The notes under the pieces are model-generated. The model saw only the letters and a list, made by a program, of their open reading frames with translations, ran no database searches and had not been told where the DNA came from. From assembly GCA_041497675.1 (NCBI GenBank), contig JBGQGY010000001.1:1-64000 (forward strand): 64,000 nt of DNA. The letters run 5' to 3'. Made by a program: the position numbers and the translations under genes. Shown here piece after piece: positions 1 to 64,000 of the stretch. The DNA comes from a bacterium. Its GTDB lineage: Bacteria; Sysuimicrobiota; Sysuimicrobiia; Sysuimicrobiales; Humicultoraceae. The number at the start of each line of letters is the position of its first letter. Positions within the stretch are counted from its first letter, which is position 1.

Positions 1-729
1 AACCTGCTGTATCCGTCGGTGGTCGAGGGTCGGGTCGTGCTCACCAGCAGCGTGGGGATTCACACCGTGGTGCTGCCCGAGTACGTCATGGCGCTCGTCC
101 TGGCGTTTGCCAAACGGCTCCACCATGCGATCCGCAACCAGGCGGCGCACCGGTGGGACCGCTCGGGGACAGTTGGTGAGGAACTCGACGGGAAGACGCT
201 GGGCGTGCTGGGTCTGGGGGCGATCGGCCGGGCGCTCGCCGCGCGGGCCTCGGCCTTCGGGATGCGCGTGGTTGGGACGAAGCGCACGCCGGAACTCGTT
301 CTACATGTCGAGCAGGTGTATCCTCCAGAGGGCACCGATGAGGTCCTGCGGCAGGCGGATTTTGTCGCCGTTGTCCTGCCGCTCACGCCGGCCACACGCG
401 GGCTCATCGACGCGCGGGCCCTGGGGTTGATGAAGGCGACCGCGGTGTTGATCAACGTGGGCCGCGGGGCAGTGGTGAACGAGGCGGCGCTGGTCGAGGC
501 GCTGCGGGCGGGGAGGATTGCCGGGGCGGGTCTGGACGTGTTCGAGCGAGAGCCGCTGCCCGCCGACAGCCCGCTCTATGACATGGAAAACGTGATTGTC
601 ACGCCGCACGTGTCCGGGGCGTCGCCGACCTACTTCGACCGGGCGATCCCGCTGTTCTGCGAGAACCTGCGGCGGTTCCTGGCCGGGCAGTCGCTGGCCA
701 ACGTGGTGGACCCCGCGCGGGGGTACTGA
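1..729 (+). CDS. D-2-hydroxyacid dehydrogenase (5'-truncated by window edge)
   Basis: GLGAIG Rossmann motif, INVGRG, LDVFEREP, TPHVSG; frame open from base 1. Confidence 0.9.
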   Translation, partial: NLLYPSVVEGRVVLTSSVGIHTVVLPEYVMALVLAFAKRLHHAIRNQAAHRWDRSGTVGEELDGKTLGVLGLGAIGRALAARASAFGMRVVGTKRTPELVLHVEQVYPPEGTDEVLRQADFVAVVLPLTPATRGLIDARALGLMKATAVLINVGRGAVVNEAALVEALRAGRIAGAGLDVFEREPLPADSPLYDMENVIVTPHVSGASPTYFDRAIPLFCENLRRFLAGQSLANVVDPARGY

Positions 730-751
730 CGCAGCTGAGGGAGGTCTACCG

Positions 752-2842
752 TTGAAGCCGTACCCGCCTGAACAGATCCGCAACGTCGCCTTCACCGGTC
801 ACGGTGGAACCGGCAAGACGACGTTGGTCGAAGCGATGCTGTTTTCGACCAAAGCCATCGACCGGATGGGGAGGATCGAAGACGGCACCACGACCACCGA
901 CTTCGACCCGGAAGAGATCCGCCGGCGCCACACGATCAACGTGTCGCTGGCGCCGATGGAGTGGGACGGGGTCAAGATCAACGTGATCGACACGCCGGGG
1001 TATCCGGACTTCGTCGCCGAGATGGTTGGGGCGCTGCGCGTCGTGGAAGGCGCGGTGATCGTCGTCGATGCGGTCGCCGGCATCGAGGTGCAGACCGAGA
1101 TCGCCTGGACTCGTGCCGATGCCCACGCGCTGGCCCGTCTGGTCGTCATCAACCGGCTCGACCGGGAGAACGCGAACTTCGAGCGCACCGTCGACGTGCT
1201 GCGGAGCCGGTACGGCACCCGCGTGGTCCCCATCCAGATCCCGGTGGGCGCCGAGGGTGGGTTCAAAGGGGTCGTGGATCTGATCGGCATGAAGGCGTAT
1301 CTCGACGGCGGGGACAAGCCCCAGGAGATCCCGGCCGATCTGCGCGACGAGGCCGCGGCGGCGCGCGAGCGTCTGGCCGAGACGGCGGCGGAGAGCGACG
1401 ACGCCCTGGTCGAAAAGTATCTGGAAGCCGGCACGCTCACCGACGAGGAGTTGCAGCGCGGGCTCGTGGCCGGCGCGCGGGCCGGGAAGATCGTGCCCGT
1501 GCTCGCGACGGCCGCGCCGAAGCGTCTTGGTGTCCTCCAACTCTTGTCGGCGATTACGAGCCTGATCCCCTCGCCCGCGCAGACCGGCGCCGTGACCGGC
1601 ACGCATCCTCGGAACAACGCCGAGGTGACCATCGAACCCACGAGCCGTGGCCCGTTCGCGGTGCTGGTCTTCAAGACGATGGCCGACCCCTATGTCGGCC
1701 GGCTATCGTACTTCCGCGTCTACGGCGGGTCGTTCACGTCCGACTCTCAGGTGGTGAACGCGACACGCGACAAGACCGAGCGCGTGGCGCAGCTCTTCCA
1801 CCTACGAGGCAAGCACCAGGAACCGACGCCGCAGGTCGGGCCCGGGGATCTTGGGGCGGTGGCCAAGCTCGCCGACACGCAGACCGGTGACACGCTGTGC
1901 GGCAAGGACCACCCCGTGCGTCTGGCGCCCATCGAGTTCCCCAAGCCCGCGATTTCGATGGCGATCGAGCCCAAGAGCAAAGCCGACGAAGACAAGATGG
2001 GCAGCGCGTTGCACCGGCTGACCGAAGAAGACCCGACGTTTATGGTGCGCCGCGACCCAGAGCTCAAGCAGACGGTCATCTCGGGCATGGGTGAGTCTCA
2101 CCTGGAGATCATGGCCGACCGGTTGAAGCGGAAGTTTGGCGTCGACGTCGTGCTCTCGCCTCCGCGCGTTCCGTACCGTGAAACCGTCAAGGGAAAGGCG
2201 CAGGCGCAGGGGCGTCACGTCAAGCAGAGCGGTGGGCGCGGGCAGTACGCCGTGTGCTCCCTGGAAGTCGAGCCGGTGCCCCGAGGCGGCGGGTTCGAGT
2301 TTGTCGACAAGATCTTTGGGGGCGCGATCCCGAATCAGTTCATCCCCTCCGTCGAGAAGGGCGTCCGCAAGACGCTCGACGAAGGGATCCTGGCGGGGTA
2401 CCCTGTCGTGGACATCCGCGTCATCCTGGTCGATGGGAAGTACCACGACGTCGACTCATCCGACATCGCGTTCCAGCTCGCCGCCGGGGTGGGGTTCAAA
2501 GAGGCGGCCGCGAAGGCCGGGGTGGTCCTGCTGGAACCAATTCTCGACATCGCCGTCACAGTTCCTGAGGACCACATGGGCGACATTATCGGCGACCTCA
2601 ACGCAAAGCGGGCCCGGATCCTCGGTATGGAATCGCAGGGGGATGGGAGCACGATCGTCCGGGCGCAGGTCCCGCAGGCCGAAGTGCTACGGTACGCGTC
2701 GGACCTCCGGTCCATCACCGGTGGGCGGGGCGCGTTCACCGCGACGTTCTCGCACTACGATCCGGTGCCGCCGCACATCGCGGACAAGGTCGCCGCCGAG
2801 GCACGCCGGCAGAAAGAGGAGGCCGAGAGCCAGCGGGCCTAG
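752..2842 (+). CDS. fusA: Elongation factor G-like protein (EF-G2 type)
   Basis: GHGGTGKTT, DTPGYPDF, KQSGGRGQY, DGKYHDVDSSD; TTG start after GGGAGG; not in a str operon. Confidence 0.9.
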   Translation: MKPYPPEQIRNVAFTGHGGTGKTTLVEAMLFSTKAIDRMGRIEDGTTTTDFDPEEIRRRHTINVSLAPMEWDGVKINVIDTPGYPDFVAEMVGALRVVEGAVIVVDAVAGIEVQTEIAWTRADAHALARLVVINRLDRENANFERTVDVLRSRYGTRVVPIQIPVGAEGGFKGVVDLIGMKAYLDGGDKPQEIPADLRDEAAAARERLAETAAESDDALVEKYLEAGTLTDEELQRGLVAGARAGKIVPVLATAAPKRLGVLQLLSAITSLIPSPAQTGAVTGTHPRNNAEVTIEPTSRGPFAVLVFKTMADPYVGRLSYFRVYGGSFTSDSQVVNATRDKTERVAQLFHLRGKHQEPTPQVGPGDLGAVAKLADTQTGDTLCGKDHPVRLAPIEFPKPAISMAIEPKSKADEDKMGSALHRLTEEDPTFMVRRDPELKQTVISGMGESHLEIMADRLKRKFGVDVVLSPPRVPYRETVKGKAQAQGRHVKQSGGRGQYAVCSLEVEPVPRGGGFEFVDKIFGGAIPNQFIPSVEKGVRKTLDEGILAGYPVVDIRVILVDGKYHDVDSSDIAFQLAAGVGFKEAAAKAGVVLLEPILDIAVTVPEDHMGDIIGDLNAKRARILGMESQGDGSTIVRAQVPQAEVLRYASDLRSITGGRGAFTATFSHYDPVPPHIADKVAAEARRQKEEAESQRA

Positions 2843-2852
2843 AACGTCGCGG

Positions 2853-4622
2853 ATGCAGATGAGCCGGGGTTTCGTTTCGAGCGAACTCAAGGATGAGATC
2901 CGCCGCCGCATCGACGCCGTGGCGCTGGTCTCGACTCACGCCGCGCTGAAGAAATCCGGCCGGTACTACAAGGGGCTGTGTCCGTTCCATCAAGAGAAGA
3001 CCCCGTCGTTTCACCTGGATCCCGAGCGAGGCCTGTTTCATTGTTTTGGCTGCGGGCGCGGCGGCGACATCTTCGATTTCGTTATGCAGACCGCCAACCT
3101 GACGTTCAACGAAGCCGCGGAGGATCTGGCGCGGCGGGCCGGGGTGGCATTCGATGTCTCACCCCAGGCCGCGCAGCGGGCCTCGGAGCGCGAGCAGTTG
3201 ATGCGCGCCCTGGACGCCGCCAGGGCGCACTTTCGAGCGTCGCTGAAGACGGGGAAGAACGCGCAGGAGTACCTGGCGAAGCGGGGTGTGAACGCCGAGG
3301 CCGCCGATCGGTTCCAGTTGGGGTATGCGCCGCCGGGATGGGACGGTCTGCTGACGGCGTTGGGAACCAAGGGCTATACCTCCACGCTGCTGGAGCAGGC
3401 GGGTCTGGTGCAGGCGCGGTCCGGTGGTGGGGGCCACTTCGATATCTTCCGAGAGCGGTTGATGTTCCCCATCTTTGATCTTCAAGATCGGCCGGTGGCG
3501 TTCGGAGGCCGGGCGCTGGATGGGTCGGAACCGTCCTATCTGAACTCCAGGGAGACGCCGGCCTTCGCCAAAGGCCGCACGCTGTACGCGCTCAACCTGG
3601 CCCGGGACGCCATCCGGGAGGCCGGTGAGGCCCTGGTCGTCGAGGGGTATATGGACGTGCTGGCCGCCTCCCAGTGTGGTTTCGGGAACGCGGTAGCCTC
3701 ACTGGGGACGGCGCTGACGGCCGACCACGTCGCCCTGCTCCGACGGTTTGCGCCGAGGGTGATCTTGATCTATGACTCGGATGAGGCGGGCGAACTGGCC
3801 ACGGAACGTGGGCTGACCCTGTTTGAGGAGGCCGAGGTGGCCGCCCGGGTGGCCGTCCTGCCGGCGGGCGAGGACCCGGACGACTTCCTGCGGAAGCGGG
3901 GTCCGGAGGCGTTTGCGCGGGCCCTGGAGACGGCCCTGCCCATGTTCGAGTACCGGGTGGCCCGGGCCGTCCGGAAGCACGACGCGGGGACCCGGGAAGG
4001 GAAGATTATGCTCGCTGACGAAGTTCTTACTGTTATACAATCGGTGGCGAACCCGATCCGGAAAGCCGAGTATCTCCGGGCGCTGGCTGAACGGTTTGAT
4101 CTGCCCGAAGACGCCCTCCGCCAGCGGTTGCGCGCCCGGCAGCGGTCAGGCCGAACGGCGGCGGCAAGCGACGGGACGATCACCCCGAGCGGTGACCGCG
4201 CCCGCGAGCGGGCGGAACGGCTGCTCCTGCACGTGATGGTCCAGGAGCCCGGTTGTCGCGAAGAGATGGGTCGCCGGCTATCGGCCAATTCGTTCGCCAC
4301 CCCCACGTACCAGAAGTTGGCGCTGGCCCTGCTCTCGGCGCCCGATGCGGAGGCCGAAACGCTTCGGGAGCGGCTCGACGACGAGACTGCGGGTCTGCTT
4401 ATGCATTTGGTCTTCGAGGAACCGCCCGTCACTGTGCGGAACAAGGACCAGTCGGTGGACGGCGCCCTGCGGTACCTGACGCAGACGGAGCCGACCGAAG
4501 TTGAACGGCGGCGGCTGTGGGACGCGATCCAGGCCGCGCAGGCGGATGGCGATCATCCCGAGGTGTCGCGCCTGCAGGCGCTGTACGCGGAACTGGTGGG
4601 GGCGGCAAAACGCAGCGGGTAG
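2853..4622 (+). CDS. dnaG: DNA primase
   Basis: CPFH...CFGC zinc finger, YLNSRET, VEGYMD, YDSDEAG, DPDD Toprim motifs; upstream of rpoD. Confidence 0.95.
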
Positions 4623-4648
4623 ACCGCTGTGGGGTTGTACGGAGAGCG

Positions 4649-5758
<1,110 letters not shown>

Positions 5759-5822
5759 ACTCAGAGTCGTCTGCCGCCGGCGCTTTGCGCGCAGCGGGGG
5801 ATGAATCTGGAGGACGCACACG

Positions 5823-7106
5823 ATGAGCGCGAGAGGCACCACGGAAGACCGCACGCATGATGTGCGCGATTTGAGCCTGGCGGCTGAGGGCCTCCTGCGG
5901 ATCGCGTGGGCGGAACGCGAGATGCCGGTGCTGCGCCGGATCCGCGAGCGCTTCACCAGCGAGCAGCCCCTGCGGGGCCGGCGTCTGGCGGCCTGTCTCC
6001 ACGTGACCACCGAGACGGCCGCGCTCATTTTGACGCTGCGCGCCGGCGGGGCGCAGGTCACGTTGTGCGCCAGTAACCCGCTCTCGACGCAAGACGATGT
6101 GGCCGCGGCGCTGGCGGCCGAGTACGGCATCGGCGTCTTCGCGATCCGCGGTGAAGACCGCGACACGTACTACAAGCACATCCATCAGGCCCTGAGCCTG
6201 CAGCCCCACGTGACCTTGGATGACGGCGCCGATCTGGTATCCGTGTTGCACTCGGAACGCACCGATCTGATCGAGGGCGTGATCGGCGGCACCGAGGAGA
6301 CCACGACCGGCGTCCTCCGGCTGCGCGCGATGGCGCGCGACGGCGCGCTCCGGTACCCGATTATTGCCGTCAACGATGCGAAGACCAAGCACCTCTTCGA
6401 CAACCGGTACGGCACCGGGCAGTCGACGATCGACGGGCTGCTGCGCGCCACGAATGTGCTGCTGGCCGGCAAGACGATGGTCGTGTGCGGGTTTGGGTCC
6501 TGCGGCCGGGGGCTAGCGATGCGGGCCCGCGGCATGGGCGCGCGCGTCATCGTCACAGAAGTGTCGCCCTTGTACGCGCTGGAGGCGGTCATGGAAGGCT
6601 ACCAGGTGCTGCCGATCTCCGAGGCGGCCCGGGTTGGGGACATCTTTATCACCGTGACCGGGAACCGGGGCGTGATCCGGCGCGAGCACTTCGAGGCGAT
6701 GCACGACGGTGCGATCCTGGCGAACAGCGGTCACTTCAACGTGGAGATCGACATCCCCGCGCTGGAGGGCATGGCCGCCCGCCGGCGCAAGGCGCGTGAG
6801 AACGTCGAGGAGTTTGCGCTCCCCGACGGCCGGCGGATCTACGTGCTGGCAGAGGGCCGCCTGCTCAACCTGGCGGCCGCCGAAGGACATCCCGCCGCGG
6901 TGATGGACATGTCGTTTGCCAACCAGGCGTTGTCGGTGGGGCACCTGGTGCATTCGGCCGGCACGCTTGAGCGCACGGTCCACACGGTCCCGCCGTCCAT
7001 TGACGACGCCGTGGCGGCCCTGAAGCTCGAAGCGATGGGCGTCGCCATCGACGCCCTGACGGACGAGCAGCGCAAGTACCTCGAATCCTGGCAGGAAGGC
7101 ACATAG
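5823..7106 (+). CDS. ahcY: Adenosylhomocysteinase
   Basis: [48 protein letters not shown]. Confidence 0.95.
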
Positions 7107-7148
7107 CAAAACCGCACGTCAGACTGCACGATCCAATGAGACCGGCCG

Positions 7149-7937
7149 ATGCAACGGGTGTGGGCCGGTCTCATCGATTTGTTGTTTCCCCCGCGGTGCG
7201 CCGGGTGCGGCGCGCGGGGTGCGTGGTTTTGCGCGCGGTGCGAGGCCACGCTGGCGTGGATGCGGCCGCCGGTGTGCGAGCGGTGCGGCGACGCGCTCGC
7301 GGGCGATCCGAACGGGGCCGCGTACTGCGATGCGTGCTGTCGCACGCCGCCCGCCTTTGCTGTCGCCCGGTCGCTGGCGGCGTACGACGGCTCGCTGCGC
7401 CAGGCCATTCACGCGTTGAAGTATCGACAGCAGAGGGCGGTGGCTGAGCCGCTGGGAGCGTTGCTGGCGCGCGCCGTGCCCTGGGAGGTGGCGGTGGGGG
7501 TCACGGCCGTCGTGCCCGTCCCGCTTCATCCCGCCCGTCAGACGACCAGAGGATTCAATCAATCGGCGCTGCTGGCCCGGCCCGTGGCCAGGGCGCTGGA
7601 CGTGCCGGTCGTGCCACACGCGATCCGCCGGGTGCGCCAGGAAGCGTCCCAAGCCGGCCTCGGCGCAGCGGCGAGGCGGCGAAACGTGCTGACCGCGTTC
7701 GAACCGGATAGCGTCTCGGTCGCCGGCCGCGTCTTGCTGATTGACGACGTGTTCTCGACCGGCGCGACCGCAGACGCGTGCGCGCGGGCCCTCCTTGCCC
7801 GGGGGGCCGCCAGCGTGGGCGTCCTGACGCTGGCGAGGGCCGTGCTGCGACTGACGGTGCATGACTGGAAGTCGGGTGGCGGCAGCCGCACCGTGACGTT
7901 GGTCCCCCAAATGTCCTCACCGGGTGCCGATAGATGA
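7149..7937 (+). CDS. comF: ComF family phosphoribosyltransferase-like protein with double zinc ribbon
   Basis: LFPPRCAGC, CERC/CDAC, VPVPLH, RGFNQS, LLIDDVFSTGAT. Confidence 0.9.
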   Translation: MQRVWAGLIDLLFPPRCAGCGARGAWFCARCEATLAWMRPPVCERCGDALAGDPNGAAYCDACCRTPPAFAVARSLAAYDGSLRQAIHALKYRQQRAVAEPLGALLARAVPWEVAVGVTAVVPVPLHPARQTTRGFNQSALLARPVARALDVPVVPHAIRRVRQEASQAGLGAAARRRNVLTAFEPDSVSVAGRVLLIDDVFSTGATADACARALLARGAASVGVLTLARAVLRLTVHDWKSGGGSRTVTLVPQMSSPGADR

Positions 7938-7952
7938 GACCGGGGGACACCA

Positions 7953-8222
7953 ATGCGGATGATCTTCGGCCTGCTGATTCTTGTGGTCTGTATCGCGCTG
8001 ACGGCAGCGTGCGGGGCGACGGGGCGTCCGCCCGTGCTCGCCGCAGGCGCCCAGGGTAGCGGGGAACCGCACTCCGTCGAGGCGGAGTCGCAGCGCCGGT
8101 TTCACTCCGCGGCCATCACCTCACGCATGCTCGTGTCGATCGCCCAGATGCTGGGAGGCATGAGGGTGCCGATCGTGCTCGACGGCCGCGGATCGCAGAC
8201 ACTCTTCGATCCGGACCGGTGA
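7953..8222 (+). CDS. Small exported protein/lipoprotein, putative second peptide precursor
   Basis: Hydrophobic N-terminus with lipobox-like LTAAC; stop overlaps next start (GTGA); ends LFDPDR like the 9047 protein (VFDPAN). Confidence 0.6.
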   Translation: MRMIFGLLILVVCIALTAACGATGRPPVLAAGAQGSGEPHSVEAESQRRFHSAAITSRMLVSIAQMLGGMRVPIVLDGRGSQTLFDPDR

Positions 8223-8971
8223 GCGCTTCCCACGGCGTCGGCCGCGGGGCGAGGACCGCTCTCGTCTGGTCCGCCGCCGCTGCCGTGATCCAGTGGACGG
8301 TCACCGAGTTCACGCTGAGGGGTCCGCTCACTCACCTGCTTGTTGAGGGCCTCCGAAAGACCGGCACGGTGCTCTCGCCGCCCAACCGGCTGGAAGTCAG
8401 TGCGTTCCTGATCGCACCGATCACGATCGCGCTCGGCGCGATGTGTGTGCTTCGAGCCCGCCGGGACGGTCTCACCCCGTTGGGCCTCGGGTACCAGTGC
8501 GATCGGCGGCGCGTGGCCGCAGGGGCACTGGGGGGCGTTGCGACCCTGATGGTGTCCGCCCTGGCCGTCATGGCCGACTCCTGTCTGTTTGCCGCGCCGG
8601 CGATTCAAGAACGGTTCATGACACGGGTGAGCGCCGCCGCGATACCCGCGCTCGTCGCCCTCGTGCTGGGCAACGGCGTGCTGGTCCCCGTCGTGGAAGA
8701 GTTCGCGTGGCGCGGGTACATCCAAACGCGTCTGGTGGGCGCGTGGAGTCCCACGGCGGCCGTGGTGACGACCGCCGCACTGTTTGCGCTCAAGCATGTC
8801 GTGGTGGATGGGTCCGTCGTCCGGATGACCACGCTCCTGACCGGCGCATTCACGCTTGGGCTCATCGGGTACCGATATGGCACCGCGGCGTCGACGATGG
8901 CGCACGTGATCCTCAACGTCACTGGGACCGCGGCATCCGTCGCCGCCACCTTCTTGATTGCGCCCCCGTGA
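8219..8971 (+). CDS. CPBP (CAAX/Abi) family intramembrane metalloprotease
   Basis: EEFAWRG, FALKH and HVILN motifs; multiple hydrophobic segments. Confidence 0.9.
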   Translation: MSASHGVGRGARTALVWSAAAAVIQWTVTEFTLRGPLTHLLVEGLRKTGTVLSPPNRLEVSAFLIAPITIALGAMCVLRARRDGLTPLGLGYQCDRRRVAAGALGGVATLMVSALAVMADSCLFAAPAIQERFMTRVSAAAIPALVALVLGNGVLVPVVEEFAWRGYIQTRLVGAWSPTAAVVTTAALFALKHVVVDGSVVRMTTLLTGAFTLGLIGYRYGTAASTMAHVILNVTGTAASVAATFLIAPP

Positions 8972-8992
8972 ACTCACCGGTCCGGCGTCGAT

Positions 8993-9016
8993 GGACATGA
9001 GTGCACGATCATGTCC
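8993..9016 (+). promoter_or_regulatory. Perfect inverted repeat upstream of the precursor gene (operator or 5' RNA hairpin)
   Basis: GGACATGA-N8-TCATGTCC. Confidence 0.5.
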
Positions 9017-9046
9017 TGGGCCCGGTGGCCCAAGGGAGGGATGGAG

Positions 9047-9460
9047 ATGAAGTGGTTGAGCATGTTGATCCTTGTGGTGGGGTTGGTGACTGGTGTCGCC
9101 GTTCATGGGTCCCGTGCGGCGCCCATCGCGCGACACAGCGTCGCGTTTGCGCAGTGCCCGGAGGGCGGCGCGGCGGGTGACGCCTGCCAGGCGCTGACCT
9201 CGCGGCTGGCGTTGGGCGTCGAGGAAGGACCGGGAGACTACATCGGCGTCGTGTCGGCGATTGGCGCCGTGGGCGCGAACGAGGCCGGCATCATCGGCGC
9301 CGGAGGCGATATCAGCCCGGACCGGTGGGTGGCCGTCGCGCTGGCGGCGATGGAAGTCGCCAGAGCGGTCTTCCAGAACTGGGACAGGTTCTTTGGGCAT
9401 GACATGGCCCTGGGGCCGGGCGTTCCCGTTTTTGATGGAGTATTTGATCCCGCCAACTGA
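9047..9460 (+). CDS. Secreted peptide precursor (SdpC-like role by context)
   Basis: AAGGGAGG RBS; signal peptide; C-x9-C pair; amphipathic RWVAVALAAMEVARAVFQNWDRFFG; directly upstream of sdpA/sdpB-like genes. Confidence 0.7.
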   Translation: MKWLSMLILVVGLVTGVAVHGSRAAPIARHSVAFAQCPEGGAAGDACQALTSRLALGVEEGPGDYIGVVSAIGAVGANEAGIIGAGGDISPDRWVAVALAAMEVARAVFQNWDRFFGHDMALGPGVPVFDGVFDPAN

Positions 9461-9463
9461 GGG

Positions 9464-9499
9464 GAAGGGGAGGGGGCGCGTCGGGCTTCCCTCCCCTTC
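9464..9499 (+). terminator. Strong intercistronic hairpin without U-tract (mRNA stabiliser or partial attenuator)
   Basis: GAAGGGGAGGG (9464-9474) pairs with CCCTCCCCTTC (9489-9499). Confidence 0.6.
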
Positions 9500-9524
9500 A
9501 CACGCGGCGAAAGGAGATGTCGTG

Positions 9525-10172
9525 ATGCGCAACCTGTTGACGGCGTGGCTTGCGGCCTCGGTGATGACCATCGTGTCGGCCGTCTACCTTGTCAGCGCCC
9601 TGCTGTATCTGGCGCCGCCCAATCCCGTGACGCTGCTCCACCTGCCGGCCATTCGGGGCCTGCTGCACCCGTTCTTCGCCCAGAACTGGCACCTATTTGC
9701 GCCGAATCCCATTCGGATGAATCTGGTGCTCACGGTGCGGTGCAGCACCGGCGCCCAGGTGACACCCTGGCTCGACCCCTTCACGCCGTGGTTGGCCCAA
9801 CACCACCGCAATCGGTTCTCGCCGATGGGCAAGATGCTGCGCGTCCCGCAGAATGCGATGTTCGCCGTCCTGGGACGGTCCGCGGACGAGTGGCGGCCGC
9901 TGATCTGCCGGCGGACGCCTGAGGCGCCGATGTGTCGGGGCGAGGACCCCGCCTCCCGGCGGCAGCGCGATCTGGGGGTCTTCATCCTGCAGCGCGTCGG
10001 TTCGGCGGTGTGCGATCAGGTCGCCGGTTCGGGGCGCGTCCGCTACGTGCAGCCGCGCATCCTGATCCACGAGCCGCCACCGTGGTCGAAGCGCATGTTG
10101 CCGGCCGGCGCCGGCTCGACGAAGTATCTGCCCCTCCCGTGGCTGCCCTACGTGCCGGTGAGCGGGTCCTGA
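9525..10172 (+). CDS. DUF5819 / SdpA-like membrane-anchored protein
   Basis: N-terminal TM, APPNP, PFFAQNWHLFAPNP motif; AAGGAG RBS. Confidence 0.8.
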   Translation: MRNLLTAWLAASVMTIVSAVYLVSALLYLAPPNPVTLLHLPAIRGLLHPFFAQNWHLFAPNPIRMNLVLTVRCSTGAQVTPWLDPFTPWLAQHHRNRFSPMGKMLRVPQNAMFAVLGRSADEWRPLICRRTPEAPMCRGEDPASRRQRDLGVFILQRVGSAVCDQVAGSGRVRYVQPRILIHEPPPWSKRMLPAGAGSTKYLPLPWLPYVPVSGS

Positions 10173-10190
10173 GTGGGAGGACGTGGCGGG

Positions 10191-11498
10191 ATGATCCGAC
10201 CGATGTCCTGGCTGGTCACGGAGCACTGGCTCATCGGGGCGAGCCTAATGCGCGTCTCCCTGGGTGTGTGGGCCGTCTACTACTACCTGTTGCATTGGGG
10301 AGTCCGCCGAGAGTTGTGGGGGCCGGCCGGTGTCCTGCCGTTCGAGAAGTTCCTCGAGAGCGGTCCCCGGATCAACGTGTTCCAGTGGAATTCGTCGCCA
10401 CTCTACTTCGAAGCCGTCTATGCGGCGGCGATCCTCATTGCGGTGGCCGTAGCCATCGGCTATCGGTCGCGCCTCATGCTCCCGCTGCACTGGCTGATGA
10501 TCTGGTCGCTGCAAGAACGCAACCAGTTATTGGGCGATGGCGGGGATAACATCATGCGGATCGTCTTGTTGTTCCTGGCGTTGGTCGACACCGGGGCCCA
10601 CTTTTCACTCGATGCGTTGCCCGCAACGCGGTCGTCGCGGTGGGGATGGCGGGACGCCGCGCGCGCCCTCTGCGAGCGCAACCGGGCGGCTCAGGCCGTC
10701 GTGCACAACTTCGGGGTCCTGCTGATCCTCGCCCAGTTGTCGTTGCTGTACATGAGTACCGGTCTGTATAAGGTGATGGGGGAACTGTGGCAGAGCGGGA
10801 CGGCCGTCTACTACATCCTGCGCGTCGATGAGTTTTCGTGGCCGGGTGCCGAGGTGATCTACCGCAATCCCTACTTGGTCGTCCTGGCCACCTACGGGAC
10901 GGTCCTCTTCGAGCTGATGTTCCTGCCGTCCCTCTTCAATCGATGGACCCGCTATGCGACGATTGTGGCTGGGATCGTCTTCCACGCGAGCATTGCCCTG
11001 GTGATGGGGTTGGTCACGTTCGCCTGGAGTATGGCGAGTATCTACCCGCTGTTGGTGACCGACGAGGAGTACGCCATGGCCGACACATGGTTTCGAAGGC
11101 GCTTCGGGCTTACGGCCCTCTACGATGGGTGGTGCCCCGCGTGCCTGCGCAGCGTCCGATGGCTGTCGCGGTGCGACCTGTTGTCGCTGGTGACGTTTGT
11201 CTCGTTTCGCGACCCCGGCGTCGTCGAGCGGTACGGGGTGGATGCGGGGCGGGCCGCGCAGCGGATCCACAGCATCGACGCGGCCGGCCGGGTGCGCGAA
11301 GGCATCGACGCCATGATCGCTCTTGGGGGCCGGACGGCCGTGCTGTGGCCGCTCGTCCTGCTCTTCTGGCTGGCGCGTCTGGCGGCGGGCCAGCGATTCT
11401 ATGATGCGGTTGCCTCTCGGCGGGTCATCCTGATCCCGGGGGTGTGCGCGAATCACTGCGCCACCGGGCCACCGGCGGCCCGGCGCCAGCCCAGCTGA
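10191..11498 (+). CDS. HTTM domain (SdpB-like) membrane protein fused to a DCC1-like (DUF393) thiol-disulfide oxidoreductase
   Basis: RNQLLGDGGDN, QLSLLYMSTGLYK...WQSGTAVYY, FHASIALVMGL; C-terminal LYDGWCPAC...GIDAMIAL...FYDAVASRR. Confidence 0.85.
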   Translation: MIRPMSWLVTEHWLIGASLMRVSLGVWAVYYYLLHWGVRRELWGPAGVLPFEKFLESGPRINVFQWNSSPLYFEAVYAAAILIAVAVAIGYRSRLMLPLHWLMIWSLQERNQLLGDGGDNIMRIVLLFLALVDTGAHFSLDALPATRSSRWGWRDAARALCERNRAAQAVVHNFGVLLILAQLSLLYMSTGLYKVMGELWQSGTAVYYILRVDEFSWPGAEVIYRNPYLVVLATYGTVLFELMFLPSLFNRWTRYATIVAGIVFHASIALVMGLVTFAWSMASIYPLLVTDEEYAMADTWFRRRFGLTALYDGWCPACLRSVRWLSRCDLLSLVTFVSFRDPGVVERYGVDAGRAAQRIHSIDAAGRVREGIDAMIALGGRTAVLWPLVLLFWLARLAAGQRFYDAVASRRVILIPGVCANHCATGPPAARRQPS

Positions 11499-11523
11499 CC
11501 TCACTGGTCAGGCAGACACGGCC

Positions 11524-12471
11524 TCAGCGGTGGATCGGCGGCAGCCGGTTCACGGTGGTGAGACCGGGTGGCGCCGCGACCACAATAGGCGCGGCGTTGA
11601 CGGCCAGCGCGCAGGTGGCCACGTCGCCGTGGATGCCGCCGTCCACCGTCACGTTGATCGGCGGTTCGCCGTCGATCAACACGCTGTCGCGCGGGTTGGA
11701 CACGCCCACGGCCATGGTGAGGTCGAGCGTGATGATGGGCTGACCGGCGCTGGTACCCACGGCGACCTGGTGCAGGCCTTTCACGGTCGCGCCATCTACC
11801 ACGGGATCGATGCGTTCGGTGACCGTGTCCACCGTCCAGCCGAGCGAGTCCGCGATCATCGCGATGGATTCCTTGAGACCGACGTGACCGATCGTGCCTT
11901 CGGCGACGCCCCGCTCGAAGGTGGGGCGATCCATGCCCGCCCCGACCTTGCGTTGGAGCGGCAATCGGCGGCGTCCGGCATCGACCACGCGGACGATGCG
12001 AATCGCGCGGATCGCGCGGCACGGCGCGGTCAGGACGATCGGGAGCAGGTCCATGACGTAGCCGGGGTTCACGCCGAGTCCCACGACGGTCACGCCGTGG
12101 GCCATTGCGGCGGTGTCGATCCGGCGCGCGTGCTCCGCGTGATGCTGCCAGGGAAACGCCAGCTCTTCACACGTCGAGATGACGTTGGCGCCGGCGGCGA
12201 CAATCTCGAGTAATTGGGGAGTGGTACGGGCGAGTTGGGACTGGGTGGTATGGAACACGACCAGTGGACGCCCCGCCAGCGCCGCCGACGCGTCTGCGGT
12301 GACCGGCACCCCGATCGCGGCGCGTCCCAACAACGTGCCGAGGTCCTTGCCGATCTTCTCGGGGTCGATGTCGACCGCACCGAGCACGCGGTGGCCCCGC
12401 TCGAGGGCCACCTCGGCAATGCCGAGGCCGATGGGGCCCAGACCATAGTGGGCGACGGTCACTGACGTCAT
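11524..12471 (-). CDS. NAD(P)H-dependent amine dehydrogenase / 2,4-diaminopentanoate dehydrogenase-like (DapB-like N-terminal domain)
   Basis: GLGPIG, NVISTCEEL, GVNPGYVMD, GHVGLKES, GGIHGDVAT. Confidence 0.8.
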   Translation of the reverse strand: MTSVTVAHYGLGPIGLGIAEVALERGHRVLGAVDIDPEKIGKDLGTLLGRAAIGVPVTADASAALAGRPLVVFHTTQSQLARTTPQLLEIVAAGANVISTCEELAFPWQHHAEHARRIDTAAMAHGVTVVGLGVNPGYVMDLLPIVLTAPCRAIRAIRIVRVVDAGRRRLPLQRKVGAGMDRPTFERGVAEGTIGHVGLKESIAMIADSLGWTVDTVTERIDPVVDGATVKGLHQVAVGTSAGQPIITLDLTMAVGVSNPRDSVLIDGEPPINVTVDGGIHGDVATCALAVNAAPIVVAAPPGLTTVNRLPPIHR

Positions 12472-12592
12472 GACGCTTCGTCTCCTCCGGGGATTGTCTG
12501 CGGGAGCGCCCCAATTTTAGCAGAGCGTCCAGATGCGGCCAAGCGCGGCCCGCGGAGGGGAGCATCTGGTGGTCTGCCGAAACCTTTTGGGC

Positions 12593-13534
12593 ATGCCTGC
12601 GCTGGCCGTGGTTGCCATCGGGGGCAATTCCCTGGTGCGCGATCACGACGCATCAATTGACGCCGCCCGTGCCGCGCTCGGCGAGGTCGCCGGGCATCTT
12701 GCGGAGATGGTGCGCGCCGGGTGGGCGATGGCGATCACCCACGGCAACGGACCGCAGGTTGGATTCGGGCTGCTGCGCTCGGAGGCCGGCGCCAACGAGG
12801 CCCCGCGGCAGCCGCTCGACGTGCTCGGGGCCGAGACCCAGGGGTCGATCGGGTATCTGTTGCAGCAGGCGCTCGACGCGGCGCTCGCCCAGCAGGGGAT
12901 CGTCCGGCCGGTCGCGACCATCGTCACACAGGTCGTCGTGGATCCCGGGGACTTCGCGTTCACGCGTCCGACCAAGCCGGTTGGGCCATTTTACGAGCGG
13001 GCCGACGCCGACGCGCGTATGCGCGAGCACCGTTGGGTCATGACCGAAGACGCCGGGCGCGGGTGGCGGCGCGTCGTGCCGTCCCCGGAGCCGGTCGAGA
13101 TCGTGGAGACGCCGGTGATCAGGGCGCTGGTCGCCCAGGGTGTCGTCGTCATCGCGGCCGGCGGCGGAGGCATTCCGGTGGTCCGCCGCGAAAACCGATA
13201 CGAGGGCGTCGAGGCGGTGATCGACAAGGATCTGACGTCGGCCGTGCTGGCCCGCGACCTGCGGGCGCAGGTGATGGTGGTGTCGACCGGTGTCGAGCGC
13301 GTGGCCTTGGACTACGGAACGCCGCAGGAACGACCGATCGCGGCACTGACGATCGCCGAGGCGCGGCGGTACATGGCGGAGGGGCAGTTCCCTCCGGGCA
13401 GTATGGGACCAAAGATCACGGCGGCGATTCGGTTCTTGGAATCGGGCGGCGAGACCGTGATCATCACGACACCCGCGGCACTGGGCGCGGCCCTCGCGGG
13501 GCAGGCCGGGACGCGGATCGTCGCCCGCGCGTGA
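12593..13534 (+). CDS. arcC: Carbamate kinase
   Basis: AIGGNSL, THGNGPQVG, PTKPVGPF, GWRRVVPSPEP, EAVIDKD, GSMGPK. Confidence 0.95.
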   Translation: MPALAVVAIGGNSLVRDHDASIDAARAALGEVAGHLAEMVRAGWAMAITHGNGPQVGFGLLRSEAGANEAPRQPLDVLGAETQGSIGYLLQQALDAALAQQGIVRPVATIVTQVVVDPGDFAFTRPTKPVGPFYERADADARMREHRWVMTEDAGRGWRRVVPSPEPVEIVETPVIRALVAQGVVVIAAGGGGIPVVRRENRYEGVEAVIDKDLTSAVLARDLRAQVMVVSTGVERVALDYGTPQERPIAALTIAEARRYMAEGQFPPGSMGPKITAAIRFLESGGETVIITTPAALGAALAGQAGTRIVARA

Positions 13535-13574
13535 GGACGCACGACGAAGGCACGATGAAGAAGGAGGCCAGACC

Positions 13575-14762
13575 GTGAATCTCGAGTGGGCACAGCGGAT
13601 GGGCACGTTGGGCACCGAGACCGCGTTCGAGGTGTTGGCCAGGGCGCGCAACTTGGAGCGCCAAGGCAAGCACATCGTCCACCTGGAGATCGGCGAGCCC
13701 GACTTCGACACGCCGGCGCACATTACCGAGGCGGCGATCAAGGCGATGCACGACGGGTACACGCACTACACGCCGGCGGCGGGCATCCTTGAGGCCCGCC
13801 AAGCCGTGGCCGACTACGTGACGCGGACGCGGCGCATCCCGGTCAAACCCGAGCACGTCATCATCGTCCCGGGCTCGAAGAACGTGCTGCTCTTTGCGAT
13901 GCTCGCGCTGGTCAACCCCGGTGACGAAGTCGTCTACCCGGATCCGGGGTATCCGATTTACGAGTCGGTTGCCCGGTTCGTCGGCGCCACCCTGCGGCCG
14001 ATCAGGTTACGCGAGGAGAACGATTTCCGCTTCGACCTCGACGAGTTCCGCTCGCTCATCGGTCCGCGCACGCGGATGGTGGTCCTCAACTCGCCGCACA
14101 ACCCGTGCGGCTCGATGCTCGATCGCGCCGATATCGAAGCGGTCGCCGCGGCCGTGCTGCCCACCCGCGCCATGGTCCTCAGCGACGAGATCTACGCCCA
14201 GATCGCCTACGAGGGCGAACCCTACAGCATCGCGTCGGTCCCAGGCATGCAGGACCGCACGATCATCCTCGATGGGATGTCAAAGACGTATGCGATGACC
14301 GGCTGGCGGGTCGGATTTGGGGTCATGCGGCCCGAGCTGGTCGAGCGTATGGCGCAGTTGATGATCAACTCCAGTTCGTGCGCCGCCGGGTTCTCGCAGA
14401 TCGCCACGATCGCGGCCTTGAACGGCCCGCAGGGCGCGGTGACCGCCATGATCGCCGAGTTCAAGGCGCGCCGGCAGATCATCATCGACGAGCTCAACCG
14501 CATGGACGGCGTGACGTGCCGGTCGCCGCGCGGCGCCTTCTACGCGTTTCCAAACGTGTCGGCCATCGAGCCCGAATCCAAACGGCTGGCCGATTTCCTG
14601 CTCGAAGAGGGCGGGGTGGCTTGTCTGGCGGGTACGTCGTTTGGCGCCGGCGGACGCGGATTCCTGCGATTCTCGTACGCGAACAATCAAGAAAATATCC
14701 GGGAGGGCATGCGGCGGGTGCGGGGAGCGCTGCAGCGGTACCGGCCCGCGGTCGCCCGTTGA
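13575..14762 (+). CDS. PLP-dependent class I/II aminotransferase (aspartate aminotransferase-like)
   Basis: GEPDF, NSPHNPCG, SDEIY, SKTYAMTGWRVG. Confidence 0.92.
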   Translation: MNLEWAQRMGTLGTETAFEVLARARNLERQGKHIVHLEIGEPDFDTPAHITEAAIKAMHDGYTHYTPAAGILEARQAVADYVTRTRRIPVKPEHVIIVPGSKNVLLFAMLALVNPGDEVVYPDPGYPIYESVARFVGATLRPIRLREENDFRFDLDEFRSLIGPRTRMVVLNSPHNPCGSMLDRADIEAVAAAVLPTRAMVLSDEIYAQIAYEGEPYSIASVPGMQDRTIILDGMSKTYAMTGWRVGFGVMRPELVERMAQLMINSSSCAAGFSQIATIAALNGPQGAVTAMIAEFKARRQIIIDELNRMDGVTCRSPRGAFYAFPNVSAIEPESKRLADFLLEEGGVACLAGTSFGAGGRGFLRFSYANNQENIREGMRRVRGALQRYRPAVAR

Positions 14763-16111
14763 CCGGATCGTCGATCGACGCCTTTTTGGCCGTGCGGCTC
14801 GACGATTACATCGCCGAGACCGCGCGGCTCTGCGCGCACCCGAGCATTTCCGCGCAACGCCTCGGGCTCCCCGAGTGCGCCGAGATGGTCGCCGCCATGC
14901 TGGATCGGCGGGGCTTTGCGGTGGAGCGCGTGCCGACCGGCGGCGCGCCGGTCGTGGTCGGGCGTCTGCAGGGTACTTCAGCGCGGACCCTGCTCTTCTA
15001 CAACCACTACGACGTCCAGCCCCCGGAGCCGCTCGATCTGTGGACCTCGCCGCCGTTCGAACCCACCGTGCGCGACGGCGCCCTCTACGGACGTGGAACA
15101 AAGGATGACAAGGGCGAATTTGTCGCGCGTCTGGCCGCGGTCGATGCGGTGCGCGCGGCCAACGGCGGTACACCGCCGTGCGGCGTGCTCTTCGTCGTGG
15201 AAGGCGAAGAAGAGATCGGCAGCCCCCACATCGCGCAGGTCGTACGGGAGCGTCGCGCGATGCTCTCGTGTCACGGCGCGGTCTGGGAGGAAGGTGGTCT
15301 CGATGCGACGGGGCGGCCCGTGGTTTCGTTGGGCCGGCGCGGCGTGTTGTCGATCGAGATGACGGTTGAGACGATGGCGCGCGACGCGCACTCGGGCAGC
15401 GCGCACATCCTGCCCAGCGCTGCGTGGAGGCTGCTGCGGGCGCTCACCACGCTCAAAGGGGCCGACGAGCGGATCCGGATCGACGGATTTTACGACGCGG
15501 TCCTGCCGCCGACGCCGCGCGATCTTGAGCTGTTCGACGCCCTGCCCGACGATGAGCCGCATCTGCGTGCCACCTACGGCGTCAAAGAGTTTGTCGGCGG
15601 CATGACGGGCAAGGCGCTCGACCGCGCGGTCTTCGAGCCCACGTGCAACATCCAGGGGATCACGACCGGATACCAGGGGCCCGGCAACAAAACCGTCATC
15701 CCGGCGCGCGCGTCGGCCAAGCTCGATCTACGTCTGGTCCCTACCCAGGATCCCGAGGACATCTTTGCCAAGCTCCGACGTCATCTGGACCGGGGCGGGT
15801 TTGAGGACGTCCAGGTCGCGTGGCACGGGGCGATGTGGCCCTCGAAGCTGTCGCCCGACGATCCGCTGGTGGCGTTGACGGCGCGCACCGCGGCCGACGT
15901 GTACGGCGTCCCCAGCCTGTTGCAGCCGATGGGCGGGGGGAGCAGCCCCGTCTACGCCTTTGCGGGGCCGCTGGGCATTCCGGTGGTGACGGCCGGGGTC
16001 GGCTACGCGGACAACCGGACCCACGCACCAAACGAGCACGTACGGATTCAGGACTTTCACAACGCCGCCAGACATCTCGGCAGGATCCTGGAGGGCTTCG
16101 CGGGACTGTAG
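14759..16111 (+). CDS. M20/M25/M40 family metallopeptidase or deacylase
   Basis: YNHYDVQP, YGRGTKDDKG, EGEEEIGS, HAPNE; TTG start overlapping the upstream stop. Confidence 0.9.
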   Translation: MTGSSIDAFLAVRLDDYIAETARLCAHPSISAQRLGLPECAEMVAAMLDRRGFAVERVPTGGAPVVVGRLQGTSARTLLFYNHYDVQPPEPLDLWTSPPFEPTVRDGALYGRGTKDDKGEFVARLAAVDAVRAANGGTPPCGVLFVVEGEEEIGSPHIAQVVRERRAMLSCHGAVWEEGGLDATGRPVVSLGRRGVLSIEMTVETMARDAHSGSAHILPSAAWRLLRALTTLKGADERIRIDGFYDAVLPPTPRDLELFDALPDDEPHLRATYGVKEFVGGMTGKALDRAVFEPTCNIQGITTGYQGPGNKTVIPARASAKLDLRLVPTQDPEDIFAKLRRHLDRGGFEDVQVAWHGAMWPSKLSPDDPLVALTARTAADVYGVPSLLQPMGGGSSPVYAFAGPLGIPVVTAGVGYADNRTHAPNEHVRIQDFHNAARHLGRILEGFAGL

Positions 16112-16146
16112 ACACCGTACGCTGCGTGTGTCGGGAGGCGATGCGG

Positions 16147-16851
16147 ATGGCGAGAGTCACGATCTGCGTCTTGATCCTGGTGATCCTCGGTGTGATGACC
16201 ACGGGGGTCTCCTCGCAGCCCGCCGGTGAAGACCAAGCCATTATGCAGGTCATCGTCGCGAACGCGGAGGGGTTCTACCGGCGAGGGACCGCCTTTCATG
16301 TGGGCAACGGCATCTTTTACACGAACGTGCACGTGGTGCGGGATCAGGTACCCGAGGGATTTACAGAGTGGTACTTGGCCGGCACGAATGCCACTCGATC
16401 CCACGACACGTGGTTGGGGCCCTTCTCGGTGACCTGCATGCATCCGATGTATCGGGGCAGGTCCGATTCGACACGGGCGTTTCCCTACGATGTCGCCCGC
16501 CTCAAGGTCGGTGGCGCAGAAGCCCTTCCGTCGATAAGATTTTCACCAGGGTTTCCAAGCGTCGGGATGCGGGTTCGGACGAAGGGGTTCCCATCGGCGT
16601 CTCGACCCTGGCCCCCCGTGTTGTACGCTGCCCAGGGACGCATCGCAGAAATCGACATAACGGAGCAGACGTTCCAGGTCGATATCGAGTCCGGGTTCAC
16701 CCTCGGCGGGTCAAGCGGTTCTCCGGTGATCGGTCCAGATGGCACTGTCGTAGGCATCCACTATGCGAGCACGACTCAGGGGAGAAGCTCCGCGGACGTC
16801 ACGTTTGCGATATCGGTCCAGGCTGTGCGCTCGGGATGCCCGCTGCCGTAA
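16147..16851 (+). CDS. Secreted trypsin-like (S1) serine protease
   Basis: Signal peptide; TNVHVV, YDVA and GSSGSPV triad motifs. Confidence 0.8.
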   Translation: MARVTICVLILVILGVMTTGVSSQPAGEDQAIMQVIVANAEGFYRRGTAFHVGNGIFYTNVHVVRDQVPEGFTEWYLAGTNATRSHDTWLGPFSVTCMHPMYRGRSDSTRAFPYDVARLKVGGAEALPSIRFSPGFPSVGMRVRTKGFPSASRPWPPVLYAAQGRIAEIDITEQTFQVDIESGFTLGGSSGSPVIGPDGTVVGIHYASTTQGRSSADVTFAISVQAVRSGCPLP

Positions 16852-16858
16852 CACCGGG

Positions 16859-17947
16859 TCACGGGTCCTCGGCCGCCCCGAACACGACTCCGCGCCGGAT
16901 CGCCACGACCACCGCCCCGCCCTCTTCGAAGGGGGTAGACGGCGGCGCTTGAACGCGCAGCGCGGCCCCCGCGGCCAGACGCACCTTGTACTCGACCAGA
17001 TTGCCGAGGAAGTTGCGGACCTCGATGTGGGCCGCCAGGCCGGTTCCGGCATCGGCGTCGCCCACGTTGCGCAGTTCCAGGTCCTCCGGCCGTATCGCCA
17101 GCAGCACCTCCCCCGTGAGCCCGGCGGGGTTCTCCGCGCGTACCTCGTATCCGTAGATCGCAAGCCGTGCCGACCCGGGTTCCCGCGTGATGACGCTGGC
17201 CGGGAGAAAGTTCATCTGGCCGATGAAGTCGGCGACAAAGCGCGACGCGGGCCGGCGGTAGATGTCCGCCGGACGGCCGATCTGTACGATACGGCCGGCC
17301 GACATGACGGCCACCCGATCGGAGAGCGCCATGGCCTCGGCCTGGTCGTGCGTGACATAGAGGACGGGGATCCGCATCCGCCGCTGCAGTTCCTTGAGCT
17401 CGAAGCGCATCTGCTCCCGCAACTTGGCGTCGAGGTTCGATAGCGGTTCGTCGAGTAGCAGGACCTCGGGGCGGCCGGCCAGCGCGCGGCCCAACGCGAC
17501 GCGCTGCTGCTGGCCGCCCGACAACTGGTGCGGGTAGCGGCCGCCCAGACCGCCAAGGGCCACCAGATCGAGGATCTCGTTCACTCGTGCCGCCGTGGCC
17601 TGTCGCGACTGCGCGGCCAGCCGGAGCGGATAGCCGATGTTTGCGGCGACGGTCATGTGCGGCCATACGGCGTAGTTCTGAAACACCATCCCGAGCCGCC
17701 GCTTTTCGGGTGGCACGAAGACGCCGGCGGCCGGGGCGTTGACGAGCCGCCCGTGGATCGAGACCTCACCGCGCGTCGGGAGCTCCAGCCCCGCGACGCA
17801 CCGTAACGTGGTAGTCTTGCCGCAGCCGCTCGGGCCCAGCAAGGTGAAGAACTCATCGTCTCTGATCGAGAACGACACGTCCTGCACCGCGACGGTCTCG
17901 TCGAACTGCTTCAAGAGGTTGGAGACGTGTACAGCGTCCATCGGCAT
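16859..17947 (-). CDS. ABC transporter ATP-binding protein (Fe3+/polyamine family, TOBE domain)
   Basis: GPSGCGKTT, LSGGQQQR, LLLDEPLSNLD, VTHDQ. Confidence 0.92.
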   Translation of the reverse strand: MPMDAVHVSNLLKQFDETVAVQDVSFSIRDDEFFTLLGPSGCGKTTTLRCVAGLELPTRGEVSIHGRLVNAPAAGVFVPPEKRRLGMVFQNYAVWPHMTVAANIGYPLRLAAQSRQATAARVNEILDLVALGGLGGRYPHQLSGGQQQRVALGRALAGRPEVLLLDEPLSNLDAKLREQMRFELKELQRRMRIPVLYVTHDQAEAMALSDRVAVMSAGRIVQIGRPADIYRRPASRFVADFIGQMNFLPASVITREPGSARLAIYGYEVRAENPAGLTGEVLLAIRPEDLELRNVGDADAGTGLAAHIEVRNFLGNLVEYKVRLAAGAALRVQAPPSTPFEEGGAVVVAIRRGVVFGAAEDP

Positions 17948-18067
17948 CCCAGGGTGTGAACGTTCCTCGATATTCCGGGGCTCCCCTGCCGCGCGTCTGG
18001 GGCCGAGGCAGGATGGGTATGGTCCGCGCAGAAACTGTGCGCCCGGGAACGGCGACCGGAGGTTGAG

Positions 18068-18493
18068 TTGGGTGCAGGGGCCGCCGTGGCGGCGAGCTTC
18101 AGAGTTGTGCGAACACTGTGGCTGGCTGAGGCTATCGTGGTGGGATTCATCTGGCTGGGCCTCCCCGCACTGCTGGCGCGGCCCGAGGCAGAGGGAGGGC
18201 CCGCGGGCGTATTCGCCCGTATCTTCATTGCGGTCGCCATCGCGGATCTGGTCTTGGGGTGGTGGATAAGGAACCGGGCCAAGAAGGCTGGTCCTGCGCC
18301 CGCAGACGGCGCATCGCCGGCCATCATGGGAGCGTCGCTGGTCGCCGTGACGCTCGCCCTGACGCCGGGGATCCTTGCGGCGGCGCTCTACCTAGGCTTT
18401 GGCCATGTCGATGGTCATCGCATCCTCAGCATCATGAGCCTGGCAGGGTTGTGGGTCCTGCAGCCGCGTCTTGACGAATGGACGGTGCCGTGA
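18068..18493 (+). CDS. Hypothetical membrane protein (about 4 TM)
   Basis: Hydrophobic ORF whose stop overlaps the next start; start codon uncertain. Confidence 0.6.
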   Translation: MGAGAAVAASFRVVRTLWLAEAIVVGFIWLGLPALLARPEAEGGPAGVFARIFIAVAIADLVLGWWIRNRAKKAGPAPADGASPAIMGASLVAVTLALTPGILAAALYLGFGHVDGHRILSIMSLAGLWVLQPRLDEWTVP

Positions 18494-19575
18494 AGATCGT
18501 CCTTCTCGAAGGTGACCAGACCGGGCAGGAACTGCTCCGGGATGCCATCCGGGTGCTCGACCCCGAGGTGGTGGGTCTGCCGTTTGTGTTTGACCGGTTC
18601 GACCTGAGCCTCGACAACCGGCGCCGCACGAAGAATGCGGTCGTCCGCGAAGCCGCAGACGCGTTGCGGGAAGCGCGCTACGGGATCAAGGCGGCCACCA
18701 CCACTCCCGAAGGCGCGGGCGACGTGGGCAGCCCCAATGCGCTGCTCCGTGAATGGATCGATGCGACGGTGATCCTCCGGACGGGACGCCGGATCCCGGG
18801 TGTCCGGCCGGTGGCCGGTGTCGTGGCGCCGATCGCGGTGGTGCGCATGGGCGTGGGTGACGCCTACAACGCCCGCGAGTGGCGGGAAGGCGCCGGCGAC
18901 GATGAGGTGGCGTACCGCACTACCGCCGTGACCCGCCGTCACTGCCGGGCCGTGGCGGAGTTTTCGTTCCGGCACGCGCGCCAACTGGGCGCCAAGGTGT
19001 TTGGAGGGCCCAAATACACTGTCAGCCCCGTCTACGAAGGCATGCTCAAGGAAGAAGTGGATGCTGCCGCGGCGCGTCACCCGGAGATAGCCTACGATCC
19101 CCAGTTGATCGACGCGGTGTATGCTCTGCTGTTGCAGTCCACGGGCGAGGCCCTCGTGATCCCCGCCCTGAATCGTGATGGCGATACCCTGAGCGACTTT
19201 GTGTTGCAGATGTTCGGCAGCATCGCGGGGGCTGAGTCGGTGATCCTCAGCGTTGACAAAGAGAACAATCCGAAGGTCGTGCTGGCCGAGGCGCCGCACG
19301 GCACCGCCCCCAAGTTGTTCGGTAAGAACGTCGCCAACCCGATGGCCATGATCCTGGCGTGTGCGGCTGTCACGTCCTACCTGCCGCAGGCGGCCGCGGC
19401 CTCCGTGTCGCGTGCCATCTACGAGTCGACCTTTGAGGCGGTTCAGGGCGGCGTGCGTACGCTGGATCTCGGGGGCGACGCGACGACGACGGAATTCACC
19501 GACGAAGTCATCCGCCGGCTCCGTCTGAAGCTGGACGTCTGGCGCAGCCTCGGCCGGACTAGCCCCACCTCCTGA
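18490..19575 (+). CDS. Isocitrate/isopropylmalate family dehydrogenase
   Basis: LEGDQTGQE, NRDGDTLSD, EAPHGTAP..GKNVANP, TLDLGG. Confidence 0.88.
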   Translation: MKIVLLEGDQTGQELLRDAIRVLDPEVVGLPFVFDRFDLSLDNRRRTKNAVVREAADALREARYGIKAATTTPEGAGDVGSPNALLREWIDATVILRTGRRIPGVRPVAGVVAPIAVVRMGVGDAYNAREWREGAGDDEVAYRTTAVTRRHCRAVAEFSFRHARQLGAKVFGGPKYTVSPVYEGMLKEEVDAAAARHPEIAYDPQLIDAVYALLLQSTGEALVIPALNRDGDTLSDFVLQMFGSIAGAESVILSVDKENNPKVVLAEAPHGTAPKLFGKNVANPMAMILACAAVTSYLPQAAAASVSRAIYESTFEAVQGGVRTLDLGGDATTTEFTDEVIRRLRLKLDVWRSLGRTSPTS

Positions 19576-19632
19576 AGGGCACATCCTGGTTGCATGCCCG
19601 GGAACAGCGGGCAGAGGAGGAAGGGGCCTCAT

Positions 19633-20256
19633 ATGGGTGCCTTCTGGCGGTTCGGGGCGGTCGTAGCGATCGTGACGGTCCTCGCGGCGACGACGGGCAC
19701 CACCGCGGCGCCCTTGTCGGCGGCGTATTTTCCGCTTGGGCAGGGGACGATCTGGACCTACCGCACGAACACGCACGGCGACATCATGATGAAAGTCGGT
19801 CCGCTCGCCAAAGTGGGAACGTTCGGGTGCCGGATCATCGAAACCGTGGTGGGAGGAAACACGACCCAGCGCGAATGCTACGGTGTTGAGGGCGACGGGG
19901 TGTACGCGTATGAGCGGAGCTACCCGGCCGGCACGATGCGGTTGGAGCCCCCACAGCGCGTGCTGGCCATCCCCGTTGCCGTCGGACGGGTCTGGGAGTG
20001 GACCGGGCGCATCGGTGACCAGGAGGTAACCCTCAAATACACTTGGGCGCGTCGCGAGAAGATACAGGTGCCCGCGGGATCCTTCGACGCGATGCAGCTG
20101 TACTTCGAGGGGCTGGTCCCGCCCAACATCCAGGTCCAGACCTGGCGCTGGTTTGCCGCCGGCGTGGGGATGGTGAAAGAGGACTCGCTCGTCTCGCAGG
20201 CCGATCAGCGCATGCGCGTCTACGCCGAACTGGTGAGCGTCAAGATCGCCAGGTGA
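19633..20256 (+). CDS. Secreted hypothetical protein
   Basis: Signal peptide; YFPL..G..WTY, VPAGSF and WFAAGVGMVK motifs. Confidence 0.7.
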   Translation: MGAFWRFGAVVAIVTVLAATTGTTAAPLSAAYFPLGQGTIWTYRTNTHGDIMMKVGPLAKVGTFGCRIIETVVGGNTTQRECYGVEGDGVYAYERSYPAGTMRLEPPQRVLAIPVAVGRVWEWTGRIGDQEVTLKYTWARREKIQVPAGSFDAMQLYFEGLVPPNIQVQTWRWFAAGVGMVKEDSLVSQADQRMRVYAELVSVKIAR

Positions 20257-22073
20257 TCGGCCGGCCGGGGACCCGTCGCGCGCCGTTTGCGATCGCCGTT
20301 CTGGCGGTACTCGGGTTGGCGCTGGGCGCCGGCCCGTTGTACGCGAAGAGCTTCAGCTTTCCTCGTGTGGTCATCGAGGCTGCCGTCGGGACCGATGGCA
20401 GCCTTCAGATTGTCGAAACCCGGACCTATCGGTTTAGCGGGGCCTTTTTGTGGGCCAGCTACCGGCTGCCGCTGCCGGAGACCCAACGGATGCACAGCAT
20501 CGCGGTGGCAGATGATCGCGGCGCCTACCGCGAGTCCGGCGACGAGCAACCCGGCACGTTTACCGCGAGTCGGTCGGGCGACACCGTGGAGATCCGCTGG
20601 CATTTTCGAGCCTCCGATGAGTCGCGCGCGTTTGTGATTTCCTACGTGGTCGATGACGTCGTGACCGTGCACAGTGACGTCGCCGAGCTCTACTGGAAGT
20701 TCATCGGGACGGGCTGGGAGCAATCGACCGACGACGTGCGGGTCACCGTGAGGCTCCCGGGCGCGGTGCCCGCGGATCAGATCAGGGTGTGGGGCCACGG
20801 CCCCCTGCAGGGGAACGCCACGCGAGTCGACGGCGGCGCGGTGTTCGCGCTGCGGGGCCTGCCCCCGAAGACCATGGTTGAGGGGCGCGTGCTGTTTCCG
20901 CGGGAGGTCGTCGCGGGCGCGCGCCTCCGGTCTACCGAGCCCGGTCTCCCCCGCATCCTGAAAGAAGAAGGTGACTGGGCCGATCAGGCCAATCGCCGGC
21001 GCGCGTTGATGCGCGCGGCGATGTATGGGATGTACGCCCTCCCGGTGCTGGCGATCGCCGGGTGGTTGTGGCTCTACGTGCGGTACGGCCGCGAGCCGGT
21101 GCCGGGCCCGCCTGAAGGGTATTATCGCGAACTCCCCGCGGACTATTCCCCCGCTGAACTCGGGGTGCTGTGGCGGTTTGGATCGGTGCAGCCGGCCGAT
21201 TTTTCGGCGACGGTGCTCGACCTGGCGCGCCGGGGGTACCTCGAAGTGAGGACGGGCACCGAGAAGCGACTCCTCTCCCACGATGAGACCTACACGCTCA
21301 CGCGTACCGCGAAAGAAGATGGGCTGCGTCCATTCGAGAGGGAGGCGCTCGGCATCTTGTTTGAGGCGTATCACCGGGCGGGGACCCAGATCAAGATCTC
21401 GCACTCGCAGGGTCTGCCGGGCGATGCGAAGTCACGGATGCGGCGGCGATACCCTACGTGGTCGAGCCTGGTCTCAAAGGCCGCGGACGCCTATGGGTTC
21501 TTCGATCAGACGAGCATGCGCATGCGATGGGCGGCCCTGCTGCTGGGCTTTCTGCTGGCGTTTGGCGGGTGGTGGGCGTTCGTGGGGCTTGGGCTCATCG
21601 GCGGCTCAACAGGGCTGGCCGCGGCGGGTCTCGCGACCATCGGGTCGGGCATTGTGATGGCGGCCGGAAGCGGTGCGGTCCGGCGGCGCTCGCAGCGGGG
21701 CGCGGATGACCTGCGCCAGTGGCAGGGGTTCCGCCGCTTCTTGCTCGACTTCTCCGAGATGCCGCGGGCCGAGTTGCCGGCGCTGACGCTGTGGGAGCAG
21801 TACCTGGTGTACGCGGTGCCCCTCGGGGTGGCGCACCGTGTGATCGACCAGCTGCGAAAGATCTACCCGGCGGCTGAGCTCGAGGCGACACCGGGCCTGC
21901 GGATGTGGTCGGGCTCGGGGCCCGGCGGGGGCAATGCCCTGGGCACGATTGGCGCTTTCACGACCGCGATTGCCGCGGCGACCTCCTCGGCGACGTCGAG
22001 CAGCGGCGGCGGGGGCGGTTTTTCGGGCGGCGGCGGTGGTGGGGGTGGGGGGAGCGGCGGTTCGGCGGGCTAA
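20253..22073 (+). CDS. DUF2207 domain membrane protein
   Basis: ELYWKFIGTGW, WGHGPL, ATVLDLARRGYL, WEQYLVYA; Gly/Ser-rich C-terminal tail. Confidence 0.88.
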   Translation: MIGRPGTRRAPFAIAVLAVLGLALGAGPLYAKSFSFPRVVIEAAVGTDGSLQIVETRTYRFSGAFLWASYRLPLPETQRMHSIAVADDRGAYRESGDEQPGTFTASRSGDTVEIRWHFRASDESRAFVISYVVDDVVTVHSDVAELYWKFIGTGWEQSTDDVRVTVRLPGAVPADQIRVWGHGPLQGNATRVDGGAVFALRGLPPKTMVEGRVLFPREVVAGARLRSTEPGLPRILKEEGDWADQANRRRALMRAAMYGMYALPVLAIAGWLWLYVRYGREPVPGPPEGYYRELPADYSPAELGVLWRFGSVQPADFSATVLDLARRGYLEVRTGTEKRLLSHDETYTLTRTAKEDGLRPFEREALGILFEAYHRAGTQIKISHSQGLPGDAKSRMRRRYPTWSSLVSKAADAYGFFDQTSMRMRWAALLLGFLLAFGGWWAFVGLGLIGGSTGLAAAGLATIGSGIVMAAGSGAVRRRSQRGADDLRQWQGFRRFLLDFSEMPRAELPALTLWEQYLVYAVPLGVAHRVIDQLRKIYPAAELEATPGLRMWSGSGPGGGNALGTIGAFTTAIAAATSSATSSSGGGGGFSGGGGGGGGGSGGSAG

Positions 22074-22534
22074 CGGCTGCCGCGATGCAGCAAGTGGCGG
22101 GCGAGTTCCAGGAGCGCCTGCCGGTCGCCCGCGGGAAGCCTCCGCGCAATCACCAGCAGTTCGCTGATGACCAGGTCGCCGCGCCCGCCTGCTCCCTCGC
22201 CGCGCTTCGAAGCCGCGGTCAACGTCTGATCACCCGCGAAGAGTGATAGCGGCCGGCTGCGCTTGAGGGGAAGCTGCACGGCCGCCACCGGTTTCATGTC
22301 GTCCGGCAGCGGCGCGGACAATTCTTCAACGTACTGGAGAAACGCGCTGCCCTTCATCCCAAAGGCCCGCGCGACGCGCGCGACAATGTCGCTGGACGGC
22401 CGCTTCAGGCCACGTTCGATCTCCGAGAGGTACGAGTAGGAGATACCCGCGAGTCTCGCCACCTCGTCGCGCGTGAGGTTCTTCGACGCCCGGAGCGTCT
22501 CGATGGCGCGCCCGTAGTCAAGCCGTGGCCGCAT
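22070..22534 (-). CDS. XRE-family helix-turn-helix transcriptional regulator
   Basis: LRASKNLTRDEVARLAGISYSYLSEIERGLKRPS. Confidence 0.85.
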   Translation of the reverse strand: MRPRLDYGRAIETLRASKNLTRDEVARLAGISYSYLSEIERGLKRPSSDIVARVARAFGMKGSAFLQYVEELSAPLPDDMKPVAAVQLPLKRSRPLSLFAGDQTLTAASKRGEGAGGRGDLVISELLVIARRLPAGDRQALLELARHLLHRGSR

Positions 22535-22604
22535 GCGTCTCCCACCCGCGGTGATGTTCGCGATCGTGTGAGGAGGTTCGCCATCGACGACCGGACGCCT
22601 GCGC

Positions 22605-23810
22605 CTAGCGCACGACGGCGAAGTGCTCGCGGTCGACTGAGTGGATGCCGTTGCCCCCGTTGGAGACCGAGTGGGCCAGGGTGTTCCTCAACGTGGTCCA
22701 GGTATCGTTGGCGCGCTGCAGCGACTGGCGGATCCACTCCTTGTCGCCTTCGTTTGGCGGGACGGCGCAGGCGATCTTCGCCCAGACCATCGCGTGGTAG
22801 AAACGCAGGGCGGTTGCCGCGACCCAGATTTCGCTGCGGACGCTGCCGTCACCGTTGGGCATGAAGATGTCGCAGATGTTGTCGCTGCCGATGCGCACGG
22901 TCACACCGGCCAGTACCATGTCCAGAATGCGTGCGATGGAGTTGTGCACCGGGGTCAGCATCGGCCGTAGCTGGAGCATCGAGAGGGCGGCGGTGGGACA
23001 GCAGATCACGCCGACGTTGTACTTGCGGAGATTCTCGACAAGGCGCTGGAAGCGGGCCTCATCGTAGCACGACGGGGAGATCGCGTGGACCGCCCAGACC
23101 GTCGGGCCCTCCTCACCCGGCACCTTCGGTGAGCCGAGCCACCGCACCGCCTGGACGAGCTGCTCGGTCTCTTCTTCGCGCGGATCGTTGTCCTGATCCA
23201 CTTGAAGGTGCACGGGTTTGCCGAGGTCATGAGCCAGCTCGAGGAGCATGCGGACATGACCGTCGAAGCCGACACGACCTTCGGCGCGATCTCGTACGGG
23301 CAACCCGCCCAGGACATCGGCAACCTTGGCCGCCTGTTTGTAGACTTCCCACCGGTCGGGATTGACTTTGGGATTCTTGAACCCGAAGATCGGCGAGACG
23401 GCGATCTTCAGCGCGAGCCGGTCCTTGAACTCCGCGCGCAAGCGGACCGCCTGCTCGATCGCCCCCAGACCGATGTCCGGCGTCGCGTCGATGAACGAGG
23501 TGACTTCGCGGACGCGCATCGCGGCCATGCGCTCCAGTTCTTCGCGCATGCGCGTGTAGAGGTTGTCGGAGCGGTAGCCGAGACCCTTGTGCAGCTCACC
23601 CACCAGGATCTGCTTGACCGGTAGCGACAACCCGGCGGCCCCCACGGGGTCGATGTTGGCGTGCTGCAGGAACTCCGGCGCCAAGGTGTTGGCGCGGTCC
23701 AGATGGGTGTGGGCGTTGACCCACCCGCCGAACTCCCTGACCGTCCGCTCCAGCGAGCGGCTCCACGTGCCGTTGTCGATGCCATCCACGATGGGATCCA
23801 TGATCAGCAC
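22605..23810 (-). CDS. Cytosine deaminase-like amidohydrolase
   Basis: NAHTHLD, AVHAIS, CCPTA, GSDNICD; PyrR attenuator upstream; start at GTG 23810 or ATG 23801. Confidence 0.8.
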   Translation of the reverse strand: MLIMDPIVDGIDNGTWSRSLERTVREFGGWVNAHTHLDRANTLAPEFLQHANIDPVGAAGLSLPVKQILVGELHKGLGYRSDNLYTRMREELERMAAMRVREVTSFIDATPDIGLGAIEQAVRLRAEFKDRLALKIAVSPIFGFKNPKVNPDRWEVYKQAAKVADVLGGLPVRDRAEGRVGFDGHVRMLLELAHDLGKPVHLQVDQDNDPREEETEQLVQAVRWLGSPKVPGEEGPTVWAVHAISPSCYDEARFQRLVENLRKYNVGVICCPTAALSMLQLRPMLTPVHNSIARILDMVLAGVTVRIGSDNICDIFMPNGDGSVRSEIWVAATALRFYHAMVWAKIACAVPPNEGDKEWIRQSLQRANDTWTTLRNTLAHSVSNGGNGIHSVDREHFAVVR

Positions 23811-23835
23811 CACACCTCCCCCCAAGATTTGGGAC

Positions 23836-23861
23836 AACAAAAAACCCGCCGTGACGGCGGG
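23836..23861 (-). terminator. Attenuator terminator
   Basis: Minus strand CCCGCCG-TCA-CGGCGGG followed by TTTTTTGTT. Confidence 0.85.
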
Positions 23862-23896
23862 GCAGCAGGTATACGCTCGCGTGTGCGATTCACGAC

Positions 23897-23937
23897 GACC
23901 TCCTTGTCCGCCTCTCTGGGCGGGGCTTAAAGGGGTC
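23897..23937 (-). promoter_or_regulatory. PyrR-binding RNA loop (anti-antiterminator)
   Basis: Minus strand GACCCCTTTAAGCCCCGCC-CAGAGA-GGCGGACAAGGAGGTC matches the UUUAA...CAGAGAGG...AAGG PyrR site pattern. Confidence 0.85.
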
Positions 23938-23950
23938 CGATCCACGGCAG

Positions 23951-23980
23951 ACGATAGCACGCGGCGCCTGGTGCCGTCAA
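23951..23980 (-). promoter_or_regulatory. Sigma70-type promoter of the PyrR-regulated leader
   Basis: TTGACG-N18-TATCGT with extended -10 TG. Confidence 0.65.
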
Positions 23981-24037
23981 GCACAGAAACCGGCCCGGCG
24001 GTGCGGGAGACACCGCGCCGCCGCATGCGTATACTGG

Positions 24038-25072
24038 ATGATCGTGGGCACCATCCCGCAGTATCAGGCCCGCCTCGTCGCAATCCGCGACGCCGGAAAC
24101 GCCGACCACGGGCGGATTCTGGAGATCGGGAACACGCTCTTTTCCGATGACTACCAAGACACGCCCGAGGAGTTTCGCCATCATCGCGAGCGCCTCCGGG
24201 CTGGCGGACACGCCGACGTGTTCGCGGTTGCCGAGGCGTCGGGGGGCATCGTCGGTTACTCGCACTATCAGCACATGCCCGAGCAGACCGACCGCGATCG
24301 GTACCGTGTGATCGTCGGCGTCGCTCACGGTTGGCGTGGGCGTGGCGTAGGCGGCACGCTGTATGCGCACCTGGACACGGCGCTGCACGCGCGCGGCGCC
24401 CGGGTCGCCGAGTCGTTCGCGCGGGAGACCGACGCCCATGTGATCGGGTTTCTGGTCCGGCGAGGGTTCGCCGAGGTCATGCGGGCCTGGGAGTACCGGT
24501 TCGATCCCAGGGGGTTCGATCCGGCGCCATTCGGGCACTATCGTGAGCGCGTCCGCGCCGGCGGGGTGGTCATCACCACGCTGGCATCCGAACGAGATCG
24601 CGACCCGGGCGCGGTGCGCAAAGCCTACGACCTGCACAGCGCGGTCGACGCCGACATCCCGTCGACCAGCCCGTTTCAGGCTCCCCCGCTTGAGCGTTAC
24701 GTTGAGCACAACGTCACCGGGCCCAATGCCCTGCTCGAAGCGTACTTCATCGCGAAGATCGGCGACGAGTACGTCGGCGAGTCGATCCTCCGGAAGCCAG
24801 GTACCGGCGCCTACCTGTTGGTGAACACCACGGGTGTGCGGCAGCCGTATCGCGGCCGCGGTATCGCCATGGCGCTGAAACTGGCCACGATCGACTATGC
24901 GCGGACCCACGAATGTCCCCAGATCCGCACGTGGAACGAGATCAACAACGCCGGGATGCTGGCCATCAACGAGCGGCTCGGGTTTGTGCGCACGCCGGCG
25001 TGGATCACCTACGAAAAGCGGCTCGCGCCCGGTGAGCGCTTCGCGTCGGAGCCGGAGGGAGGACCGAGGTGA
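24038..25072 (+). CDS. Tandem GNAT family N-acetyltransferase
   Basis: Two motif-A copies (WRGRGVG, YRGRGIA); NAGMLAINERLGF. Confidence 0.88.
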   Translation: MIVGTIPQYQARLVAIRDAGNADHGRILEIGNTLFSDDYQDTPEEFRHHRERLRAGGHADVFAVAEASGGIVGYSHYQHMPEQTDRDRYRVIVGVAHGWRGRGVGGTLYAHLDTALHARGARVAESFARETDAHVIGFLVRRGFAEVMRAWEYRFDPRGFDPAPFGHYRERVRAGGVVITTLASERDRDPGAVRKAYDLHSAVDADIPSTSPFQAPPLERYVEHNVTGPNALLEAYFIAKIGDEYVGESILRKPGTGAYLLVNTTGVRQPYRGRGIAMALKLATIDYARTHECPQIRTWNEINNAGMLAINERLGFVRTPAWITYEKRLAPGERFASEPEGGPR

Positions 25073-26193
25073 ACGAGCTGCGGCTCATCCGGCTGGCCGG
25101 CGATCCGGCCGATCAGGGTCGGGCGTTCGGCCGGGCGACCGCCGACCTGGTGGCCCACAACCTGGAGATCTACTTCAAGAGGTTTCTCGGGGAGACGTAT
25201 CTCGATCGCGCCGAGGTGCTGAGACGGGTCGACCGGTACTGGCCGGTCGTCGAGGCCGAGGCGCCGGCGTTCGCGGCCATGGTCGCCGGCATAGCGGAGG
25301 GGGCCGCGCAACCCTTGCCCGTCGTGGCCGCGCTCAACCTGCGATACGAGTTGTTGTACGCGGAGTTCTCACGTCTCGGGCAGGCGGAGCCCGAGTACCG
25401 GTATCCCGCGGGAGAGTGCACGGCGTTCGCCGTGCTGCCCGAGATGTCCACCGATGGCCACCTGCGCATCGGACAGAACTGGGACTGGATCCCCAACGTC
25501 GCCGGTGTTTTGGTGCACGTCACGCAGCCCGGCGGGCTGCGCGTGCTGTGCTTCACCGAGGCCGGCATTGCCGGCGGCAAGATCGGGGCGAACAGCGCGG
25601 GGGTCGGGCTCACCGTCAACGGGTTGGTGTCGTCGGACGACGACTGGACACGCATGGGCCGCCCCTTCCACGCGCGGACGTGGGACATTCTCTGCAGCAC
25701 GCGCCTGGAGGATGCGGTCAAGGCCGTGAGCGCCGGCGACCGCTCATGCTCGGCGAACTTTCTCATTGCGCAGGCCGGCCCGCTCGGACGTGGCGAAGCC
25801 GTCGACATCGAAGCGGCGCCGCGCGGCGTGTGTCTGCAACGGCCGCGCGGCGGAGTCTTCGCGCACGCGAATCATTTCCTCGAGCCGGAACGCCTCGGCA
25901 TCTCGCAGCCGCTGGTCGAGGAGCGGCTGTCCACCTATCATCGCTGCGACCGCATGCAGCAGATGCTGGCCGCGGGCTCCGCGCACGGCCGGATCGCGTC
26001 CGACGCGCTCCAGGCGATGCTCCGCGACCACGACGGCCTGCCGGAGTCGGTGTGCCGTCACCCCAATCCACGCCTGCACGAGCCCGATCGGTATCAGACC
26101 GTGGTGTCCATGATCATGGATCTGCACGCGGGACGGGTCCTGGCGGCGGCCGGCCCTCCGTGCGTGAATGCCTTTGTCGAGTACGTCGTGTAG
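25069..26193 (+). CDS. C45 family autoproteolytic acyltransferase/hydrolase
   Basis: LNLRYEL, GE/CTAF nucleophile site, GQNWDW, HANHF. Confidence 0.9.
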   Translation: MNELRLIRLAGDPADQGRAFGRATADLVAHNLEIYFKRFLGETYLDRAEVLRRVDRYWPVVEAEAPAFAAMVAGIAEGAAQPLPVVAALNLRYELLYAEFSRLGQAEPEYRYPAGECTAFAVLPEMSTDGHLRIGQNWDWIPNVAGVLVHVTQPGGLRVLCFTEAGIAGGKIGANSAGVGLTVNGLVSSDDDWTRMGRPFHARTWDILCSTRLEDAVKAVSAGDRSCSANFLIAQAGPLGRGEAVDIEAAPRGVCLQRPRGGVFAHANHFLEPERLGISQPLVEERLSTYHRCDRMQQMLAAGSAHGRIASDALQAMLRDHDGLPESVCRHPNPRLHEPDRYQTVVSMIMDLHAGRVLAAAGPPCVNAFVEYVV

Positions 26194-26212
26194 CGTTCGT
26201 CGGCATCGGCGC

Positions 26213-26908
26213 TCACCTCGGTTGGGGCGGACCCATCGGGCCCGGCGGTATGATGGGCTGCACGGGGATGCGGTCGACCGGGCCGCGCGGCACAGGGCGC
26301 CACGTGGACCAAGGCGTCGGTGTCGCGTAGTGCACGCGGTGGTTGCGCAGACCAACCTCACCTTCGATGGCAAGCGTCGCCCCGGCGCGGTGGCGCACCT
26401 GCATTTCGACGTGAATCCTGGCCGTGGTCTGCGGGGATTCCGCGGGTGCGCCCAAGGCCGTCAAATATGTGAAGGTCACGCTGTCGATGTTGGCGGACAG
26501 GTTGTTGACGCCGGTGTTGACCCGGCGCTCCACCTCGCGCTGCCGCGGATTGTGTTGAAACGTCACTTCGTAGACCGACGCGTGTCTGTAAGGGTTGCCC
26601 CTGGGGATCCTGACCCTGACACGAGTTGGGCAGAGGAGCGTCGGTGCGCACGCCGGATCGTCGACCACGGCTTCGGCCCACCGCAGTTCCTCGGTGATGC
26701 GCTCGAGCCCGCGCCGGGCCGCCTGGCTCACCTCGATCCGGCTCTCCGTCAGCACGAACGCGCGTCCCACGACCCTCGTGAGCCCCGCGGCGGCCGCGAC
26801 GACGGTTGCGGCCAGGCTGAGCGACAGGATCACCTCGAGGATCGTCCAGCCGCTCTGGCCTGGACCCTGCGCGAGTACGCGCGGCGTTTTGGCTTTCCGC
26901 TTGCCCAC
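26213..26908 (-). CDS. Prepilin-type N-terminal cleavage protein (minor pilin or pseudopilin)
   Basis: Basic leader, G|WTILEVILSLSLAA class III signal, ARRGLERITEELR. Confidence 0.75.
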   Translation of the reverse strand: MGKRKAKTPRVLAQGPGQSGWTILEVILSLSLAATVVAAAAGLTRVVGRAFVLTESRIEVSQAARRGLERITEELRWAEAVVDDPACAPTLLCPTRVRVRIPRGNPYRHASVYEVTFQHNPRQREVERRVNTGVNNLSANIDSVTFTYLTALGAPAESPQTTARIHVEMQVRHRAGATLAIEGEVGLRNHRVHYATPTPWSTWRPVPRGPVDRIPVQPIIPPGPMGPPQPR

Positions 26909-26982
26909 GCCAGCCCCACCGCCCCATCTGTCAATGCACTACGTTCATCGGCAGGTTCGGGCGGGAGTTACGGGGCGGCGTC

Positions 26983-27879
26983 ATGACCGGCGAAGTGGCG
27001 GCCGTCACCGCGGCCGTGGCCTTTGGGCTCAGCACCGTCACGGCTCGGCGCTTCATGGATGCCGTCACGCCGGAGGCCGGGGCGCTGGTCAGCATCGTGA
27101 TGAACGTGATCACGTTCTGGACACTGGCGGCTGTGGTGATGCTGCGAAACGGCGCGCCGCCGCTTCCCGCGCAAGCCCTGATCCTCTTCATCGTGGGTGG
27201 ATTGGCGGGGACGCTGGTCGGCCGGAATCTCTCCTACCTCAGCATCGAGCGGATCGGTCCATCGCTGCTCGTGACGATCCGGCTCAGCCAGACGATCGTC
27301 ACGCTGCTGTTGGGACTGGCGTTTCTCGGCGAGCTCCCTCGGCCGTGGCAGCTTGGGGGGCTGGCGAGCGTCCTCGTTGGGCTGTGGATCAGCCTGCGGT
27401 CACGCGGGGGTGACGGACCGGTGCGAGGCGCACCGGCGGCACGCCGTCTCGATCTGGCCGCGCTCCTGCTTGCGTTTGCGAGCGCAGCGGCGTTTGCATT
27501 TGGCGACACCGCACGGCGTGCTGCGCTGATGATCGTTCCCGCGCCGGTGCTCGGCGCGGCCGTGGGGTCGTCGGCGGCGCTGGTGGCACACCTCATCTGG
27601 TCGATCACGCGTCACTCCGCGCGATGGCCCGCGGGCCCGGCGCTGCGGAGCGTCGATCTTTGGACCAGCGCGCTCTTCAATACGTTGGCGATTCTCTTGC
27701 TCTACACTGCTCTACGCTCCGCGCCGGTCGCGGTCGTCTCGACCCTCTACAACCTGCAGGTGCTGGTGGTGCTCGCAGGCAGCCGCCTGTTGTTGGGCGA
27801 CCGCGAGCCGGTCGGCTCCCGTTTGATCGGTGGATCGGTGCTGACGCTGCTGGGCACGATCATGATCTTGATGGGATGA
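26983..27879 (+). CDS. EamA/DMT family transporter
   Basis: About 10 TM in two repeats; FLGE motif. Confidence 0.85.
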   Translation: MTGEVAAVTAAVAFGLSTVTARRFMDAVTPEAGALVSIVMNVITFWTLAAVVMLRNGAPPLPAQALILFIVGGLAGTLVGRNLSYLSIERIGPSLLVTIRLSQTIVTLLLGLAFLGELPRPWQLGGLASVLVGLWISLRSRGGDGPVRGAPAARRLDLAALLLAFASAAAFAFGDTARRAALMIVPAPVLGAAVGSSAALVAHLIWSITRHSARWPAGPALRSVDLWTSALFNTLAILLLYTALRSAPVAVVSTLYNLQVLVVLAGSRLLLGDREPVGSRLIGGSVLTLLGTIMILMG

Positions 27880-28063
27880 CGTGACGGAGCGATTTCGACT
27901 CGGGCGGCAGTTAGTGGGGATGCGAGTGAGGCAGGTCTTGCGGCGCGCCCTCGGCGGCGACTTCCTCAGCCAGCAACTGCTGCATCCGCGCGGACGCCAC
28001 CGCCGGTGTCTCCTGTCCCGGCAGGACCACGCCGCCGGGGCGGCGCATAAGTGGGCCTAGGTT

Positions 28064-28774
28064 GTGACATCGATCGGGGGAATCCACCTGTCGGCGTGGC
28101 TCTACCTGGTGCTCGCGCACCTTGTCGCGGACTTCCTGCTGCAACCGTACGAGCTGGTGAAACTCAAGAACCGGCCGCTGGGTCTGACGATTCACGCGGT
28201 AGTGCACGGTGTGATTACGGCGATCCTGGTCGCGCCCGTGCTGCCCCGGTGGGGGCTCATCGTGCCGATCCTGGTCGTCGTGCACTACCTGCTGGATTGG
28301 TTGAAGGTGGCCAGGGGACCGTCGGCGGGGCCGGTGTCGCTGGTGGTCTTTCTGGCAGACCAGGCGGCCCACCTGACCGTGCTCCTGCTGGCGGTGCTGG
28401 CCTCGGGTCTCTCGTTCGACGCCCAGATTGTGTATGCATCGCCGGCGGCAACGGCCGTGCTCTACTACGCCATCCCATACCTCGCCGTGACCGTCGCGGG
28501 CGCGATCCTCGTCTACCAGGTCGCCTTGGCGTTTCGGACACGGTCCGACCCTGGACTGGTGCTGGTCTGGCGGGAGCGTGTCGCAGGCATGATCGAGCGA
28601 GGCTTGGCGCTCACCGTCGTGTTGTTCCTGCGACCGTCGCTCTGGCCGGCGGCGATCCTGCCTGCGCTGATCATCGCGTGGCCGGCGCGACAAGCGCGAG
28701 GCCGGTGGATCGAGGCCGCCTGGAGCGTGGGGTTCGCCTTTGTCCTGGGGCTGCTGTTCAGAACGTGGACGTGA
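28064..28774 (+). CDS. DUF3307 domain membrane protein
   Basis: LAHLVADFLLQ, HYLLDWLK, DQAAH, GMIER. Confidence 0.8.
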   Translation: MTSIGGIHLSAWLYLVLAHLVADFLLQPYELVKLKNRPLGLTIHAVVHGVITAILVAPVLPRWGLIVPILVVVHYLLDWLKVARGPSAGPVSLVVFLADQAAHLTVLLLAVLASGLSFDAQIVYASPAATAVLYYAIPYLAVTVAGAILVYQVALAFRTRSDPGLVLVWRERVAGMIERGLALTVVLFLRPSLWPAAILPALIIAWPARQARGRWIEAAWSVGFAFVLGLLFRTWT

Positions 28775-28842
28775 TCGGGCAGGTAACTCCCGCGAGCAGC
28801 GGGTAGTGTAGTAAGGACAAAAGATCTCTGGAGGATCACGCG

Positions 28843-29265
28843 ATGGCGGAACGAGACGACATCGTCAACAGCATGGCCTCGCTGGCGATGTTTGCCGATC
28901 TCTCGCGGCCGCAGCTGGAAGCCGCCTCACATACGTTTGAAGAGGAATGGTTCACGGACGGCCAGCGGATTCTCCGGCAGGGCTTCTCCGGCTCGAACTT
29001 CTACGTGATTCTCGAGGGTGAGGCCGCTGTCCGCATCAACGGCGAGACGCGCGCGGTCCTGATCCGCGGGGATTTCTTCGGCGAAGTCTCGGTGCTGCTG
29101 GGCGAGCCCCCTACGGCGGACGTCGTCGCGCTCCGGCCGCTGCGGTGCATCGTCTTGCCAGGGCCGGACACCGAGTCGTTCTTGGTATCGTATCCGCGAG
29201 TCATGTATCGGATGCTCCAGGCCCAGGCCCGGCGGCTCCGGAACGCCAACCTGTGGCGGGGTTGA
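28843..29265 (+). CDS. Stand-alone cyclic nucleotide-binding domain protein (degenerate cassette)
   Basis: ILRQG, FYVILEG, FFGEVSVLLGEPPTADV; GGAGG RBS. Confidence 0.88.
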   Translation: MAERDDIVNSMASLAMFADLSRPQLEAASHTFEEEWFTDGQRILRQGFSGSNFYVILEGEAAVRINGETRAVLIRGDFFGEVSVLLGEPPTADVVALRPLRCIVLPGPDTESFLVSYPRVMYRMLQAQARRLRNANLWRG

Positions 29266-30752
29266 TGGAACGACCTTTCCCGCCGGGGCGCTACCCGGTC
29301 GTTGTCGTCGGGAGCGGTCCGGGCGGTCTGCAGCTGTCCTATTCCCTTCGCCGGCTCGGCGTCGAACACGCCGTGCTCTCGGAGGATCCCGGCCCCGGCG
29401 GCATGTTCCTGCGCTACCCGTTGTTCCAGCGCCTCAACACCTGGTCGAAACCGCATGCGCCTGCGGAGCGCGGCACGCGACCCTACGAGTGGTACGACTG
29501 GAACAGTCTGGTCGGGGACGTGCCCGAGCATCGGTCGACCGTGAGCGAGTCGATGGAGGGCGTCTCGTATTTCCCCGCCCGGATCGAGATGTGCCGCGGC
29601 CTGTCGACGTTCGCAGCGCGGGCGAACATCCAGGTGCGATACGAGTGCCGCTGGGAGGGCACCCGGCGCGAGGACGGAGGGTTCGCGCTGCAGACCTCCG
29701 ATGGGGAATACCGCTGCCGGGTGGCGGTGTTTGCGGTCGGCATGGCCCAGCCGTGGAAGCCGCCCATTCCCGGTCTGGAGGACGCCCCACACTACGTGGA
29801 GACGAAACCGGCCCGCGAGTACGCAGGGAAGCGCGTGTTCATCATCGGGAAGCGGAATTCAGGGTTCGAGATCGCCGATGCGCTGCTCCCGTGGGCGCAA
29901 CGCATCATGCTGGGATCGCCGCGGCCGCCGGTCATCTCGATCTTGCATTCGGGCGCAGGCGTCAAGGCGAAGTACCTCGTGCCCTTCGAGGATCACATCA
30001 TGGGCGGCGGGGTGGCCGTCCTCGATGCGTCGATTGAGCGCGTGCAGCGGGACGGCGCGCTCTGGCGCGTCTTCACGTCGGGCCCGGCGCTTGGGCCGAT
30101 GCCATTTGAGATCGACGACGTGATCGCCGCCACCGGTTTCACGTCGCCACTCGGCGATTTGCCGACGCTGGGCGTGGCGACATTTAATCACGGCCGGTTG
30201 CCACGGCTGACCCACTACTGGGAAAGCGCCACAATGCCCGGGATCTATTTTGCGGGGACGATCACGCAGGCGGCGCCCGGGCTGCGGAAACATGGGGCCG
30301 CCGGCAACTCGGCCGCCGTGGGGGGGTTCCGTCACAACGCGCGCGTCCTGGCGCACCACCTGGCGCGCGAGCACTTCGGCGTCCACGTGCCGGCCGCAAC
30401 GCTGCGGCAGGACGCGGTGGTGCCGTACCTGTTGTCCGAGGTCACGCGGGCGCCGGAGCTGTGGAACCAGCAGGCGTATCTGGCGCGCGTGGTCTGCGTC
30501 GATCGCGAGCGGGGCGTGTTCGACGACGGCATTCAGCCGCTGGCGGCCTTTGTGGACACGCCCGGCCCGGACGCGGTCGCGGTCAGCGTCGAGGTAGACG
30601 CGAAAGGTGAGATGCATCCCGGCGTCTACGTGCGGCGGGACGGGCAGACCAGCGAGCACGTCCTGTCGGGCGATCCGCTGTTGAACTTCGAACGCGACCG
30701 GCATCGCGCTGAGCTGGAGAGCGTGCTGAAGGAGCTCGTCGCGGCCGGCTGA
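29265..30752 (+). CDS. FAD/NAD(P)-dependent oxidoreductase, FOXRED2-like / flavin monooxygenase fold
   Basis: GSGPGG, YDWNSL, IIGKRNSGFE, IAATGF, YFAGT; TGATG coupling to the upstream gene. Confidence 0.85.
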   Translation: MERPFPPGRYPVVVVGSGPGGLQLSYSLRRLGVEHAVLSEDPGPGGMFLRYPLFQRLNTWSKPHAPAERGTRPYEWYDWNSLVGDVPEHRSTVSESMEGVSYFPARIEMCRGLSTFAARANIQVRYECRWEGTRREDGGFALQTSDGEYRCRVAVFAVGMAQPWKPPIPGLEDAPHYVETKPAREYAGKRVFIIGKRNSGFEIADALLPWAQRIMLGSPRPPVISILHSGAGVKAKYLVPFEDHIMGGGVAVLDASIERVQRDGALWRVFTSGPALGPMPFEIDDVIAATGFTSPLGDLPTLGVATFNHGRLPRLTHYWESATMPGIYFAGTITQAAPGLRKHGAAGNSAAVGGFRHNARVLAHHLAREHFGVHVPAATLRQDAVVPYLLSEVTRAPELWNQQAYLARVVCVDRERGVFDDGIQPLAAFVDTPGPDAVAVSVEVDAKGEMHPGVYVRRDGQTSEHVLSGDPLLNFERDRHRAELESVLKELVAAG

Positions 30753-30767
30753 GCGCGCCGGCCGGCG

Positions 30768-31196
30768 CTAGTGGTGGTGGGCTTCGCCCGCACTGCGCAG
30801 CCGCCGCGCCATCTCGCCCAGCATCGCGACGGCGATCTTTGGATTGCGTTCCAGCAGTTGAATGAAATCCCACGAGGCCAGCGCCAGACACACCGTCGGT
30901 TCGATCGCCACGACGTGCGCCATTCGGGGCGACTGATCGAGCACGGAGAGCTCGCCGAAGAAGGCGCCCGGTCCCAGCACGGCCAGCTCGTCGCTGCCAC
31001 GCACGACCCGGGCCCGACCGCGGATAATCAGGTAGAAGCCGGTGCCGATCTGTTTCTGGCGGACGATGTACTGCCCCGGCCCGTACTCGATGACCTCGGC
31101 TTTGGCGGCGATCGCGCCCAGGGCGCGATCCGAGAGGCTCGAAAACAGGGCGACCTTACGGAGGTATTCGACCTTCGCCTTTTTCGTCAGCGTCAT
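30768..31196 (-). CDS. Stand-alone cyclic nucleotide-binding domain protein
   Basis: LFSSL, FYLIIRG, FFGELSVLDQSPRMAHV. Confidence 0.88.
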   Translation of the reverse strand: MTLTKKAKVEYLRKVALFSSLSDRALGAIAAKAEVIEYGPGQYIVRQKQIGTGFYLIIRGRARVVRGSDELAVLGPGAFFGELSVLDQSPRMAHVVAIEPTVCLALASWDFIQLLERNPKIAVAMLGEMARRLRSAGEAHHH

Positions 31197-31232
31197 CGTG
31201 CGACGGCTTCGACGGGATGAAGGACGGTCCTG

Positions 31233-31790
31233 CTATTTTGAGAGATCACCCGGTGTGAATGAATGCAGCACGCGGTCGCACACCTTCTGCCGGTCCCGCC
31301 ACGCGTTCAGGGGCGCCGCGCACACGACGTAGTGCAGGCGTTGCGGACCTGTGATGAGGACGCCCACGGACGCCCATTCACGGCCGCGCGTCGACCCGGT
31401 TAGCTCAAATCGATACCAGGCCACCTGGTCGGTACTCGCGTCCGTCCGCTGGAACCCGGAGACGCCGTGCATGGGGAGGAGCGACATCGCGAGGCGCCGC
31501 ACCTCGTTCTCGGGCAGCGGCCCCGGTTCGGGGCGCGTCATGATCACGATGAATTCTGTCGCGGTGGTCTCCGGGGTCTCGCCCGGCGGCGCAGGGTTCG
31601 GGAGGAACCAGATTCGCCGGCCGTCGTCGGTCTCAATGGTGTGCCATGCGCCTGGGCGTTCAAGCGAAAAGCCGTGCCGATCGCTCGCGTACCGCTGGAG
31701 GGCATCGGTGCGTGCCGTTCGCCCACAGCCGGCGGCAATGATCACTGCCATGAGGAGGAGGAGGGCGGCGAGGGCGGGCACACGGCTCAC
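31233..31790 (-). CDS. Putative lipoprotein (PsbP-like fold possible)
   Basis: Signal peptide with IAAGC lipobox; YASDRHGFSLERPGAW. Confidence 0.65.
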   Translation of the reverse strand: MSRVPALAALLLLMAVIIAAGCGRTARTDALQRYASDRHGFSLERPGAWHTIETDDGRRIWFLPNPAPPGETPETTATEFIVIMTRPEPGPLPENEVRRLAMSLLPMHGVSGFQRTDASTDQVAWYRFELTGSTRGREWASVGVLITGPQRLHYVVCAAPLNAWRDRQKVCDRVLHSFTPGDLSK

Positions 31791-31877
31791 AGCCCGTGGT
31801 CTACGCCACGGCGAAGCCCGGCGCCTGCTTGCCTGTCCGCCGGCAGCGCGCGATGATGACGGCGGGGGGAATCCGAG

Positions 31878-32537
31878 ATGACCGAGGTCCGAGTCGATGT
31901 CACCGCCGCGCCGCACCTGCGCGCGGCGGTGGTGGAGGCCGAGGGCGTCACCGTGACCCAGCACGATGCGGCGCTCCGGGCAGAGATCGACGAGGTCACC
32001 GCGCGTGTACGATCCGCGTACGCCGGCCGCCAGCCATCCGAGATCGCCGGTCTGCGGCCTGCGCGAGACCTGTACCATCGCGTCGGGGTCGATCCCACGA
32101 AGCTCCGGCCGTCGTCGGAGGCACTGCTGCGGCGCGTGCTGCGCGGCGATGGGCTGCCGGTCATCAACTCGCTGGTAGACATCAACAATCTGTGCTCGCT
32201 GGAGTTCCTGCTGCCCATCGGTCTGCACGATCTCGACGCGGCCCGCGGGGGACTGGTGCTGCGTGTGGGGCGCGCAGGCGAAGGTTACGACGCGATCGGG
32301 AAGGGCGCATACAGCGTCGAAGGGCGCATCACCGCGGCCGACGATGTGGGACCGTGTGGCAGCCCGACCAGCGACTCGCAGCGAACGATGATCACGTTGA
32401 CGACGCGGCGGTGTCTGATGATCATCTACGCGCCGCTGGGCCACCCGACCGCAGCGCTCGAGGCGCACGCTGCGACGGCGGCGGCGAGGATCATGCGGTT
32501 CGCCGGCGGGGCGATCCTCCAAGCCCGGGTATTGTGA
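31878..32537 (+). CDS. Stand-alone B3/B4 domain protein (PheRS beta-like tRNA editing domain)
   Basis: GVDPTKLRPSSEALLRR, INSLVDINN, PIGLHDLD, GSPTSDS. Confidence 0.88.
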   Translation: MTEVRVDVTAAPHLRAAVVEAEGVTVTQHDAALRAEIDEVTARVRSAYAGRQPSEIAGLRPARDLYHRVGVDPTKLRPSSEALLRRVLRGDGLPVINSLVDINNLCSLEFLLPIGLHDLDAARGGLVLRVGRAGEGYDAIGKGAYSVEGRITAADDVGPCGSPTSDSQRTMITLTTRRCLMIIYAPLGHPTAALEAHAATAAARIMRFAGGAILQARVL

Positions 32538-32540
32538 GGA

Positions 32541-33383
32541 TCACGCTTTCCACTTGATGCTGCAACCTTTTGGCGGCGTCGCCGACGTCGCCGGGTCGCG
32601 CCCCGACAGCAGGGCGTCAACGGCGTCCCGCAGGTAGCGATGGGTGACCGCGGCTGGGTCTTCCATGTTGTCGTCCGGCGCGCCGTGGTAGCGCAGCACA
32701 CGCTCGCGGTCGAACAGAAAGATTTCGGGTGTGCGGGTGGCGCCGAACGTCTTCGCCACTTCTTGAGTTTCGTCGAACAGATAGGGGAACGGGTAGGCTT
32801 TCTCCCTCGCGCGTGTCTGCATGGCCGGGAACGAATCATCCGGGAAGGCCACCGGGTCGTTGCTGCTGATCATGACGAACCGGACGCCGCGGCCCGCGTA
32901 TTCACGTTGCAGGGCGATCATCCGATCCTCCCACGCTTTCACGTAGGGGCAATGATTGCACCAGAACACCACGCCCAGGACAGGGGCGGCGGCAAGCTGT
33001 TCCGAGGATACGGTCGAGCCGTCCGTGGCGGGAAGGCTGAATGACAGGAGCCGTTCGCGGAGTCCCAGTGGCATCATGATCCTCCTGAGCGCCTGCCGGA
33101 TCATCACGACCGTCGGCAGTGGGGAGAGGCGGTCGGCCTCAGTGCGGTACGTCCGGCAGGTCAACATGGCCGAACCCTGCACGCCCTCCGGCTGCAGGTC
33201 GATGCCGTCGAAGCGGATCGTCGGCGATCCCGGAAACCGATGACGATCGGCGTCGGCCTGTGAGTCGACGCGGATGACCTCGACGGCATCATCGACGCCT
33301 TCCGCGCGCAGCACGTCACGGAGCCGCGCCAGGGCCTCCGGATGTGAAGGACAATCTTGCCAGTACAGGAATTCAATCTTCAT
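32541..33383 (-). CDS. Double thioredoxin-fold fusion (CPSH/CRTY domain plus AhpC/TSA-like WCNHCPYV domain)
   Basis: MKIEFLYWQDCPSH...FPGSPTI...CRTY followed by CNHCPYV...TPEIFLFD...GCSIKW. Confidence 0.85.
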   Translation of the reverse strand: MKIEFLYWQDCPSHPEALARLRDVLRAEGVDDAVEVIRVDSQADADRHRFPGSPTIRFDGIDLQPEGVQGSAMLTCRTYRTEADRLSPLPTVVMIRQALRRIMMPLGLRERLLSFSLPATDGSTVSSEQLAAAPVLGVVFWCNHCPYVKAWEDRMIALQREYAGRGVRFVMISSNDPVAFPDDSFPAMQTRAREKAYPFPYLFDETQEVAKTFGATRTPEIFLFDRERVLRYHGAPDDNMEDPAAVTHRYLRDAVDALLSGRDPATSATPPKGCSIKWKA

Positions 33384-33491
33384 GATGCGGGCCTCGTTCT
33401 CCCGCTGCCTGTACAACGGTCGGCAACCCCGCTCGTCTTCCCACTCTCGACTCCTGCGGGTGGGGCGGTAGGAGGCACGCGCATCGCGACA

Positions 33492-33719
33492 GTGACCAGC
33501 CGCTTCCTCAGGGTCGTGGTGACCACGCACTACCAGCCTCGGACCGATGTCGAGCGCTGGCAGATTCAGGATCGGGTGGTCTTGCGTCTGGAGCGGCTGG
33601 GATATGAGGGGCGACCGCGGTTCTTCGAGGCCTCGGGCGGCCGTCTGGCGTTCCGCGTATGGCTCGGCCTGAAGCCCTCCCCCGATATCCTCAGAAGACT
33701 CCAGACGATCGACCAATGA
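33492..33719 (+). CDS. Small hypothetical protein
   Basis: Open frame whose stop overlaps the next ATG (ATGA); start codon uncertain. Confidence 0.45.
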   Translation: MTSRFLRVVVTTHYQPRTDVERWQIQDRVVLRLERLGYEGRPRFFEASGGRLAFRVWLGLKPSPDILRRLQTIDQ

Positions 33720-34009
33720 CTGCCGCGCCCTCACCGCTCGAAGGACTGTTGGGTCTGGCCGGCGCCGTGCTGGTCTTTGCGGCCTGCGCCGCCGTAGGCG
33801 GCCTAGCCGCCGCATTCGCCACGGCCAGGCCGCGGCTGCGGGGGCCAAGGCGTCTGGTGGTCTACGGCGTGCTCTGCGGTGTGTTCCTCGCGATGGGGAT
33901 CGCGCTGACACGCAGCGAGGCGCGCGCCGTGGTCTGTGGATTCGCCATTCTGCCGTTCGTCGTGGGGTTCGTGATGGCGCGCGTTGATCTCCGCCGGCAG
34001 GCGGGGTGA
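33716..34009 (+). CDS. Small membrane protein (about 3 TM)
   Basis: Hydrophobic ORF, translationally coupled to the upstream ORF. Confidence 0.6.
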   Translation: MTAAPSPLEGLLGLAGAVLVFAACAAVGGLAAAFATARPRLRGPRRLVVYGVLCGVFLAMGIALTRSEARAVVCGFAILPFVVGFVMARVDLRRQAG

Positions 34010-34013
34010 GCCG

Positions 34014-34814
34014 CTATCGCGGCTGGCAGTTGAGGCAGTGGTTGGTGACTTGAAGCACCATTGTGCCGTAGACCCGGCCCAGACCGGCGATCTCGCTCGT
34101 CCCATTACTGGTGACCTCGCGCCAGAACGGCCGTCCCTCGATCGTGACAAACGTCAACCGGCTGCCGACCTGGCCCCAGTCGTAGAACAGCGTGATCTGA
34201 TGGACAACACCGGTGTCGTCGACGACGGTCCTCATGGCGTACGGCGGACCCGGTCGCACGATCTGCTGACGCTGGCTTGGGGCGAAGAGCCACTTGGCGA
34301 ACGCGCGCCGTGCCGTCTGGTCCTTGAGCAGCGCCTGCTGGTGATATTTCGTCATGATCTCGGTAATGATGTCCTGGCGCACGGCGCCGAGCACGTACCT
34401 GCCGTCGTTGCGATCCTCTTGGAGAAAGATGTCCAGCGTGGGCACGAACTCGGCCACCCTCTGCTCGTTTTCGATGATACTGGTCAGGATGGATCGGACG
34501 GCTCCGGAAAACGGCCGGACCAGAAAGGGGAGGTCGAGCCGGGTGATGGTGGCTTTCCGTATCCGTGGCTGTCCGTTGGCCGATCGCGACTCGAAGAGCG
34601 TGCCCACAGCGTGCACAGGAACCTGCCCGGTGGACAACGCCATGTTCAAGCGAGCCGTGAAGTCTGCCGTGAGCGTGTACGGGAGGGTGTTGGGCTCGGT
34701 GATGACCTTGGCCAGCAGGCTGTCGACGGTGACGTCTTGGGCCCCTGCCACGCCGACACACACGAGCACACAGACACACAACATCATCGCCTTCCGGCAG
34801 GCGACGGTGCACAT
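34014..34814 (-). CDS. Secreted hypothetical protein with C-terminal CxxC
   Basis: Signal peptide ending AGA|Q; ends NHCLNCQPR; start codon uncertain. Confidence 0.7.
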   Translation of the reverse strand: MCTVACRKAMMLCVCVLVCVGVAGAQDVTVDSLLAKVITEPNTLPYTLTADFTARLNMALSTGQVPVHAVGTLFESRSANGQPRIRKATITRLDLPFLVRPFSGAVRSILTSIIENEQRVAEFVPTLDIFLQEDRNDGRYVLGAVRQDIITEIMTKYHQQALLKDQTARRAFAKWLFAPSQRQQIVRPGPPYAMRTVVDDTGVVHQITLFYDWGQVGSRLTFVTIEGRPFWREVTSNGTSEIAGLGRVYGTMVLQVTNHCLNCQPR

Positions 34815-34917
34815 AATAGAGCTATTATAGCGCACCCACCGTAGGGGGGAAGGGAGGGCGCGCCGCGACCTGGGCATAACATGGAGTGACCGGTCGGGGG
34901 CGCGAAGGGCGGCCAAC

Positions 34918-35724
34918 ATGCGGTACACGGATGCCGATCTGAGGTTTCTGGCGCTGGCGCTGTGGCGAGACGACCCGGCGGCCGCGGAGGAACGACTGCG
35001 GGAATGGCGCGCCGGGCCACAAGCCGTGGACGCCTGCCTGGATGACGAACGGGTCTTCAACGCGCTGACCGCCGACGATCGCGCGGTCATCGCGTTGTCA
35101 CCGCGCTTCCTGTTTACCCTGCTGCTGCGCCGGATCCGGCGAGACTTGGCGTCGATTCCGTACACGGTGGAACGGATTGAACGGGATGGCCGACTGGTCG
35201 TGTTCGATGCGGGAATCGTCCACCACATGCTCGAGAACGATGACATCTTCGCCTATCTGGTCGAACTGCTCGTATCGTTCGAGCGGGCGGAGACCCTGAC
35301 GGTCCGGCGGGCCACCCCGCCGGGAGGGTTGAGGCGTCTGTCGACCATGAGCATCGAAGACATGGTCGAACTGGCCGGGTTGGTCGATCAACCGCTCCGC
35401 CCGATGGTCTTCCGCCGGATCGGCGACATCGCATTGTTCACCACCTCGCTCTTCCCCGATGCGTTGCAGCACGGCCGGCGTCCGGCGGCGACCTCGGCGT
35501 ACGCGCGGCCACCGATACGCCGGTGGCGTCTGGAAGACTACGAGGAGGAAGGACGCACATTCTATCGGCTCGCCTCAGAAAACCTGCAGTCGAGCCAACC
35601 GGGGCTTGCCCGCGTTCTCGCGCGGCTTGCCTCCGACTTCGCGCTCGCCCGCAAACCGCTTCACGTGCTGAGTGAACGGTATATGGTCTGGGCGCGTCCG
35701 CACTGGCGGCAGACGCCCTCCTAA
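34918..35724 (+). CDS. Conserved-looking hypothetical protein
   Basis: RRIGDIALF..LFPD and YEEEGRTFY segments; typical high-GC codon usage. Confidence 0.7.
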   Translation: MRYTDADLRFLALALWRDDPAAAEERLREWRAGPQAVDACLDDERVFNALTADDRAVIALSPRFLFTLLLRRIRRDLASIPYTVERIERDGRLVVFDAGIVHHMLENDDIFAYLVELLVSFERAETLTVRRATPPGGLRRLSTMSIEDMVELAGLVDQPLRPMVFRRIGDIALFTTSLFPDALQHGRRPAATSAYARPPIRRWRLEDYEEEGRTFYRLASENLQSSQPGLARVLARLASDFALARKPLHVLSERYMVWARPHWRQTPS

Positions 35725-35763
35725 CGCCCCCTCATCCGCACAAGTCGTGCCGGCGGTGGTACG

Positions 35764-37134
35764 ATGTCGCCGATGCTCAAACGCGATGACAGGATCGTGG
35801 TGGCCGTTGAGCGGCTGGCCTACGGCGGGCGTGGGGTCGCCCGGGTCAACGGCCAGGTCGTCTTCATCGTCGGCGCTGCGCCGGGTGACGTCGTTCGCGC
35901 ACGGGTGACGCGGGCCCGGCGATCGTACGCGGAGGCCGATGCCGACGCGATCGAACGTGCTTCCGCGGATCGGGTGACCCCGCGGTGTCCCCACTTTGGA
36001 ACCTGCGGCGGGTGCGGGTGGCAGCACATCGCCTATCCGGCCCAAGCGGCCGCAAAGGAAGAGTTCATCCGCGAGGCCCTGAGGCACCTCGGCGGCATCT
36101 CGGACGCCACTGTGCGCCCTATTGTTGGCGCGACCGATCCCTGGTACTACCGGAACAAGATGGAGTTTTCGTTTCACCCCGAGGGCACGCTGGGGTTGCA
36201 CCGGCGTGGGGAGTGGAACCGGATCGTGCCGGTGGAGTCCTGCTACCTGCAGTCTGATACGTCGATTGCGCTGGTACGGGCCGTGCGCGCGTTTGCGCGG
36301 CAGTCGGGGCTGCCGCCGTACGATCCAAGCACGCGCACAGGCTTTCTGCGCTCGTTGGTGATCCGCGAGGGACGCGCGACCGGCGACCGTCTGGTGGGCC
36401 TGCTGACCGGACCCGGCGCATTTCCCGCGGCCCAGGCGTTCATCGATGTCGTGCGGCAGGCCGCCCCAGACGTGACCGGGATCATCCGCGGCATCGTGGC
36501 CGGCGCATCAGACGGTGCGCCGATCACCGACATGGAGTCGCTCGAGGGACGCCCATTTCTTGAGGACGTCTTGGCCGGACTTCGGTTTCGGATCGGTCTC
36601 GATGCGTTCTTCCAGACGAACACGGTCCAGGCGGGCGCCATGGTCGAGTACGTGGTGCAGCGGGCGGAGCCGCTCGCGGGGCAGCCGGCGATCGACCTGT
36701 ACTGCGGCGTCGGGACGTTCTCGCTGGCGCTGGGGCGCGCGGGCGCCCGCGTGACGGGTATCGAGGTGGTCCAGGCTTCGATCGACGCGGCGAGGATGAA
36801 CGCCGACCTCAACGGGCTCGGCGGCCTGACGTTCATCAGCGGCGATGCGCGCGTCGCGCTGCCGGCCGCCGCGGCGCCGGTCGGGACGCCCGCGGTGCTC
36901 GTGCTGGATCCGCCCAGGGGCGGGGCCGGCGGCAAGGTGATGCGGAAGATCGGGCGCACCGGCGCCCGGCGCGTCATCTACGTCTCGTGCAACCCGACGA
37001 CGCTGGCGCCCGACCTGCGGGAATTACTGCCTTTTGGCTATCGTCTGATCGATGTGCAACCGTTCGATCTGTTTCCACACACCTATCACGTCGAGGCCGT
37101 CGCGGTCCTCGATCGGCAGGAGGGGACGACGTGA
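35764..37134 (+). CDS. rlmD: 23S rRNA (uracil-C5)-methyltransferase RlmD
   Basis: TRAM domain, CPHFGTCGGC, FFQTN, DLYCGVG, LDPPRGG, YVSCNP, DLFPHTYHVE. Confidence 0.93.
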   Translation: MSPMLKRDDRIVVAVERLAYGGRGVARVNGQVVFIVGAAPGDVVRARVTRARRSYAEADADAIERASADRVTPRCPHFGTCGGCGWQHIAYPAQAAAKEEFIREALRHLGGISDATVRPIVGATDPWYYRNKMEFSFHPEGTLGLHRRGEWNRIVPVESCYLQSDTSIALVRAVRAFARQSGLPPYDPSTRTGFLRSLVIREGRATGDRLVGLLTGPGAFPAAQAFIDVVRQAAPDVTGIIRGIVAGASDGAPITDMESLEGRPFLEDVLAGLRFRIGLDAFFQTNTVQAGAMVEYVVQRAEPLAGQPAIDLYCGVGTFSLALGRAGARVTGIEVVQASIDAARMNADLNGLGGLTFISGDARVALPAAAAPVGTPAVLVLDPPRGGAGGKVMRKIGRTGARRVIYVSCNPTTLAPDLRELLPFGYRLIDVQPFDLFPHTYHVEAVAVLDRQEGTT

Positions 37135-37694
37135 GCGTCATCCAGGCGATCAAGACACGGCGAAGTACTCCGAAGCTGCGGCCCGATCCGGTGCCGCGCG
37201 AGGCGCTGGAGCAGATGCTCGAGGCGGCGGTCTGGGCGCCCAACCACCGGCTGACGGAGCCGTGGCGGTTCTACGTGATCACGAGTGAAGATGCCAAGCG
37301 GCGGTTCGCGGAGATCCGCCGTCGGCTCCGCGCGTCGGCATTCCCGAATCCTGATGCGCCGGAGGCGCAGAAGGCGCTGGAGCGGATCACACAGGACACG
37401 ATGGCCACGCCCGCGCTGATCGTGGTGACCGTCCATCAGGCGGAGAATGAAGAGCAGCGGGAAGAGGACGTTGCCGCGACGTTCATGGCGATCCAGAACC
37501 TGATGCTGGCCGGCGTCGAGTTGAGCGTCGGCACCTACATGCGCACCGGCCCGATCATGCGCGACCCGGATCTACGCGCTCTGTTGAAGGTGGAAGACGA
37601 CCGGCGCATCGTCGCCATCATCCACGCCGGTCACACGTCGGACGTCCCGCAGAAGCGGCGTACGCCGGCGGCCGAAAAGACGGTCTGGTTGTAA
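37131..37694 (+). CDS. Nitroreductase family protein
   Basis: IKTRRS, WAPNHRLTEPWRF, AIQNLML. Confidence 0.9.
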   Translation: MSVIQAIKTRRSTPKLRPDPVPREALEQMLEAAVWAPNHRLTEPWRFYVITSEDAKRRFAEIRRRLRASAFPNPDAPEAQKALERITQDTMATPALIVVTVHQAENEEQREEDVAATFMAIQNLMLAGVELSVGTYMRTGPIMRDPDLRALLKVEDDRRIVAIIHAGHTSDVPQKRRTPAAEKTVWL

Positions 37695-37703
37695 GGTGAT
37701 CGA

Positions 37704-38279
37704 CTAGCGCGGCGGGGTCGACACGATCCAGCGGCCGTAGAACTCCTCGTCGGTCATCTGGCTCTTGAGCCACCGGTCGACCTCCGGGACCGTGACGGCG
37801 ACGGTGGCGGCGATCCGACCGCTCGGCAATGCGACGCGCACGGTGATCGTATCGAGGGCCAGCTGAGGGTTCGCGCCGGGGCCGAGGATCCGCACGATCT
37901 CCGGCCGCAGCGACACCAGACGCCCGTCGGTCGTGGTGCGATAGAGGATATCGGCGCGGCGGGCGCCGCCGCGGGCGCGACGGTCGGTGATGGCCAGCCC
38001 GAGGATCTTGAACCCCTGACCCTCAAGCGCCTTCTTGTAGGTCGTCGACAGCTCGCGGTCGAGCTCGGGTTCATGCGACGAGGACGCCTGCGGGGCCGGC
38101 GGTGAGGTGGGCGCGCCCGGCGCCCGCGGAACGGCCGGCGACGCCGAGGGCCGGCCGCGATTGATGAGCGGCGACAGATCGGGTGAACCCGGCGTCTTGA
38201 TGAAGCGCTGATAGCCGACGACGGCGACGACCACCACCGCCAGTGCCACAACGATCCGCGTGCTCCAATTCACAGCCAT
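37704..38279 (-). CDS. Membrane-anchored hypothetical protein with Pro-rich linker
   Basis: N-terminal TM, Pro/Ala linker, globular C-terminus. Confidence 0.65.
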   Translation of the reverse strand: MAVNWSTRIVVALAVVVVAVVGYQRFIKTPGSPDLSPLINRGRPSASPAVPRAPGAPTSPPAPQASSSHEPELDRELSTTYKKALEGQGFKILGLAITDRRARGGARRADILYRTTTDGRLVSLRPEIVRILGPGANPQLALDTITVRVALPSGRIAATVAVTVPEVDRWLKSQMTDEEFYGRWIVSTPPR

Positions 38280-38362
38280 AGATGTTCGGCGTGACCCTGA
38301 CGCGTTCCTCACCGCCGACGGTACGGGCAGGAGGCCCGGTGGGCGCCGCGAAGGTTTGCGGA

Positions 38363-39379
38363 ATGCCGCGACCCCGCGTCTACGTTGCCCGCCGGATCCC
38401 CGGGCCCGGTCTCGAGCTGGTGCGCCGTGAGGCGGACGTCGCCGTCTGGCCGACCGACGAAGTGCCTCCGCCGCGCGACGTATTGATACAGGAAGCCGCC
38501 GCCTCCGACGGGATCATCTCGCTGCTCACGGACCGCATCGACGGTCAGTTGCTCGACGCCGCGCCGCGGCTGCGGGTCGTCAGCAACTACGCCGTGGGGT
38601 TTGACAACATCGACGTCGGCGCGGCCACCTCTCGTGGCGTCGTGATCACCAACACGCCGGGCGTCCTGACCGAGACGGTGGCCGATTTCACCATGGCGCT
38701 GATGCTCGCCACGGCACGTCGCGTCGTGGAGGGCGACAAGTTTACGCGCGCCGGCCGCTGGAAGAGCTGGGAGCCGATGCTGCTGCTCGGGCCGGACGTC
38801 TACGGGGCCACCCTCGGTCTGGTGGGGTTTGGCCGCATCGGCGCGTCGGTCGCGCGCCGCGCACGCGGGTTTGGCATGCGGATTCTCTACTATGACGTCG
38901 TTCGCCGCCAGGATCTGGAATCCGAACTCGGGATCGAGTTCGCGTCGTTCGAGGACGTCCTGCGGCAGGCCGACTTTGTCAGCGTGCACACGCCGCTGAC
39001 GCCGGAGACCCGGCATCTGATCAGCGGGCCGCAGTTCCGTCTCATGAAGAAGACCGCCGTGCTCGTCAATACTGCGCGGGGACCGATCGTCGACCCCGAC
39101 GCCCTCTACCAGGCCCTGTCGTCCGGGCAGATCTGGGGGGCGGGTCTCGATGTGTTCGAGGTCGAGCCGGTGCCCAAGGATCACCCGCTGCTGACCCTTG
39201 AGAACATCATTGTGGTCCCACACATCGCGAGTGCGAGCGTCGAGACGCGCACCAAGATGGCGAACATGGCGGTCGAGAACCTGCTCGCGGCGCTCGCCGG
39301 CCGCAAGCCGCCACACCTGGTGAACCCCGACGTCTGGGACCGGCGGCGTGGCGTGGGAGAGAGGAGCCACGACGGATGA
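38363..39379 (+). CDS. D-glycerate dehydrogenase / glyoxylate reductase
   Basis: [38 protein letters not shown]. Confidence 0.9.
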
Positions 39380-40212
39380 GGCGTCCACGGACGGCGCTGG
39401 TCTTACTGGTGGTCGTTGCGGCGCTCGCGCTGTTTTTCCGCTCGCGCCAGCCACGCGAGGCGTCGGCCCCGCAGCCGCGGACCCCGGCCCCGCAGACAGC
39501 ACCGGCACCCGTGCCGGATCTCGGCGGGCGGGAGATCAAGATCGGCAGCGACACGACGTATCCGCCGTTCGAAGTCGTGGACGCCGACAAGACCATCGTC
39601 GGGTTCGATCCCGACATGATGGATGAGATCTGCAAGCGGGCCCACTGCAAGCCGAAGTTCACCACGACGGCATGGGGAGGCATTTTCGTCGCGCTGTCGC
39701 AGGGCCAGTTCGACGCGGTCGCGTCCGGCGTCACCATCAACGATGAGCGGCGGAAGACGGTCGATTTTAGCGAGCCGTATCTTCGGTACGGCCAGGTCGT
39801 GCTCGTGCGCGCCGATGAGTCGGCGATCGACGGTGTTGACGGGCTGCGCGGCCGTACGGTGGGCGTCCAGACGGGGACGACCAACGACGACAAGGCCACC
39901 GCGTTGCAGCGTGAGGGAAAGGTCGGCACGGTTCGCCGCTACGACAACTTTGCGCTCGTGGTGAAGGCGTTGCTCAACAAGGATATCGACGCGGTGGTGA
40001 TCGACAGTTTTGCCGCCGATGGGTTCATCCAGCTCCATCAGGGTCAGTTGAAGAAGGTGGGCCCGCCGTTCACCAGCGAGGCCCTTGGGATCGCGCTCAA
40101 ACAGGGCGAGGCGACGCTCAAGCCGGCCTTTGACGCGGCGCTCGCGCAGATGAAGGCCGACGGGACGCTCGACGCGCTCTACAAGAAATGGTTCGTGGAA
40201 CACCCCCCCTAA
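39376..40212 (+). CDS. Polar amino acid ABC transporter substrate-binding protein
   Basis: [32 protein letters not shown]. Confidence 0.9.
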
Positions 40213-40241
40213 GCCGTAAGCGCGCGTGTAACGGCGACGCC

Positions 40242-40271
40242 TTGCGTTGCCTCAGGCAGCCTCCGTATAAT
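40242..40271 (+). promoter_or_regulatory. Sigma70-type promoter of tRNA-Val
   Basis: TTGCGT-N18-TATAAT. Confidence 0.7.
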
Positions 40272-40283
40272 GAATGGCGCATT

Positions 40284-40358
40284 GGGCGCTTAGCTCAGGG
40301 GTAGAGCACCATCCTGACGCGATGGGGGTCGCAGGTTCAAATCCTGCAGCGCCCACCA
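40284..40358 (+). tRNA. tRNA-Val (GAC)
   Basis: GGGCGCT/AGCGCCC acceptor stem, CCATC-CTGACGC-GATGG anticodon arm, GGTTCAAATCC T-arm, encoded CCA. Confidence 0.96.
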
Positions 40359-40398
40359 ACAACCGAACAATCGTTCGCTGCGACAGATGCGAGAGTTC

Positions 40399-40433
40399 AA
40401 AGAAACGACCGTGCGCGAAACGGTCGTTCTTTT
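40399..40433. terminator. Intrinsic (probably bidirectional) terminator
   Basis: AAAGAAACGACCGT...ACGGTCGTTCTTTT between the convergent tRNA and SnoaL-like genes. Confidence 0.75.
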
Positions 40434-40494
40434 GTCGTCAGTCCATTCTCCAGGTACGGGATGAGCGATCCACGAGCCCTTCCTCGGGTAGATT

Positions 40495-40882
40495 CTAGAA
40501 CATCGTATTGGTGTTTGCGGCGGTTTCCGGGACTTCCTTCGAGGACGTCCCAATGCTCGACAATCTTGCCGTTCTCCAGTCGGAAGATGTCGATTACAGC
40601 CATCCCGCGGTCCCCTGGTTGTCGCACGAAATGGCTGTGCTGAACGACTAGGTCCCCTTCCGCGACCTGCCGCTTGATCGTGACCTGCAACTGGGGGAAC
40701 GCGCCTGCAAAGCCGCGTACGACCTGGATGAACGGCTCCGGTCCATCGCCTGCTTGGGGATTGTGCTGCCGGTAGTACGGGCCGATGTACCGCTTCACCG
40801 CATCTTCCGGCCGCCCTTGGTTGATGGCGAGTTCGCAAAACTCACGGACGATCCGCTTGTTCGCGTCTAGCTGGCCATTCAT
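40495..40882 (-). pseudogene. SnoaL-like / NTF2-fold protein with a frameshift near the C-terminus
   Basis: YRQHNP, AEGDLV, DIFRLENGKIVEHWDVL; family-typical tail EVPETAANTNTMF* lies in the +1 frame after ~40540. Confidence 0.7.
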
Positions 40883-41043
40883 GGTTGTCCCTCCATAACT
40901 AGGGTAGGAGTCTTGCTCTCTTCTGGCGTGTTACTCTCCAAACGATGCATACTTATCGTAGGAGAGCAAAAGGAGTGCTACAAAGCGTGAGAAATCAGGT
41001 CCACACCGGATGGATTCCGGCGTCCTCCCATCGATAATGGTCC

Positions 41044-41080
41044 TTAGGGCGTCCTAATCAATCTCGTTAGGAGGTCCTCA
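41044..41080 (+). promoter_or_regulatory. Tandem DtxR/MntR-family operator boxes upstream of feoB
   Basis: TTAGG-GCGT-CCTAA (41044-41057) and TTAGG-AGGT-CCTCA (41067-41080), just after a GATAAT -10-like element. Confidence 0.75.
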
Positions 41081-41101
41081 GGGTCGGAACCGGAGGACGT
41101 C

Positions 41102-43084
41102 ATGTCAGGTTGTCACGATGTCGCGACTGTTGAGGCGGGCACGAATTCCCGGTTGCCGAGCGTTGCGCTGCTCGGGCACCACAACGTCGGCAAGTCCGTT
41201 TTATTTCAGCGCCTGACCGGCCGATTTGCCTCCGTCGCCAACTACCCGGGAACCACGGTGGAGGTCGCCCAGGGCACGTCGCGCGCGTTGGGCGGCATTC
41301 CGGTATTTGACACCCCAGGCGTCCTGGGGTTTCCCGCACGCTCAGAGGACGAGCAGGCCACGACTCGGGTGCTCCTTTTCGAGCCGCTGAAGGCGATCGT
41401 GCAGGTCGGCGACGCGAAGAACCTCCGGCGCACGCTGCTGCTGACCGTCCAACTCGCCGAGATGGGCGTGCCGTTGGTCCTGGCGTTAAACATGATGGAC
41501 GAAGCCGGAGCGCGCGGCGTGCGCGTGGAGAGCGAGCGCTTGAGTCAGCGGCTCGGCCTTCCCGTGCTGCAGACTGTCGCCATCACCGGCACCGGCGTGG
41601 ACGCGCTCGCCGGCGCGGTGTGTGAGGTAGGCCTGCCGCGGCTGCACCTGACCTACGGTGCGGAGATCGAGGACGCGCTGGCCGAGATCGGCCCGCAACT
41701 GCCGCCTGCGCCGATCTCGCCGCGGGCACTGGCGCTGCTGTGGCTGAGCCGCGACCACGTGATCGAGTCGTGGGCGGCGGAGCGGCTCGACAACGAGGTG
41801 TACCGGCGTCTCGTGGCGCGCCGCGAGGCGCTGCAGCTGTCCTTCACGGGGCCGATTGCCGAAGTCATCCAGCGCGCCCGTCTCGCTTGGGTCGCCGCGG
41901 TTGCCGCCTCGGTCATCACAGCCGAGGGAAACTGGTGGACCGGTCTGGGAGCGACGCTGGGACGGCTGGCCGCGCACCCGCTGTGGGGGCTGCCGATTCT
42001 TGCCGGTGTGTTGTACGGGGTGTACTGGTTCGTGGGCGTCTTCGGCGCCGGGACCCTTGTTGGTCTCCTGGAGGAACAGCTCTTCGGCGAGATCCTCAAC
42101 CCTCGCATCACGGCGTGGGTGGGCCGGGTCATTCCGATCAAGGTGGCTGCCGACTTCTTGGTCGGCGAGTACGGGCTCTGGACGATGGGCATGACCTATG
42201 CCCTGGCGCTCATCCTGCCCATCGTCACGACGTTCTTCGCCGTGTTCGGTGTGCTTGAGGACTCGGGATACCTACCCCGCCTCGCTGTGCTGAGCAACCG
42301 GATCTTTCGTGTGCTCGGTCTCAACGGGAAGGCGGTGCTTCCCATGGTGCTCGGCCTGGGCTGCGTGACCATGGCCACCCTCACGACGAGAATCCTGGAG
42401 AGCCGCCGTGACCGTCTCCTGGTGATCCTGCTGCTCGCGCTGGCTGTGCCCTGTTCGGCGCAGCTCGGCGTGGTGATGGGCATGCTGGCCAGCATCTCGC
42501 TCGCAGCGACGATGATCTGGGGTGGCGTGATTGGGCTCGTGCTGCTGGCGGTGGGATGGCTCGCCGCGCGCTTGGTGCCAGGGGAGCGGTCGTTTCTCGT
42601 GCTGGAGTTGCCGCCGCTGCGACGCCCGTCGCTCGCCGGGGTGGCGGCAAAGACCGCTGCGCGGCTTGAGTGGTATCTGAAGGAAGCCTTGCCGCTCTTT
42701 CTCGCCGGCTCGGCGCTCGTGTTCCTCATGGATCGGGTGGGAGCGCTGCCGGCGCTCACCCGGGCCGCGGAGCCGCTCGTCACCGGATGGTTGGGGCTTC
42801 CTCCTCAGGCGAGCGCGGCATTCCTGATGGGCTTCCTGCGGCGCGACTTCGGGGCCACCGGCCTGTTCGCCCTAGAGTCGCAGGGACTGCTGACGCCGCT
42901 GCAGGTCGTGGTGGCGATGGTCACCATCACCTTGTTCATCCCCTGTTTCGCCAGCGTGCTGATCATCGCCAAGGAGCGCGGGTCCCGGACCGCGGCGGCG
43001 GTGACGGCGCTGGTCTTTCCGCTGGCGTTCGTGGTGGGTGGCGTGCTGTACAGAATCCTCGGCGCGCTGGGGTGGGGCTCGTGA
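41102..43084 (+). CDS. feoB: Ferrous iron transport protein B
   Basis: GHHNVGKS, VANYPGTTVE, DTPG, NMMD, LEDSGYLPR, PCSAQ, ELP. Confidence 0.95.
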   Translation: MSGCHDVATVEAGTNSRLPSVALLGHHNVGKSVLFQRLTGRFASVANYPGTTVEVAQGTSRALGGIPVFDTPGVLGFPARSEDEQATTRVLLFEPLKAIVQVGDAKNLRRTLLLTVQLAEMGVPLVLALNMMDEAGARGVRVESERLSQRLGLPVLQTVAITGTGVDALAGAVCEVGLPRLHLTYGAEIEDALAEIGPQLPPAPISPRALALLWLSRDHVIESWAAERLDNEVYRRLVARREALQLSFTGPIAEVIQRARLAWVAAVAASVITAEGNWWTGLGATLGRLAAHPLWGLPILAGVLYGVYWFVGVFGAGTLVGLLEEQLFGEILNPRITAWVGRVIPIKVAADFLVGEYGLWTMGMTYALALILPIVTTFFAVFGVLEDSGYLPRLAVLSNRIFRVLGLNGKAVLPMVLGLGCVTMATLTTRILESRRDRLLVILLLALAVPCSAQLGVVMGMLASISLAATMIWGGVIGLVLLAVGWLAARLVPGERSFLVLELPPLRRPSLAGVAAKTAARLEWYLKEALPLFLAGSALVFLMDRVGALPALTRAAEPLVTGWLGLPPQASAAFLMGFLRRDFGATGLFALESQGLLTPLQVVVAMVTITLFIPCFASVLIIAKERGSRTAAAVTALVFPLAFVVGGVLYRILGALGWGS

Positions 43085-43557
43085 GGGTACCCCTGATGAC
43101 TTGCTCGATGTGCGGCCATGTCTACGATCCAGCCGACGCGCAGGCTTGCGCTGCGTGCCCGCTGCACACAGGCTGCGCAATGACGTGCTGCCCGGCGTGC
43201 GGGTACACCGCGGTCGACCCCAACCGGTCCACGCTCGCGCGTTGGTTCGCCGGCATCTTCGGCGGGCACACGATTGTGGGTCGGACCGGTACGCACGGGA
43301 CGGAGTGGGACGGTCCGCGGCCCGACCTCATGCTTGCCGACCTATCTCCCGGCGACGAAGCTAGCGTGGTGGACTTCGAGGGGCCCGCCGCGGATAGGCG
43401 CGCGCAGTTGCAGGCGTATGGGCTCGTGCCGGGCCGCCGGCTGCGCGTCGTTCAACAGCGACCGGTTACGGTACTGCTGGTGGATCACACCGAGCTTGCC
43501 ATTGAAGGGGATCTGGCCCGAGGTATCAGGGTGCAACGGCCGGCACTAACCGCGTGA
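43081..43557 (+). CDS. feoA: FeoA domain protein with N-terminal 8-Cys domain
   Basis: CxxC...CxxC...C...CCxxC then LADLSPG...LQAYGLVPG...LARGIRV; GTGA overlap with feoB. Confidence 0.85.
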   Translation: MRVPLMTCSMCGHVYDPADAQACAACPLHTGCAMTCCPACGYTAVDPNRSTLARWFAGIFGGHTIVGRTGTHGTEWDGPRPDLMLADLSPGDEASVVDFEGPAADRRAQLQAYGLVPGRRLRVVQQRPVTVLLVDHTELAIEGDLARGIRVQRPALTA

Positions 43558-43815
43558 GCGAACGCTCGCGAGATTCGTTAGGTCTTCCATTCGTGCGGTA
43601 TCTCGAGTCACCGAGCCGTGCGAGGGAGCGCATCACGTGCCGGTTGCTTTTCCAGCATCAGTTCGACTAGAGTGGACCTGCGTTACGGGCGCGCTAGTCG
43701 CTGGCGCGCGCCGACTGGGACTGTTCGCTCTTAAGCGCCAGGTTGGAAGATCTCTGATCAGGTCCACCAGATTTTCCCCCCGCATACGAGTCGCTAAGAG
43801 AGGCACGCAATCGTC

Positions 43816-44781
43816 ATGACACGTCTGTATCCAGAGATCGAACCGTACGAACATGGCATGTTGGAGGTGGGTGACGGCAACCGCGTGTACTGGGAGACAT
43901 GCGGCGATCCTCGCGGCAAGCCGGCCGTCGTCTTGCACGGTGGTCCGGGTTCGGGATGTGTGGAGTGGCACCGCAGGCTATTCGATCCCACTGCCTATCG
44001 CGTCGTGTTGTTCGATCAGCGAGGCTGCGGGCGAAGCACGCCACACGCAAGCGCCCCCGATACGGACCTGGCGAGCAACCACACCGCACACCTGATCGCG
44101 GACATTGAACTGTTGCGTCAACACCTGGATGTCGACCGATGGTTGGCATTCGGCGGATCCTGGGGCAGCACGTTGGCGCTCGCCTACGCCGAAACGTATC
44201 CGGATCGGGTCACGGAGATGATCTTGTTTGGTGTGACGACCGGACGCCACAGCGAGTTTGACTGGACGTTCCGTGGCGGTGTAGCCGTCTTTTTCCCCGA
44301 GCAATGGGACCGTCTCCGCGCTGCCGTGCCGGTCGCCAAACGAGACGGCGATCTCGTCGAGGCCTACCACCGATTGCTGAACGATCCCGACCACACGGTC
44401 CGCCGGCAAGCCGCCGAGGCCTGGTGCATGTGGGAATCGGCGACACCCGCGTGGCCTCCGACGACTGGACTCGCCGAACGATTCACCAATCCCACCTTTG
44501 CGATGGCGTTTGCGCGCATCGTGACCCACTACGTCCGGCACAATGCATGGCTGGAAGACGGGCGCTTGCTCCGCGACGCCGGCTCGCTGGCCGGAATCCC
44601 CGGGACACTGGTGAACGGACGCTTTGATTTTCAAGCACCGATCGCCAACGCGTGGGAGCTCAAGCGCGTGTGGCCACGCGCCGAGCTCGTGATCGTTGAC
44701 GACGCTGGCCACGGCGCCAAGCACCCGGGCCTCACCCAAGAACTGATCCGCGCCACCGACCAATTCGCAAGGCTCCGATAG
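43816..44781 (+). CDS. pip: Prolyl aminopeptidase
   Basis: LYPEIEPY, LHGGPG, DQRGCGRS, GGSWGSTL, AGH. Confidence 0.93.
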   Translation: MTRLYPEIEPYEHGMLEVGDGNRVYWETCGDPRGKPAVVLHGGPGSGCVEWHRRLFDPTAYRVVLFDQRGCGRSTPHASAPDTDLASNHTAHLIADIELLRQHLDVDRWLAFGGSWGSTLALAYAETYPDRVTEMILFGVTTGRHSEFDWTFRGGVAVFFPEQWDRLRAAVPVAKRDGDLVEAYHRLLNDPDHTVRRQAAEAWCMWESATPAWPPTTGLAERFTNPTFAMAFARIVTHYVRHNAWLEDGRLLRDAGSLAGIPGTLVNGRFDFQAPIANAWELKRVWPRAELVIVDDAGHGAKHPGLTQELIRATDQFARLR

Positions 44782-44862
44782 GGTATGATGGTAACCGTGC
44801 CGGTCATATCGGGAGAGGATGTCGGGAACTCGGTCCGGACCGAGTTGGGCACCGGTGCGTCT

Positions 44863-46620
<1,758 letters not shown>

Positions 46621-46639
46621 CGACCCAGGAGGGGATACG

Positions 46640-47023
46640 ATGAAGTACCGCTTTCATCACATCCACGTGATCTGCCGCGACCTGCCGGCCAGTGAGGCGT
46701 TCTTCGCGAACGACCTGGGGGCCACGCTTGTTGAGCGCCGCAAGTTTGGGACTGCCGATGGAGCGATCATCGACCTCGACGGGACGCGCATCTACCTCCG
46801 CGCGCGCCGGGAGGGCGACGCCATCACGGGTGACTCCACCAACGCGCGGTTTGGTTACGACCATATCGGACTTCAGGTCGACGACCTCGATGCCGCGTAC
46901 AAGGCCCTGTCAGGGAAAGGGTACGTCTTTTTCATGCCTCCCCAGCAGCAAGGGGACATGCGGATCGCGTTTCTCAAAGGACCGGACAACATCACCATCG
47001 AGCTCCTCCAACCCCTCGGCTGA
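46640..47023 (+). CDS. VOC/glyoxalase family protein
   Basis: FHHIHV, DHIGLQVDDLD, GPDNITIEL; AGGAGG RBS. Confidence 0.9.
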   Translation: MKYRFHHIHVICRDLPASEAFFANDLGATLVERRKFGTADGAIIDLDGTRIYLRARREGDAITGDSTNARFGYDHIGLQVDDLDAAYKALSGKGYVFFMPPQQQGDMRIAFLKGPDNITIELLQPLG

Positions 47024-47041
47024 CTATCGCTTCAATTTCCC

Positions 47042-47833
47042 TCAGTCGAGCGCCTCGTCCTTGACGGGAACAGTGTAGTTGAGTCCGAGCCGACCGCCGT
47101 CGGCGTAGATGGTCTGGCTGGTGACATAGCTCGCATCCGCCGAGGCGAGGAAGCAGGCGACGGCGGCGATCTCATCTGGGTCGCCGATGCGCCCGAGCGG
47201 CGTGCGCGTGAGCAGCCGGCGTTTTGCCTCTTTATCGGTCGCCACGGCCTGCAGGATTTCGGTCTGGATGGAGCCGGGGCCGATGGCGTTCACCCGAATG
47301 CCGAACGGCGCGAGCGACAGCGCCATGACCTTCGTGAGTTGGTCGAGCCCGCCCTTGGACACGCAATACGGCACCTGGTTGGGAATCGCGACGACGGCAT
47401 TAATGGAACTCATGTTGATGATCGTGCCGGGAGGCCTGCCCGCCTTCACCTGCGCCACCATCTGTCGTGCCGCCGCCTGACCGACCAGGAACGCCCCCTT
47501 GAGGTTGGTCCGGAGTACGCGATCGAAGTCGGCTTCTGAGACGTCGAGAAAATCGGCGGAATGGACGATGCCGGCGTTGTTGACGAGGATGTCGACACCG
47601 CCCAGCGCCGATGCCCCAGCGACCAGCCTGCGCGCCTGGCCCGCGTCACCCACGTCGGTCATGATGAAGCGGCAGCGGTCGCCGAGCGCGGCCGCACTGG
47701 CCTCGCCGGTCTTCTGGTCGATGTCGCCGATGACGACCCTAGCGCCTTCCGCGACGTAGCGCTTGGCAATCGCAAATCCGATCCCGCGCGCCCCGCCGGT
47801 GACGATCGCGATCTTGTTGTCGAGTTTGCCCAT
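47042..47833 (-). CDS. Short-chain dehydrogenase/reductase
   Basis: TGGARGIG, NNAG, YCVSK, NAIGPG. Confidence 0.93.
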   Translation of the reverse strand: MGKLDNKIAIVTGGARGIGFAIAKRYVAEGARVVIGDIDQKTGEASAAALGDRCRFIMTDVGDAGQARRLVAGASALGGVDILVNNAGIVHSADFLDVSEADFDRVLRTNLKGAFLVGQAAARQMVAQVKAGRPPGTIINMSSINAVVAIPNQVPYCVSKGGLDQLTKVMALSLAPFGIRVNAIGPGSIQTEILQAVATDKEAKRRLLTRTPLGRIGDPDEIAAVACFLASADASYVTSQTIYADGGRLGLNYTVPVKDEALD

Positions 47834-47933
47834 GGGAATCTCAGTTCAAGACCCGTATTGCGCGCACCTTGTGGCGGCGTGAAACGGCCGCCCGGTCACA
47901 GGAGCCGGTGCACGCCGGACGAATTGAAGGTGC

Positions 47934-48608
47934 ATGGAATTCTATGACGTCATGCGTACGACGTTTTCCGCGCGTGAGTTCACCGCGGATCCGCTCCCAG
48001 ATGACACCCTCTTCAAGATCCTGAACGTCGCCCGATTCGCGCCCAGCGGCGGCAATCGGCAGGGGTGGCGCGTGGTGGTCGTGCGCGATCGCGCCACGCG
48101 TGAGGCGATCGCCGCGCTGAACGCCCCAACCGCCAGACGCTATATGGCGCAGGTGCATGCCGGCGAGAACCCCTGGAACACCATCGATCCCACGACGGTT
48201 GACGCGGCGACCATCGAGCAGACGCGGGTGCCGGCGCGGATGACCGAGCCGCTGCTCACGGCGCCGGCGGTCCTCATCCTCTGCGTCGATCTCAAGGTGG
48301 TGGCGTCGACGGATCAATATTTGAAACGGGTCGGCATCGTCAGCGGGGCGTCGATCTATCCCTTTGCGTGGAGCATCCTGCTGGCCGCGCGGCACGAGGG
48401 GTTTGGAGGCACCATCACCACGCTCGCGATCGCGCAGGAACCGCAACTGCAGTCGCTCCTGGGTATCCCCCCGCACGTCGCCGTATGCGCCATCATGCCG
48501 CTCGGCCGTCCGGTGCGCCAGCTGAGGCGGCTCAAGCGGAAGGCGGTCCCGGAATTTGCGATGCTCGAGCGCTGGGGTGGTCCGCCGCTGAACGTGGCCA
48601 GGCGCTGA
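47934..48608 (+). CDS. Nitroreductase family protein
   Basis: RFAPSGGNRQGW, ASIYPFAWSILLAAR..G. Confidence 0.9.
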   Translation: MEFYDVMRTTFSAREFTADPLPDDTLFKILNVARFAPSGGNRQGWRVVVVRDRATREAIAALNAPTARRYMAQVHAGENPWNTIDPTTVDAATIEQTRVPARMTEPLLTAPAVLILCVDLKVVASTDQYLKRVGIVSGASIYPFAWSILLAARHEGFGGTITTLAIAQEPQLQSLLGIPPHVAVCAIMPLGRPVRQLRRLKRKAVPEFAMLERWGGPPLNVARR

Positions 48609-48626
48609 TCCAGCGGATCTTCGGGT

Positions 48627-49571
48627 ATGGGGACGTATCTGCTCAAACGTCTACTGGGAAGCCTGCCGCTGATGCTGGGCGTCTCCATGCTCGTCTTTGG
48701 CATCCTCCAGGCCATGCCGGGCGGCCCCCTGGCGGTCTACCTGGACAATCCCTTCATCACCGGCAAAGACCTGGCCCTGCTCAAGCACCAGCTCGGTCTC
48801 GACCAGCCGGTGCACGTCCAGTACGTCAAGTGGTTTAGCGCCTTTCTGACCGGCCAATGGGGGATCAGCTTTTCGTCGGGCGAACCCGTGGCCAAACTTA
48901 TCAGCGCCCGGTTGCCCGCGACCGTTCTCCTGATGGGCACCGCCTTCGTCATTGCCACGATCTTTTCGGTCACGACAGGCGTGTACAGCGCCGTCCGACA
49001 CTACTCTGCCTTCGACTATAGTGTGACCGTCTTCTCACTCCTCGGGATCTCCATGCCGGTCTTCTGGTTTGGACTGATGCTGCAGCTACTGCTGGCCGTT
49101 CACCTCGGATGGCTACCCGTGGCCGGTTTTGGAGAGGCCGGGAACGTGGCGGACATCGTCCGTCATCTCGTTCTGCCGGCGACCGTGCTGTCGCTGCTGA
49201 GCGCCGGACGGTGGAGCCGGTACACGCGGGCGGGCGTCCTCGAGGTCCTCAGCCAAGACTACGTCCGCACCGCGCGGGCGAAGGGACTTCCGGAACGGGC
49301 GGTCATCTTTCGCCACGCGCTACGGACGAGTCTGACACCGGTCGTGACCATCATGGCGCTGGACCTCGCGGGGCTGTTCTCCGGCGCGGTGGTGACCGAG
49401 ACGGTGTTTGCCTGGCCGGGGATGGGGAGTCTTCTGATCCAATCGGTCTCGAAGGTGGACTACCCTGCCATCCTGGCGATCCTGATGGTCAGCTCGTTCG
49501 CCATCGTCCTGTCGAACCTACTCGCGGATGTGAGCTACAGCCTGCTCGACCCCAGGATCGTGTACCGCTAA
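48627..49571 (+). CDS. Peptide/nickel ABC transporter permease (OppB/DppB type)
   Basis: GLDQP, SMPVFW, DYVRTARAKGL, LDPRI. Confidence 0.93.
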   Translation: MGTYLLKRLLGSLPLMLGVSMLVFGILQAMPGGPLAVYLDNPFITGKDLALLKHQLGLDQPVHVQYVKWFSAFLTGQWGISFSSGEPVAKLISARLPATVLLMGTAFVIATIFSVTTGVYSAVRHYSAFDYSVTVFSLLGISMPVFWFGLMLQLLLAVHLGWLPVAGFGEAGNVADIVRHLVLPATVLSLLSAGRWSRYTRAGVLEVLSQDYVRTARAKGLPERAVIFRHALRTSLTPVVTIMALDLAGLFSGAVVTETVFAWPGMGSLLIQSVSKVDYPAILAILMVSSFAIVLSNLLADVSYSLLDPRIVYR

Positions 49572-49576
49572 CTGTT

Positions 49577-50446
49577 ATGAGCGCACACGTGGTTGCCACT
49601 CTCACCTCCAGTCTGTACGCCGACGCGTGGAAACGGTTCGTCAGGCACCGCCTCGCCTTGGGGGGACTGGTCGTCCTGTTGATCCTTGGAGGGGCCGCGC
49701 TGGGGGCGCCCATCCTCGCACGCTACGCGCCAAATCAGCTTGACCTCCGCAACATGGGGTCGCCGCCGTCGCGCGCACACTGGTTTGGCACCGACGACCT
49801 GGGGCGGGATGAATTCAGCCGATCGCTGCATGCGGGCCGTGTGTCGCTCTCCATCGGGATATTGAGCGCTTCGGTAGCCGCGCTCGTCGGCACCACTGTT
49901 GGGGCCTTCGCAGGATATTATGGGGGCATCGTGGAAAGCGCGCTGATGCGACTGGTGGACGTGGTGTTGTCCGTGCCGCCGCTTCCCCTCGTGATAGTCC
50001 TGTCGGCCATCACCAAGCCGACGCCCCTGATCCTGATTCTGATCATCGCCGGCATCGGGTGGATGGGGACGGCGCGCTTGGTGCGGAGTTCGCTGCTCAC
50101 GATCCGAGAGGGGGAGTACGTCGAAGCCGCCCGGGCGATGGGATGCAGCAGTCTGCGCATCATCCTCCGGCACGCACTACCGAACTGTCTTGCCCCGGTG
50201 ATCGTCGCGGGTACGCTCGCGGTCGGCAATGCGATCATCACTGAGTCGGTGCTGTCGTATCTCGGGGTTGGGGTGCAACCACCGACGGCGACCTGGGGGA
50301 ACATGCTCAAGAACGCGCAGTCGACGATGACGACCAGGCCGTGGTTGGCGATCTTCCCTGGGTTGTTCATCATGCTCAGCCTCCTCAGCGTGAATGCACT
50401 GGGTGATGGCCTGCGTGATGCGCTCGATGTCCGCTTGAAGACGTAG
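49577..50446 (+). CDS. Peptide/nickel ABC transporter permease (OppC/DppC type)
   Basis: HWFGTDDLGRD, EYVEAARAMG, LGDGLRDALD. Confidence 0.93.
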   Translation: MSAHVVATLTSSLYADAWKRFVRHRLALGGLVVLLILGGAALGAPILARYAPNQLDLRNMGSPPSRAHWFGTDDLGRDEFSRSLHAGRVSLSIGILSASVAALVGTTVGAFAGYYGGIVESALMRLVDVVLSVPPLPLVIVLSAITKPTPLILILIIAGIGWMGTARLVRSSLLTIREGEYVEAARAMGCSSLRIILRHALPNCLAPVIVAGTLAVGNAIITESVLSYLGVGVQPPTATWGNMLKNAQSTMTTRPWLAIFPGLFIMLSLLSVNALGDGLRDALDVRLKT

Positions 50447-50472
50447 TGTCTATCCGAAGGGGGGCACGGACG

Positions 50473-52092
50473 GTGTCGAGATCCTACGCGCGTGGACGAT
50501 GGCTCAGCCTACCGTTGGTCATCGCGCTATTGGCGATGGTCGTGACGATGGGTGGGCCGGGGGCGATCGGCGCCCCGAGGGACGACGAGGTGGTGGTGGC
50601 ATTCGACAAAGAGCCCGACACGCTCAACCCATACTCCACCAATACATTGTCGGCCAAGGAGCTCAACGTCGTCGAAGGGTTTCATGTCACAAACGACAAC
50701 ATGCAGCACGTCCCGCGCATCGTGCAGCGGGTTCCCTCGCTGACCAACGCCGGTCTGACGATGACTGCCGGCAAGATGACGGTGACCTGGAGGCTCAAAC
50801 CCGACCAGAAGTGGAGCGACGGGAAGCCCGTGACCTCGGCCGACGCGGAGTTTACGTACAAGACCATGACCGACCCGACGTTTCGGGTGGATAGTCGGGC
50901 CGGGTGGCCGGTTATCGAGTCCGTCAGGACCCCGGACCCATTAACCGTTGTCGTGGCGTTCAAAGAACATTACGCGGCGTACCGAGATCTGTTCAGGTAC
51001 CTCCTGCCAAAGCACGTTCTCGAGGGGAAAGACCTGAATACGTTTTCGGAGTACAACCGCTCTCCGGTCACCACCGCGCCCTTTATGGTTCAGCAGTGGG
51101 TGCCCGGGCAGTTCATCGTGTTGGTCGCCAACCCCAACTACCGCGGGGCGGCGCAGGGTCTTCCCCACTTCAAGAAGATGACCTGGCGGTTTGTGCCGGA
51201 TGCGAACACACGGATGAACATGCTCAAGGCGGGCGAGGTCCAGATCGCGTGGGCGGTGCCGTTTGATCAGATCAAGGCGTTGCAGGCGATCTCCCGGCTG
51301 AAGGTCGTCGTCCACCCGCTGAATGCGTGGATGCACTTTGACTTTAACCTCCGGAAACCGATGTTCCAGGACGTGCGGATGCGGCAGGCGGTCGCTTACG
51401 CGATCGACAAAGAAGCCATCGTGACTCAGGTGCTGGGCGGACTCGGGAAACCGGCCGGTCCTCCCATGACGCCGCTGTCATGGGCATACAATCCCAATGC
51501 GTACAGCCAGTACAAATTCGACCTCGCCAAAGCCAGACAGTTGGTGGCCGAGGCCGGATGGCGACCGGGTCCCGACGGCATTCTTCAAAAGGACGGCAAA
51601 CCGTTTACCTTCGACAATTGCCACAACATCGGCGATGCGACGCAGGAGCGCGTGCAGCAGGTCATCCAGGCCATGCTTCGACAGATCGGTATGAATATGG
51701 AAATTCGAAACTTTTCCCCAACGGTGTACGGTGGGATCCGGTTCCGGGGCGAGTGCGACACGCTCTTTCACCGCTGGATCGTCCCCGCAACGCCGGTGCT
51801 CTCGATCTTCTACGCCGCCGACGCCACGCCGCCGAACGGGCTCAACCAGGTCTTTTACATCAACGCCGAGATCACGGATATTATCAAGGAGGCTGAAGGC
51901 ACCGTCGATCAGCCGAAGGCCAAAGCGTTGTTCTGGCGGGCCCAGGAGATTCTGGCGCGCGACTTGCCGACAATCCCGATCTACTACCTGGTGGGGGCGC
52001 AGGCGACGACAACGCGGCTGACCGGGCTCGTGGGCAACCCGACCAACGACGGCGACGGCTGGAACTCAGAAGTATGGAAGATGGGGCCCTAG
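50473..52092 (+). CDS. Peptide ABC transporter substrate-binding protein (family 5)
   Basis: Signal peptide, EPDTLNP, KWSDGKPVTSAD, RQAVAYAID. Confidence 0.92.
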   Translation: MSRSYARGRWLSLPLVIALLAMVVTMGGPGAIGAPRDDEVVVAFDKEPDTLNPYSTNTLSAKELNVVEGFHVTNDNMQHVPRIVQRVPSLTNAGLTMTAGKMTVTWRLKPDQKWSDGKPVTSADAEFTYKTMTDPTFRVDSRAGWPVIESVRTPDPLTVVVAFKEHYAAYRDLFRYLLPKHVLEGKDLNTFSEYNRSPVTTAPFMVQQWVPGQFIVLVANPNYRGAAQGLPHFKKMTWRFVPDANTRMNMLKAGEVQIAWAVPFDQIKALQAISRLKVVVHPLNAWMHFDFNLRKPMFQDVRMRQAVAYAIDKEAIVTQVLGGLGKPAGPPMTPLSWAYNPNAYSQYKFDLAKARQLVAEAGWRPGPDGILQKDGKPFTFDNCHNIGDATQERVQQVIQAMLRQIGMNMEIRNFSPTVYGGIRFRGECDTLFHRWIVPATPVLSIFYAADATPPNGLNQVFYINAEITDIIKEAEGTVDQPKAKALFWRAQEILARDLPTIPIYYLVGAQATTTRLTGLVGNPTNDGDGWNSEVWKMGP

Positions 52093-52095
52093 CAG

Positions 52096-53172
52096 ATGGC
52101 GAAGATCGCGATCGTCGGCTGTGGTGGAATCGGGGGTCTGGCCGGATTCTACATGGCCCAGGCGGGCGAGTCTGTCGTCTTTGTCGACCAGAACGCCGAC
52201 CATGTCCGGGCGATCCGCGACCGCGGCCTCTCCGTGAACGGCGTGTACGGGCCGATGTCCATTGGTCCCCAGCGCTCGTACACGCCAAGTGAGATTCCCG
52301 AACCGCTCGACGGGCTGATCTTTCTCGCATGCAAATCGCAGCACACGGCCGCGGCCGTCCCGCCGTTACTACGGTATCTGACCCCACAGACGTGCATTAT
52401 CTCGCTTCAGAACGGCATGAACGAAGACACGATTGCCGACGTCGTCGGGCGTGAGCGCACGATGGGCGCCCTGCCCGACTACGGCGGCGCGTACCTCAAC
52501 CCGGGCGTGCTCGAAGCGGTCCACGAGGGAACGGTGTACGTGGGTGAGCTCGACGGTCAAGTCACCGACCGCGCGCGCGAGGCCGCCCGCCTCCTAGGGA
52601 TCGGCCGGAACAAATGCGAGCTGCTCAACGACATCGTGGGACGTCTGTGGACGAAGCAGGTCTACAATTCACAGGTGGTCACGACGGCCCTCATCGATGG
52701 GACGGTCGTCCAGGTGTTGGGAAACAAGAAAGTTCAACGTGTGTCGATCGCCCTGGTGCGGGAGGCGATCCGTGTGTCAGATGCCGCCGGTGTGCGTCTG
52801 CACCCAGACCGCTGGTTCACGCCGGACCTGTACCGTGCGGATACCCCCGAGGCGACACAGCAGCTCCTGGCCGCGTTTGACCGGCTCGTCGAGCACCTAG
52901 GGGGCCACCAGGTCGGCGAAGGGCCGGGCGGCTACACGTACGTGAAGAAAGCCAGCGGGATTCATTGGGATATCGTCTACCGCAGGCGCAAGAGTGAGGC
53001 GGCCCACCTGACGGTGGTGTGTGTGGCCGACCGGTATGGCGTGAAAGTGCCGTTGAACACTCGTCTGATCGAGTTGATCGAAGAGATCGAGGACGGCAAG
53101 CGCACGCTCGGGTGGCACAACGTCGACGAGCTGACGGCCTACGCGGAGACTCTGGGCAAAGCGCTCCGCTAA
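52096..53172 (+). CDS. Ketopantoate reductase family protein
   Basis: GCGGIG, ACKSQ, LQNGMN, VGELDG, LWTK. Confidence 0.82.
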   Translation: MAKIAIVGCGGIGGLAGFYMAQAGESVVFVDQNADHVRAIRDRGLSVNGVYGPMSIGPQRSYTPSEIPEPLDGLIFLACKSQHTAAAVPPLLRYLTPQTCIISLQNGMNEDTIADVVGRERTMGALPDYGGAYLNPGVLEAVHEGTVYVGELDGQVTDRAREAARLLGIGRNKCELLNDIVGRLWTKQVYNSQVVTTALIDGTVVQVLGNKKVQRVSIALVREAIRVSDAAGVRLHPDRWFTPDLYRADTPEATQQLLAAFDRLVEHLGGHQVGEGPGGYTYVKKASGIHWDIVYRRRKSEAAHLTVVCVADRYGVKVPLNTRLIELIEEIEDGKRTLGWHNVDELTAYAETLGKALR

Positions 53173-54413
53173 GGACTCTTGTAGACGACGCCGTCCTTCA
53201 TCACCAGCCGGACGCGCTGCGGGTCGGCCACGACCGAGATATCGGCTAGCGGGTCGCCATCGATCAAGATCAGGTCGGCCAGGCGCCCCGGTTCTAGGGT
53301 GCCGAGGACATCGCCCATCCCAAGCACCTGAGCGCCCATCTTCGTCGACGCGACAATTGACTGCATGGGCGTCATGCCCGCCTGCACCATGTAAACGAGT
53401 TCGCGGGTGTTTTGGGCATGCCCCAGCGCGCCCGCATCGGTGCCCATGGCGATCTTCACGCCGAGGTCGAGCGCCCGTTTGAAGTTGCGACGCTGCACGT
53501 CGAAGACCGGGGGCAGCTTCGCCGCCGTGTACGCGGGCAGCGAGTGCGGGTCGCGGTCCAGCCGCTCCTTCATGCGATGGGTGACGCTGAGGGTGGGCAC
53601 GAGCCAGATGCCCAGGCGCACCATCCGCTCCAAGTCTTCCTCGTCGGCCACGGCCGCGTGCTCAATGGAATCCACGCGCGCCTCCAGGCAGATCTTCAAC
53701 CCCTCACCGCCGTGGGCGTGGACCAGCACGGGTTTGCCGGCGGCATGCGCCTCATCCACCATGGCCCGCAGCTCTTCGAGGGTGAACTGTCTGGTCGTCG
53801 GGCCGCCCCGTGGAGAGCCGACGCCCCCGGTCGTCGCAATCTTGATACAGTCCGCCCCGGCGCGGATGACCTCACGAACCTTGCGCCGGCACGCGTCGGC
53901 GCCGTCGGCCGTGCCGTCGGGGATGCCGGGCAGCCGCGGAAAGTCCGAGGAGAGCCCGCAGGGCTGCATCAGGTCGCCGTGACCGCCGGTCTGCGTGATG
54001 ATCACCAGGCTGATGACCAGCCGCGGGCCGGGGGTGACGCCCTGTTCGACGGCCATCTTGACCCCGAGGTCGACGCCCGCCGCGTCGCGGAACGCCGTGA
54101 CGCCGGTCATGAGCGTTTCGGTCGCCCAGCGTCCGACCTGGAGAACCGCCAGACTCGGGGCGGTGTTCATACGCTGTTTGATATCCAATCCCAGATGGGC
54201 CAGGTGATCGTGGCAGTCGATGATGCCCGGCATCGCGGTGAGCGACGGGTAATCATAGACCTTGAGCCGATCACCCGCTGCCTGGAGCGACGCCGAGGGT
54301 CTAACGTCGCTGATCGTGTTGCCTTCGATCGTCAGGGCCATATTGCGCGCCGGCGGCACCCCGGTGCCGTCGATCAGTTGTCCGACCTTGATCACCATGG
54401 CGGTGCCCGTCAT
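53169..54413 (-). CDS. Metal-dependent amidohydrolase (prolidase-like family)
   Basis: PGIIDCHDH, TGGHGD, IKIATTGG, HAHG, SIEH, AMGTDAG. Confidence 0.9.
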   Translation of the reverse strand: MTGTAMVIKVGQLIDGTGVPPARNMALTIEGNTISDVRPSASLQAAGDRLKVYDYPSLTAMPGIIDCHDHLAHLGLDIKQRMNTAPSLAVLQVGRWATETLMTGVTAFRDAAGVDLGVKMAVEQGVTPGPRLVISLVIITQTGGHGDLMQPCGLSSDFPRLPGIPDGTADGADACRRKVREVIRAGADCIKIATTGGVGSPRGGPTTRQFTLEELRAMVDEAHAAGKPVLVHAHGGEGLKICLEARVDSIEHAAVADEEDLERMVRLGIWLVPTLSVTHRMKERLDRDPHSLPAYTAAKLPPVFDVQRRNFKRALDLGVKIAMGTDAGALGHAQNTRELVYMVQAGMTPMQSIVASTKMGAQVLGMGDVLGTLEPGRLADLILIDGDPLADISVVADPQRVRLVMKDGVVYKSP

Positions 54414-54533
54414 CTATGCGCCCTCCCGTCATGCGTCCGCGATTCGATGCTGCCGGCGCATGTATTCCCCGCAAGACTTCGTGGGCCTCTTGGAGAAATC
54501 ACCGTTGCGAATACTCTCAGCGGGAGGTCTGCG

Positions 54534-55328
54534 ATGCGCAAGTGGAATCTGGCCCTGATGAACTCTGGTGAGATTGGTGCGATCGTCAAAGAGCACTCGC
54601 TGCTGCTGGTCCCGGTTGGCTGCGTCGAGCAGCACGGACCCGTCGGGTTCACCGGCGCCGACACGTATCTTGCAGAATACGTGTGCCACCGGGCGGCTGA
54701 GAGACTCGACGATGTGTACGTGACGCCGCCGTTGTGGTTTGGGTACACGCCCTACACCAGTTTCGCGGGGACGGTGAGCCTGCGTCTGGCGACCTTGGAG
54801 GCCGTCGTCCAGGACGTCGTGGAAGGGTATCTGGCGCACGGGTTCCGTCACATCGTCATTGTCAACAACCATGGACCAAACGAGGCGGCGATCGAGCCCG
54901 TGGCGGCGAGGGTGCGGCGGCAGCACGGGGTGGTGCTCGGCGTGCTCTATCCGTGGCGACTGGCTAATCACGTGTCGGCGGATCTATACCCGGATACCCG
55001 CGCCGTCTTCGGCCACGGTGGCGAGCCGACGATTTCTGTCATGATGGCGCTCTCACCCGGAACGATCGACCCGTCGCCTCCCGGGGCGCGCGGCTACGTG
55101 AGTCCGGAAGGCCCGTTCCAGGTCACGTCGTACCGAGCGGCCCGGTTCGGCGGTTTTGAGATCGGGTTGTTCAACGAAGCGTCACACGTGCTTCCCAGCG
55201 GGGCCAGCGGGGACTGGACCGTGGCGTCCGAGGAGCGCGGCCGCGAGATTCTCCGACGCATGGTAGACTACGCGTTGCAGTTCCTGCCCGCGTTTTTGCG
55301 TCTGAGCCGCGAGCGCCGCCGCCCCTAG
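54534..55328 (+). CDS. Creatininase family protein
   Basis: PVGCVEQHG, GADT, NNHGPN, GHGGEPT; GGGAGG RBS. Confidence 0.88.
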   Translation: MRKWNLALMNSGEIGAIVKEHSLLLVPVGCVEQHGPVGFTGADTYLAEYVCHRAAERLDDVYVTPPLWFGYTPYTSFAGTVSLRLATLEAVVQDVVEGYLAHGFRHIVIVNNHGPNEAAIEPVAARVRRQHGVVLGVLYPWRLANHVSADLYPDTRAVFGHGGEPTISVMMALSPGTIDPSPPGARGYVSPEGPFQVTSYRAARFGGFEIGLFNEASHVLPSGASGDWTVASEERGREILRRMVDYALQFLPAFLRLSRERRRP

Positions 55329-56725
55329 GCCGCGGGTTCCTCCGGAGGGAACTTCAGGGCCGCGATCTCGATGCCGGCCTCGGTGGGATCGACCGACTGC
55401 ACGATGTGTCTGGTGTGATGTTCCTCGAGGTCCAGATCGGACACCACCTCGGGCGGGGTGGCCTGCGGGTCGATCACGCTGACGAGCGGGCGAGCGGGGC
55501 TGCTGCGGCCCGGCCGGCGGACCACGGCGAGGGTGCCTCCGTCCAGACGGACCAGAGTACCCACCGGGTAGACGCCCATCTCCTGCAAGAAGATCCTCGC
55601 CAGCGTGGGGTCATAGAGCGTTCCCGCGCCCGCCAGGATGAGCCGCATGGCCTCTTCGGGGGTGTGGGGCCGGCGGTAGACCCGCCGAGACGTTGTCGCG
55701 GCGTCGAATACGTCTGCGATCTGTACGAGGCGCGCGAGCAGGTGCGGACGGGGTTTGGTGCTGATGCGCGGGTATCCCGACAGGTCGTAGTTGGCGTGGT
55801 GCTCGAACGCGACGACCATCGTCAGCTTTGACGGGCCCGCGAGCCCGCGCAGCATCTCCGCCCCAAGGATCGGGTGCTGCTGGATGATGGTCCGCTCGTC
55901 GTCGGTGAGTTTGCCGACCTTGTTGAGGATCTCGTGGGGGATGCGCGTCTTGCCGATGTCATGCATCAATGCCGCGACGCCGAGCGTGGCCATCTGGTCG
56001 CGGCTGAACGCCAACCGCGGCGCCATGAACAGCGCCAGGATGCCCACGTTGACCGAGTGATGCGCCGTGTCTGCGTCATAGTTCTTGATGGTGGCGGCGC
56101 GCATGAGGCTCAGCGGGTCTTTGGTGAGGATGTCGACGAGTGAATCCACGACAACGCGGGCTTTGTGCAAGTTGAGGGCGCCGTTGCCCGCCGCCTGCGA
56201 GTAGAGTTCGTCGATGACGCGCAGCCCGGCGCGGTAGGCGTCGGTCGGCTCAACCTTGAGCGCGGCCCGCGCCGTGACCGGGTTTGCCTCGGTAGCCCCC
56301 ACGGAGAGGTAGCGGATCCCGCGGTGGTCGAGGTACGCGGCGGCCCCGCCCATCTGTTGCACCTCAGCGACCGGCATGCAGAGCATGTCGACGAAATGGC
56401 GCAACTCGTGCAACTCCACGCCGCGGCGGATTTCGAGCGACAGAATGGAGCGTCGCCTGAACTCACCGAGGAGTGAGGCCAGCTGGAGACTTTCCTCGAG
56501 TAATATGGTGTTGTCCACAAAAAATGTCTCTTCATGGATAAAGATTCCAATTAATGGGCGGTCGGCCAGCAACGCCGTGACCAACTGATACGCGTCCGCG
56601 ACGAAGCGGTCGATGACCCGATGGGTGCGGCCGTAGAGCGCCGCGGTTCGGCGGATCCGCGAGAGCGCGCGCAAGACTTCAACCGGTCGCTCGCGCACAA
56701 TGGGGTTGAACGCGGGGTCGGTCAC
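55325..56725 (-). CDS. HD-GYP domain phosphodiesterase
   Basis: HSVNV, MHDIGK, HHANYDLSGYP, IADVFDA, GVYPVGTLVRL. Confidence 0.9.
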   Translation of the reverse strand: MTDPAFNPIVRERPVEVLRALSRIRRTAALYGRTHRVIDRFVADAYQLVTALLADRPLIGIFIHEETFFVDNTILLEESLQLASLLGEFRRRSILSLEIRRGVELHELRHFVDMLCMPVAEVQQMGGAAAYLDHRGIRYLSVGATEANPVTARAALKVEPTDAYRAGLRVIDELYSQAAGNGALNLHKARVVVDSLVDILTKDPLSLMRAATIKNYDADTAHHSVNVGILALFMAPRLAFSRDQMATLGVAALMHDIGKTRIPHEILNKVGKLTDDERTIIQQHPILGAEMLRGLAGPSKLTMVVAFEHHANYDLSGYPRISTKPRPHLLARLVQIADVFDAATTSRRVYRRPHTPEEAMRLILAGAGTLYDPTLARIFLQEMGVYPVGTLVRLDGGTLAVVRRPGRSSPARPLVSVIDPQATPPEVVSDLDLEEHHTRHIVQSVDPTEAGIEIAALKFPPEEPAA

Positions 56726-58731
56726 GTGGGTCGCGCCTGCATGCTGGCAGCCGGAGGCATGCGGTCGGGCGCCCCGTCGAAGGCCTGGATCGTGGCGACG
56801 GCCTCCCCGGCCAGGCGCCGGAGGGTGCGGGGCCGTCGCCCGAAGGCGAGCCGGTGTTGGGAGAATCGAACCAGCGCGGGGATCGCGTCTTTGGCGCGCG
56901 ACCGCGCCAAAGACGCGATAATCTCCTGCTTGAGGGCAAAGGTCAACTGCATCGGGTCGAGCCGCGCCAGCAAGTGGAGCAACTTCGGCAGGGAGAGCAG
57001 CACCGCGGTGTCGCTCATCGAGAGGACGACCTTGAGACGGATCCGCCCATCGACGTCGTCGAGCAGCTTGGCCAGTAGCGCGTTGGCCTCCTGCCCGCCG
57101 ATGCTGGCAAGGGCGGCTACGGCCTCGCTGCGAACACGGTGGTCGCGATGCGAGGCGAGCCGCGCGATGTGACCCATCCCCCGAGGATCGCCCAGACGAC
57201 CCAAGATGTATGCGACGTTACGCGCCAGATACCAACGCCCATCGGTCGCGAAGAATCCCACGTCGTCGATGCGATCGCGGGCCAGGGTCACGATGATGTC
57301 GCAGAGCATTCGCCGAGTCCCGGCACGCAACTCCTCACCAAGGATCATCATCAGCGGCGCAACGATGCGACTGCCCAGCAGCGACAGACACAGTCGAAGC
57401 TCTTCCTCCACCGGGGTGCCGCGGCCGTTCCACAGCGTCTCCACCATCGTATTGAGGAGGCGGGTTTTCGCCACCCCATCCGTGAGATCCGCCACCGCGC
57501 GCTCGTGAGCCGGCGTCTTGGCGGCGCCGTCCCGAAGGCCTTGCAGCACGACCCGCAGCAGCGAGAAATCTTCCTGCCCGACGAGCCACGGGAGGTACTC
57601 ATCGACTGATCGGATCGTGCCCACGATCTCTGACTCATCCGCCTGGTTGCGAAACATGTCGACGAGCGTGCCGATGACCTCGCGGGCGACGGAGGCCTCG
57701 TCCGTGCCCTCCATCTCGATGCGGATGCTTTCTGGCGGTCCGTCATCGGCCGGGCGCCCCGCCGGGAGGGGCAGGGAGGTGGACCCCGCGACCGCCGTCT
57801 GCGGCTGCTGCGCGTGCAGGATTTGCATCTCCGGGTCCAAAGCCAGCAGGTCGCCCGGACCCTCGCCCCCGCTGCTTTCGAGCGAGTTACGGGGCACAAT
57901 CCCGACCAGTCTCTGCTCGGACAGATGGTCCAGTAGCACCCGGGCCATCGCATCGTTGCTCCCCGGCGCGGTCAGCGTGCGCTGCAGCGGCATCCGAACC
58001 GGGTCCTCGAGCAGGAGGATGGCCGCGGCGAGGTGGCTGTAGAACTGCTCGCGGTCTTCGCTGGACTGGGTCGCGATGATGCGATCGAGGTTCTTGACGA
58101 CGTCGTACAGCGTCTGACTCCAGTCGAGGTGCTGGTCGTCGGCCGCGTTCCCCAGCATCGTCCGCAATTGCTCGAACAGTCCGCCAATCGCACCGGGGCC
58201 GGACCTCAGGATGTCGACGACAAACTGATGATTTTCGGCGGTCAGTTCCTGGCCGTCGCCCATCAGGTCCCACAACGCGCCCCACGACTCGTCCTGCGGC
58301 GCGGCGCCCACGGCGAGAACGATCTCCATGACCCTGATCGTCTGCACACCTGCCCGGCGCATGCCTCCGGCGATACCCCCGGACCCTTCGAGACTCACCC
58401 GGTCTTGTCTGACGATGGTCAAGAACGTCGTGATCTCCTGGGCGGTCACACCGGGGAGGACCGCGAAGCCGATGACCTTTCTGGCGTACAGGTGGAGGGC
58501 CAGGCTGGCCGACGTGGCATCCTTGAACGTCGCCTCGTTGACCTGGAACGACCGGCGGGATACCCGAACGGTGAACGGTCCGTTTGTCTCGATGTAGGTA
58601 TGCAGCCCGGCGAGGACCTCGCCAATCGCCCGGTCCGTGACCGGGCTCGGGGGCGGATAGAGGGTGTAGGTCTTGAGAGCGACGGCAAAACGTCGCAGGA
58701 TGGCGCTCGCCGCGGATGCCTTTGAGTCCAT
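56722..58731 (-). CDS. HEAT-repeat protein
   Basis: WYLARNVAYILGRLG, VRSEAVAALASIG and related C-terminal repeats. Confidence 0.85.
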   Translation of the reverse strand: MDSKASAASAILRRFAVALKTYTLYPPPSPVTDRAIGEVLAGLHTYIETNGPFTVRVSRRSFQVNEATFKDATSASLALHLYARKVIGFAVLPGVTAQEITTFLTIVRQDRVSLEGSGGIAGGMRRAGVQTIRVMEIVLAVGAAPQDESWGALWDLMGDGQELTAENHQFVVDILRSGPGAIGGLFEQLRTMLGNAADDQHLDWSQTLYDVVKNLDRIIATQSSEDREQFYSHLAAAILLLEDPVRMPLQRTLTAPGSNDAMARVLLDHLSEQRLVGIVPRNSLESSGGEGPGDLLALDPEMQILHAQQPQTAVAGSTSLPLPAGRPADDGPPESIRIEMEGTDEASVAREVIGTLVDMFRNQADESEIVGTIRSVDEYLPWLVGQEDFSLLRVVLQGLRDGAAKTPAHERAVADLTDGVAKTRLLNTMVETLWNGRGTPVEEELRLCLSLLGSRIVAPLMMILGEELRAGTRRMLCDIIVTLARDRIDDVGFFATDGRWYLARNVAYILGRLGDPRGMGHIARLASHRDHRVRSEAVAALASIGGQEANALLAKLLDDVDGRIRLKVVLSMSDTAVLLSLPKLLHLLARLDPMQLTFALKQEIIASLARSRAKDAIPALVRFSQHRLAFGRRPRTLRRLAGEAVATIQAFDGAPDRMPPAASMQARPT

Positions 58732-58735
58732 GGAG

Positions 58736-61342
58736 TTAGCCCGCGGTCACCACGCGGTCGCGTCCTTCTGCCTTCGCCCGGTAGAGGGCGGCGTCCGCGG
58801 CCTTGAGCACCTTTTCGCCGGTCGCCTCGTGGTCGGGGAAGACGGCGATGCCCAGCGAGAGGGTCACCGCTCCCAGGGACGTCCCTTGGTGCTCGACGGA
58901 CAGACGCGCGGCGGCCTGACGGATCCCCTCGGCCCGCGCCTGGGCGATATGGAGCGGCGCGCCCGGTAGGATCAGGGCGAACTCCTCGCCGCCGTACCGG
59001 CAGGCGATGTCCTCAGCGCGGATACCCTTTTGGAGCACGGTGGCGAGTGCCCGCAAGAGCGCGTCGCCCGCCGCGTGGCCGAAGGAGTCGTTGAATCGCT
59101 TGAAGTGGTCGAGATCCAGCATGATCACAGAAACGGGAATCCCCGCGCGGGACGCCCGCTGCAGCTCGCGTATCAGCGATTCCTCCATGTACCGCCGGTT
59201 GAACAGACCGGTGAGCGGGTCGCGGATCGACTGGTGGCGCAGCGTCTCTCGCAGCCGCAGGTTCGTAATGGCCAGTCCGATCTGTTCGGCGACCGCGCCG
59301 GCAAGCTGCTCGACGGATTCGCTCCAGATGTCTGGGTGATGAAGATCGATCCCCCGGATCGCGAGGTGCAACACTCCAAGGGAATCGCCCTGTGAGGCCA
59401 TCGGGATGCAGATGGTCGCATCCGGTGGGTGGGGCCCCAGGTGCGGGCAGGGAAGACCAGCGGTCGTCGACGTCCACGTGTGCCCCCGGCCCCGTCGGAC
59501 GGCCCAGCAGTCCTCAGGGACGAACACGTGCGGGGTCGGGGCCCCGTCGCCCCACGCCGTGACGGCCTCGAGCAGGTCGTTGGCCGGCGTCAGGATGTAC
59601 AGCGCACCCGACAGCTTGGGAAACAGCTGGGGGAGGAAGAGCGCGACCACCTTCGAGACCTCGTCTTGGTGCTGGCAGCCCAGCAGATATTCGGTCATCT
59701 CGCCAAGCAACGAAATCTCGCGGTTCCGCTGCTGGAGCTGACCGACCCACGCCGTGAGCTTTTCGTTGGCCTCACGGACGGCCTTCTCGGCCTGCTTACG
59801 CTCGGTCAGGTCGGTGATGATGGCGATGGAGCCGTGGTACTCGCCGTCCTTGATCCGTGGCACGGCCGTCACCAAGACGTCGATCACTTTGCCCCCGGCA
59901 CCCTTGAACCGGACGTCATACGTGTCGACGGCGCCCTCCCGTCGCCGGCCGCGCGCCGCCTTGATGACCGCGTGATCGTCTTCATAAACGAAGTCCATCG
60001 TGTTCTTGTACGTCAGCCGCTCCACGGGGTAGCCGAGCATGTCGGCGAGGGCAGGGTTGACGTACTCATAGCGCCCCTGCGCATCGGTGACCGCGAGCCC
60101 CTGCGCGATCGTGTTCATGACCTGCAGTGCGAAATCGCGCTGCGCGCGCAGCTCGCCATCGATGCGCTTGCGATCGGTGATGTCCTCGGCGATGCCCACG
60201 AATCCTGTGACCCTTGCATCTTTGTCGCGGATCGCGCCGGCCTGGGCCTGCACCCAGTGGATCTCGCCGTCTGGGCGTTGGAAGCGGAACTCCAGCGAGA
60301 ATTCGCGCCCTTCGCGCGTACACGTATCCCACCATGTGGAGACCAGCACGCGGTCGTCGGCGTGGATCGCCAGAGTCCAGCCGTCGCCAATGTTCTCGTC
60401 CAGACGGAGCCCGGTGATTTCTTGCCACTTGGCGTTGACGTACTCGCACCGCCCCGCCGGGTCCGTGTGGAAGATGCCCATCGGCGACGCGGCTGCCAGC
60501 GAGCGGAACCGTTCCTCACTCTGCCGCAGCGCCTCTTCAGCGAGGTGACGCGTTGAGATGTCCCGCGCGTGGGCCTGGAAGCCGGCGACGCGATCGCCGT
60601 CGAGTATCAAATGGACGTTTTGGCCCAGCCACGTCCGCCCGCCGCTCTTGGTCATCACCGGCAGTTCGAGGTATGAGGTCGGTGTTCGTTCGCTGATCTG
60701 CACGCGATAGAAGGCCCGCGCTTCCTTTCGGGCTTCGGGGGCGACCAGGTCGAGATAGTGACGGCCGACGCATTCCTCCGGAGAGAACCCCAGAACGCGC
60801 GTCACCACCGCATTCACAAACGTAAAGCGTCCTCGGTTGTCCGTCTGATAGATGATATCGGTGGCCTGTTCGATGAGGGTCTTGTAGCGGCTCTGGCTCT
60901 CCCGCAGCGCCTCCGCGGCTAGTCGCCGCTCCGTGATGTCGATCCCGAGTGAAATCGTGCCTGTGGCGCTGCCCCCGTCGCGCATCTCCCTGTTGTGCCA
61001 GGAAATGAACCGCTCCTCGCCCGAGCTGGTCAGGATGGGGCCTTCGAGTGAAGCCGGGATCCCGGCGGCGGCCCCGCGTGCGAACTGTTCCCACGCGTCG
61101 GGATACCGTGACCGCGGCACAAGGACTTCGAACCAGTCGCGACCCACCAGGTCGGCTGGGGCGTACCCGGTGATGCGCTCGGCTTCGTCGTTGGTCCAGA
61201 CGATCCGGCCGGCCGTGTCGAGTTGGATGACGATGACGTGGGCGTGCTGAATCAGATCCTGGGCTAGGGCCTGGACCTGCAGAGCCGGCTGTTGGCGTGG
61301 AAGGTTGGCAACCTCGCCCATCCGTGCCGTCCTTTTTGGCAT
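58736..61342 (-). CDS. Diguanylate cyclase (4 PAS, GAF, GGDEF)
   Basis: PAS ends DITERR/DISTR/DITDRK/DLTERK; DPLTGLFNRR, DLDHFK, RAED I-site, GGEEF. Confidence 0.95.
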   Translation of the reverse strand: MPKRTARMGEVANLPRQQPALQVQALAQDLIQHAHVIVIQLDTAGRIVWTNDEAERITGYAPADLVGRDWFEVLVPRSRYPDAWEQFARGAAAGIPASLEGPILTSSGEERFISWHNREMRDGGSATGTISLGIDITERRLAAEALRESQSRYKTLIEQATDIIYQTDNRGRFTFVNAVVTRVLGFSPEECVGRHYLDLVAPEARKEARAFYRVQISERTPTSYLELPVMTKSGGRTWLGQNVHLILDGDRVAGFQAHARDISTRHLAEEALRQSEERFRSLAAASPMGIFHTDPAGRCEYVNAKWQEITGLRLDENIGDGWTLAIHADDRVLVSTWWDTCTREGREFSLEFRFQRPDGEIHWVQAQAGAIRDKDARVTGFVGIAEDITDRKRIDGELRAQRDFALQVMNTIAQGLAVTDAQGRYEYVNPALADMLGYPVERLTYKNTMDFVYEDDHAVIKAARGRRREGAVDTYDVRFKGAGGKVIDVLVTAVPRIKDGEYHGSIAIITDLTERKQAEKAVREANEKLTAWVGQLQQRNREISLLGEMTEYLLGCQHQDEVSKVVALFLPQLFPKLSGALYILTPANDLLEAVTAWGDGAPTPHVFVPEDCWAVRRGRGHTWTSTTAGLPCPHLGPHPPDATICIPMASQGDSLGVLHLAIRGIDLHHPDIWSESVEQLAGAVAEQIGLAITNLRLRETLRHQSIRDPLTGLFNRRYMEESLIRELQRASRAGIPVSVIMLDLDHFKRFNDSFGHAAGDALLRALATVLQKGIRAEDIACRYGGEEFALILPGAPLHIAQARAEGIRQAAARLSVEHQGTSLGAVTLSLGIAVFPDHEATGEKVLKAADAALYRAKAEGRDRVVTAG

Positions 61343-61453
61343 CCTGTAAAAAAGGTGTCGGGAGGTTATTCCCGTTTTGATGGAAGTTCAGGCCGCGCAC
61401 AGGACTCAGCGGCACATCGGAGAACACCCGTACCCGTGCCGCGCGGATCGCTC

Positions 61454-62416
61454 ATGGCAGCAGGGCTGGTGGCCGCCGCGACGCTGCTGGCCGTCAGCCT
61501 GGCGGCTCCATCCCCCCACGCCGCGGGTCAGAGCCCCCGTGGCATCTATCTGACCGATCCGGGCAACGGCCGGATCGTCCGGCTCGCCGATCTCACCGGT
61601 GCGGGCTGGACGACGCTCAGTATGCAGTCTGCGCCGCCCGGGACCGGCCGGCAGTTCGCGTTCCAGTCGGGTATTGTGGTCGACGGCTCGGGCCGGATTT
61701 ACTTCTCCGACGTTACCAACTCACGCATCGTACGGGTCGACAACATCACGGGCGCGGGCTGGGTCACGTTTGGAAGCCGAGGCACCGGGCGCAACCAGTT
61801 CGACCTGCCGGCGGGCATTTCCGTCGATGCCACCGGCCGAATCTACATCGCGGACGCCAGCAACTCGCGGATCGTGCGTATCAATGATATGACCGGCGCC
61901 GGGTGGACGGCGCTGGGAAGCCGGGGCGCGGGACCCTCACAGTTCAACTTCCCGCAAGGCATCGCCGTGGACGGCGCCGGCCGGATCTACGTCGCGGATG
62001 CCATCAACGACCGCATCGTTCGTATCAATGATATGACCGGCGCCGGCTGGACGACCTTTGGCACGCTGGGAAGCGGCGCGCGGCAGCTCGAATTTCCCGC
62101 GTCCGTGGCGGTCGATGCATCAGGCCGTGTGTACGCCACCGACTCGAGCAACGACCGCGTCGTGCGGATCAATGACATGACCGGCGCGGGCTGGGCGACC
62201 TTCGGCAAGATCGGAACCGGGCCGGGCGAGTTCTCGTTTCCAACGGGTCTGGCGTTAGACGCCCAGGGTCGGTTGTACGTGACCGACGAGGTTCATCGCC
62301 TCGTGCGGTTCAACGACATGACCGGCGCCGGTTGGACGGCGCTCGGCAGTATGGGGAGCGGCGTCAATCAGTTTTCCTTCCCATCAGGGGTGTGTGCGGA
62401 TCCGTCCGGCCGGTGA
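61454..62416 (+). CDS. Secreted NHL-repeat beta-propeller protein
   Basis: Signal peptide; about six ~48-aa repeats RIVRINDMTGAGW...FP.GIAVD..GRIY. Confidence 0.88.
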   Translation: MAAGLVAAATLLAVSLAAPSPHAAGQSPRGIYLTDPGNGRIVRLADLTGAGWTTLSMQSAPPGTGRQFAFQSGIVVDGSGRIYFSDVTNSRIVRVDNITGAGWVTFGSRGTGRNQFDLPAGISVDATGRIYIADASNSRIVRINDMTGAGWTALGSRGAGPSQFNFPQGIAVDGAGRIYVADAINDRIVRINDMTGAGWTTFGTLGSGARQLEFPASVAVDASGRVYATDSSNDRVVRINDMTGAGWATFGKIGTGPGEFSFPTGLALDAQGRLYVTDEVHRLVRFNDMTGAGWTALGSMGSGVNQFSFPSGVCADPSGR

Positions 62417-63145
62417 TCAGCGGAAGCCTGGAAGGGCGCGAAGAAGACCGGAGATCAATGCTGCGGTCGCGTCGAGGATCGGTTCCTGACGCGCGGCGCG
62501 CGGCAACTCGAAGTGCAACGCCCGCTCAATCATCTCGGTCGAGAAGATCCCAAGAGTCTTGGTGCATGTGGCCGTGAAGAACAGCTGATCGGCGGGTTCA
62601 ATCCGGAGGTCGAGCGCGGGGAACGACGGTGAGCGGCGGCGGACTGCGGCGAGGAGAAGTGGATAGGCCTCTTTCAGTGCCCACGCGTCGTTGGCACCCG
62701 TGCCCTTGGCGGCGACCTCAATGTCCTGCGCCGTGCGCGGTTCGGCGTTGCCGTGGATCTCGACGTAGAGGGGCAGGCGGGCGGTGCCCGCCGCCACCCG
62801 GACCAAGCGCACATAGGTCTCGTAGGCACTTCGTGCCCGCTCGGTCAGGGGTTCGTTGGGACACATGCGCCCCGCCCCCTCGGTTGGCCGGTTGACGTTG
62901 ATGCGAAGGCCGGGCGCGGTGCCACGGAAGACGATGTAGCCGGCATGAATCTGCGCCGCGGTGCTGATGGCGATCGGTGGCGTATTGATGTCATAGGTGC
63001 CGTGTGGCGCAGCGATCACGACGCCGGTGGCCGATACCAGGTATTCGAACACCCCATCTGCGGTCCGCACGACCTCCTGCGCGTGCGCCGGCGCCGGGGC
63101 CAGTGTCAGCACCAGCAGCAACGTCAAGACGCGCGTGGGGATCAT
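62417..63145 (-). CDS. Secreted putative Zn-dependent hydrolase (N-formylglutamate amidohydrolase / poly-gamma-glutamate hydrolase-like fold)
   Basis: Signal peptide AHA|Q; IAAPHG, VEIHG and HFELP motifs. Confidence 0.6.
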   Translation of the reverse strand: MIPTRVLTLLLVLTLAPAPAHAQEVVRTADGVFEYLVSATGVVIAAPHGTYDINTPPIAISTAAQIHAGYIVFRGTAPGLRINVNRPTEGAGRMCPNEPLTERARSAYETYVRLVRVAAGTARLPLYVEIHGNAEPRTAQDIEVAAKGTGANDAWALKEAYPLLLAAVRRRSPSFPALDLRIEPADQLFFTATCTKTLGIFSTEMIERALHFELPRAARQEPILDATAALISGLLRALPGFR

Positions 63146-63206
63146 CGCACACGGCCATTCGGGTTGCGTCGTGGAAGCCCCTTCGGGTCCCGAGAGGCGG
63201 CCGCGG

Positions 63207-63235
63207 TTGACACACGAGTGGTTCGTCTCTACGAT
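63207..63235 (+). promoter_or_regulatory. Sigma70-type promoter of the thrS leader
   Basis: TTGACA-N17-TACGAT. Confidence 0.8.
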
Positions 63236-63247
63236 GGGTCGAGAGTT

Positions 63248-63527
63248 GCGTGGACGAGGACGAGTACGTCGTACGCCGACCAACCCTGATCGCCGGGGCG
63301 TGAGAGAGGCAGGGCCGATGGCTGAGAGCCCTGCCGGTCGGAACGGCGGAATACCCCCTCTGAGCAGCGCCGAACGGTCGTCGCCGACAACGATGACGCG
63401 GTAAGGCGCCGGGTGCGCCCGAGATCGCGCGGATAAGTGTCCGGCGCGCGCCGTGCACGAAGCGCGACCGGAAACGAGGGTGGAACCGCGGATGCCCGTC
63501 CCTTGAAGGGGCGGGCTGATGTGTTTT
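63248..63527 (+). ncRNA. T-box riboswitch (Thr, ACC specifier)
   Basis: Stem I with AGTA, GAGAGA bulge and GCTGAGA loop; GAAT-ACC specifier (63353-63355); AGGGTGGAACCGCG T-box; terminator stem at 63494-63516. Confidence 0.88.
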
Positions 63528-63542
63528 CTAGAGGAGGACAGG

Positions 63543-64000
63543 ATGGCGGAGATCAGCGTTCAACTGCCCGACGGGTCGCACCAGCAGGTGCCGGCCGGGA
63601 GCCCGGCGTCGGCGCTCGCCGAACGCCTCGGTCTGCGCGGCGTCGTGGCCGCCGTTGTGAACGGCCGGCCGCGCGATCTCGCGGCGCCGCTCGAACCCGA
63701 CGCGCGCGTCGAGTTTGTGACGTTTGAGGACCCGGCGGGTCGTGAAGTCTACTGGCATTCCACGGCGCACGTGATGGCGCAGGCCGTCAAGCAGCTCTTC
63801 CCGGAGGCGAGACTCGCGATCGGGCCGCCGATCGACGACGGATTCTACTACGATTTTGATATCGGTCGGCCGTTCAGCCCCGATGACTTGGAACGCATCG
63901 AGACACGCATGCGAGAGCTCGCCGTGGCCGACCAGCGCATCGAACGCACCGAGATCCCGCGCGACGACGCGCGCCGCGAGTTCGAGTCCCGGGGCGAGGT
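63543..64000 (+). CDS. thrS: Threonine--tRNA ligase (3'-truncated by window edge)
   Basis: GAGGAGG RBS; TGS domain (LPDGS), YWHSTAHVMAQAV, IGPPIDDGFYYDF. Confidence 0.95.
   Translation, partial: MAEISVQLPDGSHQQVPAGSPASALAERLGLRGVVAAVVNGRPRDLAAPLEPDARVEFVTFEDPAGREVYWHSTAHVMAQAVKQLFPEARLAIGPPIDDGFYYDFDIGRPFSPDDLERIETRMRELAVADQRIERTEIPRDDARREFESRGE

Follow-up and report, generated by a model that had tools for sequence, protein, structure and literature searches.

A candidate secreted-peptide maturation cluster linking a DUF5819-HTTM pair to small exported proteins with a C-terminal Phe-Asp tail

SdpAB and YitPO are described as required for the production of secreted toxins whose precursors are exported (PMC6818787). 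The core enzymes of linaridin clusters, LinG (or a LinH fusion), LinL and LinE, are reported to include an HTTM-type membrane protein and a small protein required for modification of a ribosomal peptide (bioRxiv 10.1101/2020.07.09.196543; PMC9927463). In malonomycin biosynthesis, MloH is described as a bacterial HTTM protein fused to a region that corresponds structurally to DUF5819 (bioRxiv 10.64898/2026.08.19.745780) and as an enzyme that alpha-carboxylates an aspartyl residue (PMC12186529). The preprint that gives this description of MloH also reports an AlphaFold 3 prediction in which the DUF5819 and HTTM-DCC1 proteins of Melghirimyces thermohalophilus form a GGCX-like complex, and K218 is reported as the catalytic lysine of GGCX (bioRxiv 10.1101/2025.02.09.637231). 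Here we describe a gene cluster from a 64,000-nt stretch of bacterial DNA (the window) that is probably a secreted-peptide maturation system acting on a Phe-Asp (FD) tail and related to the SdpAB and linaridin systems. A preliminary description had already proposed the gene content; the link through the FD tail between small exported proteins and the DUF5819-HTTM pair is new.

As previously proposed, the cluster consists of five co-oriented genes at 7953-11498, and domain matches identify the flanks as comF and a convergent dehydrogenase gene:

7953..8222, + strand: exported 89-aa protein (ORF; hydrophobic, lipoprotein-like N-terminal signal)
8219..8971, + strand: CPBP (Rce1-like, glutamic-type) intramembrane protease (PF02517, E 7.6e-13, 49 bits, cut-off 22.4)
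9047..9460, + strand: main candidate precursor, 137 aa (signal peptide; no family match)
9464..9499, + strand: G+C-rich stem-loop found by folding, between the precursor stop codon and the DUF5819 ribosome-binding site
9525..10172, + strand: DUF5819 protein, 215 aa (PF19136, E 3.5e-18, 67.2 bits, cut-off 27.1; HTTM gene adjoining)
10173..11498, + strand: HTTM-DCC1 fusion, 441 aa (PF05090, 37.5 bits against 27.7, and PF04134, 53.6 bits against 27.8; translation could equally begin at 10191, which has a GGAGG site)
7149-7937, flank: ComF (DZR_2 plus Pribosyltran)
11524-12471, - strand, convergent flank: 2,4-diaminopentanoate-dehydrogenase-like gene

The gene order is conserved among relatives. 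The series ComF, CPBP, precursor, DUF5819 and HTTM/DCC is found again in related genomes, and an HTTM gene comes next after DUF5819 in 78/79 loci from many phyla, the sole exception (L123) being a locus that stops at a contig edge. With this recurrence and pairing, the arrangement is not due to chance. In the window's phylum the cluster occupies a conserved chromosomal position, which is less typical of bacteriocin islands and counts against the maturation of a secreted peptide; relatives in Bacillota and Streptomyces lie in mobile-element contexts. Within the family, homologs of the 137-aa protein, which occupy the same slot in sister genomes, diverge fastest (31–50% identity, against 47–65% for DUF5819 and 56–68% for HTTM-DCC).

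Both small exported proteins have the same C-terminus, [L/V]FDPxx. The 137-aa protein, whose ATG at 9047 is preceded by the ribosome-binding site GGGAGGG, combines a Sec-type signal peptide, two conserved cysteines (AFAQC...C), a Gly/Ala-rich stretch, an amphipathic helix and the tail GVFDPAN. The 89-aa protein has a lipoprotein-like signal (LTAAC) and the C-terminal module RVPIVLDGRGSQTLFDPDR; its final ~20 residues align with the GLP[IL]x[LV][DE]...[LIVMF]FDPxx module of sister-genome precursors, GC3 is 0.83 in frame as against 0.69 and 0.54 in the remaining frames, and the stop of its gene overlaps the CPBP start (GTGA). Going by its sequence, this appears to be a second, shorter precursor-like gene. 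It is present only here and in near-identical strains, with no BLAST match in the phylum's other genomes, and this restriction counts against the maturation reading. Profile searches with the small exported proteins matched no Pfam or NCBIfam model, and nine close database relatives of the 137-aa protein are all annotated "hypothetical" and carry no Pfam domain. An FDP tail ends 7/54290 ORFs in the genome (the two precursor genes, three ABC permeases and two apparently spurious ORFs), and only these two proteins among the 54290 combine it with a signal peptide.

Similar proteins recur beside the enzyme pair across the family. The preliminary description had named DUF5819/HTTM pairs without secreted small ORFs as evidence against itself; we find that the neighbors of such pairs do carry them, with a common C-terminal motif. 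Directly upstream of DUF5819-HTTM, relatives in at least six phyla carry an ORF with a signal peptide whose product ends in [hydrophobic]-F/L-D plus 0–4 residues. The tail [AVILMF]FD plus 0–3 residues ends 33/182 ORFs that terminate just upstream of DUF5819 (28/74 loci), compared with 6/6643 ORFs elsewhere in the same loci (Fisher p 1.6e-47, a value that overstates the enrichment because the loci are related). A candidate precursor is present in all 15 loci of the window's own family (f1) in its phylum and in 32/40 non-type-2 loci, a count that also admits AFD and ALD variants, tails of greater length and one case that lies downstream; among the 8 loci without a candidate, 4 have <350 nt of upstream sequence. 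A heuristic for signal peptides accepts 32 of the 34 candidates that we aligned. Only the F and D columns are invariant, an observation that is circular for the alignment since the set was partly picked by motif; the upstream-slot count is free of this circularity. The small gene is often duplicated in tandem (the window, L034, L057, L058, L061 and L069). Two observations count against the maturation reading: L073, L080 and L109, three Thermoactinomycetaceae loci whose flanks are complete, have the enzyme pair and no FD-tailed ORF, and SdpA-type and type-2 Streptomyces relatives have other precursors, so substrates are not uniform across the family.

A hairpin follows the precursor gene in nearly all related loci. 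In the window, the 73-nt stretch after the precursor stop folds at -35.5 kcal/mol (z -2.28; 4/200 shuffles fold equally well), and an equivalent hairpin lies 3′ of the precursor stop in 14/15 slots tested in related loci, window included (z -1.84 to -4.68), L002 being the one without. The stem-loop at 9464..9499 has no T-run, which rules out a canonical intrinsic terminator; it is likely an attenuator or mRNA-stabilizing element, and probably keeps the precursor transcript more abundant than that of the enzyme.

The two genes that follow had been described as SdpAB-like, a likeness that holds for one of them and is remote for the other. The HTTM half matches the SdpB model TIGR04033 (E 5.9e-22) at 78.6 bits, under the family cut-off of 178.4, and shares 27% identity with an SdpB/YitO-like protein; a quick tree places SdpB-type proteins in a clade of their own (100% support), and with the sub-threshold score this makes the HTTM half a relative of SdpB rather than a member. 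The small partner has no match to SdpA (PF17418 / TIGR04034) at Pfam E<=10 or NCBIfam E<=1. Its assignment as DUF5819-like, by comparison, is upheld by an above-cut-off match. It consists of an N-terminal membrane helix, the invariant motif P.NP...F.QNW.LFAPNP and an extracytoplasmic domain, and profile comparison with SdpA (hhalign, 86.4% probability, E 4.7e-6) covers only 60 N-terminal columns, a shared stretch made up of the membrane helix and a QxW.[LF]F..NP motif. Its structural model (pLDDT 71.6) gave no Foldseek match at E<=0.001, which we count against the maturation reading, and a best VIA Z of 4.7 confined to the N-terminal helix.

We find that the HTTM domain is related to human GGCX. 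Both domains of the HTTM-DCC1 protein score above cut-off in one ORF, in agreement with the fusion and built-in oxidoreductase proposed earlier, with the HTTM membrane domain at approximately residues 1-310 and a DCC1-like thioredoxin-fold domain at approximately residues 316-418. A profile of 17 relatives matches human GGCX at E 3.1e-10, and in this alignment K200 (nt 10770-10772), conserved in at least 90% of the 17, falls on the second lysine of GVKKLD, which is human GGCX K218 when an offset of 31 between the chain numberings is applied; K200 is thus the putative catalytic lysine of the HTTM domain. An AlphaFold2 model of the fusion (pLDDT 88, pTM 0.83) retrieves GGCX in all of the top 15 Foldseek PDB matches (E 1.7e-5 to 7e-3, ~300-327 columns).

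The CPBP gene is associated with the cluster in the window's lineage. The earlier assignment as a CPBP protease is confirmed by the Pfam match and by three intact catalytic motifs, EExxxR, FxxxH and HxxxN (VEEFAWR, FALKH and HVILN in translation); its best NCBIfam matches are Mrt-type CPBP models, all below cut-off. An ortholog is present in 15/19 DUF5819-positive and 0/15 DUF5819-negative genomes of family f1 (13/17 vs 0/15 once the unpublished G017 and G024 are left out), within the locus in 12/13 related loci with flank available. Partner enzymes in 27 scanned loci included Transglut_core (6), Beta-lactamase PF00144 (5), Beta-lactamase2 (2) and CPBP (1). CPBP is probably the dedicated processing peptidase of this lineage, a place that a transglutaminase-like or beta-lactamase-fold enzyme would take in others. 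CPBP/Abi proteins are frequently described as bacteriocin immunity factors, and it is conceivable, if doubtful, that this one instead protects the producer against the mature peptide, as that common role, its strict co-occurrence with the system and the lack of another visible immunity candidate in the window would allow. However, all three catalytic motifs are intact, and the presence of peptidase-like enzymes of unrelated fold at the equivalent place in other lineages better fits a shared catalytic task. Tail length also favors processing, with 2–4 residues after the tail Asp in 14/14 precursors of the CPBP lineage and 0–1 in 20/20 elsewhere, a contrast that rests on a single CPBP-bearing lineage.

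The FD-tailed proteins might alternatively be accessory subunits, plugs or regulators of an enzyme whose true substrate is a lipid, quinone or envelope component, the tail being a docking motif. Conservation of the motif across phyla, amid variation in the remainder of the protein, is what a docking element would show; the three loci with the enzyme pair and no FD-tailed ORF also fit, as does the blocked GGCX-type substrate channel of the model described in a preprint (bioRxiv 10.64898/2026.08.19.745780). We nevertheless consider this unlikely, since tandem duplication, fast evolution and a hairpin favoring over-expression are traits of precursors rather than of subunits, and the homologous SdpAB and YitPO systems are described as working on exported precursors (PMC6818787).

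The DCC1 domain raises the question of oxidative folding. Its motif DGWCPAC (nt 11124-11144) keeps DxxCxxC intact, with C321 to C324 at nt 11133-11144, and below the top 15 Foldseek matches the C-terminal domain has weak thioredoxin-fold matches (thioredoxin/DsbD-C). HTTM-DCC1 could on this basis be a quinone-linked fusion of the DsbB/VKOR-thioredoxin kind that forms a disulfide in two-Cys proteins, and all 14 precursors of the window's phylum do have at least 2 Cys. Yet a fused or neighboring DCC1 occurs in at least 20/40 non-type-2 loci, many of them with Cys-free precursors (17/20 precursors from outside the phylum have none); what stays invariant is the FD tail rather than Cys; and the catalytic lysine of carboxylase-type chemistry is conserved. 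Disulfide formation in the small proteins is for these reasons quite improbable. The domain probably recycles a quinone cofactor or the redox state of the enzyme. MenA is found in the window's genome (202 bits) and MqnA is not; the presence of MenA makes menaquinone plausible as cofactor. Least probable is a Phr-type quorum-sensing pheromone released from the C-terminus of an exported pro-protein: the proteins are small and exported with a conserved end, and LuxR-type regulators and histidine kinases flank L049, L053, L058 and L066, but the tail is identical from Bacillota to Myxococcota, whereas pheromones should differ between species, the variation sits in the Gly/Ala-rich or amphipathic middle, and there is no conserved receptor gene.

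Together, these observations suggest a model of peptide maturation at the membrane. The 137-aa and 89-aa precursors would be exported by Sec, each ending in a [hydrophobic]-Phe-Asp tail (in the window, FDP followed by two residues), and DUF5819 and HTTM would form a two-subunit membrane enzyme, resembling a split vitamin K-dependent carboxylase with its catalytic lysine kept, that recognizes or modifies the tail on the outer side of the membrane. If SDP and YIT are a guide, maturation most likely yields a secreted peptide that is active on membranes. The FD-tailed proteins thus give a widespread and so far unexplained GGCX-related family of bacterial enzymes a concrete candidate for its substrate.

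The cluster differs in composition from each of the described systems that it resembles. With Bacillus subtilis SdpABC/YitPOM it shares an HTTM membrane protein, a small single-pass partner and a Sec-exported precursor, and DCC1-like genes also lie beside some SdpA-type operons (L127 and L128). Unlike in those operons, the precursor comes first rather than last and has an FD end, there is no SdpA or SdpC HMM match, and no SdpI/SdpR-type genes are seen among the neighbors scanned, as had been noted. The Bacillus spizizenii SdpA-type operon has an SdpC/YitM-like protein as its third and last gene, which ends in ...VDELN without an FD tail; this comparator, together with the precursor's position and lack of a family match, bears out the earlier view that the precursors are not SdpC-like and leads us to reject SdpABC/YitPOM membership. 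Linaridin core enzymes likewise combine a transmembrane HTTM-type protein with a small partner; a linaridin cluster is rejected because the five genes contain no LinE-type alpha/beta-hydrolase domain, the Sec signals are not linaridin leaders and the FD tail is not a Thr-rich core. The Melghirimyces thermohalophilus DUF5819 and HTTM-DCC1 pair (L073) has the same two-protein architecture and falls with the window in one 26-row clade of the quick tree (98% support). Unlike the window, it is one of the three loci without an FD-tailed ORF; the available part of the preprint on this pair (bioRxiv 10.64898/2026.08.19.745780) names no substrate, precursor family, accessory peptidases or hairpin.

Human GGCX has its luminal propeptide-binding domain fused within a single chain, and for the place of that domain the same preprint proposes a separate DUF5819 protein. 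Here DCC1 is fused to HTTM, the small proteins have neither propeptide nor Gla domain, and GGCX lacks a counterpart of a DGGDN motif (residues 122-126) that is specific to bacteria. The two nevertheless share the HTTM membrane domain, by profile and fold, and the catalytic lysine, Lys218 being kept as K200. MloH, compared by description only, acts on a polyketide-nonribosomal peptide intermediate, unlike the ribosomal exported proteins here, and its target is an Asp, as is the invariant residue of the precursors.

The cluster at 7953-11498 is most economically read as a system that matures small exported proteins. Open reading frames and HMM matches bore out the five plus-strand genes that the preliminary description had placed between comF and a convergent dehydrogenase gene, and its DUF5819, HTTM and DCC1-like assignments held up on HMM search, with the scores given here.

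Features of the cluster and its flanks (window positions)
7149-7937, ComF gene, flanking the cluster upstream
7953-8222, +, 89-aa exported protein
8219-8971, +, CPBP/Rce1-like protease (PF02517, 49 bits)
9047-9460, +, 137-aa secreted protein
9525-10172, +, DUF5819 protein (67.2 bits)
10173 or 10191 to 11498, +, HTTM-DCC1 fusion (HTTM 37.5 bits, DCC1 53.6 bits)
11524-12471, -, convergent 2,4-diaminopentanoate-dehydrogenase-like gene, flanking the cluster downstream

Little space separates the genes, and GTGA is shared by the stop of the 89-aa gene and the start of the CPBP gene; good ribosome-binding sites precede the 137-aa and DUF5819 genes, and GC3 is 0.80-0.89 in all five.

Precursors of the window's family end in a shared C-terminal tail. 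At 3.97 Mb in 272 contigs, the window's genome is 98.6% complete; its phylum is small, sampled here with 94 genomes, and has Candidatus Sysuimicrobiota as its named members. DUF5819 is present in 23/94 phylum genomes and in 18/33 other genomes of the window's family, tallies that take in two unpublished genomes, G017 and G024. Across 15 fetched family-level loci the gene order ComF-CPBP-precursor-DUF5819-HTTM/DCC-dehydrogenase is repeated, with CPBP sometimes shifted downstream of HTTM (for example in Ca. Geohabitans), and identity to the window is 47-68% for the enzymes but just 31-50% for the precursor. All precursors of these loci terminate in [LIVMFA]-F-D plus 2-4 residues, P nearly always coming first (hereafter the FD tail). 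In the window, the 137-aa protein ends in GVFDPAN and the 89-aa protein in TLFDPDR. The latter has no BLAST match in any other genome of the phylum; its last ~20 residues (RVPIVLDGRGSQTLFDPDR) nevertheless align to the GLP[IL]x[LV][DE]...FDPxx module found in sister precursors, and it is therefore best taken as another precursor, one that has diverged. In strain contigs from four DNA runs, the region 7900-9500 carries 4-14 substitutions and no indels; the 89-aa gene differs at two sites in them (one synonymous change, one R-to-P), which does not suffice to judge selection. One low-depth metagenome contig (run X7) has A>G at 9460, the last base of the precursor TGA, giving TGG, and the stop is intact (TGA or TAA) in the other contigs.

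Tails of this kind are rare in the window's genome. FDP tails occur in 7/54290 ORFs, namely the two cluster genes, three ABC-transporter permeases and two apparently spurious ORFs. The permeases (contigs C17:3600-5078, C87:2812-3732 and C94:10871-11818) terminate in ...RD[LA]FDPR[LM].. and form a built-in false-positive class for motif scans. Two paralogous exported proteins of ~150 aa, C23:33876-34370 (-) and C26:8614-9192 (-), end in ...GYLVVLDP[SL]R, which resembles LFDPxR with Leu replacing Phe; since neither gene adjoins the cluster, the likeness may be coincidence. FD precursors matched no Pfam or NCBIfam family, the relatives of the window's precursor in databases all carry the annotation 'hypothetical', and a Protein Atlas search with the 137-aa protein gave no lead (best score 0.83, to unnamed clusters). 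An NCBIfam match of 3/34 precursors to BamI was rejected as a signal-peptide match only (positions 1-65; 20.9 bits, cut-off 180), and an exosortase- or myxosortase-type sorting signal was dropped because no membrane helix follows the FD motif.

The FD tail recurs beside DUF5819/HTTM pairs in other phyla. An alignment search with DUF5819 gave at least 575 relatives or linked loci in species-representative genomes, and 79 loci from the best 80 were analysed; HTTM directly follows DUF5819 in 78/79. The pattern [AVILMF]FD plus 0-3 residues ends 33/182 ORFs that stop just upstream of DUF5819, compared with 6/6643 elsewhere. Small secreted ORFs beside homologous pairs, on which the preliminary description had staked its idea of a peptide system, appear as FD-tailed candidates in 32/40 loci outside the Streptomyces/Kitasatospora HTTM clade (type-2), a count that takes in tail variants (including RALD) and downstream placement. 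Eight loci have no candidate, among them four at contig edges and three from Thermoactinomycetaceae with full flanks. Carriers include Bacillus, Virgibacillus, Viridibacillus, Terribacillus, Brevibacillus and Paenibacillus among Bacillota and, beyond them, Streptomyces, Sorangium, an Ardenticatenaceae MAG, a proteobacterial MAG, a Vicinamibacterales MAG with the precursor downstream and a Polyangia MAG with the tail RALD. Among 34 aligned candidates, a heuristic scores 32 as having a signal peptide, and the alignment has no invariant columns other than F and D; the Asp is followed by 0-1 residues in 20/20 sequences outside the window's phylum and by 2-4 in 14/14 inside.

Several loci differ in setting or in what precedes the enzymes. 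Paenibacillus alvei TS-15 carries two full FD-precursor/DUF5819/HTTM systems back to back, L060:633-2746 (-) and L060:5434-8121 (+), separated by an ABC transporter. A transposase, phage-type integrase or serine recombinase adjoins FD systems in Streptomyces, Viridibacillus and Paenibacillus (L057:8035-9252, L064:3838-4956, L078:4030-5142), whereas the chromosomal position is fixed in the window's phylum. Ten type-2 Streptomyces loci (L076, L083, L085, L090, L091, L100, L101, L112, L119, L120) have no FD-tailed ORF and share a conserved stretch that lies ~150-500 nt before the start of DUF5819 (near 6000), one frame of which reads ...LPTDRSFGS.xSMVSRxPVGCQPCG-stop; this could be the tail of a different kind of precursor, one with Cys, or an element conserved as RNA or DNA. 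In a second family within the window's phylum, the ORFs that precede distant DUF5819/HTTM-DCC pairs contain long Gly/Thr repeats (GGTTGGTSGGT...; L044:6490-7275 (-), L045:6510-7133 (-)) and may encode Thr-rich substrates of linaridin type.

A peptidase-like gene of variable fold accompanies the system in 14/27 scanned loci (Transglut_core 6, Beta-lactamase PF00144 5, Beta-lactamase2 2, CPBP 1). In the window's family, a CPBP ortholog is found in 15/19 DUF5819-positive and 0/15 DUF5819-negative genomes (13/17 and 0/15 minus G017 and G024), so CPBP is a dedicated part of the system there. The four positives without CPBP comprise three assemblies that are truncated or incomplete and one fragment, and CPBP and DUF5819 co-vary inside four genera. 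The CPBP protein may trim the longer FDPxx tail or may provide immunity; the immunity reading is somewhat unlikely in our judgement, and the peptidase-like enzymes of other folds at other loci speak against it. Together with the HTTM pairing and the motif enrichment, the CPBP co-occurrence led us to reject chance adjacency of these genes.

The small protein may instead be a subunit of the enzyme and not its substrate, which we hold to be quite unlikely. Tandem precursor copies are common across loci, and a strong G+C-rich hairpin (9464-9499) lies directly 3′ of the precursor stop codon, with equivalents of differing sequence in 14/15 tested slots of related loci and a T-run in none of them. 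Attenuator or stabiliser hairpins stand behind precursor genes in peptide operons; by analogy the hairpin resembles these, and it fits a product in excess over its enzymes.

DCC1 is fused or next door in at least 20/40 loci. Since 17/20 precursors outside the window's phylum are Cys-free, DCC1 is unlikely to be there for substrate disulfides, and we consider an oxidative-folding module very improbable. Redox recycling of a cofactor or of the enzyme would be the more economical role. The helix order of the structural model and the luminal K218 of human GGCX would place the DCC1 domain in the periplasm; a hydropathy scan lacked the resolution to assign it to one membrane side. DCC1-like genes also adjoin two SdpA/SdpB-type operons of Bacillales, L127:949-1329 (+) with YDSWCPLC and L128:876-1250 (-) with FDSDCLHC, and the DCC1 link therefore reaches classical Sdp-type systems. 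That the tail itself is a pheromone seems to us extremely improbable.

In the maturation reading, DCC1 and a lineage-specific peptidase would assist the constant DUF5819/HTTM pair, which would recognise or modify the constant FD tail. The precursor middles are Gly/Ala-rich or cationic amphipathic, and with the analogy to SDP/YIT this suggests that the mature product may be membrane-active. A quick tree built from 89 HTTM domains places the window in a 26-row clade (98% support), 23 rows of which have FD precursors, apart from a 38-row type-2 clade without them and from a separate SdpB-type clade (100% support).

The HTTM protein resembles human GGCX. A profile built from 17 HTTM relatives matches GGCX (E 3.1e-10) and aligns a near-invariant lysine, K200, to K218, described as the catalytic base in bioRxiv 10.1101/2025.02.09.637231; GGCX was reached solely by this profile, phmmer of the single HTTM-DCC sequence giving no PDB match. 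The top 15 PDB matches of an AlphaFold2 HTTM-DCC1 model (pLDDT 88) are all GGCX structures, followed by weak thioredoxin-fold matches of the DCC1 part. Menaquinone is plausibly available, since the genome encodes MenA. DUF5819 has an invariant P.NP...F.QNW.LFAPNP motif past its membrane helix and aligns to six SdpA-family proteins in its N-terminal module only (86.4% probability); its model (pLDDT 71.6) has no structural relative by Foldseek (best E 0.3), and its best VIA-wide Z, 4.7, falls on the N-terminal helix only. A predicted complex of HTTM-DCC, DUF5819 and mature precursor, run without controls, scored 0.00 with partner pLDDT <50 and is uninformative either way.

A more specific reading, unlikely in our estimate when taken whole, makes the tail's invariant Asp the reaction site. 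HTTM and DUF5819, as a split GGCX-like enzyme, would make a strong base from menaquinol and oxygen; this would deprotonate the Asp, leading to carboxylation or inversion to D-Asp. DCC1 would be a built-in recycling reductase in a one-protein vitamin K cycle. Once modified, the tail would be trimmed or transferred by a peptidase or transpeptidase that differs between lineages: CPBP in the window, and elsewhere an enzyme that is transglutaminase-like or has a penicillin-binding-protein fold. MloH is described as carboxylating an aspartyl residue (PMC12186529).

In the openly accessible literature searched and in family libraries, we found no description of the FD-tailed precursor family, its cross-phyla positional link to one DUF5819/HTTM branch, the accessory DCC1 and peptidase pattern, or the hairpin behind the precursor gene. 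Homologues of vitamin K-dependent carboxylase occur widely in bacteria, with at least 575 DUF5819-linked loci in species-representative genomes, and a ribosomal substrate is not known for them. The cluster and its relatives offer a concrete candidate with a mutable two-residue invariant motif, trackable by mass spectrometry and testable in tractable hosts such as Bacillus and Streptomyces, and DCC1 thiol oxidoreductase and variable peptidase are shown to belong to the system; the interest is high because an old question becomes directly testable. If the Asp is the reaction site, FD-tailed proteins would be the first ribosomal substrate family for these homologues, and a way into the chemistry of both SdpAB and linaridin enzymes. 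Already known are SdpAB-type maturation (PMC6818787) and, as a prediction, the enzyme pair with its GGCX likeness: the account in bioRxiv 10.64898/2026.08.19.745780 docks Melghirimyces DUF5819 on HTTM-DCC1 into a GGCX-like complex and treats MloH as the fused form of such a pair. The steps done by SdpAB and YitPO are given as unexplained in PMC6818787, as are those of linaridin LinG/LinL in bioRxiv 10.1101/2020.07.09.196543.

What the first reader, a model, noticed from the sequence alone, without database searches (positions are those of the whole stretch)
7953..9460. Two putative precursors share a layout: signal peptide, HSV, R-aromatic amphipathic core, FDPxx tail
Seen: the 7953 ORF reads LILVV...EPHSVEA...RFHSAAITSRMLVSIAQMLGG...LFDPDR*. 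The 9047 ORF reads LILVV...ARHSVAF...RWVAVALAAMEVARAVFQNWDRFFG...VFDPAN*. Both end in a hydrophobic residue-F-D-P-x-x-stop. Inference: the C-terminal FDP is a follower or recognition tag for the HTTM/DUF5819 machinery, and the cores may form a two-component membrane-active peptide. Alternatively the lipobox-bearing copy may be an anchored decoy or immunity factor.
Basis: partly seen in the sequence, partly recalled or inferred. Interest (0 to 1): 0.75.

Follow-up and report, generated by a model that had tools for sequence, protein, structure and literature searches.

The report
Secreted precursors with conserved Phe-Asp tail
Two small secreted proteins in one operon share a Phe-Asp-Pro ending, and a similar ending recurs in several bacterial phyla on small genes placed just before an uncharacterised enzyme pair resembling the vitamin-K carboxylase, which makes them candidate substrates.

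Summary
Both ORFs exist as described and end in (hydrophobic)-F-D-P-x-x-stop. ORF2 (9047-9460) belongs to an uncatalogued family. All 19 genomic copies and all 23 database clusters keep the F-D ending. It always sits directly upstream of DUF5819 and an HTTM+DCC1 gene.

ORF1 (7953-8222) occurs only in this species. It looks like a shortened paralogue that keeps the family's signal peptide and tail but lacks the two-cysteine loop and the Gly/acidic segment.

'HSV' is not a family feature. The ORF1 core is not amphipathic. The ORF1 lipobox cysteine is present in 1 of 5 homologues.

Signal-peptide ORFs ending in F-D (+0-6 residues), or L-D, also sit directly upstream of DUF5819-HTTM pairs in Bacilli, Hymenobacter and Myxococcota. 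They are absent from actinomycete loci and from many other loci. The HTTM profile matches human gamma-glutamyl carboxylase and keeps the lysine aligned with GGCX Lys218.

Most likely these are Sec-exported substrates of an SdpAB/GGCX-like membrane complex, and the F-D end is the recognised or modified element. There is no evidence for a two-component toxin or for a decoy role.

An earlier scan note (e1-2595237) describes a similar three-gene operon in a cyanobacterium.

The parts
7149..7937 (+). ComF-family gene. It is the upstream neighbour and the conserved left border of the locus.
   Evidence: PF18912 and PF00156; TIGR00201 comF E 3.6e-28, below cut-off. It lies in the same position in the relatives.
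7953..8222 (+). ORF1, 89 aa. A species-specific small ORF with a signal-like N-terminus (residues 1-20), a variable linker (20-55) and a conserved C-terminal part ending GG-x-R-V-P-I-V-L-D-...-L-F-D-P-D-R.
   Evidence: Four homologue clusters at 84-93% identity, all 89 aa. GC1/2/3 is 0.685/0.528/0.843, like the neighbouring genes. Its stop overlaps the GTG start of the next gene (GTGA), and a GGGGGA lies 6-11 nt before the ATG. Not found in 60 relatives.
8154..8219 (+). ORF1 tail, residues 68-89. The F-D-P codons are at 8205-8213.
   Evidence: The tail-only family profile gives 13.9 bits, rank 2 of 67,734. There are no differences in the last 34 codons against a contig that is 95.3% identical.
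8219..8971 (+). CPBP / Rce1-like glutamic intramembrane protease, 250 aa.
   Evidence: PF02517 E 7.6e-13. NCBIfam Mrt-type models match only below their cut-offs. Found in the cluster in 14 of 17 relatives: before the precursor gene in 9 and after the HTTM gene in 5.
9047..9460 (+). ORF2, 137 aa, a member of the conserved precursor-like family. Signal peptide at residues 1-24 (9047-9118). Cys37 and Cys47 at 9155-9157 and 9185-9187. The S-P-D-R-W motif at 9314-9328. The helix (residues 91-116) at 9317-9394. The tail at 9395-9457, with F-D-P at 9443-9451.
   Evidence: In alignment A1 the invariant residues are M1, A18, S22, A24, C37, C47, F133 and D134. The AlphaFold2 model has mean pLDDT 62, with only the signal helix and helix 91-116 confident.
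9464..9499 (+). GC-rich hairpin (stem of about 13 bp, no T-run) directly after the ORF2 stop codon.
   Evidence: A stem of 10 bp or more is seen at the same place in 13 of 15 loci; z is -3 or lower in 12 of 15 (mononucleotide shuffles) and -2.0 in the window.
9525..10172 (+). DUF5819 protein, 215 aa, with an N-terminal transmembrane helix and a globular domain.
   Evidence: PF19136, 67.2 bits against a cut-off of 27.1. AlphaFold2 pLDDT 90.7. No solved structure matched.
10173..11498 (+). HTTM domain fused to a DCC1-like thiol-disulfide oxidoreductase, 441 aa. Lys200 (10770-10772) lies in G-L-Y-K-V-M-G-E-L-W. The C-P-A-C motif is at 11133-11144.
   Evidence: PF05090 and PF04134. TIGR04033 SdpB family, 78.6 bits, below the 178.4 cut-off. 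A profile of 22 homologues hits human gamma-glutamyl carboxylase at E 5.6e-8, and Lys200 aligns with the residue that is Lys218 in full-length numbering.

Best explanation
ORF2 is a Sec-exported pro-protein made to be handled outside the cytoplasm by the membrane complex encoded just downstream. That complex is DUF5819 plus HTTM-DCC1, a split bacterial relative of the vitamin-K-dependent carboxylase and of SdpA/SdpB.

After signal-peptide removal the protein has four parts: a short disulfide loop (Cys37-Cys47), a disordered Gly/acidic stretch, one long helix introduced by a P-(D/E)-x-W motif, and a flexible tail whose invariant Phe-Asp lies 1-4 residues from the C-terminus. The F-D end is most likely the element that the DUF5819/HTTM complex binds or chemically modifies. 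The released helix-containing product is probably a membrane-active or signalling peptide. The CPBP protease would act as processing enzyme or self-protection factor.

ORF1 is a young paralogue restricted to this species. It keeps the family's signal peptide and canonical tail but has lost the Cys loop and the Gly/acidic stretch. It would enter the same pathway if it is translated.

What is shown: gene order, conservation, co-occurrence, the motif, and the HTTM-GGCX relationship. What is inferred: export, binding, the modification chemistry, the product's activity, and the role of the CPBP protease.
For: 1. FAMILY AND MOTIF. ORF2 relatives were found in 19 of 61 genomes searched, 17 of 33 in the same taxonomic family. 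F-D is invariant in 19 of 19 copies and in 23 of 23 clusters from a search of 5.8 billion proteins.

2. LINKAGE. The precursor gene lies directly upstream of DUF5819 in 17 of 17 related loci. HTTM-DCC follows in 16 of 17; the 17th is cut by a contig end. The family is present in 17 of 18 DUF5819-bearing genomes of that taxonomic family; the exception is 59% complete and its contig ends at DUF5819. It is present in 0 of 15 genomes without DUF5819.

3. PRECURSOR-LIKE BEHAVIOUR. Precursor identity is 27-41% against 55-69% for the HTTM protein in the same genomes. One relative carries a tandem duplicate. A hairpin follows the stop codon in 13 of 15 loci. The model is mostly disordered apart from one helix.

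4. RECURRENCE IN OTHER PHYLA.
- In Bacilli, 9 of 72 ORFs immediately upstream of DUF5819 end FD+0-2 residues, against 0 of 741 other ORFs (Fisher p 2e-10; the loci are related, so this overstates). This covers 8 loci in 6 of the 25 DUF5819-bearing genomes found among 301 searched, plus one Paenibacillus locus.
- Hymenobacter has 2-3 tandem copies ending F-x-x-F-D+5-6 residues.
- Three Myxococcota loci end EFLD, EFLLD and RALD.
- These ORFs also share a signal peptide, an (E)P(Q/E)-type motif and a Gly/Ala-rich helix.
- A Bacilli profile finds the two Hymenobacter ORFs at E 9e-4 and 0.011 among 73,102 ORFs.

5. THE ENZYME. The HTTM profile hits human GGCX at E 5.6e-8 and keeps the aligned Lys and Trp. 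The DCC1 domain keeps its CxxC motif. A 2026 preprint (10.64898/2026.08.19.745780; passages read) predicts a DUF5819 + HTTM-DCC1 complex resembling GGCX, with DUF5819 occupying the place of the substrate clamp. It names no substrate (term search).

6. ORF1.
- Profile ranks as given in the observation check. hhalign of the ORF1 alignment against the family gives E 1.2e-4 over the signal peptide.
- Coding-like GC3.
- The 89-aa frame is intact in 5 variants, down to 84% identity. Variable columns number 1 of 19 in the signal peptide, 17 of 36 in the linker and 3 of 34 in the C-terminal part.
- Two population variants within ORF1 are both synonymous.
Against:
- Many DUF5819-HTTM pairs have no such ORF upstream. 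This covers about 60 actinomycete loci, 17 of 25 Bacilli genomes, 7 of which were checked out to about 5.5 kb, 4 loci of a sister family in the same phylum and 3 Bacteroidota loci. The motif is therefore not a general requirement of the enzyme pair.
- Homology between the window's family and the Bacilli ORFs is not demonstrable. hhalign gives probability 1.5%, with only a 9-column match of sPDRW to VEPQ. The resemblance could be convergent or could come from my selection of motifs after seeing them.
- FD-associated DUF5819 proteins form several clades, but they are not joined by any supported branch (34 of 66 forks open).
- ORF1: 2 synonymous against 6 non-synonymous codon differences to the 95%-identical contig, with no third-position excess ([2,5,2], against [9,7,21] and [7,4,17] in the flanking genes). 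It is absent from all 60 relatives.
- The locus is syntenic and appears vertically inherited across a whole taxonomic family. That is unusual for toxin loci.
Confidence: 0.55

Rival explanations
1. ORF1 is not a functional gene. It would be a decaying remnant of a duplicated precursor gene, or a spacer that happens to stay open, and only ORF2 matters.
For: Absent from 60 relatives, where ComF and CPBP are -4 to 93 bp apart compared with 281 bp here. Against the 95.3%-identical contig there are 2 synonymous and 6 non-synonymous codon changes, with no third-position excess. It lacks the Cys loop, and its core is not amphipathic.
Against: The frame is intact at exactly 89 aa in 5 variants, down to 84% identity. 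Substitutions cluster in the linker (17 of 36 columns) and spare the signal peptide (1 of 19) and the tail region (3 of 34). The GC3 of 0.843 is coding-like. The ORF has a Shine-Dalgarno-like GGGGGA and a stop/start overlap with the CPBP gene. Both within-population variants are synonymous.
Confidence: 0.3
2. The F-D-P tail is a C-terminal processing or sorting signal read by the adjacent CPBP intramembrane protease, in the way CAAX or Mrt-type systems read their signals. It would not be read by DUF5819/HTTM.
For: A CPBP gene is in the cluster in 14 of 17 relatives. In the window it lies between the two FDP-ended ORFs and is translationally coupled to ORF1. Its best NCBIfam matches are C-terminal-sorting proteases (MrtS, 48.2 bits).
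Against: All Mrt-type matches are far below cut-off (48.2 against 130). The tail has no transmembrane helix or basic cluster after the motif. A phmmer search with the window's CPBP found none in the 80 diverse loci, which include the FD-type Virgibacillus, Paenibacillus and Hymenobacter loci; its sensitivity is limited. The FD end tracks DUF5819 adjacency in lineages without a detected CPBP.
Confidence: 0.15
3. The small protein is not a substrate. It would be a third structural or regulatory subunit of the DUF5819-HTTM complex, or an envelope protein that docks through its F-D end.
For: The locus has one copy per genome, is syntenic and appears vertically inherited, and co-occurrence with DUF5819 is strict. 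In other phyla the central helix is Gly/Ala-rich and resembles a transmembrane segment.
Against: Its sequence evolves much faster than the enzymes (27-41% identity against 55-69%). Tandem multiplication to 2-3 copies and a post-gene hairpin are typical of precursor genes. Many DUF5819-HTTM pairs exist without it.
Confidence: 0.2
4. ORF1 and ORF2 are the two halves of a two-component membrane-active peptide, or ORF1 is a lipid-anchored decoy or immunity factor.
For: They share an operon and an ending. The window copy of ORF1 has a Cys at the lipobox position.
Against: The other 17 genomes with the system have no ORF1-like gene, so the system works without it. The Cys is present in 1 of 5 ORF1 homologues. 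The ORF1 core is not amphipathic.
Confidence: 0.05

Closest known systems
Bacillus subtilis SdpABC and YitPOM toxin-maturation operons
   Same: Each has a three-part core: a Sec-signal-bearing pro-protein, an HTTM-family membrane protein (SdpB/YitO) and a second small membrane protein (SdpA/YitP). The active peptide derives from a hydrophobic segment near the C-terminus and leaves a C-terminal remainder (PMC6818787, passages read). The window's HTTM protein matches the SdpB family model at E 5.9e-22.
   Different: The HTTM score is below the SdpB cut-off (78.6 against 178.4). Neither the DUF5819 protein nor ORF1 or ORF2 matched any other NCBIfam model at E 0.1 or better. The HTTM here is fused to a DCC1 oxidoreductase. 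A CPBP protease stands where SdpI/SdpR-type immunity genes would be expected. No F-D terminal motif is mentioned in the SdpC/YitM passages I read.
[quoted passage not shown]
   Same: The HTTM profile hits human GGCX at E 5.6e-8 with the aligned Lys and Trp kept. The window has the same DUF5819 plus HTTM-DCC1 architecture and adjacency as the preprint's Melghirimyces pair. The preprint places DUF5819 where GGCX clamps its substrate propeptide. It also notes a likeness to MloH, which carboxylates an aspartyl residue.
   Different: No carboxylation is shown for any bacterial DUF5819 system. The preprint reports a blocked substrate channel and names no substrate. The small proteins here have no Gla-like Glu cluster. 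My own fold searches with the DUF5819 model found no solved relative.
Linaridin biosynthesis proteins LinG (HTTM-type transmembrane protein), LinL and LinE
   Same: A ribosomal peptide is matured with the help of an HTTM-type membrane protein and a second protein of unknown function (bioRxiv 10.1101/2020.07.09.196543 and PMC9927463, passages read).
   Different: The six window ORFs scanned include no alpha/beta-hydrolase (LinE). The precursors here carry Sec-type signal peptides and are 90-150 aa long. Whether LinL is related to DUF5819 was not tested here.
CPBP/Abi proteins of bacteriocin loci, and Mrt-type C-terminal sorting proteases
   Same: A PF02517 protease is encoded next to small secreted peptide genes.
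   Different: All specific NCBIfam CPBP models score below cut-off. The tail lacks the transmembrane-plus-basic sorting signal of Mrt substrates.

Membership tests
Pfam DUF5819 / HTTM / DCC1-like (the machinery) | Scores above the Pfam gathering thresholds | tested here: met
   PF19136: 67.2 bits (cut-off 27.1). PF05090: 37.5 (27.7). PF04134: 53.6 (27.8).
SdpABC cannibalism-toxin system | SdpB-family protein above the NCBIfam TIGR04033 cut-off | tested here: not met
   78.6 bits against a cut-off of 178.4, E 5.9e-22. It is a relative but not a member of the subfamily.
SdpABC cannibalism-toxin system | SdpA-family and SdpC-family proteins recognisable by sequence | tested here: not met
   No NCBIfam family at E 0.1 or better for the DUF5819 protein, ORF1 or ORF2. 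That NCBIfam holds SdpA and SdpC models is recalled, not checked.
SdpABC cannibalism-toxin system | Precursor with an N-terminal Sec signal peptide and a helix-forming segment near the C-terminus | tested here: met
   Hydrophobic N-terminus with conserved G-S-R-A. The model shows helices 2-21 and 91-116. No dedicated signal-peptide predictor was available.
Vitamin-K-dependent carboxylase (GGCX) family | Sequence relationship of the HTTM core to GGCX, with the catalytic-base lysine kept | tested here: met
   The profile of 22 homologues hits GGCX chains at E 5.6e-8. Window Lys200 aligns with the GGCX residue equal to Lys218 in full-length numbering. The catalytic role of Lys218 is recalled.
Vitamin-K-dependent carboxylase (GGCX) family | Carboxylation of a substrate residue using reduced vitamin K / menaquinone | not testable with these tools
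   This needs mass spectrometry of the mature peptide or an enzyme assay.
Linaridin biosynthetic clusters | LinE alpha/beta-hydrolase (or a LinH fusion) together with LinG and LinL, and a leader-type precursor without a Sec signal | tested here: not met
   No hydrolase domain among the six ORFs from 7149 to 11498. The precursors carry Sec-type signal peptides.
Mrt/CPBP C-terminal sorting systems | Cognate CPBP protease above its model cut-off, and a C-terminal motif followed by a transmembrane helix and a basic tail | tested here: not met
   The best model, MrtS, scores 48.2 bits against 130. The proteins end 1-4 residues after F-D.
Bacterial lipoprotein (ORF1) | Conserved lipobox cysteine at the end of the signal peptide | tested here: not met
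   Cys20 in 1 of 5 homologues; Arg in the other 4.
ORF2 family (uncatalogued; alignment A1), tested for membership of ORF1 | Signal peptide ending G-S-R-A; S-x-A-F-x-Q-C...C loop; P-(D/E)-x-W helix; tail ending F-D-(P)-x(1-4) | tested here: inconclusive
   The signal peptide matches (hhalign E 1.2e-4). The tail matches as well as ORF2's own (13.9 bits each). The Cys loop and the Gly/acidic region are absent. The whole-profile E is 0.45 genome-wide.

The most novel reading that the evidence does not exclude
A C-terminal (Phe/Leu)-Asp motif marks a class of Sec-exported ribosomal peptides found in several phyla. These would be the natural substrates of bacterial split vitamin-K-carboxylase homologues (DUF5819 + HTTM, here with a DCC1 redox domain that could recycle the quinone). 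The invariant Asp, or a nearby acidic residue, would be carboxylated outside the cytoplasm. That would be the first quinone-dependent carboxylation of a ribosomal peptide in bacteria, and it would also offer a mechanism for the unexplained SdpAB and linaridin LinG/LinL steps.
Probability: 0.15. Interest if true: 0.9.

Novelty: new variant of a known kind. Interest (0 to 1): 0.62.

Why it matters
HTTM-family membrane proteins are needed to mature the SDP and YIT toxins and the linaridins, yet their chemistry is unknown. The DUF5819-HTTM-DCC1 pair has only a predicted, substrate-less model. This locus supplies concrete candidate substrates: a small secreted protein family with an invariant Phe-Asp end. 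The same kind of ending recurs next to the same enzyme pair in Bacilli, Bacteroidota and Myxococcota.

That turns 'what does the bacterial carboxylase homologue act on, and what does it recognise?' into a direct experiment: co-express, mutate F-D, and weigh the product. Several of the carriers are named species with deposited strains (Virgibacillus, Paenibacillus, Hymenobacter), unlike the window's organism, which is known only from an assembled genome.

If the motif proves to be only a lineage habit, the finding remains a tidy annotation of an uncatalogued precursor family and its species-specific duplicate.

Tried and rejected
- COMPLEX PREDICTION. 
- EXPRESSION. No RNA holder was listed among 23 runs. 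The contigs of 4 DNA runs only gave variants.
- FOLD OF DUF5819. Foldseek against the PDB gave no match at E 0.001 or better. VIA-align wide gave a best Z of 5.5, on the N-terminal helix only. Likeness to the GGCX lumenal part could be neither confirmed nor denied.
- PROTEIN ATLAS for ORF2. Best score 0.83, uninformative.
- PDB SEARCH with the single HTTM protein found nothing. Only the profile reached GGCX.
- HOMOLOGY BETWEEN PHYLA. hhalign of the window's family against the Bacilli ORFs gave probability 1.5%. The family profile finds nothing in 4,923 ORFs of other-phylum loci (best E 0.7). The one Bacilli-profile hit to a family member (E 0.0099) aligns a different 'EP' and is out of register, so I discounted it.
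- FDP itself outside the lineage: 0 of 3,781 ORFs in the 80 diverse loci end FDP+0-3.
- 'HSV', the ORF1 lipobox and ORF1 amphipathicity are rejected as shared features.
- A second 'FDPAN' ORF on contig C170 is an out-of-frame artefact. There is no second copy of the operon in the genome.
- A 141-aa ORF ending FDV/FDI in four relatives' loci is an unrelated conserved protein without a signal-like start.
- My crude signal-peptide rule missed several clear cases, so the tallies of FD-type ORFs were made by reading.
Full report
WHAT IS THERE

The + strand carries one tight gene row:
- ComF, 7149-7937
- ORF1, 7953-8222 (89 aa)
- a CPBP/Rce1-like protease, 8219-8971
- ORF2, 9047-9460 (137 aa)
- DUF5819, 9525-10172
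- HTTM fused to a DCC1-like oxidoreductase, 10173-11498

The ORF1 stop overlaps the GTG start of the CPBP gene. The HTTM gene starts on the base after the DUF5819 stop. Pfam places the last three proteins above threshold. NCBIfam relates the HTTM protein to the SdpB family, but below its cut-off (78.6 against 178.4 bits). ORF1 and ORF2 match no Pfam or NCBIfam family.

THE OBSERVATION

The quoted strings are correct and both ORFs end (hydrophobic)-F-D-P-x-x-stop. The ending is rare: 6 of 67,734 genome ORFs have it (4.8 expected from composition), and two of them are these neighbours. One of the other four is an out-of-frame artefact. The two proteins do not align by BLASTP (E 0.44).

A profile built from ORF2's relatives without the window copy picks out ORF1:
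- 2nd of 1,076 window ORFs (E 0.0072)
- 3rd of 67,734 genome ORFs (E 0.45)
- on the tail alone, 13.9 bits, equal to ORF2 itself
- profile-profile comparison also matches the signal peptides (E 1.2e-4)

- 'HSV' occurs in 1 of 19 family members and in 2 of 5 ORF1 homologues.
- The ORF1 core is not amphipathic: moment 0.32, reached by 934 of 1000 shuffles. ORF2 gives 0.57, reached by 43 of 1000.
- The ORF1 lipobox cysteine is Arg in 4 of 5 homologues.

ORF2 BELONGS TO A REAL FAMILY

Relatives occur in 19 of 61 genomes searched. That is 17 of 33 in the same taxonomic family, plus the window itself and one doubtful hit with two stops inside it. A search of 5.8 billion proteins found 23 clusters, and the named ones are labelled Armatimonadota MAGs.

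The layout, is:
- a signal peptide ending G-S-R-A
- S-x-A-F-x-Q-C followed by a second Cys about 10 residues later
- a variable Gly/acidic stretch
- a P-(D/E)-x-W motif opening one long helix
- a Gly
- 15-20 variable residues
- F-D followed by 1-4 residues

F and D are invariant in 19 of 19 genomic copies (17 FDP, one FDV, one FDT) and in 23 of 23 clusters (17 FDP, 6 FDTSL[QH]). So the conserved core is F-D rather than F-D-P. AlphaFold2 with the alignment gives pLDDT 62. Only the signal helix and helix 91-116 are confident, and the tail is disordered.

LINKAGE TO THE MACHINERY

In 17 of 17 related loci the gene lies directly before DUF5819. HTTM-DCC follows in 16; the 17th is cut by a contig end. 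A CPBP gene is present in 14, before the precursor in 9 and after the HTTM gene in 5. The whole block sits in the same sigA-SAHH-comF neighbourhood.

Across the small GTDB phylum (94 genomes), DUF5819 occurs in 23. Within the window's taxonomic family, the precursor is present in 17 of 18 DUF5819 genomes. The exception is 59% complete and its contig ends at DUF5819. It is present in none of the 15 genomes without DUF5819.

The precursor is 27-41% identical between these genomes, while the HTTM protein is 55-69% identical. One genome has two tandem copies. A GC-rich hairpin without a T-run follows the stop codon in 13 of 15 loci. A hairpin in this position is, from my recollection, commonly seen in peptide-precursor operons.

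ORF1

ORF1 was not found in 60 relatives. The two weak hits are one with an internal stop and one inside a 475-aa frame. No extra FD-ended small ORF exists in the 17 related loci. In those loci ComF and CPBP are -4 to 93 bp apart, against 281 bp here (starts taken from longest ORFs).

Four database clusters at 84-93% identity all keep 89 aa. Variable columns number 1 of 19 in the signal peptide, 17 of 36 in residues 20-55, and 3 of 34 in residues 56-89. Codon-position GC matches that of the neighbouring genes.

Against this, a contig 95.3% identical over 1,861 bp shows 2 synonymous and 6 non-synonymous codon changes in ORF1. There is no third-position excess ([2,5,2]), while ComF and CPBP show one ([9,7,21] and [7,4,17]). 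All the changes lie in the first 55 codons. Two variants seen in the contigs of four sediment metagenome runs are both synonymous.

The ORF1 tail (G-G-x-R-V-P-I-V-L-D...L-F-D-P-D-R) is closer to the family consensus (G-G-L-P-I-x-L-D...L-F-D-P-x-R) than ORF2's own tail is. I read ORF1 as a recent, shortened paralogue that is probably still coding. Translation remains unproven.

BEYOND THE LINEAGE

A degenerate DNA pattern for the invariant DUF5819 motif fetched 80 loci. Of these, 76 have a DUF5819 ORF, and 74 ORFs across the loci match the HTTM-DCC protein. None has a relative of the window's family, and none has an FDP ending.

The non-actinomycete loci, however, showed signal-peptide ORFs directly upstream that end in F-D:
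- Virgibacillus: ...AFDN
- Paenibacillus: ...IFDK
- Hymenobacter: two or three tandem copies...FSQFDNVSHN...FSEFDLKAAAI and ...FTDFDHGPDAR

Sampling 301 Bacilli genomes gave 25 with DUF5819.
- Six have such ORFs at 8 loci: IVFDQ, VMFD, AFDN, VVFDN (twice), TVFDQ, YLFDN and EIFD.
- Two have variants: IVFNK and EAFGR.
- Seventeen have none. Seven of these were checked out to about 5.5 kb.

In these loci, 9 of 72 immediately-upstream ORFs end FD+0-2 residues, against 0 of 741 others (p 2e-10; related loci inflate this). Three Myxococcota loci end EFLD, EFLLD and RALD. A flavobacterial locus has three tandem ORFs ending SLD, ILD and SLD.

The Bacilli ORFs share a signal peptide, V-E-P-Q-x-x-P-A-V, a Gly/Ala-rich helix and the FD end. 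They match no curated family. Their profile finds two Hymenobacter ORFs at E 9e-4 and 0.011 among 73,102 ORFs. It does not find the window's family in register. hhalign of the two families gives probability 1.5%, aligning only sPDRW with VEPQ.

On a DUF5819 tree (69 rows, quick method), the FD-associated proteins form the window's clade (100*), a Bacilli clade (92), a Hymenobacter/flavobacterial clade (98*) and a myxobacterial clade (100*). The deep forks are open. No FD-type ORF was seen upstream of DUF5819 in:
- the actinomycete loci (about 60)
- four loci of a sister family in the window's phylum
- three further Bacteroidota loci

THE ENZYME

A profile of 22 HTTM-DCC proteins hits human gamma-glutamyl carboxylase chains at E 5.6e-8. 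Window Lys200 (G-L-Y-K-V-M-G-E-L-W) aligns with the residue that is Lys218 in full-length numbering, and the Trp six residues later is invariant. The DCC1 part keeps C-P-A-C. That Lys218 is the catalytic base is recalled, not checked.

A 2026 preprint (passages read) predicts that DUF5819 and an HTTM-DCC1 protein form a GGCX-like complex. It places DUF5819 where GGCX clamps its substrate, and it compares the complex with MloH, which carboxylates an aspartyl residue. Term searches of its text found no mention of precursors, signal peptides or Sdp.

By analogy with GGCX (recalled, not tested), the HTTM active site would face the extracytoplasmic side. That fits substrates that carry Sec signals.

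For SdpABC and YitPOM, PMC6818787 (passages read) states that a secreted pro-protein is cut to an internal hydrophobic peptide in an SdpAB-dependent way. Linaridin clusters also hold an HTTM-type protein of unknown role.

My literature searches for DUF5819, for HTTM with peptide and carboxylase, and for HTTM domain, DCC, RiPP, SdpC and precursor peptide found no description of an F-D-ended precursor class. Subscription journals are not covered.

VERDICT

The mechanism is inferred, not shown. The two-component and decoy ideas have no support.

The operon is best filed as a new variant of the SdpAB/GGCX-like peptide-maturation kind, with an uncatalogued precursor family. It fails the membership tests for SdpABC proper, for linaridins and for Mrt-type sorting systems.

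CLAIMS RESTING PARTLY ON UNPUBLISHED GENOMES

G019 and G010 (loci L005, L006, L027, L028) are included in:
- the counts
- the profiles used
- the discounted hit

Without them the family count is 17 copies, 15 with FDP and 17 with FD. They were left out of alignments A1 and A6 and of the tree.

Noticed in passing
window 9464-9499: A GC-rich hairpin (GAAGGGGAGGG...CCCTCCCCTTC) lies directly after the ORF2 stop and has no T-run. A comparable stem follows the homologous gene in 13 of 15 loci, with different sequences. It could stabilise the precursor mRNA or attenuate read-through into the enzyme genes.
   Followed up: partly
L032:7191-7634 and L032:7757-8194 (genome G007): Two tandem copies of the precursor gene lie in one relative, both ending FDPxR. 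This is a precedent for duplication of the gene within the locus.
   Followed up: partly
window 8121-8219 (last 34 codons of ORF1): There are no nucleotide differences to a contig that is otherwise 95.3% identical; I estimate about 5 would be expected. The conservation extends to synonymous sites, which could reflect an overlapping signal for the CPBP gene rather than, or in addition to, protein constraint.
   Followed up: no
L221:1964-2749 and L222:1947-2570 (sister family f4 of the same phylum): Here DUF5819 is preceded by a different signal-peptide protein of 207-261 aa, with a long G-T-T-G-G-type repeat and no F-D end. It may be a different substrate class for the same enzyme pair.
   Followed up: no
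L172-L177, L179, L181, L182, L184-L191, L196 (Bacilli): Several Bacilli clades of DUF5819 + HTTM-DCC have no recognisable small secreted ORF nearby. One of these loci (L191) has a CPBP-like ORF (EELIFRG...H motifs) 622 bp upstream.
   Followed up: partly
L046-L122 (Streptomycetaceae loci): The actinomycete DUF5819-HTTM pairs sit in a conserved neighbourhood. It includes a rhodanese-like gene upstream (seen in two of the loci read) and, in 27 loci, a gene ending ...CREPFDHFKEL elsewhere in the locus, mostly on the opposite strand. No precursor-like ORF was seen.
   Followed up: no
window 8102-9571, minus strand: A 489-aa open frame runs antisense to CPBP and ORF2. It looks like the long spurious antisense frames common in high-GC DNA and was not analysed further.
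   Followed up: no
L073:2322-3305 (Sungkyunkwania): Three tandem small signal-peptide ORFs upstream of DUF5819 all end in (S/I)-L-D. Together with the myxobacterial ...LD ends, this suggests the general motif may be (F/L)-D at or near the C-terminus.
   Followed up: partly
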